Origin: Candidatus Lustribacter sp.
GTDB taxonomy: Bacteria > Vulcanimicrobiota > Vulcanimicrobiia > Vulcanimicrobiales > Vulcanimicrobiaceae
Length of the DNA stretch: 64,000 nt
Direction: 5' to 3'
Assembly: GCA_965277805.1 (NCBI GenBank)
Contig: OZ255842.1
Coordinates: forward strand, 2,432,001-2,496,000
Part shown: one piece after another, positions 1-64,000 of the stretch
Position numbering within the stretch: the first letter of the stretch is position 1
Layout: each line of letters starts with the position of its first letter
Made by a program: the position numbers and the translations under genes
Notes under the pieces: generated by a model
The model's database searches: none
What the model saw: the letters and a program-made list of their open reading frames with translations, nothing else
Told to the model about the DNA's origin: nothing

Positions 1-242
1 AAGGGCGGATGTCCGCGATAGGCGATCGTGAGCGCGGCCGACGGATTGATCGTCGCGAGCGTCACCGCACCCGAAGCCACATCCGTAATGCCGTCGGGCG
101 TGCTCGAATTCGAGAGCACCACTTCCGGAACGGCGCTTGCGAAGCGCACGGTCATCTTGCGCTTGAACGGATCGGCCGCGGCCAGCTCAGCTGCGATGTC
201 GAGCACGAGCCGCGCGCGCAGTGTCGGTGGTTGAATGTCCAC
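1..242 (-). CDS. Partial (runs off window) solute-receptor-like protein, possibly TAXI/TRAP-type
   Basis: Own translation from GTG at 242: MDIQPPTLRARLVLDIAAEL...LATINPSAALTIAYRGHPP; open to window edge; divergent from MarR gene. Confidence 0.45.
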   Translation of the reverse strand, partial: MDIQPPTLRARLVLDIAAELAAADPFKRKMTVRFASAVPEVVLSNSSTPDGITDVASGAVTLATINPSAALTIAYRGHPP

Positions 243-282
243 GAAAAGGCGTTCGCCGCGCCGCTCTGAAAATCAGCCACGA

Positions 283-792
283 ATGGCCCGCAAACGCCCG
301 CGGACGCTGGTGATTCCCAAAGACCATCTCGATGCGCTCGCGCGGGATTTCGGCAAGGACTTCAATCCGGCCAACGCGCGGCTCTTCTTTGCCATCCGGG
401 CCCTCGCCCAGCGCATCAACGATCGCGCTAACGACTGGCTTGCGCCGCTCGGAACGACTGCGACCAAGTTTAACTACCTCGTCACGCTCTACGCAAAGCG
501 CGACGAGGGCCTGACCCTGAACGACTTGAGCACCTTCGTGCACACCTCGAACGCGACCGTCACGTCGATGGTCGATGCGCTCGAGCGCGACGGCCTCGTC
601 GCGCGCAATCAGAACCCGGCCGACCGGCGCAGCACGGTCGTGACGCTGACCCCAAAGGGAGTTGCATTGATCAAGAAAGCCTTTCTTCGTCACCACGCCG
701 GGATCGATGCCTCGATGAAGCCGTTTTCGGCGAGCGAGCGGCGCGCGTTGCTCGATCTCATCGTCCGCCTCGGCGCGAGCCTCGAGGCGTAG
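283..792 (+). CDS. MarR-family transcriptional regulator
   Basis: wHTH segment TVTSMVDALERDGLVAR..DRRS..VTLTPKG; start taken at MARKRP (ORF track starts at 235). Confidence 0.9.
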   Translation: MARKRPRTLVIPKDHLDALARDFGKDFNPANARLFFAIRALAQRINDRANDWLAPLGTTATKFNYLVTLYAKRDEGLTLNDLSTFVHTSNATVTSMVDALERDGLVARNQNPADRRSTVVTLTPKGVALIKKAFLRHHAGIDASMKPFSASERRALLDLIVRLGASLEA

Positions 793-799
793 CGGCGTC

Positions 800-1750
800 A
801 TGCACCGGATCGACGTTCACAACCACATCTTCCCGACGCAATACCTCGCCGCGGCGAAGGCCAAGGGCAAGATCGGTGAGGTACTGTCCTCGCAGCCCGG
901 CATGATCGATTGGACGCCGGCGACGTCGCTCGAGGCGATGGACCGCAACGACGTGCAGAAAGCGATCACGTCGGTTTCAACGCCCGGCGTGTGGTGGGGC
1001 GATCTCGAGCTTGCGCGCACGCTCGCGCGCCAGTGCAACGAATTCTCGGCCGAGATGGCGCGCAATTACCCGAGCCGCTTCGGCTTCTTCGCGTCGCTGC
1101 CGCTGCCCGACGTCGAAGCGAGCCTGGCCGAGATCGCTTATGCGCTGGATGAGCTGGGCGCAACGGGCATTCTCTTGATGACGAGTTACGGCGATCGCTG
1201 GCCCGGCGACGTTGCGTTCGAACCGGTCTTTCGCGAGCTCAACCGGCGCAAAGCGACCGTGTTCTTTCACCCGACCGTGGCGGATTGCTGCCGCGGCCTG
1301 ATCCCCGACGTCGGGCCGTCGATGATCGAGTATCCGATGGACTCGACCCGCGCGATCGTGAGCCTCCTCACGAGCGGCACGTTCTCCGCGTGTCCCAACG
1401 TCAAATGCATCTTCTCGCACGGCGGCGGCGTGCTGCCGATGCTGGCCGCGCGCATCGCGCGCGTCGCCGACCGTTCGCCCGTGAGCGGCCCGCGCTTACC
1501 GCACGGTGCGATGCACGAGCTGCAGCAGCTGCGGTTCGACATCGCGTCGGCCACGAGCCCGCCGGCGCTCGACGCGCTGCTGCGCTTCGCGCCGATCGAG
1601 CACATCCTCTTCGGGAGCGATTTCCCCTATCAGGACTTCGAGTCGGCGATCGACGGTCTGCGCGACGGCGGCGTTACCGGCGCGCGCCTCGCGGCGATCG
1701 AATCGGGCAACATCCAGTCGCTGCTTACGCGTTCGGCGGCGTCCAGATGA
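800..1750 (+). CDS. Amidohydrolase-2 family protein (aromatic acid decarboxylase/ACMSD-like)
   Basis: IDVHNH metal motif, FFHP, SHGGG, LFGSDFPY. Confidence 0.88.
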   Translation: MHRIDVHNHIFPTQYLAAAKAKGKIGEVLSSQPGMIDWTPATSLEAMDRNDVQKAITSVSTPGVWWGDLELARTLARQCNEFSAEMARNYPSRFGFFASLPLPDVEASLAEIAYALDELGATGILLMTSYGDRWPGDVAFEPVFRELNRRKATVFFHPTVADCCRGLIPDVGPSMIEYPMDSTRAIVSLLTSGTFSACPNVKCIFSHGGGVLPMLAARIARVADRSPVSGPRLPHGAMHELQQLRFDIASATSPPALDALLRFAPIEHILFGSDFPYQDFESAIDGLRDGGVTGARLAAIESGNIQSLLTRSAASR

Positions 1751-2693
1751 CGTCGCTTGCCGGGAACGGTTTGAGATTGCCGTACTTCGCCATCACATTG
1801 ATCACCGGCTGAATCTCGCTCACGTCCACGCGCACGGCCTCGTCGTAGTGCGAACGTGCCATCGTGGCCATGACCTCGGGCGCGATCTTCGTGTAGCGCT
1901 GCAGAATGACGCCGGACTCTTTCTGATGGGTGTTCGCCCATTGCGCGCTGCGCTGCATTGCGACGAAGAAACGCCGGGCGGCCTCACCGTTGCGCGCGAG
2001 CCAGCCGCTCTCGGCGCACCAGCCGGAAAGCAGATAGTGATTTGATACCGCATCGTTGAGGTTGCCGGCGATTTGGGCCACGCCTTTCGCACCGGTGATG
2101 AACGGTTCGATGATGCCGACCGCGTCGACGCGGTTTTGCTCGAGTCCCACGGCCATCGCCGCATACGGCAACTCGACGAATTGCACGCTTTTGGAGTCGC
2201 CGCCGCCGCGGTCGATCCAGGCTTGAATGCTGTACGACGTCATGTCGTGCAAGCCGCCGACGCCGATCCGTTTGCCGTTGAAGTCGGCGCCCGAGCGCAG
2301 CGGAGAATTCTTGAGCACCATCAGCGCGGCGTTGACGACGGCGCCGGCATACACCACGCCGGTCGCGATGAACTTCATCGCGATGCCCTGCTGGTGCGCG
2401 AGCAACACGGGCCCGGGGCTGCCGCTGGCGATGTCGAGTGCCCCCGACGCGGTAGCGGCGATCACCGAGGCACCGTTGCCGAGCACCGTGAGCGTCACGT
2501 CGAGCCCGGCTTCTTTGAACATGCCGAGATCTTGCGCGTAGAAGCACTGCGCCGACGGATCGATCGGAATGCCGCCGACGCGTAACGGGATGAGATCCGC
2601 CGCGCGCCCCGCTTTGCGCGCTATCGTGCCCGCTGCAACGGTCGCGCCCAGACCCGCGATGACCGACGAGCGCCGAAGGTTCGGGCCGCTCAT
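1725..2693 (-). CDS. ABC-type solute-binding protein (SsuA/NMT1-like)
   Basis: RR-containing signal, GMFKEAGLDV, DFNGKRIGV, VDAV..IEPF; ATGA overlap with upstream Rieske gene. Confidence 0.85.
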   Translation of the reverse strand: MSGPNLRRSSVIAGLGATVAAGTIARKAGRAADLIPLRVGGIPIDPSAQCFYAQDLGMFKEAGLDVTLTVLGNGASVIAATASGALDIASGSPGPVLLAHQQGIAMKFIATGVVYAGAVVNAALMVLKNSPLRSGADFNGKRIGVGGLHDMTSYSIQAWIDRGGGDSKSVQFVELPYAAMAVGLEQNRVDAVGIIEPFITGAKGVAQIAGNLNDAVSNHYLLSGWCAESGWLARNGEAARRFFVAMQRSAQWANTHQKESGVILQRYTKIAPEVMATMARSHYDEAVRVDVSEIQPVINVMAKYGNLKPFPASDVIWTPPNA

Positions 2694-3841
2694 GAGACGG
2701 GTTCCAGACGTTGCATCACCGCCGGCGCTTCGATCTTGGTCCATCGCTTGGGCGGCGCGCCGGCGCGAATGGCGTCGAGTTCGCGGAAGAGGATCCGGCG
2801 CAACAGGGCGATGCCGGCATCCGACGCTCCCAGCCGCTCTTTCGAGCGGTCGTGAATGACGCCTTGGCCGCGTACCGCGGCGTAGTCTTGCGCGGTGATG
2901 CGATCGCCCACGCCGACGTCGGGCAATTGATGGTCTTCGAAGAGCACCTTCGCGTAATCCAAGACGCGGCCGGTGCTGATGCCGCCGTTGCGGCGCAGAC
3001 GTTCACCGGTTTCGCCGCCGGGATAGGCCGCGGCGATGAAACGCAGCGTGTTCTCATCGTCGATCGGTACCGCCCAGCCGCTGACGTTGATCCAGGGATC
3101 GGTGGGCTCCGGCGGCGCGGCCAGCACGTTGTTGTTGTTCGGAAACGTCCAATTGCTGATGCGCACGCCGTTGGGGCGGATCGCCGTCTGCCGGATGCCC
3201 GCCGCCGTTTCGACATATTCGAGTTCCGGCGGCGTCGCGCCGATCTCCGCACCGAGCCGAGTCGGCGTCGGCCAGCGGTGCACGTAGCTGACGTGCGTGG
3301 CATCGAGCGAGTTTTCGCATTGCTGCAGCCAGTTACAATCCCACACGTCCTCGCGCAACGAGATGTCCATGCCGGGAGCCTCGAGCGCGTCCTTGCGCGG
3401 CAGATCGAACGGCGGCGCTTCGCCCTCACCCAGGTACGCGAAGATCAAGCCCGCGTATTCATGGGTCGGATACCCCGCGATGCGAACCAGCTCCGGTTTG
3501 CCGTTCTTTTCGGCCGGCATCTCGGTGCACTGCCCGGTTCCGTCGTAGCGCCAGCCGTGGTACATGCAGCGGATCTGGTCGTCCTGGATCCAGCCGGTTT
3601 GAAGCACCGTGCAACGGTGCGCGCATTGACCGCCGACGAGATACGCGGTACCGCTCTCGCCGCGATAGAGCGTCAGGTCCTCGCATAAGATGCGGATCGC
3701 ACGCGCGGTACCCGGCGCGAGCTTGCTCGCGGTTGCAATCGGGTGCCAAAACTGCCGTAACAGCTTGCCCATCAACGTATCCGGGCCCGTTTGCGTCAAG
3801 AGCTTGAGCTGCTCCACGTGCCGTTGATCGTGACGTTCCAT
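2690..3841 (-). CDS. Rieske non-haem iron oxygenase alpha subunit (phthalate 4,5-dioxygenase/LigX-like)
   Basis: CAH..CMYH Rieske motif; ENSLDATHVSYVH mononuclear Fe motif; TQTGPDTLMG N-terminus. Confidence 0.92.
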   Translation of the reverse strand: MERHDQRHVEQLKLLTQTGPDTLMGKLLRQFWHPIATASKLAPGTARAIRILCEDLTLYRGESGTAYLVGGQCAHRCTVLQTGWIQDDQIRCMYHGWRYDGTGQCTEMPAEKNGKPELVRIAGYPTHEYAGLIFAYLGEGEAPPFDLPRKDALEAPGMDISLREDVWDCNWLQQCENSLDATHVSYVHRWPTPTRLGAEIGATPPELEYVETAAGIRQTAIRPNGVRISNWTFPNNNNVLAAPPEPTDPWINVSGWAVPIDDENTLRFIAAAYPGGETGERLRRNGGISTGRVLDYAKVLFEDHQLPDVGVGDRITAQDYAAVRGQGVIHDRSKERLGASDAGIALLRRILFRELDAIRAGAPPKRWTKIEAPAVMQRLEPVS

Positions 3842-3937
3842 GCATCGCTCCGTTTCGCACCAACGAGGTCCCCGCGACGAGACTCGTCGAACGGCGTTCG
3901 AGCAAAAATTTTCTATCGCCTTTGCGGGAGTCGCACG

Positions 3938-5095
3938 ATGGACGATCACCAAGCTCGGCGGGCAGAACGGCTGCGGCAGTTGACCCAGACGGGTCCCGGC
4001 ACGCCGATGGGGACGCTACTGCGCCAGTTCTGGCAGCCGGTCGCCATCGCGAGCAAGCTCGCACCGGGAACGGCGCGCGCGCTGCGCATCATGTGCGAGG
4101 ATCTCACGCTCTACCGTGGTGAGAGCGGAGCGCCGCACCTTATCGGCGGCCGGTGTGCGCACCGCTGCACGGTCCTGCACACAGGTTGGGTCGAAGCCGA
4201 TCAAATCCGCTGCATGTACCACGGCTGGCGCTACGACGCAACCGGAGCGTGCACCGAGATGCCCGCCGAGCGGCAGTTGCTGCCCGACGTCGCGGTGCCG
4301 GCCTATCCGGTACACGAGTACGGCGGCCTGATCTTCGCCTACATGGGTGCGGGCGCGCCGCCCGAGTTCGATCTGCCGCGCCGCGAGGACTTCGAGCGCC
4401 CCGACTACGACATCTCGAACCACGCCGATGTGTGGGATTGCAACTGGCTGCAGCAGTCCGAAAACTCGCTCGACGCCACCCACTTGAGTTTCGTGCATCA
4501 GTGGCCGACGCCGACGCGGCTCGGCGAAGAGATCGGACCGTCCATTCCCGAGCTGAGCTACGAAGAAACGACGGCCGGCATTCGTCAGACCGCGACGCGC
4601 GGTGCCGATAACGTGCGGATCAGCAACTGGACGTTTCCGAACAACAACTTCATTAACTCCGCTCCGCCCTACAAAGGCGCCCCGTGGATACGCGTTAGCG
4701 CCTACCAAGTGCCGATCGACGACGAGCGGACGCTGCGCATCTCGATCATGGCGTATCCGGGCGGTGAGGTCGGCGAAGCCGTGCGCAACAGCGGCGGCGT
4801 GCTGAGCCTCTTCTCGCAAGATTATAGCAAAATACTCTTTGAGGAGCACCGCGTGCCCGACATCCGGCCCGCCGATGCGATCATGTCGCAAGACTACGCC
4901 GCCGTACGCGGACAAGGCACGATCCAAGACCGCACGCGCGAGCAACTCGGCGCATCGGACGCGGGCATCGCGCTGCTGCGCAAGATCATCTTTCGCGAAC
5001 TCGATGCGATCGAGAACGGTGCGCCGCCCAAACGGTGGCGACGTGTGGAAGGTCCGCTCCCAATGCCCGAGCCGGTCGGCGCGGCCTCACCGTAG
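3938..5095 (+). CDS. Rieske oxygenase alpha subunit (paralogue)
   Basis: CAH..CMYH; ENSLDATHLSFVH; QDYAAV. Confidence 0.92.
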   Translation: MDDHQARRAERLRQLTQTGPGTPMGTLLRQFWQPVAIASKLAPGTARALRIMCEDLTLYRGESGAPHLIGGRCAHRCTVLHTGWVEADQIRCMYHGWRYDATGACTEMPAERQLLPDVAVPAYPVHEYGGLIFAYMGAGAPPEFDLPRREDFERPDYDISNHADVWDCNWLQQSENSLDATHLSFVHQWPTPTRLGEEIGPSIPELSYEETTAGIRQTATRGADNVRISNWTFPNNNFINSAPPYKGAPWIRVSAYQVPIDDERTLRISIMAYPGGEVGEAVRNSGGVLSLFSQDYSKILFEEHRVPDIRPADAIMSQDYAAVRGQGTIQDRTREQLGASDAGIALLRKIIFRELDAIENGAPPKRWRRVEGPLPMPEPVGAASP

Positions 5096-6267
5096 TGAGC
5101 GCCGTCGCGCGCTCGATCGCGCTGTTTCTCGCCGCCGCCCTCCTGGCACCGGCTCCCGCCCGAGCGGCCGATCCGTTCGAGTTGTATGCGATTTCGGAGC
5201 TGACCGGCAGCGCAGGCTTCGTCGGCAAGAACGAAGTCATCGCGTTGCAAGCTTTCGAGAACAAACTCAACGCAAGCGGCGGCATCGAAGGCCGGCCGTT
5301 GAAGTTCATCATCCAGGACGCGGCCTCGGATCCGCGCGTGGCCGTGCAGCTGACCACCGCACTCGTTGCGAAGAAAGTCAACCTGATTCTCGGCGCATCG
5401 CTGGCGGCGACGTGTTCGGCCGAACAACCGCTGGTCAATAACGGACCGCTCGCATTTTGTCTTTCGAACGCGGTGATTCCGAAACCGGGAAGTTTCATGT
5501 TTGCCGCATCGGTCACCACCGGCAACCACGTTGCCGCCGGCCTGCGTTTTGCGCGGCTCAAGGGAATGCGGCGCATCGCCGCCATCGTAACGACCGACAC
5601 CAGCGGCCAAAACGGCGAAGACGCGATCAACCAAGCCATCGCCGATCCGTCGAACAAAGCGCTGAAGCTCGTCGATATGGAACACTTCAACCCCACCGAT
5701 TTGTCGGTGGCCGCGCAACTCGCGCGCATCAAAGCCGCCGATCCCGATCTGATCGTGCTGTGGACGACCGGAGTCGCCGCCGGTACCGTGCTGCGCGGCC
5801 TGCCCGAAGCCGGTCTCGAGAAGCTCCCGGTGCTGATCAGCCCCGGCAACGCGACGTACGCGCAGATGGCCCAATATGCGACGTTCCTTCCGGCCCAACT
5901 CTATTTCACGCTGCCCGCAGCAATGATCGCCGGCGACGCGCCGGACCCGGCTGTCCGGCCCTTGATCAAGGAGTTGCGCGATGCGATGGCGCCGCTGAAC
6001 GGACAGATCGACATCTCGGTAACCGCGGCGTGGGACGCTTCGCTCATCGCAGCGAGCGCGCTGAAGAAACTTGGTGTGGGCGCGACGCCGGAGCAACTGC
6101 GCGCCTACGTGGCCGGACTGCGGAACTTCGAAGGCGTTGCCGGCCGCTACGACTTCGTAAAGTACCCGCAACGCGGGATCAGCGAAGATAGCGAATACAT
6201 CGGCCGCTGGGACGGGACCAAAAACGCCTGGATCGGCGTGAGCAAGGCCGGCGGAACCCCGCTGTAA
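5095..6267 (+). CDS. ABC solute-binding protein, branched-chain amino acid (Peripla_BP_6) type
   Basis: Signal peptide; ELTGSAGFVG, NASGGIEGRPLKF; GTG overlaps upstream stop. Confidence 0.85.
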   Translation: MSAVARSIALFLAAALLAPAPARAADPFELYAISELTGSAGFVGKNEVIALQAFENKLNASGGIEGRPLKFIIQDAASDPRVAVQLTTALVAKKVNLILGASLAATCSAEQPLVNNGPLAFCLSNAVIPKPGSFMFAASVTTGNHVAAGLRFARLKGMRRIAAIVTTDTSGQNGEDAINQAIADPSNKALKLVDMEHFNPTDLSVAAQLARIKAADPDLIVLWTTGVAAGTVLRGLPEAGLEKLPVLISPGNATYAQMAQYATFLPAQLYFTLPAAMIAGDAPDPAVRPLIKELRDAMAPLNGQIDISVTAAWDASLIAASALKKLGVGATPEQLRAYVAGLRNFEGVAGRYDFVKYPQRGISEDSEYIGRWDGTKNAWIGVSKAGGTPL

Positions 6268-6279
6268 CATTACCGAGGC

Positions 6280-7926
6280 ATGATACCGGCAAGCATCGCT
6301 CTCGCACGCATTCTCAAAGCGGAGGGAACGGAGTACCTCTTCTGCTTCCCGACCACCGAGATCATCGAGGCGGCAGCGATCGAAGGCATCCGCGTGATAA
6401 CGTGCCGCACCGAACGGACCGTCGGGCACATGGCCGACGCGTATACGCGCGTGCAGAACGGCAAGAAAATCGGCGTGTGTGCGGTGCAGGCCGGGCCTGG
6501 TACCGAAAGCGCCTTCGTCGGTTTCGCTCAGGCCTACGCCGATTCATCGCCCATCCTCATGATTACCGACGCGGCGAAACGCAATCGCGTCGGGCTGCCG
6601 TCGCTCTCGGATACGGTCGGCAACTATCACGGGATCACGAAGTGGGCCGATACGATCAACACACCCGATCGCGTGGCGTCGATGGCGTCGCGCGCGTTCA
6701 CGAAACTGCGCAACGGCCGGCGCCGTCCGGTCTTGCTCGGGCTTCCGGGCGACGTCGCCGACGAGCAGATCGACGAAACCAAAATGCGCTACGTGCCGGT
6801 GCGTTCGTATGCGAGCGCGGGCGATACGCACGACGTTGCCAAGGCGATCGAGTTGCTGCAAAAGGCGCGCAAGCCGATGTTTTATGTCGGCCAGGGCGTG
6901 CTATGGGCCGATGCCGCTCCGGAATTACTCGAACTCGCGGAACTGCTCCACGTTCCGGTCATGACGACCAACCTTGCCAAAGGCGTCTTTCCCGAAGAAC
7001 ATCCGCTCTCGCTCGGCAGTGCCGGCGCTGAAGTCACCGGGATGAACGATCACTTCCTGCGCGAGAGCGACCTCGCGTTTTGCCTCGGCGCGAGCCTAAC
7101 GCAATCGCTGGCTGCGATCGCAATCCCGCGCGGCAAGACGATCGTGCACTGCACCGACGACGCGAGCGACCTCAATACCGAATATCACAACACCGAGCAT
7201 GCCGTCATCGGCGACATGAAGATCGTGTTGCGTCAGCTCATCGACGAGGCCCGTGAACGCGGCGGACGGCCGGACGACGGTGCTGCCGCGGAAATCGCCA
7301 AACTGCGCGAGTCTTGGATGGCGCAATGGATGCCGAAGCTGACGTCGGACGAAAACCCGATCGGACCGTACCGCGTCATTTGGGACCTCATGAACACGAT
7401 CGACCGCAGCAAGTCGATCGTCACCCATGATTCCGGCACACCCCGCTCGCACCTCACGCCGTTCTACAACGCTCCGCTGCCGCGCACGTTCTTGGGTTGG
7501 GGCAACGCGCACCAGTTGGGTTCGTCGCTTCCGCTGATCATGGGCGCGAAGATGGCCGCGCCGGAAAAGCTGGCCGTTGCGTTCATGGGGGATGCGGCCT
7601 TCGGCATGTCCGCGATGGACATGGAAACGGCCGTTCGCGAGGGCGTTCCCGTGTTGGCGATCGTGATGAACAACTCGTGGATGTCGACCTATTCCAAACG
7701 CATCCCGGAAGCGACGAAGCGCTATAAGGTCGGCTACATGTGCGCAAATTACACGGATGTGGCGCGGGGCTTGGGCTGCCACGGCGAACGCGTCGAACAG
7801 CCGGCGGACATCATTCCGGCGCTCAAACGGGCGATTGCTGCCACCGAGAACGGTCAGCCCGCCGTGCTCGAGGTCATGTCAAAAGTGGAATACTCCTCGT
7901 CGCGTTTCGGCGCTACCGGCCCGTAG
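6280..7926 (+). CDS. Thiamine diphosphate-dependent enzyme (acetolactate synthase large subunit-like family)
   Basis: RTE..GHMADAY, QAGPG, GDAAFGM...NN ThDP motif. Confidence 0.88.
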   Translation: MIPASIALARILKAEGTEYLFCFPTTEIIEAAAIEGIRVITCRTERTVGHMADAYTRVQNGKKIGVCAVQAGPGTESAFVGFAQAYADSSPILMITDAAKRNRVGLPSLSDTVGNYHGITKWADTINTPDRVASMASRAFTKLRNGRRRPVLLGLPGDVADEQIDETKMRYVPVRSYASAGDTHDVAKAIELLQKARKPMFYVGQGVLWADAAPELLELAELLHVPVMTTNLAKGVFPEEHPLSLGSAGAEVTGMNDHFLRESDLAFCLGASLTQSLAAIAIPRGKTIVHCTDDASDLNTEYHNTEHAVIGDMKIVLRQLIDEARERGGRPDDGAAAEIAKLRESWMAQWMPKLTSDENPIGPYRVIWDLMNTIDRSKSIVTHDSGTPRSHLTPFYNAPLPRTFLGWGNAHQLGSSLPLIMGAKMAAPEKLAVAFMGDAAFGMSAMDMETAVREGVPVLAIVMNNSWMSTYSKRIPEATKRYKVGYMCANYTDVARGLGCHGERVEQPADIIPALKRAIAATENGQPAVLEVMSKVEYSSSRFGATGP

Positions 7927-8872
7927 ACGCGACGAGGTAATTCGCAAAGAGGTCGGCCGCCGGTACGGCCGACGATAAGACACCGTACTTGGCGGCGGCA
8001 TTAATCAGCGGCTGCGCGAGCGGAATTGCATTTCGCCGCTCGGGATAGGGAGCGTGCGACATCGCGCGTATTGTGGCAACCTCCATCTTGAGATAGGGGG
8101 CCGTAATCGCCGCCGCTTTGGCGCTGTTGCGATCGCACCATTCTTCTGCTTGGATGAGCGCCTCGTTGAAGCGTTGGCCCACGTCGCGGTTTTGCTCGGC
8201 CCACGATGTCGTTGCCGCCCAGCCGCTGATGAGGACTGTATCCCCGATGGCGTTGTACGCATAACCGAGGTTTTGCGATGTCGGCCACGCCCGCTGCATC
8301 GCCGGCTCGGCGATCATCGCCGCATCGACTTGACGTGTCTGCAGCATCGCCGGCATCAAGTCGAACGACATTTCAATGAATCGTGCCGTGCTCGAATCGC
8401 CGCCGTTCGCATCGATCCAAAGCCGCGCACCGATATAGCCCAATCCCTTGAGATTGCTCGTTGCGATGGTTTTCCCGTTCAAATCGCGTGCGGTCTTGAT
8501 CGCCGATCCCTTCGGAACGAGCAGCGCATCGGCCGGCGAGGACGATGAATAGAATGAACTCAGCGCAACGAAGACCAGCGGAATGCCTTTCTCACGGGCC
8601 TGCGCCATCGAGACGATATTGACCGACACGATGTCGAGCGCACCCGCCACGAGTCCGGCCGTCGCCGCCGAGCCGCCGTTCGCTACTTGAGGAACGACCG
8701 TCAGGTTGCTCTTTTGAAAAAAGCCCTGTTCCTGAGCGACGTAAAACGGTTGCAGCGTGTTGACCGGCTCGAACGACACGCGCAAGGTTCGCGTGTCGGC
8801 CCTCGCCACGCCGCGGGCCAATCCGCCCAGAGCGACTGCGGCAAGACTGCGAACGGCGGTAACGCGTTTCAT
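7913..8872 (-). CDS. ABC solute-binding protein (SsuA/NMT1-like)
   Basis: GFFQKSNLTV, DLNGKTIA, WIDANGGDSS, VDAAMIAEP. Confidence 0.85.
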   Translation of the reverse strand: MKRVTAVRSLAAVALGGLARGVARADTRTLRVSFEPVNTLQPFYVAQEQGFFQKSNLTVVPQVANGGSAATAGLVAGALDIVSVNIVSMAQAREKGIPLVFVALSSFYSSSSPADALLVPKGSAIKTARDLNGKTIATSNLKGLGYIGARLWIDANGGDSSTARFIEMSFDLMPAMLQTRQVDAAMIAEPAMQRAWPTSQNLGYAYNAIGDTVLISGWAATTSWAEQNRDVGQRFNEALIQAEEWCDRNSAKAAAITAPYLKMEVATIRAMSHAPYPERRNAIPLAQPLINAAAKYGVLSSAVPAADLFANYLVASTGR

Positions 8873-8913
8873 GGGTTGCCGTTAATTGCTTGCGCCGCTT
8901 TCACCTACTGCGG

Positions 8914-8919
8914 TAAAAT
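8914..8919 (+). promoter_or_regulatory. -10 box of a probable leaderless promoter for the Rieske gene
   Basis: TAAAAT 6 nt before ATG 8926, no Shine-Dalgarno. Confidence 0.45.
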
Positions 8920-8925
8920 CAACCG

Positions 8926-10062
8926 ATGAAGCAGCATGACGAGCAGCATCAGTCACGGCTCGATCTTCTCGTCCAGACCGGGCCGGAAACGCTGATGGGG
9001 AAGCTGCTGCGGACATTTTGGCATCCCGTCGCCATCGCCGGCACGTTGGCCGCCGGCCAAGCCCGTCCGCTGCGAATTCTGTCCGAGGACCTGACGCTGT
9101 TTCGCGGCGCGAGCGGCACTCCGTTTCTGATCGGCGCCCGCTGTGCGCACCGCTGCACGCAACTCCACACCGGTTGGGTCGAAGACGATCAGATCCGCTG
9201 CATGTATCATGGTTGGCGTTACGACGGTGACGGGCAATGTACGGAAATGCCCGCCGAAGCGCACGCGAAACCGGAAGCCGTGAAAATCGAAGGCTATCCC
9301 GTGCGCGAGTATGCCGGCTTGATCTTCGCCTACATGGGCGACTCGCCGGCACCGTCGTTCGAGCTCGTTCGAAATCCGGTTCTCGAAGACCCGGCCCTGG
9401 ACACCTCGCCCCACGAAGAGGTCTGGGACTGCAACTGGTTTCAGCAAATCGAGAACTCGCTCGATTCAACCCACTTGAGCTTCGTTCATCAATGGCCGAA
9501 CGCCACGCGGCTCGGCGCGGAAATCGGTGCGGCGATTCCCGAACTCCATTACGAGGAAACCTCATCGGGCATCCGTCAAACGGCAATTCGCCCGTCCGGC
9601 GTCCGCATCAGCAATTGGACGTTTCCCAATTGCAACAACGTGCTCGGAGCCCCGGCACGACCGGGCGATCCTTGGTCGACGACCGTGGCGTGGCAAGTAC
9701 CGATCGACGATGAAAACACACTTCGTATCACGATGAAGTCATATCCCGGCGGCGAGACCGGCGCGGGCATCCGCGCCAACGGCGGCGTGTTTGAAAGCAA
9801 GGTGATGGAGTCCGCCGATATTCTCTTCAACGAACACCGCCTGCCGAATCATGGGCCGGCCGATCTCGTGCGCGACCAAGACTACGCCGCCGTCCGCGGA
9901 CAGTCACGAATTCACGACCGCAAACAAGAACATCTCGGCGCGTCAGACGCCGGAATCGCGCTCGCACGCCGCATCTTCTTTCGCGAAATGGAAGCCATCC
10001 GAACCGGTTCCGCGACGAAGCAATGGACGAAGTCGCAAGAGCCGGTGGTGCTGAGCCGCTAG
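8926..10062 (+). CDS. Rieske oxygenase alpha subunit (paralogue)
   Basis: CAH..CMYH; ENSLDSTHLSFVH. Confidence 0.92.
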   Translation: MKQHDEQHQSRLDLLVQTGPETLMGKLLRTFWHPVAIAGTLAAGQARPLRILSEDLTLFRGASGTPFLIGARCAHRCTQLHTGWVEDDQIRCMYHGWRYDGDGQCTEMPAEAHAKPEAVKIEGYPVREYAGLIFAYMGDSPAPSFELVRNPVLEDPALDTSPHEEVWDCNWFQQIENSLDSTHLSFVHQWPNATRLGAEIGAAIPELHYEETSSGIRQTAIRPSGVRISNWTFPNCNNVLGAPARPGDPWSTTVAWQVPIDDENTLRITMKSYPGGETGAGIRANGGVFESKVMESADILFNEHRLPNHGPADLVRDQDYAAVRGQSRIHDRKQEHLGASDAGIALARRIFFREMEAIRTGSATKQWTKSQEPVVLSR

Positions 10063-11009
10063 AACTTTGCGATCAGATCGCTCGCCTTGAGCTGGCGGCC
10101 GATGTATTTGTATTTGTAGCCGAGGTCGAGATAGGGCTGCAGCATGTCGGGCGTGAGCGTGGTTCCATACGGTGCGCGGCCCATCGTGCGCACGACGTCC
10201 GGATCGAGCTTCGCATATTTGGCCAAGCTCGCGGCACTCTCGTCGGGATGACCGTTCGCCCACACGGCGGTGGAGTAGATCGTCGTGCGCAGCCGCCGCA
10301 TCAGCGCTGCATTTGCCGTGAGGTATTCCGGCCGCGCAAACCAGCCGCCCACCATGAAATGCTTGCCGTACACGTCCATCGGATGACCGATGATGCGCAG
10401 GCCGCCTTCTTTCATCACCGTGCTGAGCGTCGGCTCGGCGATCGGAACCGCGGCGACCGTGCCGCGTTTGAGCGCCGGCGCCATCGCCGAGAACGGCAGC
10501 TCGACCAAATGCACCGTCGATGAATCGCCGCCGTTCTGATCGATCCACGCTACGACGTGCAGCGAATTCGAATCGCGGATTGCCGTCGTGCCGATCGTCT
10601 TGCCGTTGAGGTCTTTGGCTTGCTGGATCGGGGAATCGGCCGCGACGCACAACGCCACTTCAGCCGGATTATAGGTGGCCGCGACGGCGAAGAATACGAA
10701 CGGCACGCCGTGTTCGTACGCATTGGCGAGCGAGATCGCGTTCGTGATGCCGACGTCGATCGCATTGCCGGCGAGCGCCGCCGTCACGCCGGCCCCGGTC
10801 GCAAACGGCTCGACGGTCACATTGAGCCCGTCGCGCGTGAAAAACCCGCGGTCTTCGGCATAGAACGGCTCGGCGTATGAGTCGTTCGGGGTTGACCCGA
10901 TGCGAATCAAGGGCGCCCCGGGCGTTTGCGCGTTCGCAGCCGCGCCGAGCGAGAGCTGCGCGGCGATCATCGCCAAGAATGACGAGCGGGCATGCTTCAC
11001 GATTGACAA
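10059..11009 (-). CDS. ABC solute-binding protein (SsuA/NMT1-like)
   Basis: Signal peptide, DLNGKTIG, WIDQNGGDSS, IAEP. Confidence 0.85.
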   Translation of the reverse strand: MSIVKHARSSFLAMIAAQLSLGAAANAQTPGAPLIRIGSTPNDSYAEPFYAEDRGFFTRDGLNVTVEPFATGAGVTAALAGNAIDVGITNAISLANAYEHGVPFVFFAVAATYNPAEVALCVAADSPIQQAKDLNGKTIGTTAIRDSNSLHVVAWIDQNGGDSSTVHLVELPFSAMAPALKRGTVAAVPIAEPTLSTVMKEGGLRIIGHPMDVYGKHFMVGGWFARPEYLTANAALMRRLRTTIYSTAVWANGHPDESAASLAKYAKLDPDVVRTMGRAPYGTTLTPDMLQPYLDLGYKYKYIGRQLKASDLIAKF

Positions 11010-11037
11010 GACCTCCGTGCTCCGGCATTCTGAACCC

Positions 11038-11757
11038 GTGATACAAACGGTTCGGGTTGATGTGAGCGACGGAACGGAGATGATCCTTCACGTTGCAAAG
11101 CCGGCCTCCGGCGCGACGGGCAGCGGCATTCTGGTGCTGCAAGAAGCGTACGGCGTCAATGGCTGGTTGATTTCAGTGGCTGAACGCTTCGCTGGACTCG
11201 GCTTCGTCGCGGTCGCACCCGAACTCTATCACCGCAGTGGCCACGGCAGCGTGCTCTCGTACGACGCAACCAGCGAAGATCGCTTGCCGTTCCGCAAAGC
11301 AGTAACGGCCGAGGGCCTAGGACTCGACATGCGCGCGGCTTACGACTGGCTCGCAAGCGCAAGCGGCGGCGGGGTAGATCCGAAACGCCTCGGCGCGGTC
11401 GGGTTCTGCATGGGCGGACGGACGGCATTTCTGGCCAACGCGCACGTGCCGCTCGCCGCCGCGATCTCGTTCTACGGCGGCAATATCCCGCAGTGGTTCG
11501 ATCTCGTGCCGCGCCAGCACGGGCCGCTCTTGATGTTTTGGGGCGAGAAAGACGAAAATATCTCGCGCGAACAGCGGCGCCAGGTTGCCGACACGCTCAA
11601 CGCGGCCGGTATCGTGCACACCCAAGCGGTTTTCTCGGAGGCCGGTCACGGATTTTTCCGCGACGTGCGCGACGATGCGTACGAGCCGCGGGCCGCAGGA
11701 CAGGCTTGGGCGATGAGTGTAGAGTTTCTCCGTCAGAACGGTTTGCTCGCAAACTAG
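11038..11757 (+). CDS. Dienelactone hydrolase family protein
   Basis: LQEAYGVN, GFCMGG nucleophile elbow, AGHGFF; GTG start inferred. Confidence 0.9.
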   Translation: MIQTVRVDVSDGTEMILHVAKPASGATGSGILVLQEAYGVNGWLISVAERFAGLGFVAVAPELYHRSGHGSVLSYDATSEDRLPFRKAVTAEGLGLDMRAAYDWLASASGGGVDPKRLGAVGFCMGGRTAFLANAHVPLAAAISFYGGNIPQWFDLVPRQHGPLLMFWGEKDENISREQRRQVADTLNAAGIVHTQAVFSEAGHGFFRDVRDDAYEPRAAGQAWAMSVEFLRQNGLLAN

Positions 11758-11769
11758 TGGAGAAGTGAT

Positions 11770-12303
11770 ATGCCCAGCTTTACGTGGAGTCCCGAACAAA
11801 TCGAAGCGTTTGAGAAGAAACTGGCGACGCGCCCGCACTTCTGCCGCTTCAACCACGTGAGCTTGTACGTGAAGGACGTCGAGCTGTCGACGAAGTTCTA
11901 CGCCGAAGTTCTCGGCGGCCGCATCGTCAACCAGGGCACCCCGAACTTTGCCGAAGTCGACGTCGCCGGAACGGTCATCGGTTTGAGCGACGTGCGCGGC
12001 GCCGTCGCCGCCGCCGATGCTGAATTTCCGCACATCGCCTTCCAGGTCGAGTCGGAGCACTTTCTCCCGATGAAGAAATGGCTCGAAGATCACGGCGTGA
12101 AGACGCACGCGCCCTGGACCCGCCACCACGTCGAAGGCTTGATGTACTTCAAAGACCCCTCCGGCAACCTTATCGAGATGTACTGCCCAAAATTCGCGGG
12201 CGCCAAGGACTTGCAGAAGTCCGGCACGATCATCGGCGTCGCCGATCTCACGCAACTCGACTACGAGTGGGATCCGAAGTTCGTCGACGCCGTGCTCTCG
12301 TGA
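11770..12303 (+). CDS. VOC (glyoxalase/extradiol dioxygenase) family protein
   Basis: NHVSLYVKD..S..FY..VLG, PHIAF, YFKDPSGNLIE. Confidence 0.88.
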   Translation: MPSFTWSPEQIEAFEKKLATRPHFCRFNHVSLYVKDVELSTKFYAEVLGGRIVNQGTPNFAEVDVAGTVIGLSDVRGAVAAADAEFPHIAFQVESEHFLPMKKWLEDHGVKTHAPWTRHHVEGLMYFKDPSGNLIEMYCPKFAGAKDLQKSGTIIGVADLTQLDYEWDPKFVDAVLS

Positions 12304-13235
12304 ACCGCCGGGGTCTGATCGGCGCGGGCAGCGCGGCCCTGCTTGCGGGATCGCGCACGCCCGTCCGCGCGCAAACGCCGTCGTCGATTCGCATCGGCAT
12401 CAACCTCAACGATTCGAGCTTGGGGCCCGCCTACGCGGTCGAGCAAGGCCTCTTTCAAAAGGCCGGCCTGAACGTCGAGCTGCAGAACTTCTCGAACACC
12501 AACACCACGGCCCAAGCGATCGTCGCCGGCGCGCTTGACGTCGGCGTCGTTGACTGCGTCGCGGTTGCCAACGCCTTCATTCACGGCTTTCCGCTGGCGG
12601 CGTTTGCCGGCGGCTGCCTGTTCGCGAAGTCGAGCCCCACGCTGGTGATGGTCACCGCGAAGAGCAGCGCCGTCCACGGCCCACGCGATCTGGAGAATCA
12701 GACCGTCGCCGTACCCGCCCTCAAGGGCCTTAGCGCGAGCATGGCGATCGAATGGCTGCGCGTCAACGGTGCCGATCCGGCCAAGGTGAAGTTTCTCGAG
12801 CTGCCCTTTCCCGACATGAACACCGGCCTCGAACGGGGCACGATCGCGGCAGCGCTGCAAGGCGAGCCGTTCTTGAGCAACGCGAAAGCCGAGCAACGCG
12901 CGCTCGGCGTGCCGTTCGAAGCGATGGGCAAGCCGTTCTACATCAACGTCTACGCCGCGTCGCGCGACTGGCTCGCCGGCAACACCGCGACCGCACACAA
13001 GCTGGTAGGCATCCTCTACGACGTCGCGCGCTGGGTCAACACGCACCGCCCGGAATCGGCCACGATCGAGAGCCGCCTGACGAAGTTGCCGCTCGACGTT
13101 GCGCAAACGATGGCCCGCAACGTCTTCGCCACATCGTTCGACCCCCAACTCCTCGACCCGATCCTCAACGTCGCCGTCCGCTACCAGCTCACCTCACGCG
13201 CCGTGCACGCGCAAGAGATCGCCTTCCCCGTCTAG
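12300..13235 (+). CDS. ABC solute-binding protein (SsuA/NMT1-like), Tat-like signal
   Basis: VNRRGLIG signal, GLFQKAGLNVEL, QGEPF; GTGA overlap with VOC gene. Confidence 0.85.
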   Translation: MNRRGLIGAGSAALLAGSRTPVRAQTPSSIRIGINLNDSSLGPAYAVEQGLFQKAGLNVELQNFSNTNTTAQAIVAGALDVGVVDCVAVANAFIHGFPLAAFAGGCLFAKSSPTLVMVTAKSSAVHGPRDLENQTVAVPALKGLSASMAIEWLRVNGADPAKVKFLELPFPDMNTGLERGTIAAALQGEPFLSNAKAEQRALGVPFEAMGKPFYINVYAASRDWLAGNTATAHKLVGILYDVARWVNTHRPESATIESRLTKLPLDVAQTMARNVFATSFDPQLLDPILNVAVRYQLTSRAVHAQEIAFPV

Positions 13236-13238
13236 CGC

Positions 13239-14504
13239 TTAGGGCGTGACGGGCGTGCGCCAGACGTCGTGCGGGTTTTCGCCCGCGGGCACGCGCGCGC
13301 TGCGCACGACGAGATCGCGACACGGGTTCGCCGTTTGCGAATCGGTCATGAGCGGAAGGCCGCCGTTGCTCACGATCTCGATGTTCGCCAGCATCTGGCG
13401 GCGCATCGCGATCAAGCCCTTATCGGTCGTCGCCAGATGTTCGGTCGTGCGGTCGAGCACGCTTCCCTGGCTCTCGACGGCAAAGCGGTCGTGGTCCTGA
13501 AAATTCCGGCCCATGCCGGTGAACGTACGCGAGTGCTGTTCGTCGCGGTTTTGCATATAGCGATTGCGCGCGGCGCGCGGCCGCTCGTACGATGATTCCG
13601 AGGTGAAGTCGTTCTGCGAGCGCTCGAGAAACGCCACGTCGACCGGGCCGTCGAGGCGAAACATGATGCGGTACTTCCAATGCGTGACGTCGTCGATCGG
13701 AATGTGAAAGTGCAGGCTGTAGTGCAGGTTCTCATCGAGCTGCTGCACCTTCGGATCGACGACGTGTCCGGCCGGAAATGCCGACCCGTTTGGCATGATG
13801 AAGTTGCTGACGCGCACGTACTTCTCACCCTCGCCCGTATCGCGAATCGCATACAGACGTAGGCCGTATGGCGTTTCCTCGACGTCGATCTGCGGCGCGG
13901 CATCGATGCTCGTGAGCACATGGCTCTGGCGCGGCGGACCGTCGAACTCGAAGGTGCGGTGCAAGAACGAGAGATGCTGCGGGTCGACGTTGCCTTCGTT
14001 ACCCTGCAGGTAGTTGCACTCGTGCAGAAGTTTCGTTGCCCAGCTCTGCTCGCGCGGCGCAACGAGCCACGGGAGATCGGGAAGCGGCGGCGGTTCGCCG
14101 GGACCAAGATACGCCCAGATGATGCCGCCGGCATCGCGCGCCGGATAGGCCGGCTGCTTGATGCGCGCGCGATACGTGCTCTCGGCCGGCTCGCCGGGCT
14201 GTTCCAAGCACGTGCCGTCGCCGCCGAAGCGCCAGCCGTGATAGAGGCAGCGCAGCGTCCCGTTCTCGACGCGCCCGTAACTCAGATCGGCTTTGCGATG
14301 CGTGCAGTGCAGATCGAGCATCGCCGGCGCGCCGTTCGCATCGCGAAAGAGCACGAAGTCTTCGGAGAGCAAGCGCGTGTAGATCGGATCGGCGCCGAGT
14401 TCGTTCGAAAGCGCGGCGGGTTGCCAGTAGCGGCGCATGAACGCTCCGCCCGGCGTACCCGGACCGGTTTGCGTCAGCAGCGCATTTTCTTCAGCGGTAA
14501 GCAC
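13239..14504 (-). CDS. Rieske oxygenase alpha subunit (phthalate 4,5-dioxygenase-like, more divergent copy)
   Basis: LTAEENALLTQTGPGTPGG, CTH..CLYH, EGNVDPQHLSFLH; GTG start inferred. Confidence 0.9.
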   Translation of the reverse strand: MLTAEENALLTQTGPGTPGGAFMRRYWQPAALSNELGADPIYTRLLSEDFVLFRDANGAPAMLDLHCTHRKADLSYGRVENGTLRCLYHGWRFGGDGTCLEQPGEPAESTYRARIKQPAYPARDAGGIIWAYLGPGEPPPLPDLPWLVAPREQSWATKLLHECNYLQGNEGNVDPQHLSFLHRTFEFDGPPRQSHVLTSIDAAPQIDVEETPYGLRLYAIRDTGEGEKYVRVSNFIMPNGSAFPAGHVVDPKVQQLDENLHYSLHFHIPIDDVTHWKYRIMFRLDGPVDVAFLERSQNDFTSESSYERPRAARNRYMQNRDEQHSRTFTGMGRNFQDHDRFAVESQGSVLDRTTEHLATTDKGLIAMRRQMLANIEIVSNGGLPLMTDSQTANPCRDLVVRSARVPAGENPHDVWRTPVTP

Positions 14505-14563
14505 AGCGTTTATTGCTTGAAGCGGACCGGGCACGGCACCTGCCCGCGGCGAAGGCAGCCGCG

Positions 14564-15502
14564 ATGATTCGCATGAACCGCCGCCACGCACTGGCCTTGG
14601 GGACGACGGCGCTCGCGCTCGGCTTCACACGCACCGCCGGCGCGCAAACCCCCGCGCCGGTGCGCGTGGGCGTGGCCCTCAACGACCCCTACATGGAGGC
14701 GTACTATGCCCGCGACCGCAGCTTCTTCAGCAACGCCGGCGTAACCGTCGACATCCAACCGCTCGCTAACGGCGGCCGGATTCTGCAAGCCGTCGCGGGC
14801 AATGCGATCGACGTCGGCGTCGGCGAACTCACCCAAATCGCCAACGCGATCGAACACGGCGTACCGCTGGCCGTCTTCGCCGGCGGCGCGGTCCAGCGGC
14901 CCGAAGATCCGACGCTGATCTTGTGCGTCGCGAAAGACGCACCCATTCGCAGCGCCAAGGATCTCGAAGGCAAAACAGTTGCGGTGAGCACGCTGAATTC
15001 GCTGCCGGCCGCAGCGACGATGTTGTGGCTCGAGAAGGGCGGCGCTGACCTCTCCAAAGTGAAGCTGTTCGAATTACCGCTCGGCGAAATGGGCTCGGCG
15101 CTCGCGCGCGGCACCGTAGCCGCCGCGCTGATGGGCGAGCCGTTCATCACCGACAACAAAGACGCGATCAAGCATCTCTCCGTGCCGTTCGACAGCGTCG
15201 CGCCGAGCTTCTACATCGGCTGCTGGTATGCGCAGCGCGATTGGCTGACGAAAAACGCGGATACGGCGAAGCGCTTCGCATCCGCGATCTACGCGGCCGG
15301 CGGCTGGGCGAACGCGCATCGTCCCGACTCCGCAGCGATCGAAGCCAACTACGTCAAGCTCGACCTGGCGCGTCTGACCGCGATGCCGCGCAACACGTTC
15401 TCAACCGCGCTCGATCCGAAACTAATGCAGCCGGTGCTCGACCTGGCGCTGCGTTATAAGATGTTGGCGACCCCGCTCTTAGCCGCCAACATCATCGCCT
15501 AA
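14564..15502 (+). CDS. ABC solute-binding protein (SsuA/NMT1-like), Tat-like signal
   Basis: MNRRHALAL, DLEGKTVAV, MGEPF. Confidence 0.85.
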   Translation: MIRMNRRHALALGTTALALGFTRTAGAQTPAPVRVGVALNDPYMEAYYARDRSFFSNAGVTVDIQPLANGGRILQAVAGNAIDVGVGELTQIANAIEHGVPLAVFAGGAVQRPEDPTLILCVAKDAPIRSAKDLEGKTVAVSTLNSLPAAATMLWLEKGGADLSKVKLFELPLGEMGSALARGTVAAALMGEPFITDNKDAIKHLSVPFDSVAPSFYIGCWYAQRDWLTKNADTAKRFASAIYAAGGWANAHRPDSAAIEANYVKLDLARLTAMPRNTFSTALDPKLMQPVLDLALRYKMLATPLLAANIIA

Positions 15503-15504
15503 CG

Positions 15505-16047
15505 CTATTTCGCGGGAATGGCCTGAATTTCGAGCGTGACGTCGACGTCGTCGGCGAGCATGAAGCCGCCGTTTGCCAGCGGCTGGTTGAACGTGATGCC
15601 GAAATCGACGCGGTTGATGCGCGTGGTCGCACTCCAGCCGATGCGGTCGTTGCCCCACGGATCGGTGACGTGACCGGCAGCGGTGCCGTTCAGCGTTACG
15701 CTCTTCGTCACGCCGCGCAGCGTGAGGTCGCCCGCAACGGTGAACGTCGAGCCGCTGCCGGTGACCGACGTGCTGACGAACGTCATCTTGCCGTGTTCGC
15801 CGCTGTTGAAAAAGTCGGGCGCTTGCAAGTGACCGTCGCGCTTGGGCTCTTGGGTGTCGACCGACGTCACGTCGATCTCGGCCACGATCTTCGTTGGGAT
15901 GTCGCCGGTCTCGCCGAGCGTGATCGTCCCGGTCAGACCGTGGAACGTGCCGCGGATATTGCTGAGCATCAGATGCCGGATGGCGAAGCTGACGTCCGAG
16001 TGAGCCGGATCGATTGCATACGTCCGGGTCGTGGTGGTGGTTTGCAT
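15505..16047 (-). CDS. yceI: YceI-family lipid/polyisoprenoid-binding protein
   Basis: IDPAHSDVSFAIRHLM, RDGHLQAPDFF, DPWG..R.G, INRVDFG. Confidence 0.9.
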   Translation of the reverse strand: MQTTTTTRTYAIDPAHSDVSFAIRHLMLSNIRGTFHGLTGTITLGETGDIPTKIVAEIDVTSVDTQEPKRDGHLQAPDFFNSGEHGKMTFVSTSVTGSGSTFTVAGDLTLRGVTKSVTLNGTAAGHVTDPWGNDRIGWSATTRINRVDFGITFNQPLANGGFMLADDVDVTLEIQAIPAK

Positions 16048-16054
16048 GGTTGAA

Positions 16055-16942
16055 GTGTCGCAGACGATCGATACCCCAGCTAGCCGGGCCGTTATCCCCG
16101 GGATAGGGCCCACCACGCTAACTCCGAGCGGCGACTTCGAGACCGAACGCCGTCACGAGCTCCGGCGCTTCCTAATGAGTCGGCGCGCTCGCTTGCAGCC
16201 GGCCGACGTCGGCCTGCCCGAAACGGCCCGCCGCCGCACCCCGGGTCTGCGCCGCGAGGAAGTGGCTCAGTTGGCGGGCCTCAGCGCCGAATGGTACACG
16301 CTCTTCGAGATGGCCAAGGACTTGCGTGTGTCGACGCGCACGGTCGACGCGGTCGCTAAAGCCCTGCGGCTAAGCGAGCCGGAGACGCGCCACTTGCACG
16401 GCCTCGTGAGCGGGGATCTGCCGCGACAGACGCCGACGGCCACCGGTGAGGACGTCGCTCCCGCGTTACTTGCCGTCCTCGACGGCTACACGGCCGGACC
16501 GGCGATGCTCCTGAACACGCGCATGGACGTCATCGCCGCAAACCGGCTTGCGGGCGCGGTCTTCGGCGACCTGATCCAAGCCGCCGGCGAGCGTAAAAAT
16601 TGGCTTTGGTACCTCTACGCGAACCACGAGCGGATCAGCGAATGGGAGACGCAAGCGCGTCAAGTCGCCGCGACGTTTCGCGGCGTGTTCTGCGAGCACG
16701 CAACCGACCAAAGCTACGTCGAACTCGTGCGCAGCTTATCGGAGGCGAGCGAACCGTTCCGCACGCACTGGGAATCTCACGACGTGAGCCGGCTTGACGG
16801 AGCGCTGCCGTTGACGATCGAGCACACGGCCTACGGCACGCTGCGCTTCACGATGCAGGTGCTCGGGCAACCCGGCAGCGCTGCGACCTATTGCTGCTTT
16901 CTCGTTCCCGATGCCGAGTCGGCGCGCGCGTTATCCGGCTAA
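16055..16942 (+). CDS. XRE/MmyB-family transcriptional regulator
   Basis: RRARLQP.DVGLP..RRRTPGLRREEVAQLAG.S..WY plus MmyB ligand-binding-like C-domain; start uncertain. Confidence 0.88.
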   Translation: MSQTIDTPASRAVIPGIGPTTLTPSGDFETERRHELRRFLMSRRARLQPADVGLPETARRRTPGLRREEVAQLAGLSAEWYTLFEMAKDLRVSTRTVDAVAKALRLSEPETRHLHGLVSGDLPRQTPTATGEDVAPALLAVLDGYTAGPAMLLNTRMDVIAANRLAGAVFGDLIQAAGERKNWLWYLYANHERISEWETQARQVAATFRGVFCEHATDQSYVELVRSLSEASEPFRTHWESHDVSRLDGALPLTIEHTAYGTLRFTMQVLGQPGSAATYCCFLVPDAESARALSG

Positions 16943-17625
16943 CGCGACGCCGTTTTCATCGCCGCGTGAATCTTCTCGGTGTTGCCTTCTTGCCCGGCCT
17001 GGGCGATGGCGCTGGTTTGCGGCGCCATCGTGAACACTTCGCTGATGCTCGTGTAATCGTGGTAGCCCATCCGCGCTAGCGGCCGCATCCGTTCGATATC
17101 GAGCCGCCCGTCGGTGCGAATGTAGCCGTCGGCGATGTGCACGGCAACGACGCGTCCGATGATCAGCGTGAAGCTGCCCATCGGTGAGTCGCCCGGGATG
17201 AACACGGTCGTATGCAGTTTGCACTCGAAGTTCACCGGAGATTCGGCCACGCGCGGCGGCTTCACCAAGCGCGAAGCCGCTTTCGTCAGTCCGGTGACCT
17301 CGAACTCGTCGATCTCCGGGCCGTACTCGCGCGATGAGACGACGACCGCCTCGCGCAGCTCGTAGGTCGCCATGTTCCACACGAACTCGCCGGTGCGCTC
17401 GATGTTGACGACCGTGTCTTTTTCGCGCCCGTCGAAGTTCGCATTGCACGCCGCCATCACGTAGGGCGGGTCGAACGTGGCGTTGTTGAACTGACTGAAG
17501 GGCGCGAGGTTTGCGACGCCGTCGAGCGAGACCGTCGAGAGCCAGCCGATCGGCCGGGGCACGACGCACGATTTGAACGGATCGAAGGGCAAGCCGTGAT
17601 GCGACGTGCCCGGTTCGTAATACAT
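16939..17625 (-). CDS. Flavin reductase-like family protein
   Basis: HGLPFDPFKSCVVPRPIGWLST, NLAPFSQFN, KDTVVNIE, PLARMGY. Confidence 0.88.
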   Translation of the reverse strand: MYYEPGTSHHGLPFDPFKSCVVPRPIGWLSTVSLDGVANLAPFSQFNNATFDPPYVMAACNANFDGREKDTVVNIERTGEFVWNMATYELREAVVVSSREYGPEIDEFEVTGLTKAASRLVKPPRVAESPVNFECKLHTTVFIPGDSPMGSFTLIIGRVVAVHIADGYIRTDGRLDIERMRPLARMGYHDYTSISEVFTMAPQTSAIAQAGQEGNTEKIHAAMKTASR

Positions 17626-17671
17626 TCGCAACCCCTGACCTGCGACGGCTTCGCCGCAGGTCGGGACGCTA

Positions 17672-18379
17672 CTATGCCGTGGAGGCCGTGGCCTTTACGC
17701 GGGTCGGGTCGATCTTCACGCCGGGGCCCATCGTGCTGGCGAGCGTGATGGAGCGCAGGTAGGTGCCCTTGGCCGCGGACGGCTTGGCGCGCACGATCGC
17801 GTCGATCAGCGTGTCAATGTTCTCGGTCAGCGCCTTCTCTTCGAAGTTCGCCTTGCCGATGAGCGTATGCACGATCGCCGTCTTGTCGAGGCGATACTCG
17901 ACCTTACCGGCCTTGATGTCGCGGATCGCGTTGCCGATATTCGGCGTCACGGTACCCGACTTGGGGTTCGGCATCTTCTGCGCGAGGATACGGCCGAGTT
18001 CTTTACCGATCGTCGCCATCATATCGGGCGTCGCCACGGCGACGTCGAAATCGCTGAAACCGGCTTTGACCTTCTCGACCAAATCGTTTTCGCCGACCAC
18101 ATCGGCGCCGGCCGCCTCAGCCTCTTTGAGTTTGTCGCCGCGTGCAAACGCGATCACGCGCACCGACCGGCCCGTGCCGTGCGGCAGGCTGACCGTGCCG
18201 CGCACGTTCTGATCGGACTTCTTCGGATCGACGCCCAGCCGGACGTGGATCTCGATCGTCTCGTTGAATTTCGCGTTGGCGTTCTTCTTCACGAGCGCGA
18301 CCGCTTCGTTCGTCGGGAACAGCGCTTCGGCATCGAAGGCCGCGAGGAGGTTCTTGAACCGCTTACCGTGCTTCTTCAT
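17672..18379 (-). CDS. rplA: 50S ribosomal protein L1
   Basis: [38 protein letters not shown]. Confidence 0.98.
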
Positions 18380-18380
18380 G

Positions 18381-18803
18381 CTAAGCGACCTCGACGCCCA
18401 TCGAACGGGCCGTGCCGGCGATGATCTTCTTCGCGTGTTCGATGTCGTTCGCGTTGAGGTCGGGCATCTTCGTCGTCGCGATCTCGGTGATCTGCGCTTG
18501 CGTCAGCTTGCCGACTTTATTGCGGTTGGGTTCTTTCGATCCGGATTCGAGTCCGAGCGCGCGCTTGATCAAGAACGACGCCGGCGGCGTCTTCGTGATG
18601 AACGTGAACGTGCGGTCTTCGAACACCGTGATCTCGACCGGGATGATCATCCCGGGCTGGCTCGCAGTACGTTCGTTGTACTGCTTGCAGAAATCCATGA
18701 TGTTGAGCGAGTAGGGCCCGAGTGCGGGGCCGACCGGCGGTGCCGGGGTCGCTTTGCCGGCCGGCAAGGCTAAGCCGATTTTGCCGACGACTTTCTTCGC
18801 CAT
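18381..18803 (-). CDS. rplK: 50S ribosomal protein L11
   Basis: [29 protein letters not shown]. Confidence 0.98.
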
Positions 18804-18905
18804 ATTGTACTCCTAACGAACCGCTCTCGCGATTCTGCCCCCTTGGGTCGGTCCGGCGGCGGGGTCGCCCTCCGGATCGGCGCGCCCGAAGCGCGCAACC
18901 TGTCA

Positions 18906-18935
18906 ATTATACCGTACCGGGTCTTACTTTGTCAC
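18906..18935 (-). promoter_or_regulatory. sigma70-type promoter for rplK-rplA
   Basis: Minus strand GTGACA-N18-TATAAT. Confidence 0.5.
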
Positions 18936-19265
18936 CCCGAGCGGAGCGCCGAACGGCGCGGAGCCGAGGGGCGTGCCACGACCGGTGCGTGCGGGGACCA
19001 AGTCGCCCTCGATCGTGGCGAGGGCCGCATGCCGGGCCGCCGCACTCACGAACCACCCGGCAAGCAAGCTCAAAAGCGCCACATCGTCGAGCAAGCCAAG
19101 AAACGGGATATCCCCAAGGATGTTCACCGGAGAGACGATCAGCAGGGCCAGCACCCCGGCGATGAGCTTGAGATGCAGCGGCACCAGGGGGCTCCGCATC
19201 AGCCGGAACGCGTCCTGAAACTTATGCCAAACCCGGAACAGACGAAAAAACCGCAACATTCTCAT
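18924..19265 (-). CDS. DUF1232/YkvA-like small membrane protein
   Basis: VPLHLKLI..L..VSP...D IPFLGLLDDVALL motif. Confidence 0.8.
   Translation of the reverse strand: MRMLRFFRLFRVWHKFQDAFRLMRSPLVPLHLKLIAGVLALLIVSPVNILGDIPFLGLLDDVALLSLLAGWFVSAAARHAALATIEGDLVPARTGRGTPLGSAPFGAPLGVTK
18930..18972. repeat. REP-like palindromic element (copy 1)
   Basis: TGTCACCCCGAGC-GGAGCGCCGAACGGCGCGGA-GCCGAGGGGC; shares ends with copy at 58683. Confidence 0.5.
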
Positions 19266-19300
19266 GCTGCGGTTCTACCCATTCGGGGCCCGAAAGTTGC

Positions 19301-19945
19301 CTAGACTTTTTCGATTTGGTAGAACTCGAGTTCGACCGGGGTTTCGCGGCCGAAGATCGAGATGAGCGCGCGGACCTTTTCTTTTTCCGGCTGGATGTCG
19401 TCGACGATGCCGGTGAAATCGAAGAACGGGCCCGAGGTGACCTTGATGCGGTCGCCCTTGGCGAAGTCGATCTTGAGCTTGGGCGTCTCGATGCCCATCT
19501 GCTTGAGGATCGTTTTGACTTCTTTTTCTTGCAGCGGAACGGGCTTCTCACCCGAACCAGGCGAGCCCACGAATCCGGTTACGCCGCTCGTGTTGCGCAC
19601 GACGTACCAAGACGCGTCGTCCATGTCCATCTCGACGAGCACGTAGCCCGGGAAGACTTTCTTCGGCGTGATCTTGCGCTTGCCGTCCTTGAACTCGACT
19701 TCGTCTTCCATCGGAACGAGCACGCGGAAGATCTTGTCCTGCATGTTCATCGAGTGGATGCGGCGCTCGAGGTTCGCCTTCACCTTGTTCTCGTAACCCG
19801 AGTAGGTGTGAATGACGAACCAGTTCTTATTGGTTTTCGCCTTCGCTGCGGGCGCCGTCGTGTCGACGTTCGCGTCGACGACGGCATCGCCGGCGTCTTC
19901 GACGATCGCGACGTTTTCGGCGTTTTCGACCGTAGTCTGATCCAT
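19301..19945 (-). CDS. nusG: Transcription termination/antitermination factor NusG
   Basis: WFVIHTYSGYENKVK, FPGYVLVEM, SIFGRETPVEL. Confidence 0.97.
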   Translation of the reverse strand: MDQTTVENAENVAIVEDAGDAVVDANVDTTAPAAKAKTNKNWFVIHTYSGYENKVKANLERRIHSMNMQDKIFRVLVPMEDEVEFKDGKRKITPKKVFPGYVLVEMDMDDASWYVVRNTSGVTGFVGSPGSGEKPVPLQEKEVKTILKQMGIETPKLKIDFAKGDRIKVTSGPFFDFTGIVDDIQPEKEKVRALISIFGRETPVELEFYQIEKV

Positions 19946-20238
19946 TAGCGTGTTCCGCCCGTGAGGAAGCTGAAGATCGCGCCGAACGCGAGATCGCAGA
20001 GATAGGTGAAGACGCCGACGCCGATGACCAGCATCACGGTCAGGATCGTCGCCGCGACCCACTCTTCGCGCGACGGCCACGTGACGCGCTTCATCTCCGA
20101 GATGATGCCGCGGAAAAACTCTTGCGTGGCGCGCGCGTTTTTCGCTCGAGCCGCGGTTGCGGCCGGGCGAGCGGCCGGCGTGCGGTTCGAGGCACCGGCG
20201 CGTGCCGGGGTTCCCGGACCTTTAGGAGTCGATTTCAT
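19945..20238 (-). CDS. secE: Preprotein translocase subunit SecE
   Basis: EMKRVTWPSR plus one TM helix; canonical position. Confidence 0.95.
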   Translation of the reverse strand: MKSTPKGPGTPARAGASNRTPAARPAATAARAKNARATQEFFRGIISEMKRVTWPSREEWVAATILTVMLVIGVGVFTYLCDLAFGAIFSFLTGGTR

Positions 20239-20264
20239 GGTGTGCTCTTATACCGCAAAAAATC

Positions 20265-20340
20265 TGGCAGGGCGGACAGGACTCGAACCTGCAACCGACG
20301 GTTTTGGAGACCGCAACTCTACCAATTGAGCTACCGCCCT
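20265..20340 (-). tRNA. tRNA-Trp(CCA)
   Basis: Cloverleaf AGGGCGG..CCGCCCTG-CCA; anticodon loop CTCCAAA. Confidence 0.96.
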
Positions 20341-20353
20341 CAGCTGGGTCGTT

Positions 20354-20518
20354 TTACTTGGTTTCCCGGTGGGGTTTGTGGCAGCGGCAAAAGCGGCAGT
20401 ACTTGCTCAGCTCGAGCCGGTCGGTGGTGTTCTGCTTGTTCTTGAACGTGTTGTAGTTCCGGCGCTTGCACTCGGTGCAGGCCATCGTTACCATCACGCG
20501 GTTCTCTTTTTTTGCCAT
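20354..20518 (-). CDS. rpmG: 50S ribosomal protein L33 (Zn-ribbon form, 54 aa; below ORF-track cutoff)
   Basis: Own translation [54 protein letters not shown]. Confidence 0.96.
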
Positions 20519-20685
20519 CGTTCAATCCGTAAGGGTGTCTAGCGCCGGACATAAAGAAAACGGGGCCGGGCCCGTTCCAGGCGTTCATGATAGCATACCG
20601 CCAAGCTCCCCCACAAGGGCGGGCCGCTTGCCGCGAGCTCGCTGAGAAAGGTGACCATGCCAGCCGCTCGAGCCGGGATTGACCG

Positions 20686-21078
20686 ATGACCGACCTGCGA
20701 ACCATCCTCGCCGTGGGGGTGGGGGCGGCCGCCGGCGGGATCGCACGCTTGCTCGTGACCCAGCTCGTGCTGGCCCGAGCGGGCGACGGGACCGGACCGT
20801 ACGCGACGATGTTTATCAATATCAGCGGATCGTTCCTGATCGGGATCGTCATCCAGCTCGCGCAATCGCAGCCGGGCCTGCCGCTGATCTGGCGCTACTT
20901 CCTCGCCACCGGCATCCTCGGCGGCTACACGACGTTCTCGACCTTCTCGTTCGAAGCGTTGGCGTATTGGACGGCCGGCTCCGCGCTCAAAGCGCTGCTC
21001 TACGTGGCCGGCAGCGTCGTGCTCGGCATCGCCGGGGCCGCCGCCGGTATCCTGACCGCCCGCACGTTCGCGCACTGA
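20686..21078 (+). CDS. crcB: Fluoride channel Fluc/CrcB
   Basis: GG.AR, TMFINISGSFLIG, TGILGGYTTFSTFSFE. Confidence 0.95.
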   Translation: MTDLRTILAVGVGAAAGGIARLLVTQLVLARAGDGTGPYATMFINISGSFLIGIVIQLAQSQPGLPLIWRYFLATGILGGYTTFSTFSFEALAYWTAGSALKALLYVAGSVVLGIAGAAAGILTARTFAH

Positions 21079-21269
21079 TGCCGCTCGATCTCGACGTGCT
21101 CTACGCGTGCCCGTCCTGTGGGGAAGAAAATGCGGTCGGCGTCGATCCAACCGGCGGACGACGGCAACGCATTCTCGAGGATTGCCCCGTATGTTGCCGC
21201 CCGCTCGTGTTTCACATCGTGATCGATCGCGACGGCGACGCGATCGTCGAACGCGTGGAGCGCGAGTAG
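21078..21269 (+). CDS. CPXCG-motif cysteine-rich small protein
   Basis: CPSCGEEN..VDPTGG..Q..EDCPVCCRP; start overlaps crcB stop. Confidence 0.8.
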   Translation: MPLDLDVLYACPSCGEENAVGVDPTGGRRQRILEDCPVCCRPLVFHIVIDRDGDAIVERVERE

Positions 21270-21277
21270 AAAACGGA

Positions 21278-21355
21278 TGGTGCGACCGGTCAGAATCGAA
21301 CTGACAACCTTGGCCTTAGGAGTGCCCTGCTCTATCCAGATTGAGCTACGGCCGC
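21278..21355 (-). tRNA. tRNA-Arg(CCT)
   Basis: GCGGCCG..CGGTCGC-ACCA; anticodon loop CTCCTAA. Confidence 0.92.
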
Positions 21356-21425
21356 GCACCTGATCGCACACGTTCGCGAACCGGAAGGGGACCTCCCGGA
21401 ACGAACGAAGGCCCCTCGCTCCGAT

Positions 21426-22949
21426 ATGATGCCGGCGAAGACACAGCACATCCCGCCGATGAGTTCGGCGCCCGACGGCTTTTCAATCGAGCGCGAATTA
21501 CCATCGCGCTTCGCCGCGTTCTACAAGCCGCTGCACGACGCGCTCACGCCGCGCCAGCAGCAGATCATCGCCAACCGCAAAGCGGTGCTCAAAGCCTCGC
21601 TCGACGGCAAGCGCCCGAGTTACCTCGGCCTGTCCGAAGCCGGCAGCGATTGGCGCATCGAATTGCCGGCGTGGTGCGCCGATCAGCGCAATCAGATGAC
21701 GGGGCCGGCCGACGATCACGAGCTGGTCGTGAAGATGCTCAACTCCGGCGCGCCCGGCGTGATGATCGACCTCGAAGATTCGATGGCCAACATCTTCAGC
21801 CACACGCTCAAGGGCATCGACAACGCGGTGGCCGCGTATCACGGCGACCTGACGTACACCGATGCAAGAGGCAGCGGCAAGATCGTGTCGATCGCCGACG
21901 GCCCGGCGGTGTTGTGGACGCGTCCGCGCGGATTGCATCTTTCACAAGCCGGTGTCTACAAAGGTGTGACGTCGGCTTCGCTGTTCGACCTGGCGCTGCT
22001 CGCGTACAAGATCGACTTCTCGCGCCTGAAGCATCCGCTCGCGATCTACATCCCGAAGACCGAATCGGCCGAAGAAGCGCTGTGGTGGCGCGATGCGTTC
22101 GCCGCGATCGCCGTCGCGAAAGGCCAGCCGGCGGATGCCATCAAGTGCATGGCGCTGGTCGAGTCGCATCCGTTCGCCTACCAGATCGAAGAATTTGCCT
22201 ACACGCTGCGCGATCATATCCTTGGGTTGAATCTCGGCCGCTGGGATTACATGGCGAGCCTGATTCACTTCAACCTCGACGATCCGGAGTGGGTGCTGCC
22301 CGACCGCAACACGATCCCGACCGACGTGCCGTTCTTCCAAGCGCTGCGCGAACGGATTCCCGAAGTGTGCCATCATCACGGCCTGCTCGCGATCGGCGGC
22401 ATGACCGCGCTCTTTCCGGATCGCAACAATTTCGAGCTCAACACACGAGCGCTCGAAGCGCTCGAAGCCGACAAGAAAAACGAAGCCGCGTGCCTCTTCG
22501 ACGGCGCGTGGACCGGGCATCCGGATCAGAACGCGATCGCGATCGCGCAATTCCCCCAACCGAATCAGGGGATGAAGCGCAGCCCGATCGCGAACGCCAC
22601 GCCCGACCTGCGGCCCACGCTCGGAAACGTGGGCGCGAAAACGGTGAACGGAACGCGCGCGGCGGTGCGCACCGTCATCCGTTACCGGCACGGCTATCTG
22701 ATGGGCCGCGGTGCATCGCTGCTCGACGGCTACATGGAAGATCTCGCCACCGACCGCATCTACCGCTTGATGATCGCGCAGCGCTATCTCCACGGGATGC
22801 ATAGCGCCGCCGACGTGTCGCGCTTCTTCGATGAGGAACTCGCGCGGCTCTTGGTCGATCCGAACAACGCCAAAGATTCGAAAGTTTTCCGTGAGGCGCG
22901 CCGCCAGAGCGAAGAGATGATCCGCCAGGGGTTCCACGACCCGATCTAG
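21426..22949 (+). CDS. aceB: Malate synthase
   Basis: MIDLEDS, RPRGLH, YIPKTES, GLNLGRWDY, AIGGM, MEDLAT. Confidence 0.9.
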   Translation: MMPAKTQHIPPMSSAPDGFSIERELPSRFAAFYKPLHDALTPRQQQIIANRKAVLKASLDGKRPSYLGLSEAGSDWRIELPAWCADQRNQMTGPADDHELVVKMLNSGAPGVMIDLEDSMANIFSHTLKGIDNAVAAYHGDLTYTDARGSGKIVSIADGPAVLWTRPRGLHLSQAGVYKGVTSASLFDLALLAYKIDFSRLKHPLAIYIPKTESAEEALWWRDAFAAIAVAKGQPADAIKCMALVESHPFAYQIEEFAYTLRDHILGLNLGRWDYMASLIHFNLDDPEWVLPDRNTIPTDVPFFQALRERIPEVCHHHGLLAIGGMTALFPDRNNFELNTRALEALEADKKNEAACLFDGAWTGHPDQNAIAIAQFPQPNQGMKRSPIANATPDLRPTLGNVGAKTVNGTRAAVRTVIRYRHGYLMGRGASLLDGYMEDLATDRIYRLMIAQRYLHGMHSAADVSRFFDEELARLLVDPNNAKDSKVFREARRQSEEMIRQGFHDPI

Positions 22950-22959
22950 CGGATTCCGC

Positions 22960-24201
22960 CTACGCTAGTACGGTGCCGCGGACTTCGCCGAAGTCGACGC
23001 GGTGCGGTCCGGTTCCGGCGACCGCGTGCAAGATCACGGTGTCGCCGTTCTCGAGGAATGCGCGCGTTTCGCCGGACGGTAACGAGACCGGGTTTGCGCC
23101 GCGCCAGCTCAACTCGAGAAAACTGCCGTAGGTGCCGGGCTCGCTGCCGGAAACGGTACCGGTACCGAACAGATCGCCGGCACGGACGCGCGAGCCGTTC
23201 GAGGTCATGTGCGCGAGTTGCTGGGCGACGTTCCAGTACATCTCGCGGAAGTTCGTATGGGAGATGACAGCGGGCGCGATGTTTTGCGCGCGCATCCGCT
23301 CGGTTTGCAGCAAAACCTCGAGCGCGATGTCGTAGGCGTAGTTCTCGCTTACGCGCAGATACGGGAGCGGCGCGGGGTCGAGGACGCGATTGGGGACGCG
23401 GAACGGTTCGAGCGCGTCGAGCGAGACGAGCCAGGGCGAAATCGACGTTGCGAATGACTTGCCGAGGAATGGGCCCAGCGGCACGTATTCCCACGCTTGA
23501 ATGTCGCGCGCGCTCCAGTCGTTGAGCACTACGTAGCCGTAAACGTGATCGCGCACGGCGTCAGCGGGAATCGATTCACCGAGCTTATTGCCGGGGCCGG
23601 TAATCCACGCCATCTCCAATTCGATATCGAGCATCTGCGTCGGGCCGAACATCGGTGCCGGCGCGTCGGGCGCTTTGCGTTGCCCGTGCGGACGGCGGAT
23701 CGGCGTATCGCTTACGACGACGGAACTTGCGCGGCCGTGATAGCCGATCGGGACGTAGCGGTAATTCGGCTGGAGCGGTTCGGTGCCCGGACGTAGGATT
23801 TTTCCCGCGTTCGTGGCGTGCTCGATGCCGGAGAAAAAGTCGACGTAATCTTGCACTTCGATGGGGAGCAACATCGTCGCCGCGCTGCGCGGCACAAGTG
23901 CGCGCATTACGGCTTCTCGTTCGTCCGACGTCGCGGCTTCGCCGAAGAGACGCTGCAGCGTCGCACGCAGCGAACGCCACGCACCGGGACCGTGCGCGAG
24001 AAATGCATTCAGGGTGCGTGCATCAAGCAGCGTTTCGTCATCGAGTAGGCGCTCGCGGATCAACGTCGACAGGTCGACGATCGATGGTCCGATCGCGACG
24101 CCCGGACGCGGAGCGTCGTCCGTGGTAAAGATACCAAGCGGCAGGTTCTCAATACCGAAGCCGCTGCCGTCCGCACCGTTAATCCAAGCTGACATCGCCA
24201 T
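22960..24201 (-). CDS. fahA: Fumarylacetoacetase
   Basis: FGIENLPLG, DYVDFFS..EHATN, GYHGRASS, NDWSARDIQAWEYVPLGPF. Confidence 0.95.
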   Translation of the reverse strand: MAMSAWINGADGSGFGIENLPLGIFTTDDAPRPGVAIGPSIVDLSTLIRERLLDDETLLDARTLNAFLAHGPGAWRSLRATLQRLFGEAATSDEREAVMRALVPRSAATMLLPIEVQDYVDFFSGIEHATNAGKILRPGTEPLQPNYRYVPIGYHGRASSVVVSDTPIRRPHGQRKAPDAPAPMFGPTQMLDIELEMAWITGPGNKLGESIPADAVRDHVYGYVVLNDWSARDIQAWEYVPLGPFLGKSFATSISPWLVSLDALEPFRVPNRVLDPAPLPYLRVSENYAYDIALEVLLQTERMRAQNIAPAVISHTNFREMYWNVAQQLAHMTSNGSRVRAGDLFGTGTVSGSEPGTYGSFLELSWRGANPVSLPSGETRAFLENGDTVILHAVAGTGPHRVDFGEVRGTVLA

Positions 24202-24221
24202 CGCGAATCGCCACCTCTAGG

Positions 24222-24253
24222 AATGAAAAGACCCCTCGCTTCCGAGGGATCTT
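24222..24253 (-). terminator. Intrinsic terminator after tRNA-Thr(GGT)
   Basis: AAGATCCCTCG-GAAG-CGAGGGGTCTT followed by TTCATT on minus strand. Confidence 0.6.
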
Positions 24254-24265
24254 CGTCAAGTGATC

Positions 24266-24340
24266 TGGAGCTGGCGGTCGGGATTGAACCGACGCTCTCG
24301 TCCTTACCAAGGACGTGCTTTACCACTAAGCTACGCCAGC
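24266..24340 (-). tRNA. tRNA-Thr(GGT)
   Basis: GCTGGCG..CGCCAGC-TCCA; anticodon loop TTGGTAA; no intron. Confidence 0.96.
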
Positions 24341-24822
24341 TCGTACTCGGCCGCCCACCGAATCTTTCGAGCCTGCCGGTTAAGGCACGGGGCCACGCGC
24401 AAATGCCCCTTAGTCGCGACCAGTTCGGACTCAGGGACGAGGTAAACCTTCCCATTGTCCGGGCAGAAGACGGCGAGATATTCGACTTGACCGAAATACG
24501 GCCGACTCGCGGTCGGTCCGGATCGGCGATGCTGATGGGAGCTACTGCATATAAAATCGATCACTCCGCCTCGCATGCGCCCCGTCTTCACCTGAATACG
24601 CAAGAGTTGAAGCCCGTCATCAGCGATCACATCATATCGATGATTTTCACCGAACGGTATCGACACAAGATAGCCAGCTCGAATGAGTGCCGAAATCACC
24701 ATCACTTCTGACAGATCACCGATCGCCTTCGTGTTTCGCTTTGGTTTCTCAGCACTTGGACCCGCCGCAATTGCGACTAGATTTTCGCCATCTTCCGGCG
24801 GGAACAAATACGAAACGCTCAT
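24331..24822 (-). CDS. Group I intron-associated-type PD-(D/E)XK endonuclease (PDDEXK_5/I-Ssp6803I-like), free-standing
   Basis: KAIGDLSE..V...L...GY.VSIPFGENHRYD..ADDG..L.RIQVKTGR, VYLVP; stop codon lies inside tRNA-Thr. Confidence 0.88.
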   Translation of the reverse strand: MSVSYLFPPEDGENLVAIAAGPSAEKPKRNTKAIGDLSEVMVISALIRAGYLVSIPFGENHRYDVIADDGLQLLRIQVKTGRMRGGVIDFICSSSHQHRRSGPTASRPYFGQVEYLAVFCPDNGKVYLVPESELVATKGHLRVAPCLNRQARKIRWAAEYELA

Positions 24823-24963
24823 TGCAAATATTCTCGCAAATTGCTGTGCCTACTGGTTGGCACTCACGCGGTGCAATAGCGCTTTTCGCGCTTAAAGGAG
24901 TCCGACGTACCGACCGACTAGACCCCACTAACGGAAGAAACCACTACCGGAGACGGGGTTCGC

Positions 24964-26916
24964 ATGGCAAAGAAAGATTCGGGCGGCGTTGACAGACGCG
25001 CGTTTTTAGGCGGAATCGGTGCTGCGGGAGCCGCCGCAGCGGCGGTGGCGGGAGTAAAACCCACACCGGCCGAGGCCAAACCCACGGCCCTGCCGCCCGT
25101 CTCCCAGTCGTATGCGACGACGATCGCGCAACTGGAGCAGGCGCCCCCGATCGATCACGGCCCCGGCGCCGATGCGCAGCACATCACGAATCCCGGCTCG
25201 GACTACATGGTCGACGTCTTGATGGCGCTCGGCTACAAGTACGTCGCCGCAACGCCCGGCACCACGTTCCGCGGACTCCAAGAATCGGTCATCAATTACG
25301 CCCAAGGCAAGATGGAGTGGCTCTCGTGCGCGCACGAAGAGATCTCCGGATCGATGGCCCACGGCTACGCCAAAGCGGCCGGTAAGCCCATGATCATCAT
25401 GGTGCACAACACCGTCGGCCTGCAGCACGCGTCGATGGCGATGTACAACTGCTGGGCCGACCGCGTGCCGATGCTGGTAATGCTCGGGAACTACGCCGAC
25501 GGCGCGCTGCGCTCGAGCGCCGCCGACTGGGATCACGCCATGCTCGACAACGCCGCGATGGTCCGCGGCTACATCAAGTACGACGAGCAGCCGGGATCGC
25601 TGCAGCACTACAAAGAGTCGATGCTGCGCGGACACGGCTTGATGATGACCGCACCGAGCGGCCCGATCGTCATGGTCTGCGATCAGACGCTGCAAGAAGA
25701 CACCGCGTCGCGCAAGCCGCAGCCGGCGATGCCGGCCTACGTTGCGGCAACGCAGCCGGCGCCCGATCCGGGCGCGATCAAACAGATTGCCCAGATGCTG
25801 GTTACGGCGAAGAATCCCGTCATCGTCGCCGATCGCGCGACGCGCTCGCAAGCCGACGTCCAGAATCTCGTCAAACTCGCCGAGGCGCTGCAAGTTCCGG
25901 TGATCGACAAGCTGGGCCGGATGAACTTCCCGACCACGCACTACCTCAACGGCGCGGGCGGCCTGACCGCCGAAGCCGACTTGATCCTCGCACTCGATCC
26001 CGGCGACTTGTCGAGTTACGTCGAGCGCCTGCCCGAGTCGATCGCGCGCAGCACGATTCGCACCGCGCGCCCGGATTGCAAAGTCATCTCGATCGACTCC
26101 GAATTGCTGGCCGACGCCGGAAACTTTCAGGATAAGCAGCGCTTCTATCAGGCCGACCTTCCGGTCGCCGCCGACTCCGCGACGACGTTGCCGTTCCTCA
26201 TCGAAGCGGTGAACAGCGCGATGTCGACCGCGCGCCGCAACGAGAACCCGCAACGCGAAGCGCGTCAGCGCGAAGCCTACTACATCAAGCGTCAGGCCGA
26301 CGCGGCCTACGCCGCGGTCGCCTGGGATTCGCAGCCGATCAGCGTCGCGCGCATGTGCATGGAGATCTGGAATCAGATCAAGGGCGACCCGTGGTCGGTC
26401 GTCTCGTCGACGGGCTTCCAGAGTAACTGGCCGGCGCGCCTGTGGGACTTCACCGATTACAGCCAATACCACGGCGGCTCGGGCGCCGCGGGCATCGGGT
26501 ACATCGGCGGCGCCGCGATCGGCTGCGCGCTCGCACATAAAGACAACGGCGGGGCCGTGTGCGTCAGCTTCCAAGGCGACGGCGACTTCATGATGGGCCC
26601 CGGCGCGATGTGGACCGCTGCGCATCACCGCATTCCGCTCTTGATGGTGATCCACAACAATCGCGCTTGGTACCAAGAAACGATGTCGGTCCAAATTCTC
26701 GCATCGCGGCGCGACCGTCATCCCGATCGCGGGCGCATCGGCACCGAGATCGTCGATCCGAACATCAACTACGCCAAGGTCGCGGAAGGCTTCGGCGTTT
26801 ACGCCGAGCCGCAGATCACGCATCCGGACCAGCTTGCACCGGCGATCGCACGGGCGCTCAAAGTGGTCAAGAGCGGTCATCCTGCGTTGCTCGACATCGT
26901 GTCGCAAGGGAGATGA
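24964..26916 (+). CDS. ThDP-dependent enzyme with twin-arginine signal peptide
   Basis: DRRAFLGG...AEA signal; CAHEE..MAHGYAK; GDGDFMM...HNN motif. Confidence 0.88.
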   Translation: MAKKDSGGVDRRAFLGGIGAAGAAAAAVAGVKPTPAEAKPTALPPVSQSYATTIAQLEQAPPIDHGPGADAQHITNPGSDYMVDVLMALGYKYVAATPGTTFRGLQESVINYAQGKMEWLSCAHEEISGSMAHGYAKAAGKPMIIMVHNTVGLQHASMAMYNCWADRVPMLVMLGNYADGALRSSAADWDHAMLDNAAMVRGYIKYDEQPGSLQHYKESMLRGHGLMMTAPSGPIVMVCDQTLQEDTASRKPQPAMPAYVAATQPAPDPGAIKQIAQMLVTAKNPVIVADRATRSQADVQNLVKLAEALQVPVIDKLGRMNFPTTHYLNGAGGLTAEADLILALDPGDLSSYVERLPESIARSTIRTARPDCKVISIDSELLADAGNFQDKQRFYQADLPVAADSATTLPFLIEAVNSAMSTARRNENPQREARQREAYYIKRQADAAYAAVAWDSQPISVARMCMEIWNQIKGDPWSVVSSTGFQSNWPARLWDFTDYSQYHGGSGAAGIGYIGGAAIGCALAHKDNGGAVCVSFQGDGDFMMGPGAMWTAAHHRIPLLMVIHNNRAWYQETMSVQILASRRDRHPDRGRIGTEIVDPNINYAKVAEGFGVYAEPQITHPDQLAPAIARALKVVKSGHPALLDIVSQGR

Positions 26917-27554
26917 GCATGTTGCGCTTCAAAACGCTCGCAATCGCCTCGTTCGTCGCCGCCGCGCTCGCCGGGGCGGGCGTGCTCTCGGCCCAGACGA
27001 CCGCCCCTGCCGGCGACGCCAAACACGGCTATCAGCTCTTCCAAGTGAACGGCTGTTATGAATGCCACAACACGCTCGGTCAAGGCACCGGCAGCCGCGC
27101 TCCCGGCGCGGGTCCGGGACCGAACCTCGCGCCCGGACCGATTCCGTACGCCGCGTTCGTGCGCCAAGTGCGCAACCCGCGTCAATCGATGCCGCCCTAC
27201 GATGCGAAACTGGTCAGCGATCAGGACCTGGCCGACATGTACGCCTTCCTGGCGTCGCAGCCGCCGGCGAAAGATCCGCACACCATCGCGGTGCTGAACA
27301 ACGTCACGGCCGGAACGGCAACGAGCACCCCGCACGGCGCCGTCCTCTACGCCGCCAACTGCGCAACCTGTCACGGCGCGAGCGGACAAGGCGGCGTGGG
27401 CCCGGCACTGCGCAACGAAAGCTCAAAGAAAGATGCAGCCGCGGTGGCAGCGTTCGTCCGCAACCCGTCCGGCATCATGCCCAAGCTCAGTCCCGGCATG
27501 CTCAGCGCCAGCGACGTTACCGCCGTATCAGCGTACGTCGAAACGCTGCACTAG
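26913..27554 (+). CDS. Di-haem c-type cytochrome
   Basis: Sec signal; CYECH and CATCH; distal-Met motifs SMPPY and IMPK; ATGA overlap with ThDP gene. Confidence 0.9.
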   Translation: MSMLRFKTLAIASFVAAALAGAGVLSAQTTAPAGDAKHGYQLFQVNGCYECHNTLGQGTGSRAPGAGPGPNLAPGPIPYAAFVRQVRNPRQSMPPYDAKLVSDQDLADMYAFLASQPPAKDPHTIAVLNNVTAGTATSTPHGAVLYAANCATCHGASGQGGVGPALRNESSKKDAAAVAAFVRNPSGIMPKLSPGMLSASDVTAVSAYVETLH

Positions 27555-27566
27555 CGCCGGGTCCGT

Positions 27567-28127
27567 CTATTTCGCGACGGCTGTTTCCGGCTCATGAAGC
27601 GAACGCAGCAGGCCGCTGAGGACTGCTGCCTTCGATTCCTCCGGTGCCGCATGATAGACGGAATATGACGCATCCAGCGTGTGCTTTAGCCATTCGTCCT
27701 TCAGCCGGCGCGAATCATCCGAGACTTCGTTGGCCGTACCCGAGACCGGGCGCAAATAGCCGTCGATCTTTCCGAGATCGAGTAACCGCAAAATCGTGAA
27801 CTCGCAGGACGGCCGCTGGTAGACGTTGCGGCGCGAGTTCAACTCGGTCAATTTACGCCGCTCGCGCAGCAAGAACCCGTAACGTTCGAGGACCGAAATT
27901 GCGCCGAACACGATCGAAAGGCTCGAGAGCCGGAGGTCGTTGCGGATCTGCTTCGTCGTGGGGTGACAGACGTTCGTCTCACATGCCAGCATGGTCAGAT
28001 AAAGATAGATGCTGACTTGGCGCGGATTAAGGACGTGGTACAGAAAACCGCTCATCCACGCCGGCACTTCCGCATAGGGCTGACAATTCTCAAAGCAATT
28101 TTTGGAATCGATTAGCGGGACAGACAA
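27567..28127 (-). CDS. Winged-helix DNA-binding protein (HTH_36/replication-initiator-like)
   Basis: IYLYL...CHPTTKQI..DL.LSS..I....L...G.L.R pattern; lower GC than flanks. Confidence 0.55.
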   Translation of the reverse strand: MSVPLIDSKNCFENCQPYAEVPAWMSGFLYHVLNPRQVSIYLYLTMLACETNVCHPTTKQIRNDLRLSSLSIVFGAISVLERYGFLLRERRKLTELNSRRNVYQRPSCEFTILRLLDLGKIDGYLRPVSGTANEVSDDSRRLKDEWLKHTLDASYSVYHAAPEESKAAVLSGLLRSLHEPETAVAK

Positions 28128-28257
28128 TAGCGAACATTCCCTGACTGTCAGAGTGATTCAGGTCATCCTTTGGCACCTCACTACAATCGCCTTGCTGTAT
28201 GTGCTGCGTGCATAGTACCAAAATGTGTATGATACTGAAAAAGCAGCCATGCGACTG

Positions 28258-29196
28258 CTACCTGAAGAGAAAGTCTGCCGCGCTAAAACGATGATCGATT
28301 AGCGCGTACTTCGCCATTGCGTCGATCAAGGGTTGAATATCGCCCGTGTTGACCGACGTTGCGTTGAAGCTGATCCCCGTTTGCACAATCGACGCCGCTG
28401 AAACACCGCTGAATGTTGAAAGCAAGTCGGCCGTCTCATTCGCGTGCGCGTTGTTATATGCGGCAGCGGTGCCGATGATCTTACCGAAGCGTAAGACGAG
28501 GTCGCGGTTTTTACTCGCGTACGCACCGGTCGAGAACCAGGCGGTCTCCAAGAAACGCGGCGCGATCGCGGTGAACACATTTGCAAGAACTTTCACGGTT
28601 CCGTCGCCGACCGCGTGCGCGACGAACGGCGGCACGAGCGCTGCGGCAGCAACGCGGCCCTGCGCCACCGCCGCGGCGGCAGCACTCGACGGGATTTCGG
28701 TGAACGAGAGCGTGCGCGAGTCGCCGCCGTGCGTATCCACCCACGCCTTCACCGCCAGCGTATTCTGATCGCCGAGCGACGGAACGGAGATGATCTTCCC
28801 GTTGAGATCCTTGCCGTCCTTAATGGTTGCGCTCGGCAAGATGACGAGCATTACGTCGCCGCTGTCATGCGGCCCGAAGACCGCGCCGCCGGCGTGGATC
28901 TTGATGTCAACGTTGTGCGCGCGAGCCGCAATGAGGGAGCCCATGCTGGACTTACCGATATCGACTGCGCCGCCCACGACGGCAGCGATCGTCGCCGCGC
29001 CGCTATTGGCGCGCTCGTACGTCGTCTCGAACCCGGCGGCGCGAAAAAGACCGGCCTTTTGCGCGTAGAGTAACGGCGCTGCGTCGTCGGCACCGGTACC
29101 CGAACAGTGAACGGTCAGCGGCGCGGGCGTCTGGGCGAACGCCGGAGCGGAGGTCACGGCAGCGAGCCCGGCGGCGATAAAGTTCGTGCGTCTCAT
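28258..29196 (-). CDS. ABC solute-binding protein (SsuA/NMT1-like), Tat-like signal
   Basis: MRRTNFI, DLNGKIISV, WVDTHGGDS. Confidence 0.85.
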   Translation of the reverse strand: MRRTNFIAAGLAAVTSAPAFAQTPAPLTVHCSGTGADDAAPLLYAQKAGLFRAAGFETTYERANSGAATIAAVVGGAVDIGKSSMGSLIAARAHNVDIKIHAGGAVFGPHDSGDVMLVILPSATIKDGKDLNGKIISVPSLGDQNTLAVKAWVDTHGGDSRTLSFTEIPSSAAAAAVAQGRVAAAALVPPFVAHAVGDGTVKVLANVFTAIAPRFLETAWFSTGAYASKNRDLVLRFGKIIGTAAAYNNAHANETADLLSTFSGVSAASIVQTGISFNATSVNTGDIQPLIDAMAKYALIDHRFSAADFLFR

Positions 29197-29232
29197 CAGT
29201 GCTGATATCCGCCGTCGGACCCGGGACTCTTG

Positions 29233-30285
29233 CTACGACACGGGTCCACTCGGCGGTTGCGGCGTGGGCGTCGGTGAGGGCTTGGGCGTTGGAACCGGTG
29301 TCGGTTTCGGCGTAGGCGCGAGCGTCGGGACCGGGGTCGGCGCGGGCGCCGATGTCGGTGCGATCGACGGCGCAGCGGTAGGTGCCGGCGTTTTGCCGCC
29401 GCCGCCGGTCGGCGTCGGTACGGGCGTCGGGGCCGCGCTCGGCGCGCTTGTCGGTACGGTCGAAGGCGACGGCGTCGGTGCTTTGCCGGTTGCGATGGCA
29501 GACGGCGTCGGTGCGGGCGTCGGAACGAACGGCGGTTGCGAGGGCACGGGCACGGGCGCGCCGGCGCCGCTATTGCAATTTGCGGTGAACGACAGCGGCG
29601 AGCGATCGAGGGCGGCGAGCGGTTGGGTCGCGCCCGCAGCCGAGCCGTCCGTCGCCGGTTCGAGCGATGCGGTAACGACGGCACTGAGCTGCGGCGAACA
29701 ATGCAAGAGCGATGAAAGGTCGGGCGAGCGGTAAAACGGCATCGATCGGCTGAGCGTGTGGGTGCCTAACGCGGCCGCGCCGGGCAGCACGCCCGAGAAG
29801 TTGGCGCTGACTTCGGCCGTTACGACCGGGGCTTGCGTCAACAAAAGATATTCGCGCGTGTAACCGTTTGTGAGATCGACGCGCACGGGTGTCGTGCATG
29901 CAACCGTCACGCTCGTTGGTAAGAAAAACGCGCCGAATTCCGCCGGTGTCGACGCGGTACCCGGCACCGTAGCGATCGAGCCCCCTTTGAGGAAGCCGTT
30001 GTTCGGAATTGCGCACGGCTGCGTCGGTACGTTGCTCATACCGTTGAGATTATTATAAAGCGTGTACAGACTATAATCGAGATACGGGTTCTGCTGCTGT
30101 TGCAGAACGCCCGCGTATCGCACGACCTCCTCGCTGCGCTCGGTGACGACGCCCACGCGGATCCCCCACACGACCGCGTACAGCGCGCCGAGGAGCACGG
30201 GCAGGACGAGAGCGGTTTCCAGCAAGGCCGCGCCGCGTTGGCGGTGGTATCGCGATTTCACGTTAGCTGCATCCCAATTCGGCAT
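29233..30285 (-). CDS. TadE-like pseudopilin with Pro/Thr-rich C-terminal tail
   Basis: QRGAALLETALVLPVL prepilin motif; PTP repeats. Confidence 0.8.
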   Translation of the reverse strand: MPNWDAANVKSRYHRQRGAALLETALVLPVLLGALYAVVWGIRVGVVTERSEEVVRYAGVLQQQQNPYLDYSLYTLYNNLNGMSNVPTQPCAIPNNGFLKGGSIATVPGTASTPAEFGAFFLPTSVTVACTTPVRVDLTNGYTREYLLLTQAPVVTAEVSANFSGVLPGAAALGTHTLSRSMPFYRSPDLSSLLHCSPQLSAVVTASLEPATDGSAAGATQPLAALDRSPLSFTANCNSGAGAPVPVPSQPPFVPTPAPTPSAIATGKAPTPSPSTVPTSAPSAAPTPVPTPTGGGGKTPAPTAAPSIAPTSAPAPTPVPTLAPTPKPTPVPTPKPSPTPTPQPPSGPVS

Positions 30286-31315
30286 CGCTCTGCGGCCCGG
30301 TCCAGGGGTGAATCGGGACGGAATTCCACCAGCCTAATTGCGCGCTGAACTCGTCGGTGAACAAGCCGGCGCGATAGAAATTCAACGTGGCATTCGCCGC
30401 GGTTGCGTTACCGCCGAAGCTGAGGTTGTACCAGTCGTAATTGTCGGGATGCACCACGCCGTTGACGTTGGTCTCCGGCGGCTGGAACGGCAAACCGTTG
30501 CTGAACGGGTTGACGATCACGCCGGGCTGCAGCCAATCTTCTTCCATCATGACCGCGGTCGCGGCACCGCGCCCGATCGCATGATACGGCTTGGGCTGAT
30601 AACCGAAAAATCCCGGAATGACGGGCGCAACCGTGGTGCACACATCGACTTCAACCTTGAGCGGTGCGAAAAGCGACGGATTCACGCCCGATGGACCCGT
30701 GAGGCGCCCGAGCGAGGGCTTGAGGATGCCGAGGGCGTCCATCTCAACGGCTTGCGTATCGTCGCGCGTGCCGACGGTCACCTTATAGTGAAAGTTGCAA
30801 TCGCCGCCGGCAGCTCCGTTGCAATCGCTGCCGATCTGTCCGATCAGGGCCTGCGAGTCGGCGCTCAGGTTCGTGTAGTTGAGTGATGCGGTGATCCGGT
30901 TGAGCGTTGTGACGTCTTGCGTATAGCGAGCGACGGACTTGAAATAGTCATCGCGCAAGCCTGCATACACGGCGTCGCAGGCCGGAACATCCGTACCGGG
31001 TGCGGGTGCCGGATTGGGGGCGCAGCCGCCGGCGTTGTATTCGGCCAGCACGATGCCTTGCAGCAAGCGCCGCAGACGGTACTCCTCGACCGCCGACGCG
31101 TAGAGCACGGCGGTCATCTGGTTGAAATCTTCGGTCTGCAGTGAAAGCACGGCTTGAGCGGCCGAATCGGCTGCGTTTTGCGCCCGCAGCTGCCACCGGA
31201 TTCCGTTGCCGAAATCGAGGGCGAAATAGGCAAAGATCAGCATAACGATGATGCCGAACACCGATAGCGGTAACGCTTGGCCGCGCTGCGCGTGCTGGTT
31301 GTCACGGTCCGACAT
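30263..31315 (-). CDS. TadG-like pilus protein
   Basis: QRGQALPL..ALDFG...LRAQNAADSAA. Confidence 0.8.
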   Translation of the reverse strand: MSDRDNQHAQRGQALPLSVFGIIVMLIFAYFALDFGNGIRWQLRAQNAADSAAQAVLSLQTEDFNQMTAVLYASAVEEYRLRRLLQGIVLAEYNAGGCAPNPAPAPGTDVPACDAVYAGLRDDYFKSVARYTQDVTTLNRITASLNYTNLSADSQALIGQIGSDCNGAAGGDCNFHYKVTVGTRDDTQAVEMDALGILKPSLGRLTGPSGVNPSLFAPLKVEVDVCTTVAPVIPGFFGYQPKPYHAIGRGAATAVMMEEDWLQPGVIVNPFSNGLPFQPPETNVNGVVHPDNYDWYNLSFGGNATAANATLNFYRAGLFTDEFSAQLGWWNSVPIHPWTGPQSDAELGCS

Positions 31316-32243
31316 TGCAACTCGTATCCGGGTGCAGAGGGTATTGCCCGATCGCGGTATAGTTGTTGGGATAGCCGCCGGCTTGCCGCGAATCCCAGGT
31401 GTTGTAGATGCAGTCGAGTACGCCCTGATTCCATCGTAACGCGCCGGCCGCGTACAACGCCTGGGCAGTCGGCGCCGCCGCTAAGGCCAGCGAAATCTCG
31501 GCGTACGTGTTCTGATGCCCGAGCGCCGCCGTAAAGACGCCGTTGGAGACCGCTCCGTTGAATGCACGGCCCCAGTTGTCGACGTCGAGATACTCGGCGA
31601 GTCCGAGTGCGTCGTAGTCTTGTTCGTTCGTTGGGCACGCCGACCAGGAGGACGTATCCTCGCAGAACGTCAGGTAATGGAAGCCGACGAAATACGGCGG
31701 GGTATTCTCGCCTTGACTAAAGTAGTCGGCCCGCTCGTTGAAGGCGTTGAGCGAGTTGAAGGCATTGCCTTGAATGTCGCCGTGTGCACCGATCTCCTGA
31801 TAGGCGGGATCGATCGTGCTGCCGCTCAAGCTGAAGAGCGAGCCGGTGGCTCCGAGGACGATGCCGGGTATGTTGTTGCGCACAACCGTGCTGACGATCT
31901 GCACGGGCAACAGCATCGAAACGCCGCCGTGCCGGCCTTGCGTATTGGTGAGGTCGTAGTTCACGACTTCGCTCGTCGCCAGGGGCTTGCCGTTGGCCAA
32001 TGCCACGTCGGACGACGAAACGCCCGGATACATCGAAGCGGCCTTCCCGGCCGGATCGGCCGCGCTCGGCGTCGGTTGGGTCATGTTGAGTGCTTGGGCG
32101 TGCGAACTCGCGAAGGCGGCGCCGTCGGCGCGCAATTGCTGAATGCCGATCAAACCCAGTTCCATCGTGCCGTAGAGCACGCCCAAGATGATGGCGATGG
32201 TGAGCGCCGTCTCGACCAGTACCGCACCGCGTTGCCCGTTCAC
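31302..32243 (-). CDS. TadE/TadF-like pseudopilin
   Basis: QRGAVLVETALTI..GTMELG. Confidence 0.8.
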   Translation of the reverse strand: MNGQRGAVLVETALTIAIILGVLYGTMELGLIGIQQLRADGAAFASSHAQALNMTQPTPSAADPAGKAASMYPGVSSSDVALANGKPLATSEVVNYDLTNTQGRHGGVSMLLPVQIVSTVVRNNIPGIVLGATGSLFSLSGSTIDPAYQEIGAHGDIQGNAFNSLNAFNERADYFSQGENTPPYFVGFHYLTFCEDTSSWSACPTNEQDYDALGLAEYLDVDNWGRAFNGAVSNGVFTAALGHQNTYAEISLALAAAPTAQALYAAGALRWNQGVLDCIYNTWDSRQAGGYPNNYTAIGQYPLHPDTSCNVGP

Positions 32244-32425
32244 TGGCCGCTATGCGCCGCCGACGCCCAATTCGCGGCTTCGTTCGCGTAGAGCGAATTG
32301 AGCGAAAGACCCGTGGCTTGGAGTGCGACCAGCGCGGCGATCGAGATGCCGGCTGTAATGATCGCATACTCGGTCATGGCGGCACCTTCGTCGTCGACGA
32401 AGAGGCGCACGAGCGCGTAAATCAA
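32240..32425 (-). CDS. Flp-family type IVb pilin
   Basis: DDEGAAMTEYAII motif. Confidence 0.82.
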   Translation of the reverse strand: MIYALVRLFVDDEGAAMTEYAIITAGISIAALVALQATGLSLNSLYANEAANWASAAHSGQ

Positions 32426-33849
32426 CGAACGATGGCTTCGGGCGTAAGGATGAAGACGATATCGCTCTGGGAGTGCTGGTAGTTTTTCGAGCGAAAAAGC
32501 TTGCCGAGGATCGGCAGGTCGCCGAGAATCGGGATCTTGGTCAATGTTTGCTGGTCGACGTGACGGATCAAACCGCCCATGATGATGCTTTCGCCGCTCT
32601 GCGTGATGACGTCGGTCGACAGCTTGCTGGTCTTGAATGCCGGAACGGTGTAGCCGTTGAGCGCGACGCCGTTGGCTAAATCGAGATCGGAGATCTCGGG
32701 AGCGATCTGGCTCTCGATGCTGCCGTTTCCGAGGATCTTGGGCGTAACGTTGAGCTTGACGCCGTATTCCTTGAAGCTCACCGAGACCTGACCGAGAGCC
32801 GTCGACACGACGTACGGGATTTCGCCGCCGACGAGAAACGTCGCTTGCTGGCCGGGCAGTGTAACCAGATTCGGTTCGGAGAGTATTTTGGCGTGGCCCG
32901 ACTGCTTGATCAAGTCGAGCGTCGGCGCCAGGCGCGTCAGCCGGCCGAAAGGCGAGATGTTGAGGGCGTTCGGCCCGGTGCCTTCGAGGCCGATGAATGA
33001 CGGCGCGCCAATGATGAAGTAGCCGGGATTGGACGGATCGGGATTCGCGCCTTGCAGGCGCAGTCCAAGTTGCGTCAGACCGGTATCATCGACTTCGAGC
33101 ACGTAGACTTTGATGGCGATCTGGGTCGTCGTATCGACGGCCAAGCGGTCGATCACTTTGCCGTCGGCGCTGAGGTACGCGCCGGCGACGCCGCCCGCTT
33201 TGGCAAGTGCCAGCTCGGCTGTCTTGCGGTCGCTAACGTTGCCACTCACGACGACATTACCCTTACCATCTAGGTCGACGTGAACGCCGGCCAGACCCGG
33301 AAGCGCGCCGATCGTCTTCTGAAGAGGGCCGAGCTGCGCCGAGACCGTGACCGCGTTGACGACATCGAACTTCTCATTTTTACTGAGGCTCGCGAAGCGT
33401 GATACCACGTCGTTTACGCGCCCGAAACGCGTGACGTCATCGACCGTGCCGCTCACCACGATCGCGCTCTTGGCCACGAAAACCACCACGTGAGGCTCAT
33501 CGATGGCGTTACGGATGACGCGCGCGTAGTCATCGAGCCGCTGCTCGGTCACGACGATCTCGTAGCTCGTTTCCATCGCTCCGCGCCACACGAGTACGCT
33601 CGTGTGGCCGTTCGCTTTACCGTTTACGAGCAATTCATTGCCGCCGACGGCGACGACGCCGGCGATGCGTGAATCGCCGATGGCCACCCGGGTGATTCCC
33701 GAAACCTCGATGGTCGTCGACTCACCGGTCGGAACGTAGATAACGCTTGGAGGCGCGTTTGACGCGGGCTCCTGCGCTAATCCGGGAACGGCGCAACTGA
33801 ATGCGACAAACGTAAGGGTAGCAATGAAACGGCGTAGTAGGGCTAACAC
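32422..33849 (-). CDS. cpaC: CpaC/RcpA-type secretin
   Basis: LSEPNLVTLPGQQATFLVGGEIP, FKEYGVKL, KIPILGDLPILGKLFRS. Confidence 0.92.
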   Translation of the reverse strand: MLALLRRFIATLTFVAFSCAVPGLAQEPASNAPPSVIYVPTGESTTIEVSGITRVAIGDSRIAGVVAVGGNELLVNGKANGHTSVLVWRGAMETSYEIVVTEQRLDDYARVIRNAIDEPHVVVFVAKSAIVVSGTVDDVTRFGRVNDVVSRFASLSKNEKFDVVNAVTVSAQLGPLQKTIGALPGLAGVHVDLDGKGNVVVSGNVSDRKTAELALAKAGGVAGAYLSADGKVIDRLAVDTTTQIAIKVYVLEVDDTGLTQLGLRLQGANPDPSNPGYFIIGAPSFIGLEGTGPNALNISPFGRLTRLAPTLDLIKQSGHAKILSEPNLVTLPGQQATFLVGGEIPYVVSTALGQVSVSFKEYGVKLNVTPKILGNGSIESQIAPEISDLDLANGVALNGYTVPAFKTSKLSTDVITQSGESIIMGGLIRHVDQQTLTKIPILGDLPILGKLFRSKNYQHSQSDIVFILTPEAIVR

Positions 33850-34001
33850 GCTTCATAGTATATGCATCGCGATTTGATTGTGCGAGTAGTTTCGTATCGG
33901 TAGCGTATACCTGACGCCAAGAATCTGCATGCTACCTTCACAGACGTGATCTCGACGGATAGACTGACTGCAGAACCCAACGCCGTACTGGAGTTACCGC
34001 C

Positions 34002-34694
34002 TTGATCCAACGTCTTCTCGTGTTTACTTTAGCCGCCACGTGCGCACTGACGAGTTCGGTGAGCGCGAGCGACGACCGTGCACTTGCGAGCGTTGCGGCA
34101 GCCGATGGCTTCACCTACGCCTGGTTACCGACCGAATCCGGAGTAATGTTGACGCGCCCCGGCATCCGAGTCGTCCTGCGTCCAGGGCGTCTCTACTATG
34201 AAGTCAACAACGCGACGCCGATCGCCGATCGCGCTCCGACCTTTAACGGTGACGATCTGATGATCTCGCCGGCACTCGCAACCCGCCTTCACGAAATCGC
34301 CGCCGAACGCAATACCCCGATCGTAGCCTCGGTTCCCATCGAACGCGTTCCCGTCATCTCGCGACCGGTTACGATCGCGACCCGCTTAGTTCCGGGCCGC
34401 CTGGCCCTCATCGCCAGCGGTAGCGGCACTCCGAATACATCGATCACCATCACGCTCACCGGCGAAATCAGCTCGGATCTTCCGATCGTCACGATTCGCC
34501 GCAGCACGGTCGCCCTCGATGCGAACGGCACGTATTCCATCGAGATGGGTTACGGACCCGACGCGCATCCCGGCACAAAGATCACCGCGACGGCGGCTTC
34601 GGCCACCGGAACGGGTCGCGCAACGGCGCAGCTTGTCGTCGACGGTTCAACCGGCGTAACGGCAACGAGCCTCGATGCGTGGCCGAAAAACTAA
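34002..34694 (+). CDS. Secreted hypothetical protein in Tad locus (copper-amine-oxidase N-terminal-like segment)
   Basis: Signal peptide; LRPG..YEVN..AP.F.GD.LMIS pattern. Confidence 0.55.
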   Translation: MIQRLLVFTLAATCALTSSVSASDDRALASVAAADGFTYAWLPTESGVMLTRPGIRVVLRPGRLYYEVNNATPIADRAPTFNGDDLMISPALATRLHEIAAERNTPIVASVPIERVPVISRPVTIATRLVPGRLALIASGSGTPNTSITITLTGEISSDLPIVTIRRSTVALDANGTYSIEMGYGPDAHPGTKITATAASATGTGRATAQLVVDGSTGVTATSLDAWPKN

Positions 34695-34722
34695 TCACAC
34701 ACTCTCTCCAAAGGAAATCATC

Positions 34723-34884
34723 ATGCTTAAGAATATCAGCAATGTCCTCACCAACGAAGACGGCGCCACGCTCGTCGAATACGGTCTCGTCGTCGCCCTC
34801 ATCGCCGCAGTCGCGGTCGTTGCCGTCACGCAACTCGGCGCCAAAGTCAACACCACGTTCACGAACATCACCAAACTACTCTAA
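34723..34884 (+). CDS. flp: Flp major pilin
   Basis: NEDGATLVEYGLVVALIAAV; SD AAGGA. Confidence 0.92.
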   Translation: MLKNISNVLTNEDGATLVEYGLVVALIAAVAVVAVTQLGAKVNTTFTNITKLL

Positions 34885-34900
34885 ACGAAGGAAACAAATA

Positions 34901-34942
34901 CGAGCCGTCCGTTCGAAGAACGAACGTCCGGCTCGTCTTTCT
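34901..34942 (+). terminator. Stem-loop downstream of flp
   Basis: CGAGCCG..CGTTCG-AAGAA-CGAACG..CGGCTCG followed by TCTTTCT. Confidence 0.5.
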
Positions 34943-34945
34943 TAC

Positions 34946-35458
34946 ATGAACGTCGCACTCTCGCTCTTCGTTACCGCCTGTGTCATCGCGTGCGTGACCG
35001 ATAGCCGCGCGCGCCGCATACCAAACGCTCTGACCTACAGCGCGATCGTTTTAGCACTCTTTTTCGCCGCGTTCCATGGGCCGTTGTTCTTTGCCGAAGC
35101 CCTCGGCGCCGTCTTGCTCACGCTGCTCATCGGCAGCATCCTTTTGGGCTTGGGCTGGCTCGGCGGCGGCGATATCAAGCTGCTGGCGGCCGGCGCGGCC
35201 ACGATCGGCTTCCCGTCATTCATCGTGGTGCTCGGCTACATCGCTATTGCCGGCGGCCTCTTCGCGGCAATTACCGCCGCACGCGACGGGCGCCTGCGCA
35301 CGGTCGTCACGCACCTCGCCTATAGCTTCGCCGGAAAAACCAAAATCGTCGCCGACCCGCTCGCCCGCCGCGTGCCGTACGCGTTCGCGATCTGTGCCGG
35401 TACCTGTTACTACGCCGCCTCCGAAAGTATCGCACCATGGTTGCAGTTCGTTCGCTGA
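34946..35458 (+). CDS. cpaA: Prepilin peptidase CpaA/TadV (A24)
   Basis: TD.RARRIPN, GGGDIKL, VPYAFAI. Confidence 0.88.
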   Translation: MNVALSLFVTACVIACVTDSRARRIPNALTYSAIVLALFFAAFHGPLFFAEALGAVLLTLLIGSILLGLGWLGGGDIKLLAAGAATIGFPSFIVVLGYIAIAGGLFAAITAARDGRLRTVVTHLAYSFAGKTKIVADPLARRVPYAFAICAGTCYYAASESIAPWLQFVR

Positions 35459-36303
35459 ACAAGCGCTCGACAACGATCCTCATCGCCGTCGTCCTCGCGC
35501 TCGGCACGGGATTGCTGCTGTTCAATTATCTCAACACCGTCTCGCATACGGCCCAAGCCGCTCCGATGCGCACCGTCGTCGTCGCAACGCACGAAATCCA
35601 GCCGCGCACGATCATCACGCCGGAAATGGTCACGCTCGCCGATCGCTCGCAAGACGCCGTCGATCCCGACGTGAGCACGAGCCTCGGCGCAGTTGTCGGC
35701 CAGATGGCCTTTATCGATATCCCAGCCGGATCGTCGCTCTCCACCGCCAAGATCGGACACCTCGCTGCGGGCGGCTTGACGATGCGCGTTCCGGTCGGCC
35801 AACGCGCGATGAGCATCGCGCTCGATCCGGTCAAGGGCGTCGCCGATCTGCTCCAGGCCGGCGACCACGTTGACGTCATTGCCGTCACGCAACCCCGTGG
35901 TTCGGGCGAAGTGCCCCGCGTGGCCACGATCCTGCGTGACAAAGTCGTCCTCGCGATGGGCTCGACGATGCAGGCTCCCGCAGCCGGTGTCGTTGCCGCG
36001 GCCGCTTCGAATGCCACCTCCGCCGGCGAGACGGCCGTGCAAACGGCGACACTTGCGGTGCTCCCCCACGAAGCAGCCATTCTTGCGCTGGCCGATCTCA
36101 ACGCAACGCTGCGTTTGACGCTGCGTTCGCCGCGCGAATCTAACCATACCGAAACGCCCGACGCATTCGTCCTCGACGCTCCCGCCGTGGCGCGCGTCGC
36201 CGCCGCGCCGGCCCCCGCCGCCGCGCCGGCGGCACCGGCGGCAGCCGCGCCGCGCAAAGCACCGCGCGGCATTCCGTTCATCGACGGCGACCAAGTCCGA
36301 TGA
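35437..36303 (+). CDS. cpaB: Flp pilus assembly protein CpaB/RcpC
   Basis: SAF domain; GQRAMSI..D..GVA..LQAGDHVDVI; LRLTLRS. Confidence 0.92.
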   Translation: MVAVRSLNKRSTTILIAVVLALGTGLLLFNYLNTVSHTAQAAPMRTVVVATHEIQPRTIITPEMVTLADRSQDAVDPDVSTSLGAVVGQMAFIDIPAGSSLSTAKIGHLAAGGLTMRVPVGQRAMSIALDPVKGVADLLQAGDHVDVIAVTQPRGSGEVPRVATILRDKVVLAMGSTMQAPAAGVVAAAASNATSAGETAVQTATLAVLPHEAAILALADLNATLRLTLRSPRESNHTETPDAFVLDAPAVARVAAAPAPAAAPAAPAAAAPRKAPRGIPFIDGDQVR

Positions 36304-38402
36304 ACGCACCGGTTTCCGTCATCATCCCGACCAAGGGCGGCGTCGGCTCGACGACGATCTGCGTCGATACGATGACGGCCATTGCGAAGTCGCACAACGT
36401 CGGTCTCGTCGACGGCGACTACGCCGCCCGGCGCAGCGTGGCCGTGCTCACCGATATGGTCCGGGCAATCGACGCCAACCGCACGAGCACCCACATCTCA
36501 TCGGCGACCAAAAACCGCATGACGGTAGTCGAGATGGCATCGTCCCTCGACGGCGCATTCACGCTGGCTCCGGCCGATGTCGAGCACATTGCCTCATCGC
36601 TCGAAGAGGCGTGCGACGCTATCCTCGTCGATGCGCCGCAGCCCTACGCCAACACCATCCGGCCCTTCATCCGGCGCGCCGGCCGCTTCATCTTGGTCGT
36701 CGAACCCACCGTGCTGGGTCTGACGACCGCCCGGCTCGGCCAAATCCAGCTCGAGCGTTTTGGCGTCACCCGCGCCCACCAGCTCATCGTCGTCAGCGGC
36801 CGCGTCCCGAAATCGGAGGTGTCGCGGAGCGACATCGAAGCCACGCTCGGCACCCGGGCCATTATCGAGATCGCAAACCGTAACGATCGCAAGTACGAGA
36901 AATCGATCGAAGCCTTCGCGGCGATCCTGCTCAAACCGTCCGAACTCGGCGTTCCCGAAAGCCTGAAGCCCTCGTCATCCGCCCCCATCGGCGACCGCCG
37001 AGGCGCACGCCGCCGGCCCGAAGGCACGTCGGCCGCCGACCGCGTCGCGACCTCGGACGCCGCCCCGCGCAAGGTGACACCTATTGCCGCCGCGCCGACG
37101 CGCCAGAAGAGCGCACGCGAGCAGTTGAAGTTTGATATCAGCGCAGAGATCGCGAAACGGATGGATTTCAGCGATACGACGCGCGGCGTCGATGACGCCG
37201 GCAAACTCTCCGAACTCCGCATCCAAGTCCGCGAGCTGGTAGGTGAACTCTTGCGCGATCATGCCGATGTCGGCAGCGCCGAAGACGTCGCCGCGCTACA
37301 GATCGAAATCATCGACGAAGCCCTCGGCCTCGGTCCGCTCGAGAGCTTGCTGCGCGACCATACGGTTACCGAAATCATGGTCAACGGGCCCGATCACATC
37401 TTTGTCGAGCGCCTGGGCAAGATCGAAACTACCAGCAAGCGCTTCAACGATAAGAAGCATCTCCGCACGATCATCGAGCGGATTATCGCGCCGATCGGCC
37501 GCCGAATCGACGAAGCGTCGCCCATGGTCGATGCGCGCCTCGCCGACGGTTCGCGCGTCAACGCGGTCGTCGAGCCGCTGGCGCTCGACGGTGCAACGCT
37601 CACGATTCGCCGCTTCCCCGAACGGCGCATGGAAGCGAGCGATCTGATCGGCATCGGCGCGATCACCCCGGAACTCGTGGACTTTCTGCGCGCCGCAGTC
37701 GAAGCCCGGTTGAACATTGTCGTTGCCGGCGGCACCGGTTCGGGTAAGACGACCTTCTTGAACGTCCTCTCGAGCTTTTTGCCTACCACCGAACGAATCA
37801 TCACGATCGAAGACGCGGCCGAGCTTTCGCTCGCGCAAGAACACGTCGTACGGCTCGAATCCCGGCCGGCCAACATTCAAGGCGCGGGCGAAGTGCGGAT
37901 TCGCGATCTCATGCGCAACGCTCTGCGCATGCGGCCCGACCGGATCATCGTCGGCGAATGCCGCGGCGGGGAAGCACTCGACATGCTTCAAGCCATGAAC
38001 ACCGGCCACGACGGCTCGCTTACCACGATCCACGCCAACAGTTGCCGCGATGCGCTATCGCGCATCGAAACGATGGTCCTGATGGCCGGCTTCGAGTTGC
38101 CGATGCGCGCGATCCGCGAACAAATCGTCAGCGCAGTCGACATGGTGCTGCACCTCTCCCGCATGCGCGACGGTTCGCGCAAATTGAGCAGCGTTTCGGA
38201 AGTCGTCGGCCTCGAGGGCGACATCGTCACGATGCAAGAAATCGCTCGCTTCGACCAACGCGGCGTGGATAAGGACAACAAGGTCTTGGGTTCGTTCGTC
38301 TTCAGCGGCGTCCAGCCGGTTTGCCTCGACAAATTCGCGGAGTATGGCGTAAGCTACGACGTCCGCGGGCTTTCCAAGATGCCGATTGCCGCATCATGGT
38401 AG
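36300..38402 (+). CDS. cpaF: CpaE/TadZ-like domain fused to CpaF/TadA ATPase
   Basis: N-terminal KGGVGSTT; C-terminal [38 protein letters not shown]. Confidence 0.92.
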
Positions 38403-39256
38403 TCGTTGCACCGTTTGCCATCATCATCGGGGCGATGGCGGCCGTCGGCCTTCTCTTCTATAGTTTCTGGGATCGCATCACGGCACCGTTATCGCGCATC
38501 TCGAAGATGTATGAAGACGACCTCGAACGCGCGGCTATCAAGATACACAGCGAGCAGATCGTGGTCGGCATCGCCGGCGTCAGCATCTCGGCCTGGCTGC
38601 TCGTCGTCGCCCTCGGCCGCCCGGGCTTTCTCGTCGCCGCTATTCTGCTGCCGCTGATGGTCGGTGCTGCGATCCTCGTCTTCCGCAGCTTCGTCCGCGG
38701 CCGGGCTGCGAAGCGCGCCAAGGCGTTCAACGAACAACTCGAAATGGTGCTGCGCATGATGAGCAGCGGACTGCGCGTCGGCCTCGGTTTGCGCCAGGCA
38801 CTCGTGCTCGTCACCGAAGACGTCGCCGATCCGGCGCGCGTCGAATTCGCCCGAGCCGTCGGCGAGACCAACATCGGCATGACGCTCAACGACGCTCTCG
38901 AAGGACTCGGCCGCCGCATGCCCTCGGACGAGCTGAGCATGATGATCGATGCGATCCGCGTGCAGTCGCAAACCGGCGGCAATCTCGCGAAAATTCTCGA
39001 CCATCTCGCTTCCACGATTAAGTCGCGCCGCGAGATCCGCCGCAAGGTCAGTGCCCTTACGGGCGAAGCGCGGGCGGGCGCCTGGGTGATCGGCATTCTG
39101 CCGATCTTCGTCGGGTCGTTCGTCATGCTCACCCAGTCGGTAATGCGTAACGCCATGCTCGGAACGACAATTGGCCATATTGGCTTTGGTCTGTTCGTCC
39201 TGCTCGAAGGCCTCGGTGTGCTGACGCTGCGCCAGATGCTCCAGTTCGAAATCTGA
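38396..39256 (+). CDS. tadB: TadB (T2SS F family)
   Basis: LRVGLGLRQAL, QTGGNLA.ILD, ALTGEAR. Confidence 0.9.
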   Translation: MVVVAPFAIIIGAMAAVGLLFYSFWDRITAPLSRISKMYEDDLERAAIKIHSEQIVVGIAGVSISAWLLVVALGRPGFLVAAILLPLMVGAAILVFRSFVRGRAAKRAKAFNEQLEMVLRMMSSGLRVGLGLRQALVLVTEDVADPARVEFARAVGETNIGMTLNDALEGLGRRMPSDELSMMIDAIRVQSQTGGNLAKILDHLASTIKSRREIRRKVSALTGEARAGAWVIGILPIFVGSFVMLTQSVMRNAMLGTTIGHIGFGLFVLLEGLGVLTLRQMLQFEI

Positions 39257-40107
39257 TGCTGATTCTACTAATTTGTCTTGGCTTCGCGGGGACCGTGTTC
39301 GCGCTGGCTTCGGTTGTACTCGGAAGCCGCAGCGACGTATCGCGCCGTGTCGCGGAACTCGAAGACACCGCGACGATACATACGCACCACCGCACCACCC
39401 CGATCGTGAAGCACCTCCTTTCCGGAGTCGATAAAACCGCGATCGCCGCGAAGCTTGCTGAAGCTGGCTGGTACAAGACGACCGTCACGCACTTCGTGCT
39501 CTCACGCGTCGTCTGCTTCGGAGTCATGGCCGGCCTCGGCGTCTTCTTCCTGATCGCAACGCAGCAACTGACCCTCGTCTTCATCGTGCTGGTCGTCGTC
39601 GCAGCTGTATTCGGCCTGACCATGCCGTCGTTCGCGCTCGATAGCGCGATCAAGAAGCGCAAGAATGCACTCGGGCGCCGCATTCCCGATTTCCTCGACA
39701 TGGTCTCGACCACCGTCGAAGCCGGGGTTGCGCTCAACTCTGCACTCGGCATTGCCACGGCATCGATCAAAGGGCCGCTCGCTCAGGAGATGGAGATGGT
39801 GCTCTCCGACATCCGCCTGGGCCGCAATCGCGCCGATGCGTTCAACGCCATGGCGCAACGGGTGCATCAAGTCGATCTATCGTCGCTCGTGATGGCAATC
39901 GTCCAAACCGAACGCTTGGGCGGCAACATCGGGCACGTGCTTGACGAGCTGGCCGATGAAGCGCGCTCGCGCAGGCTGCAGCGGGCCGAAGGCATCGCCG
40001 CTTCGCTGCCGGTCAAGATGGTGCTGCCGATGGCCTTCTTCATGCTGCCGGCACTGTTCGTCATGATTTTCGCGCCTGTCGTCGCAGAGTTGATCGGGAA
40101 GCCATGA
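39256..40107 (+). CDS. tadC: TadC (T2SS F family)
   Basis: IPDFLDM....EAG, QTERLG, PVKMVLPM..F.LPAL. Confidence 0.9.
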   Translation: MLILLICLGFAGTVFALASVVLGSRSDVSRRVAELEDTATIHTHHRTTPIVKHLLSGVDKTAIAAKLAEAGWYKTTVTHFVLSRVVCFGVMAGLGVFFLIATQQLTLVFIVLVVVAAVFGLTMPSFALDSAIKKRKNALGRRIPDFLDMVSTTVEAGVALNSALGIATASIKGPLAQEMEMVLSDIRLGRNRADAFNAMAQRVHQVDLSSLVMAIVQTERLGGNIGHVLDELADEARSRRLQRAEGIAASLPVKMVLPMAFFMLPALFVMIFAPVVAELIGKP

Positions 40108-40718
40108 TGGTTGCGGGCGTCATCATCACCGCGATCGCTTTCGCCGCATTCGCTTACGCAGGCGCGCTAGCCGCATTGACCTACTGGTCGAGCGTTCCGC
40201 AACTGGAGGGCGGACCGGATCCCCAAACGCCGCCCGTTTACGTACTCGTCGGTACCGCGGCAGCCATCGGAGCGGTCTGCGCTCTCCACGGCGCGCCGCC
40301 CCAGACGCTGGCAATCGTTGCTGCGACCGTTGGGGTACTCGCGGCAGTCTGGTGCGTCGACGTCACGCGCGGCATCGTTCCCGACGCGTTGACGCTCGTT
40401 CCGCTCGCTGCCCTCCTCATCGCCGGCCTGCTGACCGGACGCTGGTACGTGCTGCTCGCAGCCGCGGTGCCGGCAATTCCCTTTGCGGTCATGGCATGGC
40501 GCACCAAAGGCCTGGGTCTCGGCTGGGGCGATGTCAAGCTCGTCGCGCTGGGCGGCGCGTTGCTCGGAATGCAAACCGCAATTCTTGCCTTCGCCCTCGC
40601 CGCCGTGGCCGCAATCCTAGTGGCCCGCATTCAGCGGCGCGTCTCGGAACCGCTGGCATTCGGCCCGTATCTCGTCGCAGCAATTGCCGTCCCGCTCACG
40701 ATGAGCGCCGGTTTCTGA
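40104..40718 (+). CDS. Second A24 prepilin peptidase
   Basis: D...GIVPD, LGWGDVKL, LAFGPYL. Confidence 0.82.
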   Translation: MMVAGVIITAIAFAAFAYAGALAALTYWSSVPQLEGGPDPQTPPVYVLVGTAAAIGAVCALHGAPPQTLAIVAATVGVLAAVWCVDVTRGIVPDALTLVPLAALLIAGLLTGRWYVLLAAAVPAIPFAVMAWRTKGLGLGWGDVKLVALGGALLGMQTAILAFALAAVAAILVARIQRRVSEPLAFGPYLVAAIAVPLTMSAGF

Positions 40719-40720
40719 CG

Positions 40721-41083
40721 ATGGGTTTGCTTTGCAACATCACGCGCGGCACCGTGGTCGCGCGGCACGTACGTTCGGCCGCGAACGCCTGGGAGCGCAC
40801 CGTGGGCCTGATCGGCACGCGCCACCTCCCACTCGGCGCGGGGCTGTGGCTCGAGCCGTGCGGCACGGTTCATACCGTGGGCATGCGTTTCGCCATCGAC
40901 GTTCTACTCTTGAATAAGACCGGACAGGTCCTTGCAATCGCTCCGAACGTGCCGCCGCTGCGACCGCTCGTATCACATCGGAGCGCCGCGATCGTCGTCG
41001 AATTGCCCGCCGGGTCCGCGTTGCAAAGCGTAACCGTGGGCGACGAACTAGTGCTCGTCAACGATGACACTGCCGTTGCGTGA
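40721..41083 (+). CDS. DUF192 family protein
   Basis: GLWLEPC.TVHTVGMRFAIDV, VVELPAG. Confidence 0.85.
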   Translation: MGLLCNITRGTVVARHVRSAANAWERTVGLIGTRHLPLGAGLWLEPCGTVHTVGMRFAIDVLLLNKTGQVLAIAPNVPPLRPLVSHRSAAIVVELPAGSALQSVTVGDELVLVNDDTAVA

Positions 41084-41111
41084 TCGGAGCCATTTGCGGG
41101 AACACCCCAAG

Positions 41112-41297
41112 ATGGCAAACCCGGAGAACCCCAAAAACGCGAGTGCCGAGCTTGAGCGCGAGCGCGAAGACGTGGAGATTTCGCCGGCCCAACCGCTCGG
41201 CGCGGATCGCATCGATGATGACGACCGCTCCAAGCACACGCCGGCCGCGAGCCCATCGAACATAAAGCCCGATGACGGCCCACGGATGCGTCATTGA
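41112..41297 (+). CDS. Small acidic hypothetical protein
   Basis: 61-aa ORF filling intergenic space. Confidence 0.45.
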   Translation: MANPENPKNASAELEREREDVEISPAQPLGADRIDDDDRSKHTPAASPSNIKPDDGPRMRH

Positions 41298-41309
41298 CCT
41301 AGCGCGGGT

Positions 41310-41711
41310 TCACTCCCGGTAGAGCTGCCCGCACGCGACCGCTCGCGAGTTGGCGTCGTTGTTGTGCACCACCACGAGGTAGTTGCCGGACAAGAGACGA
41401 TCGCGCGAAATGGTCGGCGTGGCGGTGAGCCGTCCGTTCGATAGCGTTCCGAGGCGCGCGCTAACGGGACCCGGCTGGTCGGAACATTGAAAGCCGCGAT
41501 TGATCGTCACCGCCTCCGGCTTGTTGTTCGTCCCCTTCATGTCCACGACGAGGCTGTTCGCGTTGAACAAGACCTCACCGACCTGCGCAGACGTATTCTG
41601 GGACTGGATTCCCCGGACGATGCCGGTGAGGTTCTGGTCGAGGGCCGTTTGCGCGAGCGCCGGCCCGGCGAGGGCGCCAAGCAGGGCTGCGACGAGAGCG
41701 AGTTTTAGCAT
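41310..41711 (-). CDS. Secreted hypothetical protein (Cu/Zn SOD- or CHRD-like remnant fold)
   Basis: Signal peptide; YLVVVH...VACG ending; no full metal ligand set. Confidence 0.55.
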   Translation of the reverse strand: MLKLALVAALLGALAGPALAQTALDQNLTGIVRGIQSQNTSAQVGEVLFNANSLVVDMKGTNNKPEAVTINRGFQCSDQPGPVSARLGTLSNGRLTATPTISRDRLLSGNYLVVVHNNDANSRAVACGQLYRE

Positions 41712-41750
41712 GCCTGCTCTCTACCCGTCCCGAGCGAAACCGCTCGCTTG

Positions 41751-42155
41751 CTACCTAGACAACGAGTGCTCGGTTAGCGCGCGGCGGAACGTTTCCAGGC
41801 GAACGGGCTTTGCAAGCGCGCCGCTTATGTTGAGGCCGAGCACGGACCCTAACGCACCGACGCTGCGCAGCACGATGTTGTCGCAACCGCTCATCAGCAC
41901 GATCGGGGCGGCGAACCCGTACGCGGCCATCGCGTGCAGCAACTCGATGCCGTCCGCATCAGGCATCCGCAGGTCGAGAAAGACCAGCGTGGGGTGCCAT
42001 TCCCGCACCAGACGCAGAAAAGTGACGGGGCTGCTCGTTGACTCGACGTCGTAGCCCTCGATCGTCCCAATCTCGCGGACGCATGCGAGCACGCCCTCGT
42101 CGTCGTCGATGACGAGCAGACGCCCGGCGTCGGCACTCGCAATTGCGCGGTTCAT
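41751..42155 (-). CDS. Single-domain response regulator
   Basis: LVIDDD, FLDLRMPDADG, MSG, AKP; SD GGAGG. Confidence 0.88.
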   Translation of the reverse strand: MNRAIASADAGRLLVIDDDEGVLACVREIGTIEGYDVESTSSPVTFLRLVREWHPTLVFLDLRMPDADGIELLHAMAAYGFAAPIVLMSGCDNIVLRSVGALGSVLGLNISGALAKPVRLETFRRALTEHSLSR

Positions 42156-42388
42156 TCCTACCTCCCAGCATGCAAAGGCCGGACTGAGCTCCCGAGAGTT
42201 CGCCCGGCCTAGACGCATCGAACTTGCGGAATTTGCCCACACCCGAAGTTCGACGTCGCCTCCATCGCGCGGTCCATCGCGATCGATGCACCCCGACCGT
42301 ACGCTACTTCCGGTCAGGGCGCATCGGCGCGCTGCACAACAGTCGGCGCAGCGCCTGTGCACACGGCGCTCCAAACTGCGAGCTCAGG

Positions 42389-43432
42389 TCAGGTCAGGAT
42401 GGCTAAACACTCTTCCACAGCAAGCGCGTACTGGACGATCGTGCCCACCAATTGCGGATGCACGAGGCGGTAGTTGCCGGTGATATCGAGCACGCCGAGC
42501 ACTTCGCCCGTTTGGGGATCGCGAATCGGGGCCGCCGTGCACGTGAGTTCTTGCCAGCCATCGCAGTAGTGCTCGGCCGACATCAGTTGCAGCGGACGCT
42601 CGTCGCGGAGCGCCGTTCCGATCGCGTTAGTACCTGCGCTTTCTTCACTCCAATCCGATCCGGTTTCGAATCCGACGCGATCGAGCCGGCGTCGAACGGC
42701 GGGATCGCCATGGAGATCGAGAATCGTCCCGTGCTGATCGGTGATGACGGTGGCGTAGCCGACGTCGGAGAGCGTGTCTGCGAGATGTCTCGCGATCGGG
42801 GCAGCCGCGCGCAACAAGCGATCGCGGGCGCGTTCATCGGCGTCGCCGAGGATGCGCGGCACGGCGATCTTTCGGCCCGGTTCCACCGCTAGCTCGACGC
42901 TGCGCTTCCACGAATTCAGGATGCGCGGCCGAAGGATCACCGATTCGTCCGGCCCCCGTTCGTCCGCCGCCGGCGCATGGACGAGAAACCGTTCCCGTTC
43001 GTGGCTGAAAAAACGCCGCGCGTCTTCGACATCCGAGAATGGCGCGAGCGGCGCGGTGAGCGCGGACAACGTCGGCGGCGGCACCACCGTTGCGACGTTT
43101 TCGGCCCGGTAGAGATCGGCATACGCCAACCGGAACAGCATCGCTTCATCGAACGCATCGAGACCCAGCACTCGCGAAAGCCGCGCCAGGAGCGCAGCCG
43201 AGACCGTGATCGGACGGCCGCTCTCGAAGAGGCGGTACCAGTCGGTCGAAATGCCGGCCGCTTCGGCGACTTCCTGGCGCCGCAGACCCGGAACGCGCCG
43301 GCGTCCGGTCTCGGGAAGGCCGACGCTGGCCGGAGAGCGGCGGGAGCGGGCATGGACGAGAAAGGCTCGCAGCCGGCGCCGCCGTTCGACGTCCGAAGCG
43401 GACACGAGTCCGCCGTCCGGGGTCTCGCTCAT
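42389..43432 (-). CDS. XRE (MmyB-type HTH) fused to GAF domain regulator
   Basis: RRRVPGLRRQEVAEAAGIS..WY; then ILNSWKRS, WSEESAGTNAIGTAL, EHYC, CTAAPI.DP. Confidence 0.8.
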   Translation of the reverse strand: MSETPDGGLVSASDVERRRRLRAFLVHARSRRSPASVGLPETGRRRVPGLRRQEVAEAAGISTDWYRLFESGRPITVSAALLARLSRVLGLDAFDEAMLFRLAYADLYRAENVATVVPPPTLSALTAPLAPFSDVEDARRFFSHERERFLVHAPAADERGPDESVILRPRILNSWKRSVELAVEPGRKIAVPRILGDADERARDRLLRAAAPIARHLADTLSDVGYATVITDQHGTILDLHGDPAVRRRLDRVGFETGSDWSEESAGTNAIGTALRDERPLQLMSAEHYCDGWQELTCTAAPIRDPQTGEVLGVLDITGNYRLVHPQLVGTIVQYALAVEECLAILT

Positions 43433-43561
43433 GCTAGGACTCTCACAACCTCCCTAGCGAGCACCCGGTTCGCTATACTTATTGGTGATGCGTTTTAAGC
43501 CGGCACCCACCGCGGAGGTTTACGGGGGTATTTTATCACGAATCCGGGCCGGGAGCGGCCG

Positions 43562-44896
43562 ATGACGGCTCCGAGTAGACGGCCGGATCGGTCTGCGAGT
43601 CCGGAGGGCTTCGATCCCGGGACCATCGCCGACCCCGAGCTCGACTGCCTCGGGTCGCGCGAGGAGGTTGCGGCGGTGGCTGCTCGCCTCGGCCATGGCT
43701 TCTCGGAACTCGCCACGGACGTGCGAGACGTCATCTGGGCAGCCGTACCCGCGTTGCGTGAGGACCCAACCAGCAGCTTGCACGAAACCAGCGTCGAGCA
43801 AAATATCGAAACGCTGCTCGGCATCCTTGCGCACCGGATCGATCCCACCGGAGTCGAGGCGCCGAGCGCAGCCCTCGAATACGCCCGCCGGCTCGCGCAG
43901 CGCGGCGTCTCGACCTTCGCGCTGATCCGCGCCTACCGGCTGGGCCAAGCGCGCTTCCTTCGTCGCGCGATCGAAGATCTGGTGCGGAACGGCGCTGCCG
44001 GCGACGGCCAACTAAGCATCGCGGGCAAGGCCACTCTCGAGGTCGTCGATCGCGTCACGAGCTACGTCGACAACGTGATCGAGCAGCTCATCGTCGCTTA
44101 CGCGAAGGCGCGCGAGGAGTGGTTGAAACCGAATGCGATCCTCGGCGCGCGCGTGCGCTCGGTGCTGACGGAAAAAACGCTCGGCTTCGAGGCTGCCCAA
44201 GCACGGCTCGGATCCTATCAGCTCCGCCAGAACCACCTCGCCCTCGAGTTGTGGGTGCGCCCGCACTCGTTGGAGGGAACCGAACTCGATACGTTACGCA
44301 CGGCAGCCGGCGTCATCGCCGACGCCATCGGCTGCGACGAGCGGCATCTCTTCATACCGGTGGACGAGTCCAGCGCGTGCGTCTGGCTTCCGTTGGGGTC
44401 TCGCATAACGTTCGATCGCGATCGGCTCGCTGCCACGCTTGCAGAAACGCCGGATATCTTCGCAGCGGTTGGAGAGCCCGCTTCCGGGCTGCCGGGCTTC
44501 CGGCGCACGCATCAACAAACGCTGAGCGCTGCCGGCATCGCGCACGCGACCATGGAACCGCGCGAACAGCTGACGCCGTATATTGAAATCGCTCCCATCG
44601 CGGCGCTCTCGCACGACCTCGACTCCGCGCGCGCCTGGGTTTCCGAAACGCTCGGATCGCTCGCGATCGACGACGAGCGCCGCAGCGATCTACGCGAAAC
44701 GGCACGCGTGTTTTTTGCGACCGGCGGAAACTACACAGCGACGGCCGAGCGTTTGCATTTGCACCGGAACACCGCGCAGTACCGCGTACGCCGTGCCGAA
44801 GAAATGCGCGGCCGGCCGTTTAGCGAAGAACGCCTCGACGTCGAACTTGCGCTGCTCGCCTGCCACTGGCTCGGACGTGCCGTACTGCGGCACTGA
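43562..44896 (+). CDS. PucR/CdaR-family transcriptional regulator
   Basis: LIRAYRLGQ; C-terminal TAERLHLHRNTAQYR. Confidence 0.9.
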   Translation: MTAPSRRPDRSASPEGFDPGTIADPELDCLGSREEVAAVAARLGHGFSELATDVRDVIWAAVPALREDPTSSLHETSVEQNIETLLGILAHRIDPTGVEAPSAALEYARRLAQRGVSTFALIRAYRLGQARFLRRAIEDLVRNGAAGDGQLSIAGKATLEVVDRVTSYVDNVIEQLIVAYAKAREEWLKPNAILGARVRSVLTEKTLGFEAAQARLGSYQLRQNHLALELWVRPHSLEGTELDTLRTAAGVIADAIGCDERHLFIPVDESSACVWLPLGSRITFDRDRLAATLAETPDIFAAVGEPASGLPGFRRTHQQTLSAAGIAHATMEPREQLTPYIEIAPIAALSHDLDSARAWVSETLGSLAIDDERRSDLRETARVFFATGGNYTATAERLHLHRNTAQYRVRRAEEMRGRPFSEERLDVELALLACHWLGRAVLRH

Positions 44897-44900
44897 GCCG

Positions 44901-45860
44901 CTATTTGGGCAACAGCAACTCGGACGCTTGGAAATTCGGGAAGTTGTTGTATTTTGACGATGCATCGATCCCGGGTTGCATGAGTGCCGCCGTCAGTTCT
45001 TCCGCATAGTGGCTGCGCACCATGCCCGCGATCGTTTCGGCCGGAATGCTCGTAATCTTCGAGAGGATCGCGCCGCTCTGGTCGTGATTCTTGTTCGCCC
45101 AAACGGCGGTCTGGTGAATGACCGAAACGAACCGGTTGACGAGATCCGGATTGGCCTTCGCCCAGGTCGGCGTCGCGACGAAAAGATTGAGCAGAAAGTG
45201 CTTCGAGATCGCGCTATAGCCCTCGAAGAGCACGCGAAATTGCTTCGACGCCGCGCCGAAGAACGGTTCGACTTCAAAGATTGCGTCGACGCGCCCCTGA
45301 GAGAGTGCTGCCGGCTGCGTCGGGAACGGGATCTCGACGTAGCTGACGGTGGATGAGTCGCCGCCGTTCGCGTCGATCCACGCGGACGCTCCCGTCGTGC
45401 CGAGGCTATGCAATGCGGGCGACGCGATCGTCTTCCCCTTGAGATCTTTCGCGGTGCGGATCGGTGAGTCGGGCTTGACGAGCACGCCCGCGGTTTTCAC
45501 CGTCGCCGGGTCGATATAATCGGTTGCCGGCGCGATCACGTAGAGCGGAATGTTGTGTGAGTGAATCGAGGCGACGGAGTCGATCGTCGTATAGCCGATG
45601 TCGAGCGCCCCGGCAACGACCGCGGCGACGATCGACGGCGTGTTCGACATCGTCGTGATCGTGACGTCGAGTCCGGCCTTCGTCCAGTAGCCGAGCTCTT
45701 TCGCGTAGGTGATCTCGGCCGCGCTTTCGGCTGCCAGCACGCCGATGCGCAGCGGTTGCAGCGTCTGGGCCCGCAGCGGCCCGGCAAATGCTCCAAGCGC
45801 TGCAGCGCCGGAGGCCATGGCAAGCACTCTCGCCCGCGAGATCGGCTGAAAATCGCGCAT
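44901..45860 (-). CDS. ABC solute-binding protein (SsuA/NMT1-like)
   Basis: DLKGKTIA, WIDANGGDSS, VDAIFEVEPF. Confidence 0.85.
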   Translation of the reverse strand: MRDFQPISRARVLAMASGAAALGAFAGPLRAQTLQPLRIGVLAAESAAEITYAKELGYWTKAGLDVTITTMSNTPSIVAAVVAGALDIGYTTIDSVASIHSHNIPLYVIAPATDYIDPATVKTAGVLVKPDSPIRTAKDLKGKTIASPALHSLGTTGASAWIDANGGDSSTVSYVEIPFPTQPAALSQGRVDAIFEVEPFFGAASKQFRVLFEGYSAISKHFLLNLFVATPTWAKANPDLVNRFVSVIHQTAVWANKNHDQSGAILSKITSIPAETIAGMVRSHYAEELTAALMQPGIDASSKYNNFPNFQASELLLPK

Positions 45861-45931
45861 TGATACCGTCCTTAAATCCGGAGGTTTCCGATGGCTTTTC
45901 GGCGAGCGCCTTTAGGCCCTCTTCGGAGCGG

Positions 45932-47140
45932 TTACCTGCGGCTGGTAAGGGGCGAAACGCCGCCGTCGTACGCCCGCGACGTGTAGCCGTCGTTGAGGGT
46001 CTCGAGGTATGCGATGACGTCGTCGATGTCGCGCTCGCTCCACACAGGCTTCTTCCCGCGTTCGCTCGCCAGCGGCGGGTCGATGACGTCGACATTGTTC
46101 CGGTAGCGCGCCGGAATATCGTCGTACTTCGCGACGGTGCCGTCGCGCGCGACGGGATACCACTTCCGCGGGTCGGTATCGCGCTGCACGTAGAAGCGCA
46201 ACGCATCGCGCAGCGTGTGAAACCGGCCGTTGTGAAAGAACACCCGTCGCGTCGCGACGTTGCGCAGCGTCGGCGTTTTGAAGAGCCCGCAATAGGTCTT
46301 CACCGCGGACCGATCCTTACGCAGCGGACCGCATAAGCCGAGATCGTAGTAGCGCGGGTTACGATTCGCCGGGATCTCCGCGTTGCGCGGCACCGCGAGC
46401 GCTTCGAACTGGTAATCGGTAAAGAGCGGGTGCGCGCCGTTGGCGCCCTTCGCGTCGATGTGGCAGAGGGCGCAACCGCCGCGCAGCGGATCGTCGAAGA
46501 GTTTCTTGCCGTGCGTTTCTTGCGCGCTGAGCGTCGCGTGACCGTCCAGATACGCATCGTATTTGCTCGAGTACGGATGAAAGCTCGGATCGTCGAGCTC
46601 GAAGGTCTCGATCGCGACGAGCGCCGATGCATAGGCCGTCTTCACATCGCCTAAGACATCGTGCCCGAACGCGGCGCGGAACTGCCCGGCGTAGGGAGCG
46701 GCGCGTAGCTTGGCGACGATCGCGGCCGGATTCAGGTTGGCCATCTCGGCCGGATTCAGCAGCGGAAATGCCGCTTGATCGCGCAGATGGTCGAAGCGCC
46801 CGTCCCACGTGAGTCCGCCGGCCGGCGCGTCGTTTTCGATCAGACGTTCGCCGATTTCGGTGGACTGCTCGTGAAACCAAATCGGTGCACGATTGAGCGT
46901 ATACCGCAACGACGGCACCGCTCGCGTGCCGGCGCGATCGAGGTGCGGGCCGCCGAGCTGCACGGCGCGAGCGTTCGGCGGCCCGTACGCGGCAAGCGGG
47001 CTATGGCAAGTCGCGCACGACATCTTGCCCGACGCGGAAAGCGTCGCGTCGAAAAACAACCGCTTTCCCAACGCCGCAACGGCGCTCGCATGCGCGGGCG
47101 CCGGCGGAATCAGAGTCGCCCCGGCGGGCGCTTGCCGCAT
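45932..47140 (-). CDS. Di-haem cytochrome c peroxidase/MauG-family protein (BthA-like)
   Basis: LGKRLFFD..LS.SG.MSCATCH, CALCH, FKTPTLRNVA..FFHNG. Confidence 0.9.
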   Translation of the reverse strand: MRQAPAGATLIPPAPAHASAVAALGKRLFFDATLSASGKMSCATCHSPLAAYGPPNARAVQLGGPHLDRAGTRAVPSLRYTLNRAPIWFHEQSTEIGERLIENDAPAGGLTWDGRFDHLRDQAAFPLLNPAEMANLNPAAIVAKLRAAPYAGQFRAAFGHDVLGDVKTAYASALVAIETFELDDPSFHPYSSKYDAYLDGHATLSAQETHGKKLFDDPLRGGCALCHIDAKGANGAHPLFTDYQFEALAVPRNAEIPANRNPRYYDLGLCGPLRKDRSAVKTYCGLFKTPTLRNVATRRVFFHNGRFHTLRDALRFYVQRDTDPRKWYPVARDGTVAKYDDIPARYRNNVDVIDPPLASERGKKPVWSERDIDDVIAYLETLNDGYTSRAYDGGVSPLTSRR

Positions 47141-47194
47141 GCCTCCAGAAACAAGCCACGCGCGACGCCGCAGAGGGCGAGCGTCGCGAGCTTG

Positions 47195-48448
47195 TTACGA
47201 CCCGGCCGGATTGAGGTTGGTATAGACGTCGGTCCCGAAGTCGACGAGCCCCGATGCACCCGCATAGCCGAGGTGCGGCAGACCGAAGATGTCCTCGATG
47301 CTCGCGAGCGCCGCGTAATGGTTGTACGGCTGTGACGATACCGTTCCGGCTTTGACGAGCGGTGAGAGGACGACCGCGCCGACGAGATCGCCACCGAAAC
47401 TCGTCTTGGTTAGATTGATCGTAAGACTGCCGGAGTTGATTACCGACGTTTGCGGGAAGGCGCCGAGATTCGGACCTTCTTGCTGTCCGCAGCACGTCGC
47501 GCCGCTCCAGGCCAGCGTTTCGGTGCTGCCGCTGACACTTGACGAGGTGATGTCGCTCTCGTCGAAGGTGATCAGCAGCAAGCCGTCTTTCAAGTAGGCG
47601 GGCGAGCTCGTAATCTGCGGGACCCAGTTTTGCAAGAACGTGTTGATGCGGCTGAGGCCGCCCGGTTTACCATCGATCGCGCACGGATTGTCGTGGCCGT
47701 CATCGCACAGGTTCGGAGTGATGAACGTGAAATTTGCCGTCGTCGTGACCGACTTCAGGTCGTTGGTGAGTTTGGCAAGATTGACGACGTTCGTCGCACA
47801 CTGTGGCGAGTCGATGATCGAGTGAAAGTACATGAACGGATCGTGGCGCGTCGCGTATGCATCGCCCAGCGGCGCCGTACCGCTCGGCGCTTCGGCCGTT
47901 TGGGTCATGTCGATCGTGCCGATCGCCGGATGTCCGCACGTTGCGCTCTCGCGGGTGGGATCGTTGCCCATGTCACCCATGTAACCTTTCCACGTGAACC
48001 CGCCCGCCGTGAGCTGATCCGCCAGCGTCTGGACGCTCGCCGGATAGATGCAGCCCGAGCCGCTGATCTGACCGTTGGCGCCGGCCGTTCCCGGCGTGAT
48101 GGAATTGAAGCCGGTCGTGCAATCGTTGTCGGTCTCGTTCGTCGGTGATTGACCCGCCATAAAGGACAGGTAGTTATCGAGACTCACGTGTCCCGTGCCA
48201 TAGTACTGATTGAGCAGCGCGCCTTGCGCCGGCAGCGTGGTCGCAAGATACGGCGCGGCCGATCCGGCGGCGAACGTTTCGGTATACGTTTTGTTTTCGA
48301 GCATGATAACGAAGACGTGACGGATCGCGCTCGTCGTCACGTGCGGCACCGCCGGCGAGGCGCTGCCTCCGTTGCACCCCGCGAGCATCGCACCAATGAG
48401 AAGGGAGCCCGCGACCATGCGCACGGCTCGAACGAATTTCGGCAGCAT
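47195..48448 (-). CDS. Phosphoesterase/alkaline phosphatase family lipoprotein
   Basis: LAGC lipobox; RHVFVIMLEN, HVSLDNY, ITPNLCDDGHD, TFDE, YNHY. Confidence 0.88.
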   Translation of the reverse strand: MLPKFVRAVRMVAGSLLIGAMLAGCNGGSASPAVPHVTTSAIRHVFVIMLENKTYTETFAAGSAAPYLATTLPAQGALLNQYYGTGHVSLDNYLSFMAGQSPTNETDNDCTTGFNSITPGTAGANGQISGSGCIYPASVQTLADQLTAGGFTWKGYMGDMGNDPTRESATCGHPAIGTIDMTQTAEAPSGTAPLGDAYATRHDPFMYFHSIIDSPQCATNVVNLAKLTNDLKSVTTTANFTFITPNLCDDGHDNPCAIDGKPGGLSRINTFLQNWVPQITSSPAYLKDGLLLITFDESDITSSSVSGSTETLAWSGATCCGQQEGPNLGAFPQTSVINSGSLTINLTKTSFGGDLVGAVVLSPLVKAGTVSSQPYNHYAALASIEDIFGLPHLGYAGASGLVDFGTDVYTNLNPAGS

Positions 48449-48561
48449 AGGTACGATGTTAGACGCCTGAGATTATGCCGCGTTCGTGATCACCTTATCC
48501 CGAGCTTAATAAGTAATCTCGTTCCGAGAGGTCGGCGTACCGGGAACAAGAAGCCGCGCGA

Positions 48562-48888
48562 ATGGATTATCATGAACACGCCGACTTGAGCTTAATTCCG
48601 GAACTCAAAGCACTCGATCCGGTTGGTTTTGCGGGCTTCGCCGCGCTGGACAAAACGGTGGGACGCACCGACGGTGCAATCCCGCAAAAGTATCGCGAAC
48701 TGATCGCGCTCGGCGTCGCGCTTACCACGCAGTGTCCGTACTGCCTCGACGTTCACACCAAAGCCGCAAAGAAAGCCGGCGCAACGCGTGAGGAGCTCGC
48801 CGAGACCGTGACGATCGCCTCCGCCCTGCGCGCGGGGGCGGCCCTTACCCACGGCTTGCTTGCTCTCAAGCTCTACGACAAGGCCTAG
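48562..48888 (+). CDS. Carboxymuconolactone decarboxylase/AhpD-like protein
   Basis: ELIALGVALTTQCPYCLDVH. Confidence 0.9.
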   Translation: MDYHEHADLSLIPELKALDPVGFAGFAALDKTVGRTDGAIPQKYRELIALGVALTTQCPYCLDVHTKAAKKAGATREELAETVTIASALRAGAALTHGLLALKLYDKA

Positions 48889-48919
48889 ACGCCCCGGGCG
48901 AGCGGTCTTCCTGGCGATT

Positions 48920-48959
48920 CTGGCACTCTATTGACAGTATTGCTAACGTCTGCCAAAAT
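48920..48959 (+). promoter_or_regulatory. CIRCE (HrcA operator) overlapping sigma70 promoter of hsp20
   Basis: CTGGCACTC-N9-TATTGCTAA vs consensus TTAGCACTC-N9-GAGTGCTAA; TTGACA(48931)-N17-CAAAAT. Confidence 0.7.
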
Positions 48960-49020
48960 AGTGGCATAGGGCCGTTGCGCCCGCCACTCTTCTGTCCAGA
49001 AAGGGACTACTGCGCGAGCC

Positions 49021-49428
49021 ATGCCGACCGACGTTGCACGCCTGAACAATCGCCCTGCCGCCGGCAACGGTGGCGCTGTCGCCACCTATAGCCCGTGGCG
49101 CGAAGTGCTGGGGTACGACCCCTTCCGCCGCTTCTTCTCCACCCTCGATCCCGAGATCAATGTCGTCCGCACGGAAAACGGCTTTGACGTGGAGATCCCC
49201 GTCGCGGGCTTCAAGCCCGAAGACGTCGAGATCACCGTCAAGGAAGACATCCTGACGATCACCGGCAAGAACGATCGCCGCGCGTTCACGCGCTCGCTGC
49301 GTTTGCCGGAAGACATCAACGGCGACTCCGCCGATGCGGTCGTCGAGAACGGGCTTCTCTCGCTGCGCCTGGAGCGCCATCCCGAAGCGCAACCGCGCAA
49401 GATCGAGATCAAGGCGAGCCGCAACTAG
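49021..49428 (+). CDS. Hsp20 small heat-shock protein
   Basis: FTRSLRLPE, A.VENGLLSL, PRKIEI. Confidence 0.92.
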   Translation: MPTDVARLNNRPAAGNGGAVATYSPWREVLGYDPFRRFFSTLDPEINVVRTENGFDVEIPVAGFKPEDVEITVKEDILTITGKNDRRAFTRSLRLPEDINGDSADAVVENGLLSLRLERHPEAQPRKIEIKASRN

Positions 49429-49452
49429 TCTCGCTCGCGAAGGCACGCGAAG

Positions 49453-49487
49453 CGCGTACGGTGATGAACCGTGCGCGTTTTCTTTTT
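49453..49487 (+). terminator. Intrinsic terminator after hsp20
   Basis: CGCGTACGGT-GATGA-ACCGTGCGCG followed by TTTTCTTTTT. Confidence 0.75.
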
Positions 49488-49496
49488 GGCGCTTGT

Positions 49497-50138
49497 TCAA
49501 TCTATGCGGCGCAACGTCACGTTGATGCGACCGCTATCGAACAAGCCGGCTTGCGTCAGCAGCGTCGACGTATGCAGACGGATCCGCTCAACGCCGTGAT
49601 AGACCAATCTCGACGCACCGCCGAACCAAATCAGATCTCCGCTGTGGAGTGTAAATCGCCGCACAGGGTCTTTTCGGGATAAGCCGCCCAGTGCGAAGGT
49701 TGCATCGTCGCCGAGCGATATCGAGACGACCGGCGCGTCCAGACTCCCCTCGCCACGGTCCTGATGTAGACCCAATCTCGCATCGGCGTCGTAATAGTTG
49801 ATGAGGCACAGATTGGGCGCGCGGGTTTCGCCCGTTACACGGCCCCAAACGTCCACCAAACGTTTCGGAATAGCGGGCCACGTTAAGCCGGTAACCGGAT
49901 GCGTACTCTGATACCGATAGCCACCGTCGCGGTCCGTCACCCAACCGTACTGGCCTGCGTTGCTCATACGAACGCTCAACGCGGCCCCGGTCTTCGGCAT
50001 CTTCTGTTGAAAGAGCGGCGCTTGCTCAAGGACGGCGCGAACGTCAGAAATGAGGTCGAGCTGTTCCGCCTCGTTGAAAAAACCGGGTAAGAAGTGGAAT
50101 CCCTCGGGAAAGGATTCCACCATAACGTTATGCTGCAC
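49497..50138 (-). CDS. alkB: AlkB-family 2OG-Fe(II) dioxygenase
   Basis: GWVTDR.GYRY, CLINYY, GLHQD, VVSISLG, YHGV, RINVTLR. Confidence 0.93.
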   Translation of the reverse strand: MQHNVMVESFPEGFHFLPGFFNEAEQLDLISDVRAVLEQAPLFQQKMPKTGAALSVRMSNAGQYGWVTDRDGGYRYQSTHPVTGLTWPAIPKRLVDVWGRVTGETRAPNLCLINYYDADARLGLHQDRGEGSLDAPVVSISLGDDATFALGGLSRKDPVRRFTLHSGDLIWFGGASRLVYHGVERIRLHTSTLLTQAGLFDSGRINVTLRRID

Positions 50139-50261
50139 TATGATGAGGTACTTCGCCGGCAGTTGCGATAGCCGAAGTCCCGTTCATATCCCTATTCAAG
50201 CACGAACGTCGCGCAGGACAAGTGCCCGATTTTTCGCTCTTCAACGTGGGGCGATCGTTCG

Positions 50262-50288
50262 TGGAGCGGGCGGCGGGAATCGAACCCG
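50262..50288 (-). repeat. att-site duplicate of the tRNA-Gly 3' end (27 bp)
   Basis: TGGAGCGGGCGGCGGGAATCGAACCCG identical to 56971-56997. Confidence 0.9.
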
Positions 50289-50404
50289 AGTTCTGCGACG
50301 CAGCGGCCGGCGGCCTCCCGATCTGATAGCCCGTCCGTGAACGCGATCTTCTCGAACACACCGGGCCGAGCCTCGCGCCGAATGGATGATCGTCCGAGAC
50401 AAAA

Positions 50405-51676
50405 CTAGTCTTTGTGCTTTCGCCTTTTGAGAACATCTCTCCATACCACGAGCGGATCAGCGGAGCCGAACTGTCCCCAACGCGCGCTAACAATGCTTGG
50501 ATACTCGTCATTCCCGAGCACTCCTACTTTGATGTTGTGGCCGCCCCTCGTAGACAGGACCTGCAGTTTCCATTTGGATCCGTCGCCATTGAGATTGTAA
50601 AGAATGCCGATTCGTCGTGTTGGCGATTGGTCTTGCTCCGCGAAGGCGATATCGAGGTAACCGTTACCGTCGAAATCGGCTAACTTCAGCGAACCTTGAT
50701 GCACGAAATTAACAGTCGGATCGATCATGTGCCTAACCCAGGTTCCACCGGGCATAGACGGCGCTTCGTACCAAACAAGCCCGCCTCCGCCGTACATGGG
50801 CGCGAGCAAGATGTCCTTGCGACCATTGTGATTTATATCGGTGATGGCCGTTGTCATATTGCCGGTGAAGAGCGGATGCGCGTCGATGATTTCCACTTGC
50901 CACCGCTCACGCAAGGGATCCCCGCGGTGATGTCGCGGATTCACAAAGCGGGCGAGCATTGTGGCCGAGCGATATGGAGCGATGATGTCTGGAATGCCAT
51001 CGGCCTTAAGGACGCCTAACGTGGTGCCTTGACCATCTCGCGGAATGATTCCGCGATCGGCAAAATCCCAGTGCTGCCCGCCGTTTTCGTTGAAGTATAC
51101 GCCCTGTTCCGTAACGATGTCGGGGCGACCGTTACCGTTGACATCGCCGAGCTGCACGTCATGTGAGTAGTGCTTTCGATCAATGGTTATTGACTGCCAA
51201 GGGCATTGGTAAACGTTCGAGCAAGCACTATGCCGAGGATTGAAAAGTACGCTCGTAACGAAATTCTGGCCGCCGGTAACGATGTCTGGTGCACCATCGC
51301 CATTGATGTCCGCAGTTCGAGCATCTTCGTCACCGCCCATGTAGTCGGCATGCGATATTCGGGATCGTTGACGGCCAGCGCCGTAAAGCTCAATTATAGT
51401 TGGCCCGTAGATGGCTCCCACGACTGAACCGCGACCATCAGCATCGATGATCACTTTGGCCTTATGGTTGCCACGCCGATCATCTAAGACGTATCGCTGA
51501 AACGGAACTGGCGACACGCGCGAGACGACGATGGTGGCAATGGGCTTCGCCCTGACTGGATTGGCGATGTCCTCTCGGTTCTTGAGAACGTTGAGCCCAT
51601 AGCGCTCATAACCTTCCCGAACGCCGAATGCAACGACCAAGGTCATGACAATCGCAAAGAGAGATCGACGATTCAT
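50405..51676 (-). CDS. FG-GAP/VCBS repeat secreted or anchored protein
   Basis: DINGDGAPDIV, DVNGNGRPDIV, DINHNGRKDIL, DFDGNGYLDI; N-terminal hydrophobic segment. Confidence 0.85.
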   Translation of the reverse strand: MNRRSLFAIVMTLVVAFGVREGYERYGLNVLKNREDIANPVRAKPIATIVVSRVSPVPFQRYVLDDRRGNHKAKVIIDADGRGSVVGAIYGPTIIELYGAGRQRSRISHADYMGGDEDARTADINGDGAPDIVTGGQNFVTSVLFNPRHSACSNVYQCPWQSITIDRKHYSHDVQLGDVNGNGRPDIVTEQGVYFNENGGQHWDFADRGIIPRDGQGTTLGVLKADGIPDIIAPYRSATMLARFVNPRHHRGDPLRERWQVEIIDAHPLFTGNMTTAITDINHNGRKDILLAPMYGGGGLVWYEAPSMPGGTWVRHMIDPTVNFVHQGSLKLADFDGNGYLDIAFAEQDQSPTRRIGILYNLNGDGSKWKLQVLSTRGGHNIKVGVLGNDEYPSIVSARWGQFGSADPLVVWRDVLKRRKHKD

Positions 51677-51992
51677 TAGGCTTTGACACTACCAAGCGAA
51701 AGCACGCGGCACAATCCCGTTAAGTCGGGAATTTGCTCCGGAACCCGTCACTGCTTCAGTTCATCGCCGAGGTGCCGTGAATCGGCCCATGGAATTGCCG
51801 GAAGCCTCCAGCGAACCCAAAGCGGCACAGCTGATAAGCCTCTAATATCGGACGCGCGCAACGGTCGCGTCCCGGGCGCGACGACGACGAAACGCGGTTG
51901 CGCGTCCAATAATCTCCGGTTATCGAGCACGTTGACATTCAACTGAGACTAACGGCTGAGCTGGCATGACCATCAAGCTACGGCGAACGGGG

Positions 51993-52742
51993 CTACACTG
52001 TTCCGACCGGCGCCACTTCCGAAGCGATCTTCACATCGATCGGCGACTGCTCTACTATGCTTTTCACGGCTGCATTCGGAACGTCAGCGGCGGGAAGGCG
52101 AAGGTATCTCGGTATATCAAACGCCGCGAACGCTCGATCGATCAGCGGCGTGATCTTCGATAGTAGAGGTATTTTCAACGAACCGGCCACGAACGGGACC
52201 TCCGCCAGCTTCCAAAACGCGAAGCCGGCAGCGAGTGCAGCCGTTCCGGCAAGTGCGAGCTCGAAAGGAGTGCGGCCGTGGCCGACAATCGCGGCAATGA
52301 GGGGCTCGTGCACGAGATAGATTGAATAAGATGCCACACCAATCGCAACGAGCACCTTACTCGACAACGCGCGTTGCACGTCCGGCGACGTTCCGACGGC
52401 GACGACGAAAAAGAATGTGGCGAGTTGCCATCCGACGATTGCGGGTTGATAGGCGTACGTGATATCGGAGCCGTCCGAACCGGGCATGCGTGCGGATGGC
52501 TCGGCCACAATTCCGGCAATAGCACACAACACCATCATTGCCGGCGAGCTGCGCTTGATCCAGGTCGTGGCGGGACCGCCAAGCCGGGCGCCGATGAATA
52601 AATCAGCCGCGACGATACCCAACATAAAACCGGGCAGCGTACCGGCATCGAGTCCGCGAGCGCGAGTAAAAGCATAGATGATCATGCTGGCAAGGCCTAT
52701 CGCGCAAAACAGCCTCGGGGACTTCAGCCATGCCAACAACAT
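51993..52742 (-). pseudogene. C-terminal half of acyltransferase-3 (OafA-like)
   Basis: L.AIGVASYSIYLVHEP, FWKLAEVPF; N-terminal half not found upstream. Confidence 0.65.
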
Positions 52743-52938
52743 CCGCTCTTTTGAGGAGCAGGTTTGTTCACGGAGAGTAAAGCGAATCGACGTTTTGGGG
52801 CATCGGGGTGATCCTCATCACGCAAACCCTTTGACTTTTGGCGGATAACGGTAATGGAATTGCTTGGGCCGAAACTGCCCTCGATTTGATTTTGTAAACA
52901 CCCTAGCGCACGTACCACGAAATCGCTAAGGTCGTTCC

Positions 52939-53145
52939 ATGTTAATGTCACTGAGAGAGGTGGGCACGCGCGTCAGCTCATGCCCGTATCCGACAAAAGC
53001 CGAGCGGGGTTGTAGGGCGGACATCGCGTGGTTTTGCGTGTCTTGCAAACGATTTTCGTGCGGGATGCACGTGACTCGCCAGAGTGGCAACGTGGCATGC
53101 CGGCATTGCGCGCAGCAGTTACGGCGCCTGGGTGATCTAAATTGA
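52939..53145 (+). CDS. Cys/His-rich Zn-finger-like microprotein 1
   Basis: C-x9-C-x5-W-x-C-x2-C-x4-C-x2-H-x9-C-x2-C. Confidence 0.65.
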   Translation: MLMSLREVGTRVSSCPYPTKAERGCRADIAWFCVSCKRFSCGMHVTRQSGNVACRHCAQQLRRLGDLN

Positions 53146-53468
53146 TGGATGGGCCGTCCAATGTCGATCAACGGGCCGGGGGACAAAACACGGCTCGAGT
53201 TTACGATGCTGACCGTCGCGTGACCAAAGTAGAGTGCGCGGAATCCACGATGCGCGGTGAGGCTTGCCGAGCGATTCCGCGTTGGCGGTGCCAAGGATGC
53301 GATCGTAACACGTGCGCCGATCATGTCGTCAGGCTTGCTACGGGGCCGCTTTGCGCAATCTGTAAGCAGCCGGCGACCCCGCTAATGCGGCGCGGCATTT
53401 TCTCGCACCTTACCGGCGAAACAGCCACGGTATTCATGAAGATACCTCCCCAACGGCTTAGCCGATAG
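53142..53468 (+). CDS. Cys/His-rich Zn-finger-like microprotein 2 (true start may be GTG 53220)
   Basis: Same motif and spacing as microproteins 1 and 3. Confidence 0.65.
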   Translation: MMDGPSNVDQRAGGQNTARVYDADRRVTKVECAESTMRGEACRAIPRWRCQGCDRNTCADHVVRLATGPLCAICKQPATPLMRRGIFSHLTGETATVFMKIPPQRLSR

Positions 53469-53472
53469 TGCG

Positions 53473-53703
53473 ATGAAAATCCAAAGGAAGGCCGAGCGAC
53501 GAAAACAGACGCCTCGTTGCGCGCAGGTCGTCGCAAACCGAAAACATTGCAAGTCGATACCGGCCTGGCGTTGCGAAATGTGCGCGACGGTTTTGTGCGG
53601 TGTGCACGTCGTCAGGAACGAGTACCGCGCGAGTTGCCGGCTCTGCGGCAGCAACGTGGTTCGCTTCAGTAAGCGCCTCGGCGAACGGCGAGCATCAATT
53701 TAG
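53473..53703 (+). CDS. Cys/His-rich Zn-finger-like microprotein 3
   Basis: Same motif; basic N- and C-termini. Confidence 0.7.
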   Translation: MKIQRKAERRKQTPRCAQVVANRKHCKSIPAWRCEMCATVLCGVHVVRNEYRASCRLCGSNVVRFSKRLGERRASI

Positions 53704-54131
53704 TTGCAGTGAATAGCGCCGGATGGTCCACTAGCTTTGCCCGGGCGCTTCGCGGCGACCAGTACCGGGGCGGGGGCAGGGCTACTCCCCGCGAAGGCGG
53801 CCCGTCCGATGAACTTTCGGACCACATGCACTTGGTAACCGACAAGATTCGCGAGGTCATGCCTGACGTGGCCCGGGTCGCGCACGGGCGCTGCGTGACG
53901 TGATCGCGCGGTTCGCAATCACTCACAGTCGACGCCTCCGACAGCAAGACGTGGTGGGTGAGGTTCGACCGCGCGCTGGTCTACGACGAGCGCCAGAGCG
54001 TTCGAGAGTGATCGTGACGGCGCAAAACGCGGCTGTGCACTTCACTTAGCGCGTTCGACGCCGCGACGTGCGTGACGATCGCCGCGAGCTATCGGCTAGA
54101 CTGTCGGGGCATACTCGTCGAGGACGAGGCC

Positions 54132-54284
54132 ATGCGCTGCCGGGCGTGTGGGTTTACGTCAACGTTGCCGGGCACGCCGGTCTCCGCGTGGCGCCGGCGT
54201 ACCTCTAACGTCGAGCCGACGGTGATCGAGCTGTGTGAGATCTGCGACGCTGCGGCCGGTGGGCAACCGGCGCCAACAAGCTGA
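54132..54284 (+). CDS. Zn-ribbon-like microprotein
   Basis: MRCRACG...LCEIC; GAGG upstream. Confidence 0.5.
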   Translation: MRCRACGFTSTLPGTPVSAWRRRTSNVEPTVIELCEICDAAAGGQPAPTS

Positions 54285-54349
54285 ACCTATTTGAATGAGA
54301 GAGGAGACGGGCGTACCGTTAGCGCTCTTTGCGTCGCCTCGAATTGAAA

Positions 54350-55003
54350 TTATTTTGCTTGTTTAGGGACGGCGTTGGTGCCGCAATTATTCAAGTCAAA
54401 CGGCTTCGCTCGAAATTCGAACCTCCAATTGTCACCGCCGTATTCATCCGAGCTCCCTACGGCCATGCTCCATTGATCGAAATCGTAAACGACCCGAACC
54501 TCTTGATCGAAAATTGTATGCGATACAAATGTTACGGTAGCGTCTTTCCAAGTCCAGCGGGATGCGTCCAGCGGCTCCGGACCGTAGGTGAAGAAAGCTA
54601 CAGCTTGTCCTGATTCCGATGAGGAATTTGCGGCGAAGTTCTGTACTTCGGGACAGCTCGATATATATTTCGGGTTCGCTGAAACATTTCCGGGTAGATG
54701 CAATTCTACTCGATTGCGGAACGCGGGTGCATTGCCTAGGTTACGTACTTTTTCCGTAAGCACAAGCTGCCAGAGCCGAACACCCGGAAACTCTACTGGG
54801 ACCTGTTCAAGAATACAGCTGTCAACTGCCAATAGACAAGTGAGCTGCTGACGGTGATGCAAGTCGGCTTGAAGAAACGCGAGCCTGCCTTCTTGGGCCA
54901 TCGCAGATGTACGCCATGCTAGCAAGGCCGTCGCCAAAGCAAGACCGATGGTCCCAATGGCAACTAGAGCGTCCCAACCAAAAACCCATGGATGCTCAGC
55001 TAT
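54350..55003 (-). CDS. Membrane-anchored hypothetical protein; ATA where a start codon is expected
   Basis: WDALVAIGTIGLALATALLAWRT TM helix; AGGAG SD followed by ATA GCT GAG. Confidence 0.55.
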   Translation of the reverse strand: MAEHPWVFGWDALVAIGTIGLALATALLAWRTSAMAQEGRLAFLQADLHHRQQLTCLLAVDSCILEQVPVEFPGVRLWQLVLTEKVRNLGNAPAFRNRVELHLPGNVSANPKYISSCPEVQNFAANSSSESGQAVAFFTYGPEPLDASRWTWKDATVTFVSHTIFDQEVRVVYDFDQWSMAVGSSDEYGGDNWRFEFRAKPFDLNNCGTNAVPKQAK

Positions 55004-55315
55004 AACAGACTCCTTCCGCGAGGCCGCGATCTTCGATTCGGAGCGCCCAGCGGAGCTCCCTATTCCCAGGCGCTGCGAATGCCATTCGGGGTAACTTCGT
55101 CTTGCCGGAGATGACCGCAGGTTCGTAACAGTTGATGAGCACCTGTCTGCAGAGACCGCTTCTGGTGGCGCCACGCCGGCGATCATCGAGACGCCTAGCT
55201 GTGTTCGATAAGTCGCTAATATCGAACGCGCCCCTCAGGCCATTGACGTCACAAGCGGTGAACGCATTGACTTTTTCGAAGGCGTGGCAGACGCATCGAA
55301 ATCGTTCTCAGTATC

Positions 55316-55610
55316 TTGCTCGTGGCCGCGTTGCCGCTATGCGCATCTGCTGAAGATTTTCCAAACCGTCCGACCGGCGTTCCCCTCATACATCCCGTGG
55401 GCCGGCTTTTGGACGATAGTGCCGGCGAGGGGCGCGGGTCGTTTGCGCTTCGGAATTTACAAACCGGCGCTGAAACGCAATATCGAATTGGTTCTCCAAT
55501 GACGGTTGATGGCCACGTAGCTCATTGCTTACAGCCTGGTGCGCGATCGATTCCTGTGCTACTACTGGCCATCATCCGTCATCGTTGGAAGGACTATTGA
55601 GACGCGGCGA
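55316..55610 (+). pseudogene. Probable frameshifted secreted protein
   Basis: Signal-like start; plausible continuation CYYWPSSVIVGRT is in another frame near 55550. Confidence 0.3.
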
Positions 55611-55832
55611 TCACGCGTCGCCTTCGGGGGATGTGCCCGCCGGCATCTCATCTGTGATCGTCGGCACCTCAACGGCATTAGTTGCGTCGAACTGATGAGT
55701 TTGGGCACACCACGGGCAAAGGCGAGCGCGTGGCAAAAATCCGCGCCACTGAAGAGCTGCGATAGAAGGCGCGTAGATGGTCGCGGGCAGTAGCTGATCT
55801 GTCTCCGGACACCTCATAGTTACGAAGGGCAC
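55611..55832 (-). CDS. Small CPxT...CPxC..H Zn-binding-like protein
   Basis: (M)PFVTMRCPETD...LCPWCAQTHQF. Confidence 0.55.
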   Translation of the reverse strand: MPFVTMRCPETDQLLPATIYAPSIAALQWRGFLPRARLCPWCAQTHQFDATNAVEVPTITDEMPAGTSPEGDA

Positions 55833-56073
55833 GGCGAAGATTTCGAGCCCGAGAAGGCGTCTCTCCTGTGGGCAGATTGCCACTCGTCCGCGCCACACGT
55901 TCCACCAAATCAGCCCTGCGATAAGCACAAATAACGTGGCTAAAAGTGTTTGCACCGTCGACGGGCGTCTGAACGCGAGCGCCACAAGGATCAGCGCGGA
56001 GGCACTCCACATCCAGGCGACCCAGGTTTTGTGGCGGGCCTTTTCGACGGCGTCATTTACCGGCGCCTTTTTC

Positions 56074-56480
56074 TCACAGGATCGCAGCTGCGAAGGCAGC
56101 CTTGCACACCTCATAACACTCGCAAGATGAGCCCTTGAGTAAGGCTTTCCTCTCGACGACGGCGCAGCCTCGCTGAGAACGGACCGCTCCGCGTTCTTGA
56201 AGGCTCGCCATCGCCACTGTTACGCTAGCGCGTCTAACGCCCAAAACGTGTGCCAAAGACTGTGTGTGATCTTTAATTCAGTTTTATGACCCTGTCTTGA
56301 GTTACTGACAGCGAGCGCGCGCACCGCTGAAGGACGGAATGCTTGGCGTTGCACGCCGCCAGTTGACCGGCGCAAAACAAGGTGGCAGTTACGTTCCGGT
56401 TCATGAGTCGCGCAAAAGATGCGCTACTCGTCATTTGCGCTCTGAATTGCTGAATTGGCATCATTGCAGAAATCAGTGAG
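56074..56480 (-). pseudogene. Crp/Fnr-family regulator relic
   Basis: QLAACNAKHSVLQRCAR..TQDR in one frame and LAHVLGVRRASVT..LQ..G..CECY in another; stop at 56273. Confidence 0.8.
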
Positions 56481-56663
56481 TTCAATCGGCAGAACATAGA
56501 CGCCACCCTAACACGCGGGCGCAGCCGCATCGGTCGCTTGCGCGTCACGCCGGAGCCCGGTCTCTTTAGCATTCAGGGCGATCCGAGTCGTGCGGGCGTC
56601 CGAAGGCGGCTTCGTCGAAGATTTGTACACCGAAGACTTCGTGAAGATCGAAGCGTACCGCGC

Positions 56664-56828
56664 ATGAGAAAAGTCACCAAGCGCAAGAAGTCTATCGTCG
56701 CCGAACCGCGCAGGTCCGAACCGTACATCTGCTGCGAGTGCGGCAAACCGATCATCGGTCGCGCGATGAAATACGGCCCTCCTCTGTCAAGTACGAACGC
56801 CTATCACCCGCTTTGCTATAACCCGTAG
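56664..56828 (+). CDS. Basic Zn-ribbon-like microprotein
   Basis: CCECGKPI...YHPLCY. Confidence 0.5.
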   Translation: MRKVTKRKKSIVAEPRRSEPYICCECGKPIIGRAMKYGPPLSSTNAYHPLCYNP

Positions 56829-56867
56829 CAACGTTATGCCGGACCTCGGGACTGAAGGCGTCTAGTT

Positions 56868-56895
56868 GTTTACCATCCGTTTACCACCCATTACC
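56868..56895. repeat. Tandem 11-bp repeats near the att site (integrase arm-site-like)
   Basis: GTTTACCATCC GTTTACCACCC ATTACC. Confidence 0.45.
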
Positions 56896-56970
56896 GCAGG
56901 AACGGGTCGGTCTTAATAAATTCTCCTGGACGGCCTACAAAGAAAAAGCCCGATAAAATCAAGCTTTTAA

Positions 56971-57044
56971 TGGAGCGGGCGGCGGGAATCGAACCCGCGA
57001 CTCTTGCTTGGAAGGCAAGGGCATTACCATTATGCAACGCCCGC
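56971..57044 (-). tRNA. tRNA-Gly(TCC)
   Basis: GCGGGCG..CGCCCGC-TCCA; anticodon loop CTTCCAA. Confidence 0.96.
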
Positions 57045-57430
57045 ATACCCCTGGTCGTCCCATCATTTGTCCCAATTTGCAGCAACTTCCCGTCACTTCC
57101 CGGAATTGCAGGTTGGCGGAGCTAGGCGTTCTCTGCTAAGTAACGCCGATCAGGCGGATGCGGCGGTGCATCCTGCGATTGCACGTATGGGGGCAAGCCG
57201 ACGCGGTCCGGCACGCCGGCCCACGCGAAGCAACGGCGCGACGGGCCGGATGCCGTCCAGCGGGCGCGACGCAGCGGTCAGGTCGTAAACGGCCGTTCGG
57301 CGACATACCCAGAACGTAAAGCCGGCCGCCAGCGCGACGGGCGGGCGCCACAAAGTAGGCGACGAGACGTGCAAATGGTGCGCGATCGTGCGGACGATCG
57401 GCTACCAAGGCCAAAAGACCCTAGTATCGG

Positions 57431-58459
57431 TTAGAGGTGGGTCGGGACTCGAACGCCGGCAGCCTTCTGTGCCGCGTTGATGAATGTCGTGTCGATCAAT
57501 GTACCGATCGGTTGTTCCAGCGGTACGAGGCTGTAGAGGTGCCAGAAGCGCTGTGTTTCTTCCAACGATGCAACGTGGATTTGGCCGTATTCACCCGTGT
57601 ATGGCGGCGACGGTATGGCCGCGATGAGATCGGGCGCGAGGCCCGTCCATTTCGCCATGATGGCGATCATTTCGGGCGTCCATTTGCCGTTCGCATCGGC
57701 GATGAACTTGCACGCCCTGACGTAACCGGTCAAGAAGCGGCGAATCGCATCCGGCTTCGCCTTCAGCGTTTTGGCCGAGGCAGCCAGGAAGCTCTCTTGA
57801 TAGCTCGGATCGACATCGGTGATCGAGAGCCAGCGATGGCCGATCTTCTGCTGCTCGAGTTGCGTGACCGTCGGCTCGTAGGCTGCTTGCACGTCGTTCA
57901 CGTTGCGCAATGACGCAAGCCAATCGCCGGCCGTCGAGAAACGTTCGCTGAATGTCATGTCGGCCGGCGTCAGCGCGGCGTTCGTCATCAGATGACGCGC
58001 GAGATACCAGCCTTCACCGCCCGGCGTTGCGCCGTCGAAGTGTTTGCCGCGTAGATCGCGCGGCGCACGAATCGTCTTCGCGTCCCAATCCGATTGCTTC
58101 ACGACGAGCCAAACCGCCGGGTTCCAGCCCTTGTGACTCGAGTTCGACGACGCGATCAGCTTGGCGTCGAAGCCTTGCGCGAACTGGTTGAAGAAACCGG
58201 GGTTCGCCGAGATCGTCGCGACGTCGACGTCACCGCGCGCGAGCGATGGGATGATCGACTGGCTCGAACCGCTGTGAATGACGGCCTGCACGTTCACGCC
58301 GGCTTGCGCGAAGAAGCCCTTGTCGATGCCGACCATCACCGGCAGCGTGAAGATCAGCTGCGGGTTCATCAGCACTTTCACGACGGGCAGCGCCGGCGTT
58401 TGCGCCCCGCTCGAAAGCGGCAGCAACAGCAGCGCGAAAAGAAAAAGGACGGCCTTCAT
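57431..58459 (-). CDS. ABC solute-binding protein (SsuA/NMT1-like)
   Basis: Signal MKAVLFLFALL; DKGFFAQAGVNV, DLRGK, AYEP. Confidence 0.85.
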   Translation of the reverse strand: MKAVLFLFALLLLPLSSGAQTPALPVVKVLMNPQLIFTLPVMVGIDKGFFAQAGVNVQAVIHSGSSQSIIPSLARGDVDVATISANPGFFNQFAQGFDAKLIASSNSSHKGWNPAVWLVVKQSDWDAKTIRAPRDLRGKHFDGATPGGEGWYLARHLMTNAALTPADMTFSERFSTAGDWLASLRNVNDVQAAYEPTVTQLEQQKIGHRWLSITDVDPSYQESFLAASAKTLKAKPDAIRRFLTGYVRACKFIADANGKWTPEMIAIMAKWTGLAPDLIAAIPSPPYTGEYGQIHVASLEETQRFWHLYSLVPLEQPIGTLIDTTFINAAQKAAGVRVPTHL

Positions 58460-58534
58460 AACCAAGAGCCTTTCCCTCGCTCGTTTGCGTTCCTGTCCGA
58501 AGACGCGCGCCGCGGTAACGGCGCGCGCCCGGAC

Positions 58535-58623
58535 TGGTGGGCAGGGTTGGATTCGAACCAACGTACCGCGTTAAGCGGGCCAGGTTTACAGCCTGGTGCC
58601 TTTAACCACTCGACCACCTACCC
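58535..58623 (-). tRNA. tRNA-Tyr(GTA)
   Basis: GGGTAGG..CCTGCCC-ACCA; anticodon loop CTGTAAA; long variable arm. Confidence 0.95.
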
Positions 58624-58682
58624 ACGAGGTCGACCGCCTACAGTACGGCCCCCATCGAACCTGGTCCTACCCGCCACCGGCA

Positions 58683-58708
58683 TGTCATCCCGAACCCGTC
58701 GAGGGACA
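58683..58708. repeat. REP-like palindromic element (copy 2)
   Basis: TGTCATCCCGAACCCGTCGAGGGACA. Confidence 0.45.
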
Positions 58709-58744
58709 GCTGGTCTCGGTGAAAGAATTAGGTGGGGAACACAG

Positions 58745-58823
58745 GCCGACGTGGCACAGCGGCGACTGCACAGCTTTTGTAAAGCTGCATACAACACCGT
58801 GGGTTCGAGTCCCACCGTCGGCT
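58745..58823 (+). tRNA. Atypical tRNA-Thr(TGT): 11-nt variable loop, no encoded CCA
   Basis: GCCGACG/CGTCGGC acceptor; CAGCT-TTTGTAA-AGCTG anticodon arm; GTGGG-TTCGAGT-CCCAC T arm. Confidence 0.82.
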
Positions 58824-58912
58824 TATCCAGTCAACAAGGCGTCCGGTCATCGGCTGGACTCAATAATCGGTTCGTATGGCGCGAACAGTGTAGGGTCGGA
58901 GGACAAGACCTA

Positions 58913-59299
58913 ATGCATCAAATCAGCGCCGATCACGCTGCGCATAATTAGCGCGCGCGGCGTCAAGAAACATTTCTCGCTGCTTTTGAAGTTTGTCTTG
59001 CGAACGAGCGTTGTCAGCGGTGCGGATGGGCCGAACGTCATGCAAAGACTGGGCGTGTTCCCCTCGAGATCGAACACATCGACGGCGATTGGCAAAACGC
59101 GTTCGAATCCAACCTCGCCGTGCTTTGTCCTAACTGTCATGCCCTTACGCCAACGTTTCGAGCAATGAATCGAGGCAGAGGCCGTCCGGGCCGTTCCGGG
59201 CTGCGCCCTAGGCCCGTGCAGGCCGAAATGATGCCACCGCCGCGGCCACGCTTCGAGACACGATGCGAATTGACGCTATTCGAAGTTCCTGCGGAGTGA
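58913..59299 (+). pseudogene. HNH endonuclease interrupted by in-frame TAG (58949-58951); absent from ORF track
   Basis: Own translation: ...ERCQRCGWAERHAKTGRVPLEIEHIDGDWQNAFESNLAVLCPNCHALTPTFRAMNRGRGR...*; GGAGG upstream of ATG 58913. Confidence 0.8.
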
Positions 59300-59320
59300 T
59301 AATGGACGAGCTTCCCTCGA

Positions 59321-61395
59321 TTACGTTCCGCGCTCGGCGCCGAAGTAGTGCACGTACTTGAGGATAAACGTGTTTTGCGTGTACGGTGCGTCGGGATCGC
59401 CATACACGAGGAAGATATCGTCGTGCGGACGGCGGCGCGATAACGCGAACGAAAAGTTGGTCGCGGCAACAAGCCCGGGTATGGCGGCGGGGTTCCGACG
59501 ATGCGGCGTAGACCGATCGTTGCGCTCGTTTGATGATCGACGTCGATCGTCGCGGTTGCGCGCTCGAGCCACTGCTGATCGACGACGCCGCCGCTCCAGG
59601 CGGTCCACTTCGTCTCGTAAGCTTCGAGCGCGAGCGTCACGCGGCGTGCAATCCGGAACGCCGCCAAACGATCGGTCGATGCAAGCCGGCCGGCTCCGAA
59701 TGAGCCGAACTGGTAGGTGAGGTCGGATTGCAGCGGCGTGTTGAGAAAATACTCGACGTTCAGACCCTGCTGGTTATCCGGGTAGAGCACCGTCACGAAC
59801 GGCGGCCGGTAGAACTGCGATCCGGTGAAGACGCGGACGTCGACCTGGTCCTTGAACGTGAACGTTGCAGCTTGTTGAAAATCTTGCAGGTTCGTGCCGA
59901 GGCCGTCGCTGCCGGCGTAGTGGTCGAGCGTCGTCCCGATGTTCAGCGATTGCAGCCCGCCCTTGAAATGAAACGTGTGAAAGCCCTGGCTGCTGTAGCC
60001 GGAGATGTCGTTGACCGGCGTGTAGCCGTCGACCGGATTCCATTGCGAGCCCACGCGCCGCATTGAGAACTGGACGTTGTCGTTCGCCGTTTGATACTGG
60101 ATGCCACCATCCCAGCGTTGCGCTGTCGAAGCGTTCGTCACGTTCGTTCCGCTCTCGTTCGCGGCTTCGATGTAGCCCAGAATGCCGCGCTGATCGTTGA
60201 ACTGGAGCGAGCCGAAGTTCACGGTATCGGTCAGGGCGGTTTGGTTCGAGCTCACTCGCGTATAGTTGGCAGCAAAAACGTTCGACGGCGTCGTGTAGGT
60301 GACGGACTGCGCCTGATCGATCCGGCCGAATCCGATCGCATCCAACGCGCCGAAGGCAAACGGGCCCTGCGTCCCTTCGAGCTGGTAGCCCGAACGCGGC
60401 GTCGGGATCGCGGTGGTGTACAACTCGTAGTAACCCGCGCCCGGACACTCGTAGCACAACGTGTGATCGTAAAAATGCGCGCCTTGCGCAAAAAACGGAC
60501 GCAGTTCCGGATAGAAGCGCGTGAACGTCGTCGGCGTGATCGTCTGCTGATCGGTTTCGACGTTGGAGAAATCCGGATGAAACGTTGCGACGAGCGAGGC
60601 GGTGGGCGTAACGGGAATCGCCACGTCCGCCCCCATGCGCGACGTGTCCCCACCGTATTCGGGCGGTCCCGCTTGTCCGAGCGCGTAGAGGCCGACGCGC
60701 GCCTTTGCCCGTGCCGCCTTCGACCCCACGGCGAAGCCGTCGATCACGCCGGCATCCGTGACCTGATCCGACGAACTTTGGCCCGGCGCCGACGCCCACT
60801 CGTCGCGCTCGTTGTTGGCCTTGATGTCGCGCTCGAACTGAACGCGCCACGCCGCCGCGCCGCTGCCGCGAATCGCTGAAAACGGAATGCGCATCGTGAC
60901 GATGTAGCCGCTCGTCGTCGGGCGCGCCAAGGCGATCCACGCCGGCGCATAGTTGTTGTTTTCGGTCGACGCTTGATAGCGTGTTCCACGCGGCGTCGCC
61001 CGGAAATCATAGGCGATGCCGCTCACGCCGCCCGCCCACAAGCGCACGGTAACCGTGTCATCGGAATTTTCACCGATGCCGTCCACGGCCTGAGTCGCCG
61101 TTATCGTTTCACGCTGCGTCACCGTGAAGCGCACGAAGAGCGACTTGGCATCGGTGACGAACGCCACGTCCGCCGGCTCATCGGCGGGACGTCCGTGCGT
61201 GAAATCCCACGCGGTAGCGACGTGCGCTGCGGTGGCCCAGCCGGCGTCGCCGTCCATCGACGGCGCGCTCGTCACCACGGGTAAGCTCGCTTGCGGCGGA
61301 CCTGCTGCCGCCGTGGACCGGCTAATCGAACATAAAAACAGCAACGGCGCGACGAGGGCGACCCGTAGAATGGCGGTTCGCCCCAATCGCTCCAC
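59321..61395 (-). CDS. Outer-membrane CBM9/DUF5916-like protein with a frameshift near 59480
   Basis: Signal peptide, ATFHPDFSNVETDQQTI.PT.F.R.YPELRPFF; native-looking C-terminus (VYGDPDAPYTQNTFILKYVHYFGAERGT) in another frame. Confidence 0.72.
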
Positions 61396-61493
61396 AGTAC
61401 GTCATACGTACTATATCGCGCCACGTAATGTCAAGACGCAAGGAAGCGCTCTGTTTGAAGGTAGCAGGCCGAGCCGAGCGGCAAGCGCGCTCC

Positions 61494-62609
61494 ATGCTTC
61501 GTTCGCTACTTCGTCTGAGCGCCGCAGTCGCGCTTGCCGTGCTGGTTTCCCCGCTGGCGCCGTCGGCCGCTCCCGCGCCCGGGGTCGCCTACGACGAGAT
61601 CGTGCGGGTGCTCGTCGGCGCCACGCCGCCGCCGCCCGGCAGTTTTCAAGCCGACGTCGCCGCGCTGAATTCCGCACAAACCGCCGCAAGTCCGACGCCG
61701 GCGCCCCGTAAGCGCGGCATCGGTTTCGGAGCCATCGCCGGAGCCGTGCTGGGCGGCGGAGGCGTCGGCGGAATCGGTGGTGCGGTCGCGGGCGACGTCG
61801 CGTCCAACGCCTTAGACAACGCGATGCAACAATCGCTCGGGCCGCAGTTTGCAGCGCTCGGCGCGTCGATCCGCTCGTTTCTTCAACCGCACTTGATGCG
61901 CTACGCCTACTACAATGGCTGGGAACGCGTCGACGATGTTTCGGCACAGACCGCCACGATCCGTAAGTGCGATATCGGTCAAGTCTACCGCCTCGATCTG
62001 GCCAAGAAAACGTATTCCGTGTTCGATCCGAACAGCGAGCCGACGCCGGCAGCCGCCGCACCGCCTCCGCAACGTGGAACGCGTCCCGTCGCGCCAGGCG
62101 CACCCGAACCGCCCGGCACGGCCGTTGCTGCAATCAGCACGACGGTAACGCCACTCGGATCGCTGCGCATCGAGAATCAGCCGACGAGCGGTTACGCTTC
62201 CACCGTCGCGTTTGCAACGACGCAATCCACCGGGAGCTGCCGTAACGCCAGCGCGTCGATCACGACCCAAGACTATTTCTCGCCGATTAACCGGCCGCTC
62301 GTGACCTCGTGCCCGATCCGCCGCGCACCCGTGCCGCAAAGTGCGGACGAGGCCGTCGCGCCGCCGCAGACCACGGGCGGTTGCCGGCCTACGATGACGA
62401 TGCATAGCAGCGGACCTTCGCTTCCGGCCGGGAAACTTTCGCTCTATACGCTCGTCACGATGAACGCAAGTGCGGGCGCAACGCCCGCGCCGAGCGCCAG
62501 CGGAAATCCCGGCATCGGATTCCTCACCGAGCGTGGCAACATCAAGTCGCTCGGCGTCCCGGATACGGGCCTTTTTGCAGTGCCCAGCGACTTCACCAAG
62601 ACACCCTAA
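61494..62609 (+). CDS. Secreted hypothetical protein
   Basis: Signal peptide, Gly-zipper-like segment, C-terminal LFAVPSDFTK. Confidence 0.7.
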   Translation: MLRSLLRLSAAVALAVLVSPLAPSAAPAPGVAYDEIVRVLVGATPPPPGSFQADVAALNSAQTAASPTPAPRKRGIGFGAIAGAVLGGGGVGGIGGAVAGDVASNALDNAMQQSLGPQFAALGASIRSFLQPHLMRYAYYNGWERVDDVSAQTATIRKCDIGQVYRLDLAKKTYSVFDPNSEPTPAAAAPPPQRGTRPVAPGAPEPPGTAVAAISTTVTPLGSLRIENQPTSGYASTVAFATTQSTGSCRNASASITTQDYFSPINRPLVTSCPIRRAPVPQSADEAVAPPQTTGGCRPTMTMHSSGPSLPAGKLSLYTLVTMNASAGATPAPSASGNPGIGFLTERGNIKSLGVPDTGLFAVPSDFTKTP

Positions 62610-62617
62610 CAAAGAAG

Positions 62618-62649
62618 CGAGGCTCCCGTTTTGGGAGCCTCGTGTTTTC
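62618..62649. terminator. Bidirectional intrinsic terminator between convergent genes
   Basis: CGAGGCTCCC-GTTTT-GGGAGCCTCG flanked by A-rich and T-rich tracts. Confidence 0.75.
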
Positions 62650-63297
62650 TCAGGGCAGTTCGATCTCGGCGAGATTCTTTTCGATCTTTCGCTTCACGCG
62701 CTGCAGCGCGTTGTCGATCGACTTCACGTGCCGGTTGAGGTCACGCGCCATCTCCTGGTAACTCTTGCCTTCGAGATATGAGAGCAGCACCTGCGACTCG
62801 AGGTCGGAAAGGTTCTCCTGGATGCGCGACTTGATGTCTTCCGAAACTTCTTGGTTGATGACCAAATCTTCCGGATCCGACGTCTTGTTCGACGGCATTA
62901 CGTCGAGAAGCGTACGCTCGCTGTCTTCGTCGTAAATCGGCTTGTTCAGCGAGATGTATTGATTGAGCGGGATGTGCTTCTGACGGGTGGCCGTCTTGAT
63001 CGCGGTGATGATTTGCCGCGTGATGCACAGTTCGGCGAAGGCACGAAAGCTCGAGAGCTTGTCTGCCTTGAAGTCGCGGACGGCCTTATAAAGCCCGATC
63101 ATCCCTTCTTGGATGATGTCTTCGCGATCGGCGCCGATGAGAAAATAACTCTTTGCCTTGATGCGAACGAAATTCTTGTACTTGTTCAACAAGAATTCCA
63201 TCGCCAGACTCTCGCCGGCTTTAGCCGCCGCGACGAGGTCCTCGTCGGGACGCTCGCTGTAGTCGAGCGTCGCCGGCGCGGGATGCGTGAGCGCCAT
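62650..63297 (-). CDS. sigH: RNA polymerase sigma factor SigH
   Basis: SYFLIGADREDIIQEGMIGLYKA, CITRQIITAIKTATRQKHIPLN, KSIDNALQRVKRK. Confidence 0.95.
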   Translation of the reverse strand: MALTHPAPATLDYSERPDEDLVAAAKAGESLAMEFLLNKYKNFVRIKAKSYFLIGADREDIIQEGMIGLYKAVRDFKADKLSSFRAFAELCITRQIITAIKTATRQKHIPLNQYISLNKPIYDEDSERTLLDVMPSNKTSDPEDLVINQEVSEDIKSRIQENLSDLESQVLLSYLEGKSYQEMARDLNRHVKSIDNALQRVKRKIEKNLAEIELP

Positions 63298-63373
63298 CGA
63301 TTCCTACCTTACCCTGGGTGGATGCGCGAGAAAACGCAGGCCGCGGCCCGTCGGACCAGCGCGCATCCGGACT

Positions 63374-63402
63374 AGTATAGGAGGGTCCTGCAAGAAAATC
63401 AA
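63374..63402 (-). promoter_or_regulatory. sigma70-type promoter of sigH
   Basis: TTGATT-N17-TATACT on minus strand. Confidence 0.6.
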
Positions 63403-63416
63403 GGACATACGCGCCT

Positions 63417-64000
63417 TTAGCTGCTTCGGCGCTGCCGGACCGCCTCGTAAAGCAGGATGGCGGCCGCCACCGACGCGTTCAGGGACTGCGTCTTGCCGGC
63501 CATGGGGATCGAGACGCGGTAGTCGCACTCCCGGCCGACCAAGGGAGCGATGCCTTCACCTTCAGCGCCGATCACGATCGCCAGATCGCGGGCGAAGTCG
63601 ACCTCGGTCAGCGGCACAGTACCCTCACCGAGGGCCGCTCCGGCTACCCAGATCCCGGCCTTCTTCAGCGTGCGGATCGCTTGCGAGATATTCGCGACCC
63701 GCGCGATCGGCAAGTGGGCGGTTGCTCCCGCTGCCGCTTTGCGGACGGTGGCGTTAACCCCGGCCGAGCGCCGTTCCGGCAGCACGAGCGCCGTGCCGCC
63801 GGCCGCCTCGGTCGTGCGGATGATCGCGCCGACATTATGCGGGTCGGTCACGTGATCGAGCAGCACGAACAGCGCCGGGCCCGGGCGCGGCAGCGCGATC
63901 GCTTCTTCCAGCGTGATGTAGTCGAACGGCGCGCCGTACGCGACCACACTCTGATGCGCTTTGTAGGGAAAGTTGCCGAAGAACGTGCGGTTCTCGAAAC
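63417..64000 (-). CDS. rlmB: 23S rRNA (Gm2251) 2'-O-methyltransferase RlmB, 5'-partial
   Basis: LDHVTDPHNVGAIIRT, IGAEGEG, IPMAGKTQSLNASVA; upstream of sigH. Confidence 0.93.
   Translation of the reverse strand, partial: FENRTFFGNFPYKAHQSVVAYGAPFDYITLEEAIALPRPGPALFVLLDHVTDPHNVGAIIRTTEAAGGTALVLPERRSAGVNATVRKAAAGATAHLPIARVANISQAIRTLKKAGIWVAGAALGEGTVPLTEVDFARDLAIVIGAEGEGIAPLVGRECDYRVSIPMAGKTQSLNASVAAAILLYEAVRQRRSS

What the first reader, a model, noticed from the sequence alone, without database searches (positions are those of the whole stretch)
24266..24822. Free-standing homing-type PD-(D/E)XK nuclease whose stop codon is inside tRNA-Thr(GGT)
Seen: the ORF ends ...YELA*, and its last 10 nt (G CTG GCG TAG) are nucleotides 1-10 of the same-strand tRNA. 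The tRNA has no intron. Established: this family includes I-Ssp6803I, encoded in a tRNA group I intron, and RNase P cleaves at tRNA position 1. Inference: an intron-less selfish nuclease inserted exactly at a tRNA 5' end. tRNA maturation would leave a non-stop mRNA for tmRNA tagging, limiting nuclease expression, and the empty tRNA 5' junction is the probable homing target.
Basis: partly seen in the sequence, partly recalled or inferred. Interest (0 to 1): 0.72.

Follow-up and report, generated by a model that had tools for sequence, protein, structure and literature searches.

The report
Homing-type nuclease gene fused to tRNA-Thr
A small DNA-cutting enzyme gene of the selfish "homing" type sits directly in front of this bacterium's only tRNA-Thr(GGT) gene and borrows its stop codon from the tRNA, and relatives of this enzyme sit beside tRNA genes in many other bacteria and phages.

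Summary
ORF 24331..24822(-), 163 aa, is an I-Ssp6803I-family nuclease (Pfam PF11645; top fold match PDB 2OST). Its TAG stop is nt 8-10 of tRNA-Thr(GGT) 24266..24340(-).

The gene is real and conserved:
- dN/dS is 0.06-0.23.
- In 26 of 33 loci from relatives of the same bacterial family, the frame stops on the same tRNA triplet.
- In other genera the gene fills the spacer between tRNA-Gly(TCC) and tRNA-Thr(GGT). That spacer is only 3-18 nt at empty sites.
- Presence is patchy (91 of 296 family genomes), with frameshifted and deleted remnants.
- One genome holds two diverged copies, an HNH gene and an 11-nt tRNA 5' scar.

Distant PF11645 genes from at least six other phyla are also tRNA-linked (77 of 80 loci): beside a tRNA, beside an intron-bearing tRNA, or inside a tRNA intron.

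My reading: an old, mostly vertically inherited, free-standing homing-type endonuclease lodged at a tRNA 5' end.

The non-stop/tmRNA throttle is plausible but untested. It was already proposed for phage T4 SegB (PMC2330249). The stop-in-tRNA overlap also occurs for an ordinary gene in this genome. Earlier notes of this scan report the same kind of element on other DNA. Cleavage and homing were not shown.

The parts
24331..24822 (-). Free-standing PD-(D/E)XK nuclease gene, 163 aa, I-Ssp6803I family (PF11645). Core residues by alignment: P56, D64 (codon 24631-24633), Q77, K79, R142.
   Evidence: E 1.9e-31. (aligned to 2ost). (invariant columns in 57 sequences). (pLDDT 91.3; 2OST is the top fold match, TM 0.66/0.72). 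(dN/dS 0.06-0.23).
24266..24340 (-). tRNA-Thr(GGT), uninterrupted. It is the only copy in the genome.
   Evidence: 72 bits. (one DNA match in G000). (one Thr-GGT among 47 tRNAs).
24331..24340 (-). 10-nt overlap. tRNA nt 1-10 supply the last base of Glu161, Leu162, Ala163 and the TAG stop (24331-24333 = tRNA nt 8-10).
   Evidence: The same geometry is found in 26 of 33 relatives' loci.
24221..24250 (-). Terminator-like hairpin (CCCTCG-GAAG-CGAGGG) followed by a U-rich run, about 15 nt after the tRNA 3' end. It would close a nuclease-tRNA transcription unit.
   Evidence: Read by eye from the sequence. The consensus scan did not list it.
24823..24963 (.). Intergenic region upstream of the nuclease gene, divergent from a TPP-enzyme gene. 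It is the presumed promoter region for nuclease plus tRNA. No promoter was identified.
   Evidence: (no sigma-70 consensus site). (no conserved third-position block inside the ORF 3' end that would suggest an internal promoter; a weak test).
56971..57044 (-). tRNA-Gly(TCC). In other genera of the family this is the immediate upstream neighbour of the nuclease/tRNA-Thr(GGT) pair. Here it lies 32 kb away.
   Evidence: for the arrangement in relatives.
58535..58623 (-). tRNA-Tyr(GTA), part of the ancestral Tyr-Gly-Thr(GGT) cluster.
58744..58824 (+). tRNA-Thr(TGT), divergent from the cluster as in relatives.

Best explanation
This is a free-standing (intron-less) member of the I-Ssp6803I family of PD-(D/E)XK homing endonucleases, resident at the 5' flank of the cell's single tRNA-Thr(GGT) gene.

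In the ancestor of this bacterial family the gene entered the few-nucleotide spacer between tRNA-Gly(TCC) and tRNA-Thr(GGT) of a Tyr-Gly-Thr tRNA operon. Since then it has mostly been handed down vertically. Where it survives it is kept functional by selection. It has been lost or broken by deletion and frameshift in about two thirds of genomes. Within at least one genus it has been exchanged or re-inserted.

It has no stop codon or terminator of its own. Its frame runs into the tRNA and ends on the near-invariant U8-A9-G10. In the window's genus a later rearrangement moved the nuclease-tRNA pair, as one unit, 32 kb away from tRNA-Gly and tRNA-Tyr.

Shown:
- gene identity and fold
- purifying selection
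- conserved junction
- empty and decayed alleles
- family-wide linkage to tRNA genes
- one tandem site with a tRNA scar

Inferred:
- The enzyme cuts tRNA-gene DNA, or the tRNA 5' junction, of alleles that lack it.
- The gene spreads by repair-mediated copying (intronless homing).
- It is co-transcribed with the tRNA, so RNase P cleavage at tRNA nt 1 removes its stop codon.

I regard the shared stop chiefly as a consequence of tight packing against a triplet that cannot mutate. Low, tmRNA-limited expression is a likely side effect, not a proven design.
For: Identity:
- PF11645 at 109 bits.
- AlphaFold model with pLDDT 91.3. The top four Foldseek hits are the four chains of I-Ssp6803I 2OST (E 7e-10, TM 0.66/0.72).
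- P56, D64, Q77, K79 and R142 are invariant in 57 sequences.

A real, selected gene: dN/dS is 0.06-0.23 in 10 pairs (an 11th pair had saturated dS).

Insertion site:
- In L008, L009, L010 and L012 the gene fills a 520-613 nt Gly-Thr spacer. At 11 empty sites that spacer is 3-18 nt.

Junction:
- The stop is at tRNA nt 8-10 in 26 of 33 relatives' loci.
- 12 of 18 long tails keep the frame at six different lengths.

Selfish-element signs:
- Present in 91 of 296 sampled family genomes and patchy within genera (g34 23/33, g41 26/80), with many truncated or frameshifted hits.
- A 177-nt remnant (L035) and a 25-nt 3' remnant flush to the tRNA (L028).
- G281 carries copy A, then exactly tRNA nt 1-11, then an HNH ORF (PF01844, 22.9 bits), then copy B, then the tRNA. 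The two copies are 56% identical.
- The two g34 nuclease lineages disagree with the tree of the flanking gene.

Family-wide tRNA linkage:
- 67 of 80 distant loci have a tRNA within 250 nt, and 53 of these face its 5' end.
- 10 more are beside an intron-bearing tRNA-Asp, tRNA-Asn or tRNA-Thr (one locus, L072, was called Thr-TGT).
- L041, L043, L044 and L045 are inside a roughly 650-nt tRNA intron.
- All 4 phage contexts examined have a tRNA close by.
- Background expectation is 0.6%.

Precedents: I-Ssp6803I targets a tRNA-fMet gene (PMC1995217 passages). T4 SegB is a free-standing endonuclease in a tRNA cluster that recognises a tRNA motif (PMC2330249 abstract).
Against: - No cleavage, homing or transcript data exist.
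- At genus level the nuclease tree follows the host exactly (11 label changes for 12 genera, the minimum possible). No transfer between genera is seen, and long-term vertical descent with purifying selection also fits a domesticated gene.
- The within-genus incongruence rests on one flanking gene and 10 loci. An old tandem followed by differential loss could also explain it.
- It is unclear how the resident tRNA escapes cutting. A D-arm variant that looked linked to occupied sites (22 of 38 against 0 of 15) proved common in nuclease-free genomes too (56 of 115 carriers).
- 7 of 33 relatives' loci do not use the tRNA stop.
- An ordinary glycosyltransferase gene in the same genome also ends inside a tRNA.
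- The 80 distant loci are the best 80 of 193 found with a single peptide pattern, and many are close kin (34 are one Actinomycetota arrangement). The number of independent associations is therefore far below 77.
Confidence: 0.7

Rival explanations
1. The shared stop codon is a selected throttle. The nuclease mRNA is part of the tRNA precursor. RNase P cuts at tRNA nt 1 and removes Leu-Ala-stop. Ribosomes then stall on the non-stop mRNA and tmRNA-SmpB tags the protein for decay, so only the rare transcripts translated before processing give active enzyme. It is compatible with the best explanation and differs only in calling the overlap an adaptation.
For: - The geometry is conserved in 26 of 33 relatives' loci and over six tail lengths.
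- It recurs with tRNA-Thr(TGT) in Actinomycetota and tRNA-Gly(CCC) in an Acidobacteriota genome (12 of 80 loci).
- The tRNA is single-copy, so the region must be transcribed through.
- There is no conserved third-position block that would mark an internal promoter (a weak test).
- The host has RNase P RNA (256 bits), tmRNA (120 bits) and SmpB (185 bits).
- In the window, tRNA nt 2-4 encode the Leu of the family's conserved C-terminal Y-E-L motif.
- The same control was proposed for T4 SegB and for T5 F-TflI and F-TflII (PMC2330249 Discussion).
Against: - No transcript ends were measured.
- 7 of 33 family loci, and several distant ones (L122, L141, L145), have their own stop or another frame.
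- Two of the three frames end within the first 23 nt of a typical tRNA, so running into a tRNA gives a stop by default.
- Frame +2 of the tails is nearly as open as the coding frame (stops in 5 of 18 against 4 of 18 loci).
- A glycosyltransferase gene does the same thing at tRNA-Ser.
- Most distant homologues are arranged so that no stop is shared (34 are divergent from their tRNA).
Confidence: 0.25
2. This is a domesticated host gene. A former homing endonuclease is now kept for a cellular role (for instance defence, or repair at the tRNA locus), and its place beside the tRNA is a frozen accident.
For: - The nuclease tree follows host genera with the minimum possible number of changes.
- dN/dS is 0.06-0.23.
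- There is one copy per genome.
- In the window's genus the pair moved together and stayed intact.
Against: - Not found in about two thirds of sampled family genomes, including near-complete ones, with frameshifted and deleted remnants.
- The linkage to tRNA genes holds across phyla, for five or more tRNA species, and in phage tRNA clusters.
- G281 shows tandem diverged copies with an HNH gene and a tRNA scar.
- Members in the same phylum are encoded inside tRNA introns.
Confidence: 0.15
3. The mobile unit is nuclease plus tRNA. The element carries its own tRNA-Thr(GGT) copy and overwrites the resident gene from a break inside the tRNA, so the target is the tRNA body and not the empty Gly-Thr junction.
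For: - In G281 the first copy is followed by exactly tRNA nt 1-11 and then foreign DNA. The joint therefore lies inside the tRNA.
- L059 and L067 have nucleases 82% identical but tRNAs that differ at many positions.
- In G002 the frame runs past a 9-nt look-alike of the tRNA 5' end into unrelated DNA.
- I-Ssp6803I and SegB both recognise tRNA-gene sequence.
- Earlier scan notes describe such cassettes in phages (untested here).
Against: - There is one scar in one genome. A scan of the 35 family loci (L161 among them) with a motif for tRNA nt 1-11 found an extra same-strand copy only in L161.
- The tRNA is the only Thr-GGT gene, and its acceptor stem follows the genus.
- The D-arm allele test was weak.
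Confidence: 0.3
4. The ORF is a chance open frame in GC-rich DNA that happens to end in the tRNA.
For: Mechanical ORFs of 100 aa or more end in 9 of 47 tRNAs of this genome. 5 of the 6 others tested have no Pfam hit.
Against: - Pfam E-value 1.9e-31.
- 3,410 homologous clusters.
- dN/dS 0.06-0.23.
- A confident fold.
Confidence: 0.01

Closest known systems
I-Ssp6803I (Synechocystis PCC 6803; PDB 2OST; Pfam PF11645)
   Same: Same protein family and fold, with D and Q-x-K aligned. Both are tied to a tRNA gene. I-Ssp6803I is encoded in the group I intron of tRNA-fMet (PMC1995217 passages).
   Different: There is no intron here. The gene lies in front of an intact tRNA-Thr(GGT) and shares its stop with it. 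Sequence identity is only about 20%. Activity was not tested.
Phage T4 SegB (free-standing GIY-YIG homing endonuclease in the T4 tRNA gene cluster; PMC2330249)
   Same: A free-standing endonuclease gene among co-oriented tRNA genes. It recognises a tRNA motif and is inherited together with the neighbouring tRNAs (abstract). The authors propose that tRNA maturation cuts between its last codon and its stop codon, lowering expression (Discussion).
   Different: A different nuclease fold (GIY-YIG), and a phage not a bacterial chromosome. Homing is shown by crosses for SegB and not shown here. Here the stop lies 8-10 nt inside the tRNA.
[quoted passage not shown]
   Same: Endonuclease ORFs in a tRNA gene cluster for which lowered expression through transcript processing was suggested (named in PMC2330249 Discussion and reference list). 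A PF11645 homologue in the T5-like phage My1 overlaps tRNA-Ile by 7 nt as annotated.
   Different: I did not see the T5 paper itself (Akulenko et al. 2004 is not held). These are phage genes, and the scan's earlier notes describe them as HNH-type.
Collaborative (trans) homing and intronless homing of free-standing endonucleases (review PMC3984707)
   Same: The review describes free-standing endonucleases whose target is an intron insertion site next to an ORF-less intron, and intronless homing (passages). PF11645 shows all three states: inside a tRNA intron (L041, L043-L045), about 14 nt in front of an intron-bearing tRNA-Asp or tRNA-Asn (L071 and others), and in front of an intron-less tRNA (this window).
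   Different: The documented cases are phage protein-coding genes. For these tRNA cases nothing has been tested.
CDS-t(m)RNA gene overlaps predicted to give non-stop mRNAs (Hudson, Lau and Williams 2014, PMC4131195)
   Same: A same-orientation CDS upstream of, and overlapping, a valid tRNA. The paper counts 250 such cases among 115,660 t(m)RNA genes and notes that they are few events confined to close relatives.
   Different: That survey does not mention homing endonucleases (0 occurrences of 'homing'). Its top case is ftsW with tRNA-Ile in Helicobacter.

Membership tests
PF11645 / I-Ssp6803I-like PD-(D/E)XK nucleases | Matches the Pfam model above its gathering score | tested here: met
   109.3 bits against a cut-off of 26.1, covering model positions 2-137 of 138.
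PF11645 / I-Ssp6803I-like PD-(D/E)XK nucleases | Fold like the solved structure 2OST | tested here: met
   Model pLDDT 91.3. Foldseek ranks 1-4 are 2ost chains B, A, C and D, with E 7e-10 and TM 0.66/0.72.
PF11645 / I-Ssp6803I-like PD-(D/E)XK nucleases | Catalytic core residues (Asp, and Gln-x-Lys in place of (D/E)-x-K) conserved | tested here: met
   YD and QVK align with 2ost. P56, D64, Q77, K79 and R142 are invariant in 57 sequences and in 35 distant representatives. Calling these residues catalytic rests on alignment and on recall, not on an assay.
PF11645 / I-Ssp6803I-like PD-(D/E)XK nucleases | Site-specific double-strand DNA cleavage of a long target | not testable with these tools
   PMC3424549 lists a 17-bp target for the family's type member. 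There is no assay here.
Intron-encoded homing endonuclease (the I-Ssp6803I arrangement) | [quoted passage not shown] | tested here: not met
   The tRNA matches the Rfam model end to end without an insert. No Intron_gpI hit at E<=1 in 24100-25100. That arrangement does exist in L041, L043, L044 and L045 of the same phylum.
Homing endonuclease gene (functional class) | Occupied and empty alleles of one defined site among relatives | tested here: met
   The Gly-Thr spacer is 3-18 nt at 11 loci and 520-613 nt when occupied. Four of the 11 empty loci are from unpublished genomes.
Homing endonuclease gene (functional class) | Decay of copies (the degeneration phase of the homing cycle) | tested here: met
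   Frameshift in L011. Remnants in L013, L014, L035 and L028. Many truncated hits.
Homing endonuclease gene (functional class) | Spread independent of host descent | tested here: inconclusive
   Strictly by genus. Within genus g34 the two lineages disagree with the flanking gene, and one genome has both in tandem with a tRNA scar.
Homing endonuclease gene (functional class) | Enzyme cuts the allele that lacks it | not testable with these tools
   Needs an in vitro or in vivo assay.
Free-standing endonucleases of tRNA gene clusters (SegB type) | ORF lies between co-oriented tRNA genes of one cluster | tested here: met
   Tyr-Gly-[nuclease]-Thr in L008, L009, L010, L012, L047, L051, L060, L065 and L070. 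In the window only the downstream tRNA remains adjacent.
Free-standing endonucleases of tRNA gene clusters (SegB type) | GIY-YIG catalytic domain (homology to SegB) | tested here: not met
   The only Pfam hit is PF11645. The likeness to SegB is in lifestyle, not descent.
CDS-tRNA overlaps giving non-stop mRNA | Same-strand CDS whose stop lies inside a valid tRNA | tested here: met
CDS-tRNA overlaps giving non-stop mRNA | Co-transcription, and RNase P cleavage that removes the stop | not testable with these tools
   No RNA run holds the locus. The host has RNase P RNA, tmRNA and SmpB.

The most novel reading that the evidence does not exclude
PF11645 as a whole is a homing-endonuclease family dedicated to tRNA genes. 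It survives in three natural states: encoded inside a tRNA group I intron, free-standing in front of an intron-bearing tRNA, and free-standing in front of an intron-less tRNA. Together these form a living series for how mobile tRNA introns arise. In the free-standing forms that run into the tRNA, RNase P processing and tmRNA act as a built-in throttle that has let a DNA-cutting selfish gene persist for a family's lifetime inside an essential tRNA operon of bacterial chromosomes.
Probability: 0.25. Interest if true: 0.75.

Novelty: new variant of a known kind. Interest (0 to 1): 0.5.

Why it matters
Free-standing homing endonucleases in tRNA clusters are textbook for phages T4 and T5, and I-Ssp6803I is known only as an intron passenger.

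This case shows the same enzyme family living without an intron on bacterial chromosomes, in front of an essential single-copy tRNA. It has been conserved across a whole bacterial family. Relatives in at least six other phyla and in phages are attached to other tRNA genes.

If the enzymes do cut tRNA-gene DNA, three things follow:
- The family would offer a set of natural, long-target nucleases aimed at highly conserved sequences.
- It would give a natural test bed for the origin of mobile tRNA introns, since the three states occur within one family.
- It would give a simple chromosomal system for testing whether tRNA processing and trans-translation limit expression of a toxic gene. That idea was raised for SegB in 2008 and, as far as my searches show, has not been tested in bacteria.

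My literature searches found no paper describing the tRNA linkage of PF11645 beyond I-Ssp6803I.

Tried and rejected
1. RNA evidence. No RNA holder was listed for 24150-25000. The four runs laid were contigs of DNA or unknown kind, and they say nothing about transcripts.

2. Group I intron remnant around the ORF: none at E<=1.

3. Sigma-70 consensus promoter in 24000-25100: none, against 0.4 expected by chance. The organism may use other promoter forms.

4. NCBIfam: no family for the protein.

5. tRNA D-arm immunity idea.
- A coordinated 13-22-46 variant (U-A-A in place of C-G-G) appeared in 22 of 38 occupied or ex-occupied loci and in 0 of 15 empty or other loci.
- A pattern search of the same 401 genomes found it in 115 genomes, 56 of them without a nuclease hit.
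- Within genera the link is weak: g41 21/26 against 27/54, g34 12/23 against 1/10, and not significant in nine other genera.
- Rejected as evidence and kept only as a lead.

6. Internal promoter test. Third-codon conservation in the last 120 nt of 13 flush-type genes is 0.52-0.62, with no conserved block. This is weak, because synonymous sites are saturated.

7. ARAGORN found no tmRNA in G000. Rfam did, so the ARAGORN blank was a miss.

8. Integrative-island reading. No integrase is present, the insert is a single gene, and it lies on the tRNA 5' side. Rejected.

9. The 35-sequence alignment A1 was too diverse for the search for related loci. I used the 8-sequence A2 instead, which restricts the survey to the R[VI]QCKTGR[LIF] subgroup.

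10. The I-Ssp6803I activity paper (PMC3008403) is not held. Statements on its target come from PMC1995217, PMC3424549 and a title in the reference list of PMC3984707.

11. Complex prediction, the metagenome scan and the viral-contig scans were not used.
Full report
OBSERVATION

The minus-strand ORF 24331..24822 encodes 163 aa ending AAEYELA*. ARAGORN and Rfam place tRNA-Thr(GGT) at 24266..24340 on the same strand, uninterrupted, at 72 bits. The two overlap by 10 nt, and the TAG stop is tRNA nt 8-10. The protein matches Pfam PF11645 (PDDEXK_5) at E 1.9e-31. It matches PDB 2OST weakly by sequence. NCBIfam has no model for it.

IS THE OVERLAP MORE THAN CHANCE?

Not by itself. U8-A9-G10 reads TAG, and the D-loop often supplies TAA or TAG near nt 21-23. 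A frame that enters a tRNA therefore stops early in two of the three phases.

In this GC-rich genome, mechanical ORFs of 100 aa or more end within the first 25 nt of 9 of 47 tRNAs. I tested 6 of the other 8 against Pfam. Five had no hit. One is a real GT2 glycosyltransferase gene ending at nt 23 of tRNA-Ser(TGA).

What sets the nuclease case apart is the evidence below.

A REAL GENE UNDER SELECTION

- The genome holds one PF11645 copy.
- A whole-library search found 3,410 homologous clusters at E<=1e-3.
- Ten pairwise comparisons among orthologues give dN/dS of 0.06-0.23. An eleventh pair had saturated dS.
- In an alignment of 57 sequences, P56, D64, Q77, K79 and R142 are invariant. The same five columns are invariant in 35 distant representatives.
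- An AlphaFold model built on that alignment has mean pLDDT 91.3. Its four best Foldseek matches in the PDB are the four chains of I-Ssp6803I (2OST; E 7e-10; TM 0.66/0.72). Weaker matches follow: SPARDA nuclease domains, Hjc resolvases and restriction enzymes.

CONTEXT IN RELATIVES

With P0001 as query, 13 of 41 related genomes (G000 included) have a match. All 7 other genomes of the genus do, as do 5 of 17 other genera of the family. None of the 16 genomes of two neighbouring families do.

Every copy lies just upstream of tRNA-Thr(GGT). The strand is the same in every case except the remnant L013.

In other genera (L008, L009, L010, L012) the gene fills the spacer between tRNA-Gly(TCC) and tRNA-Thr(GGT) of a Tyr-Gly-Thr cluster. 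In family genomes without the gene, that spacer is only 3-18 nt in 11 loci: L017, L018, L019, L023, L025, L027, L030, L031, L033, L034 and L037. Four of these (L017, L031, L033, L037) are from unpublished genomes. The spacer is 58 nt in L032 and 177 nt in L035. L035 still reads KRNTKGVG..VSIPF and so is a remnant.

In the window, tRNA-Gly, tRNA-Tyr and tRNA-Thr(TGT) lie at 56971-58824. In this genus, therefore, the nuclease-tRNA pair has moved away from them as one unit. tRNA-Thr(GGT) is single-copy in G000.

THE JUNCTION IS CONSERVED

There are 33 distinct relatives' loci with a nuclease match and a same-strand downstream tRNA-Thr(GGT). In 26 of them the frame of the last matched segment stops at tRNA nt 8-10. 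These 26 are 24 intact genes, the frameshifted L011 and the remnant L014.

Seven do not:
- L012, L062 and L064 have their own stop 43-49 nt before the tRNA.
- In L070 the stop ends 1 nt before the tRNA.
- L059 and L068 are in another frame and read through the tRNA.
- L054 is the upstream copy of a tandem pair.

Three loci were left out of this count: L006 (no tRNA found), L013 (tRNA on the other strand) and L050 (contig end).

Two forms exist. In the window's genus and in genus g34 the conserved C-terminus is flush with the tRNA. Elsewhere a 65-83 nt tail intervenes. Twelve of 18 long tails keep the frame, at six different lengths. The tail carries a loosely conserved vVG...GV motif.

The tail frames are less telling than they look. 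Stops occur in the coding frame in 4 of 18 loci, in frame +1 in 16 of 18, and in frame +2 in 5 of 18.

DISTRIBUTION AND DECAY

A Pfam-model search of 401 genomes of the phylum found matches in 96. Of these, 91 are among 296 genomes of the window's family. Presence is patchy within genera (g34 23/33, g41 26/80, g44 6/9, g49 4/12, g50 7/18, g52 5/6). Many hits are truncated, frameshifted or stop-containing.

G047 (genus g34) has no Pfam hit. It keeps about 25 nt of the gene's 3' end (IRWAHRSG|LA*) flush with the tRNA, so here absence is loss by deletion.

Contigs from one environmental sample contain both the intact allele and the decayed G005-type junction.

VERTICAL OR HORIZONTAL?

A maximum-likelihood tree of 31 nuclease proteins groups them exactly by host genus. 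It needs 11 label changes for 12 genera, which is the minimum possible. No transfer between genera is visible.

Within genus g34 there are two deep lineages. G281 carries both in tandem, 56% identical. Its layout is:
- copy A, ending FELA*
- exactly tRNA nt 1-11
- unrelated DNA with a 138-aa ORF that has an HNH domain (PF01844, 22.9 bits against a cut-off of 21.4)
- copy B, ending YELA*
- the intact tRNA

Among the 35 family loci scanned (L161 included), only L161 has such an extra same-strand copy of the 11-mer.

A tree of the flanking host gene for 10 g34 loci does not separate the two nuclease lineages. Well-supported branches force at least two changes of each label. This fits exchange or re-insertion within the genus. 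It also fits an old tandem with differential loss.

A second tandem (G166, L054) has copies 56% identical. The tRNA-proximal copy has lost conserved residues.

THE WIDER FAMILY

A scan of one genome per species with the peptide pattern R[VI]QCKTGR[LIF] confirmed 193 places, and the best 80 were returned. By their record titles they come from Actinomycetota, Burkholderiales, Planctomycetota, Armatimonadota families, Acidobacteriota, Ktedonobacteraceae and Beggiatoaceae.

ARAGORN finds a tRNA within 250 nt of the nuclease domain in 67 of the 80. These 67 are among only 73 tRNAs in the 403 kb fetched:
- 34 have tRNA-Thr(TGT) divergent from the ORF, 26-111 nt upstream.
- 14 have tRNA-Thr(TGT) directly downstream on the same strand.
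- 5 have tRNA-Gly(CCC) downstream on the same strand.
- 6 have tRNA-Thr(TGT) upstream on the same strand.
- 3 have tRNA-Ala(GGC) convergent with the ORF.
- 2 have tRNA-Asn(GTT) upstream.
- 3 have other arrangements.

In 53 of the 67 the nuclease faces the tRNA 5' end. The stop falls at tRNA nt 8-10 in 12 loci. Eleven of these are with Thr-TGT, counting two where ARAGORN set the tRNA start one base early. One (L134) is with Gly-CCC.

Of the 13 loci without an adjacent tRNA:
- Seven have an Rfam group I intron core starting 20-45 nt after the ORF. With introns allowed, ARAGORN reads these as an intron-bearing tRNA beginning about 14 nt after the stop. Six are tRNA-Asp(GTC), and one (L072) is called Thr-TGT.
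- L088, L102 and L112 are read likewise (tRNA-Asp, tRNA-Asn) by ARAGORN alone.

That gives 77 of 80. L075 (contig end), L081 and L138 are left over.

In the window's own phylum, the best Pfam scorers L041, L043, L044 and L045 lie inside a 649-654 nt intron of a tRNA (Rfam support for L045 only). This is the canonical I-Ssp6803I state. L042 was not scanned for introns.

In phages, 46 records have a match. I looked at four contexts:
- My1 overlaps tRNA-Ile.
- River4 abuts tRNA-Pro.
- SM5 lies 23 nt after a tRNA-Met.
- EFP01 has an unannotated tRNA 139 nt downstream.

A random 500-nt segment of G000 lies beside a tRNA 0.6% of the time. Many of the 80 loci are close kin, so the independent events are the distinct tRNA species and arrangements. 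There are about eight to ten of these, not 77.

MECHANISM

The best-supported reading is a free-standing homing-type endonuclease whose niche is the flank of a tRNA gene. This matches T4 SegB (PMC2330249, abstract read) and the intronless and collaborative homing schemes reviewed in PMC3984707 (passages).

Co-transcription with the tRNA is inferred from several points:
- The two genes overlap.
- Almost no untranscribed room exists between tRNA-Gly and the ORF in the cluster forms.
- The tRNA is single-copy.
- A terminator-like hairpin follows the tRNA (seen by eye).
- No conserved third-position block lies in the ORF's last 120 nt (a weak test).

If so, RNase P cleavage at nt 1 removes Leu-Ala-stop and leaves a non-stop mRNA. 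The host has RNase P RNA, tmRNA and SmpB.

This idea is not new:
- Hudson et al. list 250 same-orientation CDS-upstream overlaps among 115,660 t(m)RNA genes as candidate non-stop sources (section read in passages).

The exceptions, the ordinary gene, and the many family members with other orientations point the same way. I rate the overlap as mainly a packing by-product whose consequence is probably low expression.

The homing target is unknown. The G281 scar places one recombination joint inside the tRNA, after nt 11.

A D-arm 13-22-46 variant that seemed tied to occupied sites did not hold up on 401 genomes.

COMPARISON AND NOVELTY

Known:
- I-Ssp6803I in a tRNA-fMet intron (PMC1995217).
- PF11645 as a patchily distributed group, with HGT suggested (PMC3424549).
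- Free-standing endonucleases in phage tRNA clusters, and the processing-throttle idea (PMC2330249).

Earlier notes of this scan report the same kind of element on other DNA, including free-standing I-Ssp6803I relatives at tRNA genes. Those are unchecked AI notes, and my survey was done before I read them.

Not found in print by my searches:
- the chromosomal, family-wide, mostly vertical lineage at tRNA-Thr(GGT)
- the cross-phylum tRNA linkage of PF11645 in three states

I class this as a new variant of a known kind.

CLAIMS THAT REST PARTLY ON UNPUBLISHED GENOMES

- Four of the 11 empty sites (L017, L031, L033, L037).
- Two of the 26 copies that stop in the tRNA, which are also rows of the tree (L053, L065).
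- The genome tallies (G366, G265, G252).

Noticed in passing
L161 (G281:C21:32500-36800), minus strand, 1391-2905: Pile-up at one tRNA 5' end: PDDEXK_5 copy A, then an exact copy of tRNA-Thr(GGT) nt 1-11, then a 138-aa ORF with an HNH domain, then PDDEXK_5 copy B, then the tRNA. The two nuclease copies are 56% identical.
   Followed up: yes
L071, L073, L076, L077, L078, L084, L088 (tRNA-Asp GTC); L102, L112 (tRNA-Asn GTT); L072: In Burkholderiales and some other genomes the free-standing nuclease gene ends about 14 nt before a tRNA that itself carries a 189-311 nt group I intron in the anticodon loop. This layout is like 'collaborative homing'. Seven have Rfam intron support. Three rest on ARAGORN alone.
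   Followed up: partly
L041, L043, L044, L045 (same phylum as the window): These PF11645 genes lie inside a 649-654 nt intron of a tRNA, the canonical I-Ssp6803I arrangement. ARAGORN's anticodon calls differ between loci (Met, Ser, Leu) and are not reliable.
   Followed up: partly
L156:143-1141 (G000:C1:2855742-2856740, minus strand; outside the window): A 332-aa GT2 glycosyltransferase ORF (PF00535, E 8.5e-18) ends at nt 23 of tRNA-Ser(TGA). This is an ordinary gene that also takes its stop from a tRNA.
   Followed up: partly
window 57434-58459 (-): A gene for an NMT1/THI5-like periplasmic binding protein with a signal peptide lies between tRNA-Tyr (58535-58623) and tRNA-Gly (56971-57044). 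In relatives these two tRNAs are 3-20 nt apart.
   Followed up: partly
L038 (G013), Gly-Thr spacer 1561-2216, minus strand: A 656-nt spacer with no PF11645 match holds an open frame of about 190 aa with a signal-peptide-like start. A different gene occupies the same tRNA spacer.
   Followed up: no
tRNA-Thr(GGT) nt 13, 22, 46 in family loci (window 24266-24340 carries the variant): There are two tRNA alleles, C13-G22-G46 and U13-A22-A46 (the tertiary base triple). They segregate within genera. The variant is in 115 of 401 genomes and is only weakly enriched where the nuclease is present.
   Followed up: yes
L006 (G002:C4:100019-103498): The nuclease frame runs past GTTGGTTAG, a 9-nt look-alike of the tRNA 5' end, into unrelated DNA for 43 more codons. 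No tRNA was found within 1.5 kb. This is a possible second breakpoint inside the tRNA. The genome is 79% complete.
   Followed up: partly
L013 / L022 (G020:C4): A nuclease remnant (residues 62-126, one TAG) lies about 125 nt from tRNA-Thr(GGT) on the opposite strand, pointing towards the tRNA 3' end. This suggests a local inversion.
   Followed up: no
window 24266-24345, runs X2-X4: In the sample that holds the window's sequence, other contigs join the same tRNA to the decayed G005-type junction at several-fold higher depth. Intact and decayed alleles therefore coexist in one community.
   Followed up: partly
L158 (Enterococcus phage EFP01, KY549443.1), 1756-1827 and 2127-2713: An unannotated tRNA and a ROOL RNA (265 bits) lie just downstream of the phage's PF11645-like gene.
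   Followed up: no
L049 (G218) and L058 (G221): About 1.1 kb (L049) and about 0.4 kb (L058) of extra DNA lie between tRNA-Gly and the nuclease gene. These are further insertions into the same spacer.
   Followed up: no

Follow-up and report, generated by a model that had tools for sequence, protein, structure and literature searches.

Positions 52,939 to 53,703 of a 64,000-nucleotide stretch of the genome of Candidatus Lustribacter sp. (GCA_965277805.1 OZ255842.1:2432001-2496000; hereafter the window) hold three adjacent open reading frames whose short products share an eight-ligand Cys/His motif. Are these real genes, to what do they belong, how did three of them come to lie side by side, and on what might their products act?

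Three adjacent genes with a gapless core

All three frames named in the initial annotation were present on the plus strand in the ORF listing, together with the peptides quoted there, and MAFFT aligned their 43-residue core with zero internal gaps. The consensus proposed for them, C-x9-C-x5-W-x-C-x2-C-x4-C-x2-H-x2-R-x6-C-x2-C, was likewise recovered, with two more fixed residues, Arg and Gly, on its C-terminal side. The invariant columns of the trio are M1, C15, C25, W31, C33, C36, C41, H44, V45, R47, C54, C57, R63 and G65. The claim that only the ligands, Trp, Val and Arg are fixed thus holds inside the trio with the addition of M1, R63 and G65. Identity is 31% between A and B and 28% between A and C.

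The stop codon of gene A overlaps the ATG of gene B by one base (TGATG), an arrangement seen at the window trio, at a second copy of it elsewhere in the genome and at a further locus at 5.085 Mb, and 4 nt separate the stop of B from the start of C. From the overlap and the short gap we read A, B and C as one translationally coupled operon. A TTG at 53142 offers B an alternative start, giving 108 aa, and the long N-terminus of B is common to database protein P0002; the N-terminal MLMSL of A is kept in its type-A relatives. Features of the locus are collected in Table 1.

Table 1. Features of the trio and of the island that carries it (window positions).
Feature	Position	Strand	Description	Basis
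Gene A	52939..53145	+	68-aa type-A zinc protein (predicted), N-terminus MLMSL	ORF listing
Gene B	53145..53468	+	107-aa type-B zinc protein (predicted), ATG at 53145	
Gene C	53473..53703	+	76-aa type-C zinc protein (predicted), pI 10.9	
Gene X remnant	53808..54011	+	about 80 aa, no known family; broken	
Gene Y	54072..54284	+	70 aa, C-x2-C...C-x2-C, zinc-ribbon-like; family unassigned	
Duplicated block, 1.5 kb	52762..54258	+	carries A, B, C and X, with the greater part of Y	blastn
Left 27-nt direct repeat	50262..50288	.	att-like	repeat family D5
Right 27-nt repeat	56971..56997	.	3' end of tRNA-Gly(TCC)	
tRNA-Gly (anticodon TCC)	56971..57044	-	integration target	ARAGORN; Rfam tRNA 69.5 bits
Island body	50289..56970	.	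6,682 bp; absent from G003	
FG-GAP repeat protein	50405..51676	-	423 aa	Pfam FG-GAP_3 2.3e-14
Acyltransferase-3 fragment	51993..52742	-	lacks N-terminal half	Pfam match only 150-300 of 326 profile positions

Selection in the plus frames was estimated by the Nei-Gojobori method. Eight paralogue pairs gave dN/dS values of 0.16-0.30, a ninth being saturated, and gene A against its paralogues gave 0.16-0.21; four orthologue pairs compared with a sister species (genome G003) gave 0.15, 0.35, 0.20 and 0.61. Taken together, the 12 informative pairs span 0.15-0.61, indicating purifying selection and supporting coding in the plus frames. Since these frames are coding by this measure, the long antisense ORF at 52926-53324 is read as their shadow. 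No sign of positive selection was found in either the paralogue or the G003 orthologue pairs, with dN/dS well below 1. A promoter scan returned no sigma-70-like sites, and terminator-like sites were unenriched (5, with 2.7 ± 1.7 expected). A, B and C are genuine genes, probably transcribed together, and represent three diverged members of one family.

A family of small stand-alone proteins

A profile built from the three sequences, the check that the initial annotation had proposed, found 12 loci in the single-contig 5.53-Mb genome to which the window belongs (E 9.5e-37 to 4.5e-11; three weaker matches, E 1e-3 to 3e-2, are excluded from the 12), so that homologues exist. All 12 keep the eight ligands, the Trp and the Arg, with spacing identical to the trio consensus, a recurrence far beyond chance. 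Among 1,835,955,588 representative proteins, a profile search run without a length filter gave 44 matches at E ≤1e-3 (14 at ≤1e-10). All but one of these (43 of 44) are small stand-alone proteins of 62-189 aa, and no fused or multidomain form of the family occurs among the 44 matches to this unfiltered search. The exception, P0036 (724 aa), matches in eight stretches with repeated C-x2-C…C-x2-C and no C-x2-H, and was treated as unrelated. A word-indexed search returned seven proteins, without a Pfam domain and called "hypothetical protein" where they are named at all.

Five of seven other genomes of the genus carry a match, with 0-5 matches per genome compared with 12 here, and none was found in 33 genomes from other genera of the same family, order and class. 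Across the phylum, 17 of 401 genomes were matched at E ≤1e-4 by a profile of 54 sequences, the window's genome and the unpublished G260 being among them; within the phylum, to which this search was confined, the family is patchily distributed. Scans with the narrow pattern C[RK][AS]IP[RA]WRC found one locus in metagenome contigs and three in genome contigs, all three in G003. In the ESM Atlas the closest clusters are unnamed hypothetical proteins (score 0.90), and B-box and Prok-RING clusters appear just at 0.85-0.87; both results are leads only. A full-text literature search, which was narrow and cannot show absence, found no description of the family.

Nine of the 12 own-genome genes and 45 database proteins were combined in a 54-row alignment, leaving out three near-identical genes from the second copy of the trio, P0036, and two proteins with long N-terminal extensions (P0006 and P0024). 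Seven ligands (C16, C26, C34, C42, H45, C55 and C58) are invariant in it and the eighth, C37, is present in at least 90% of rows, but Trp, Val and Arg are not invariant, so that the fixity claimed for them does not extend family-wide. Some relatives have C-x12-C or C-x-C in place of the trio's C-x9-C or C-x2-C.

All-against-all clustering of the ORFs around 25 loci revealed no neighbour conserved across subfamilies; the only recurrent elements are within-genus synteny and the X/Y, FG-GAP and WPCGC modules described below. In another genus, members lie next to a gene of the beta-lactamase family in chromosomal surroundings that are conserved, and not on islands. Toxin-antitoxin genes (AbiE-like, RES/HTH and SocA/Panacea) lie within a few kb of several members. 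No relative was found by tblastn in 50,697 phage or 72,556 plasmid records, nor by a pattern scan of viral contigs. An association with NMT1/THI5-like binding-protein genes, which adjoin several members, was rejected as chance because the genome has 284 such loci (a random site falls within 5 kb of one in 37% of cases, compared with 4 of 7 zinc loci).

An island at tRNA-Gly

The trio had been placed on a mobile island, and a direct repeat bounds that island. The 27-mer repeated on either side is perfect and occurs exactly twice in the 5.53-Mb genome, its right-hand copy belonging to the tRNA-Gly gene, the only Rfam match at significance. G003 has the empty site: sequences matching window positions 48525-50288 and 56971-57403 abut, with a single 27-mer between them and flanks 91-95% identical, and it follows that 6,709 bp have been inserted here. 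The G+C content of the island body is 0.571, compared with 0.643 for the genome. The repeats and the empty site bear out the mobile island, with no integrase recognisable in it.

Beside the FG-GAP protein and the acyltransferase fragment, the cargo comprises A, B, C, the X remnant, Y, a Crp-HTH fragment and a 54-aa Cys/His ORF. Pfam detected no integrase or recombinase among the island ORFs scanned, three of at least 180 aa (423, 249 and 278 aa) and four smaller: they gave FG-GAP, Acyl_transf_3, the Crp-HTH fragment or nothing, and the 278-aa and 167-aa ORFs have no significant families. With a length of only 6.7 kb and no recognisable integrase, the island probably represents a remnant, or else depends for its movement on a recombinase encoded elsewhere.

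Composite origin of the trio

"Tandem triad", as the trio had been called, calls for some qualification: the arrangement is a genome-specific composite of an A-B and a C-X-Y module, present twice through duplication of a 1.5-kb block. The second copy lies at genome positions 4852012-4853505, with 91.5% identity over 1,501 columns and sharp edges; the block has no terminal inverted repeats, and its left edge is 20 nt from the start of the acyltransferase-3 fragment. All three zinc genes are intact here and in copy 2. X in the window is interrupted by an in-frame TGA at 53901-53903 (TGG in copy 2) and has indels near both ends, and the two copies of Y differ chiefly at third codon positions. Copy 2 is 3.1 kb from a gene of the Phage_integrase family (tyrosine recombinase) and about 4 kb from an rve_3 fragment.

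Parts of the block recur separately. At 5.085 Mb an A-B pair follows a paralogue of the island FG-GAP gene (55.5% identity), directly downstream of it, and precedes a gene for a 71-aa "WPCGC" protein, an order that is syntenic in G003. At 2.715 Mb X and Y come after a C-type gene, and at 4.865 Mb they stand without a zinc gene, beside a SocA/Panacea gene. The separate recurrence of the A-B and C-X-Y modules leads us to regard the trio as a composite of both: the one module would have been joined to the other, and the resulting block later duplicated.

X has five database relatives and no Pfam domain; the name lysozyme inhibitor, which one source gives to one relative, was not credited. The sole Pfam match of Y, DUF6300 (E 0.043), is below cut-off, and a database search found no named relative.

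Relationship to described zinc fingers

No model in Pfam, NCBIfam, PHROG or PADLOC reaches its cut-off for the trio family, and a sequence search of the PDB gave nothing better than E 0.2, in keeping with the claim that the family is new. To judge from these sequence comparisons, it is undescribed by any database model searched. PHROGs, NCBIfam and PADLOC gave no match for A, B, C, X, Y or either WPCGC protein. The best Pfam rows are an ANCHR-like B-box for B (15.2 bits; cut-off 27), zf-UBP for A (13.5; 22.7) and zf-C2HC5 for C (13.8; 25.8). At E ≤0.1, ANCHR-like_BBOX, zf-HIT and Zn_ribbon_8 each match 7 of the 54 aligned members, zf-AN1 matches five and zf-B_box two. The core had been said to recall AN1 and B-box fingers, and these sub-threshold zf-AN1, ANCHR-like B-box and zf-HIT matches agree with that impression.

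AN1 repays closer comparison. Its central core has the spacing C-x(1-2)-C-x4-C-x2-H, which agrees with the model alignment: positions 13-28 of Pfam zf-AN1 (PF01428) align to C-x2-C-x4-C-x2-H of the B-type genes at 12-13 bits, and this spacing is present in all 12 own-genome members. A six-frame search of the genome with zf-AN1 found only the three B-type genes (12.4-13.1 bits); by hmmscan B scored 8 bits, and A and C gave no AN1 row. No member reaches the zf-AN1 cut-off of 27.9 bits, the nearest being P0039, an outlying member (family-profile E 1.9e-4) that scores 26.7 bits over AN1 positions 1-31. The ligand set also departs from that of AN1, being CC-CC-CH-CC, with C-x2-C as the final pair in 54 of 54 aligned members. 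AN1 is Cys6His2, CC-CC-CH-HC, with two cross-braced zinc clusters, CC-CH and CC-HC (PMC5035049). As both score and ligand set fall outside zf-AN1, the family is not a member of that Pfam entry.

Predicted structure and proposed zinc sites

The AlphaFold model of the type-C protein has a mean pLDDT of 79.0 and a pTM of 0.59, with residues 21-60 at 82-92 and both termini at 56, and contains beta strands only. The type-B model (mean pLDDT 63.8; core 69-87; residues 1-28 and 86-95 below 50) agrees with it. Foldseek found no PDB match at E ≤0.001; the best row, the TFIIE-alpha zinc ribbon 5gpy_A (probability 0.95, 40 columns, rmsd 1.7), has an E value of 0.4 and so is not significant. Of 48,161 chains compared by VIA-align, 101 had Z ≥2 and none Z ≥5, the list being headed by a small archaeal 30S protein (Z 3.8), the BIRC7 RING (3.6), TFIIE (3.6) and the CPEB1 ZZ domain (3.6), and a second run gave 159 of 607 chains with Z ≥2, again none with Z ≥5. 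B-box, RING and ZZ rows fill much of the lists (Z 2.4-3.7, 43-51 residues, rmsd 2.7-3.4). Thus, of the folds with which comparison had been suggested, RING and B-box gave weak matches (Z <4), and no AN1 entry is among the Foldseek and VIA matches listed, which does not exclude an AN1 fold. Fold matches as weak as these could reflect generic zinc knuckles.

Eight conserved ligands and the analogy with AN1 suggest that each protein binds two zinc ions. The 43-residue core would most likely fold around them as a cross-brace. If the sites are assigned as in AN1, the first would be formed by C1, C2, C5 and the His, and the second by C3, C4, C7 and C8, the latter giving a zinc-ribbon-like pair of knuckles.

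Possible functions

The proteins are strikingly basic, with a median pI of 9.56 over 54 members, above 9 in 45 of them and below 7 in three. Type C has 19 Lys and Arg in 76 residues. In types B and C, [D/E]RR precedes the first Cys and the last one is followed by a basic tail, and both of these arms are predicted to be disordered (low-pLDDT termini). The reading that we prefer, to which as a whole we give about an even chance, is that these are diverged small two-zinc basic proteins related to AN1, carried as island cargo and acting on nucleic acid or a machine that handles it. We are far surer of its structural and family part than of the target, which is speculative. From a rigid zinc core, disordered arms rich in arginine would extend at the N-terminus ([D/E]RR, preceding the first Cys) and at the C-terminus ([F/L]-x-[K/R]-R..[D/E]RR, following the last) towards a partner of negative charge. 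This partner may be nucleic acid itself or a nucleic-acid machine, for instance RNA polymerase or the ribosome, and the proteins would serve as small accessory regulators carried in variable regions. Several observations weigh against this. High pI is suggestive and not specific, no neighbour conserved across subfamilies points to a target, the structural matches are all weak (Foldseek E >0.001, Z <5), members in another genus lie in conserved chromosomal contexts and the island has no recognisable integrase.

The initial annotation had suggested diversified adaptors or sensors in regulation or conflict, and this stays speculation, with no conserved partner, defence-library match or phage or plasmid relative found. 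As protein-protein adaptors the proteins would either recruit a specific protein of the host or the island, perhaps to have it degraded, or mask it, with A, B and C as specificity variants or parts of a heteromer. Eukaryotic AN1, B-box, RING and ZZ domains are protein-protein adaptors, and the weak likeness to RING, B-box and ZZ folds (Z 2.4-3.7), the sub-threshold Pfam matches to AN1, B-box and HIT and the translational coupling of A and B, which suggests matched production, would fit such a role. We nevertheless think it rather unlikely, given that the surroundings showed no genes for ubiquitin-like proteins, E2 enzymes or proteases and no conserved neighbour was found, and that the strong positive charge fits nucleic acid better.

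A role in mobile-element conflict (anti-defence, exclusion or toxin-antitoxin-linked regulation, diversified by an arms race) would account for the location on a tRNA-Gly island, the tyrosine recombinase gene and rve fragment 3.1 kb and about 4 kb from copy 2, the AbiE-like, RES/HTH and SocA/Panacea genes near members, the patchy distribution (17 of 401 phylum genomes) and the 12 copies here compared with 0-5 in seven other genomes of the genus. Against it stand the lack of any PADLOC or PHROG match and of any relative in the phage, plasmid and viral contig searches, dN/dS values well below 1 without positive selection, and the stable chromosomal contexts of some members; we judge it unlikely.

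It is very improbable that the ORFs are chance or decaying, functionless sequences, or merely a zinc buffer. The island does carry decayed genes (the X remnant, the truncated acyltransferase and the Crp-HTH fragment), but the plus frames are under purifying selection and all 12 genomic zinc-gene copies are intact, though the adjoining X is broken. A buffer is further opposed by the fixed ligand spacing and by a Cys content of only about 10% of residues, a combination unlike metallothioneins. Precursors of Cys-modified RiPPs might also be small, Cys-rich, tandem, diverged paralogues, but this reading is disfavoured to the point of being barely credible: conservation covers the 43-residue domain from end to end, His, Trp and Arg included, and shows no division into leader and core; the model predicts a compact fold; and, of the island and nearby ORFs searched with Pfam, none came out as a radical-SAM, lanthionine synthetase or YcaO-type enzyme.

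A more specific form of the preferred nucleic-acid reading, itself quite improbable, is that one translationally coupled operon yields matched quantities of A, B and C, which associate into a hetero-oligomeric two-zinc complex with arginine arms, and that this complex docks on RNA polymerase, on the ribosome or on one particular RNA. AN1 fingers are known for protein-turnover roles in eukaryotes. Were this form true, integrative islands of the Eremiobacterota would have a portable, previously unknown class of AN1-derived regulators, and prokaryotic AN1-like fingers would have been recruited for the control of nucleic acid and not of protein turnover.

What the locus offers at present is a solid family description and no mechanistic surprise: a compact family from an uncultured phylum with an unusual CC-CC-CH-CC pattern, whose core links it to the AN1 finger, and an island at tRNA-Gly that is clean and datable, since both att-like repeats are present and the site is empty in a sister species. 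Should zinc stoichiometry and a target be established, the cross-brace zinc fingers would gain a bacterial branch, and the family would provide a stable scaffold of about 45 residues.

Comparison with known systems

The island resembles other tRNA-integrated islands in that each border carries a copy of the tRNA 3' end and the site is unoccupied in the sister species, and also in its lower G+C content and its cargo of accessory and decayed genes; it differs from them in having no recognisable integrase or excisionase inside.

Zinc ribbons (TFIIE-alpha, 5gpy and 1vd4; the knuckle insert of methionyl-tRNA synthetase) provide the best Foldseek rows, with a pair of C-x2-C beta-hairpin knuckles equivalent to C3/C4 and C7/C8 of the family, whereas a plain ribbon lacks the family's four further conserved ligands, C1, C2, C5 and the His. 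The B-box, RING and ZZ fingers (PML B-box1, 6imq; BIRC7 RING, 4auq; p62 ZZ, 5yp8), the commonest domain types in the VIA lists, are small two-zinc domains, as is predicted for the family, and have an aromatic-x-C-x2-C knuckle in common with it. The best Pfam score in this group, however, is 15.2 bits against a cut-off of 27 (ANCHR-like_BBOX, gene B), no B-box model (PF00643 or PF22586) is matched at its cut-off, and the trio family has no associated E2, coiled-coil or other partner domains.

AN1 fingers such as that of yeast Cuz1 (PDB 5IJ4) share with the family eight ligands in four pairs and the same central spacing. AN1 binds two zinc ions in a cross-brace (PMC5035049), an arrangement that may hold for the trio family too. 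The patterns differ (CC-CC-CH-HC in AN1, CC-CC-CH-CC here), as does the first pair, a short knuckle in AN1 and C-x9-C in the trio, whose last pair is C-x2-C nine residues after the His. The Cuz1 AN1 domain has described helices, whereas the type-C model is all beta, and the trio family consists of stand-alone, highly basic bacterial proteins that score far below 27.9 bits. Judged by its ligand pattern and central core, the family is best filed as a CC-CC-CH-CC variant of the AN1-like cross-brace zinc fingers.

Small ORFs and conserved sequence around the predicted zinc-protein genes

Approximately 90 nt 5' of gene A, the first of the three small predicted two-zinc protein genes (A, B and C) in the window, are visibly conserved at the paralogous 5.085-Mb locus, and this conservation persists despite near-saturated synonymous sites (dS ~2) between the two loci. 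The segment is a possible promoter or 5' UTR element; no sigma-70-like site was called.

A second family of small Cys-rich proteins, marked by a WPCGC motif, is found beside zinc-protein genes in this genome. One member directly follows the A-B pair at 5.085 Mb and another lies 220 nt upstream of an A-like gene, with three additional copies elsewhere; the synteny of the WPCGC gene is kept in the sister species G003. These proteins have no match in Pfam, PHROGs, NCBIfam or PADLOC. Within the tRNA-Gly island that carries A-B-C, a 54-aa ORF with the pattern CC-x-C … H-x2-C has no Pfam match and is possibly a further small zinc protein.

Coordinates of the features described
Feature	Window	Genome	Strand
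Conserved segment 5' of A	52849-52938		
Paralogous segment, 5.085-Mb locus		5085535-5085624	
WPCGC gene after A-B		5086074-5086289 (L041:8075-8290)	
WPCGC gene near A-like gene		4872161-4872331 (L040:12161-12331)	
54-aa ORF	56664-56828		+
NMT1/THI5-like	44901-45860		-
NMT1/THI5-like	57431-58561		-
Peroxidase and phosphoesterase genes	45931-48524		
tRNA-SeC		4941254-4941347 (L042:2255-2348)	
X copy at 2.715 Mb		2714588-2714796	-
AbiEi-like/AbiEii-like pair		5087347-5089229 (L041:9348-11230)	

Neighbouring loci

Genes for a di-haem cytochrome c peroxidase and a phosphoesterase are absent from the otherwise syntenic stretch of G003, a difference that is a second indel near the tRNA-Gly island. 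Another tRNA-linked island may exist at tRNA-SeC, since only ~5 kb separates this gene from the 4.946-Mb locus, which has a single C-type gene, and a possible excisionase-like HTH ORF, judged by eye, stands between the two.

The copy of X (the gene downstream of C) adjoining the 2.715-Mb C-type gene was matched as two pieces with a frame offset and is possibly another decayed X; the zinc gene and Y beside it are both intact.

Substrate-binding proteins of the NMT1/THI5-like type form a very large paralogue expansion, with 284 loci detected by tblastn in the 5.53-Mb genome (~1 per 19 kb), two of them tabulated as examples. Finally, the A-B-WPCGC locus is followed, 1.3 kb downstream, by a pair resembling AbiEi and AbiEii, in which the AbiEi match is weak and the NTP_transf_8/AbiEii matches are 3.4e-8 and 1.6e-5.
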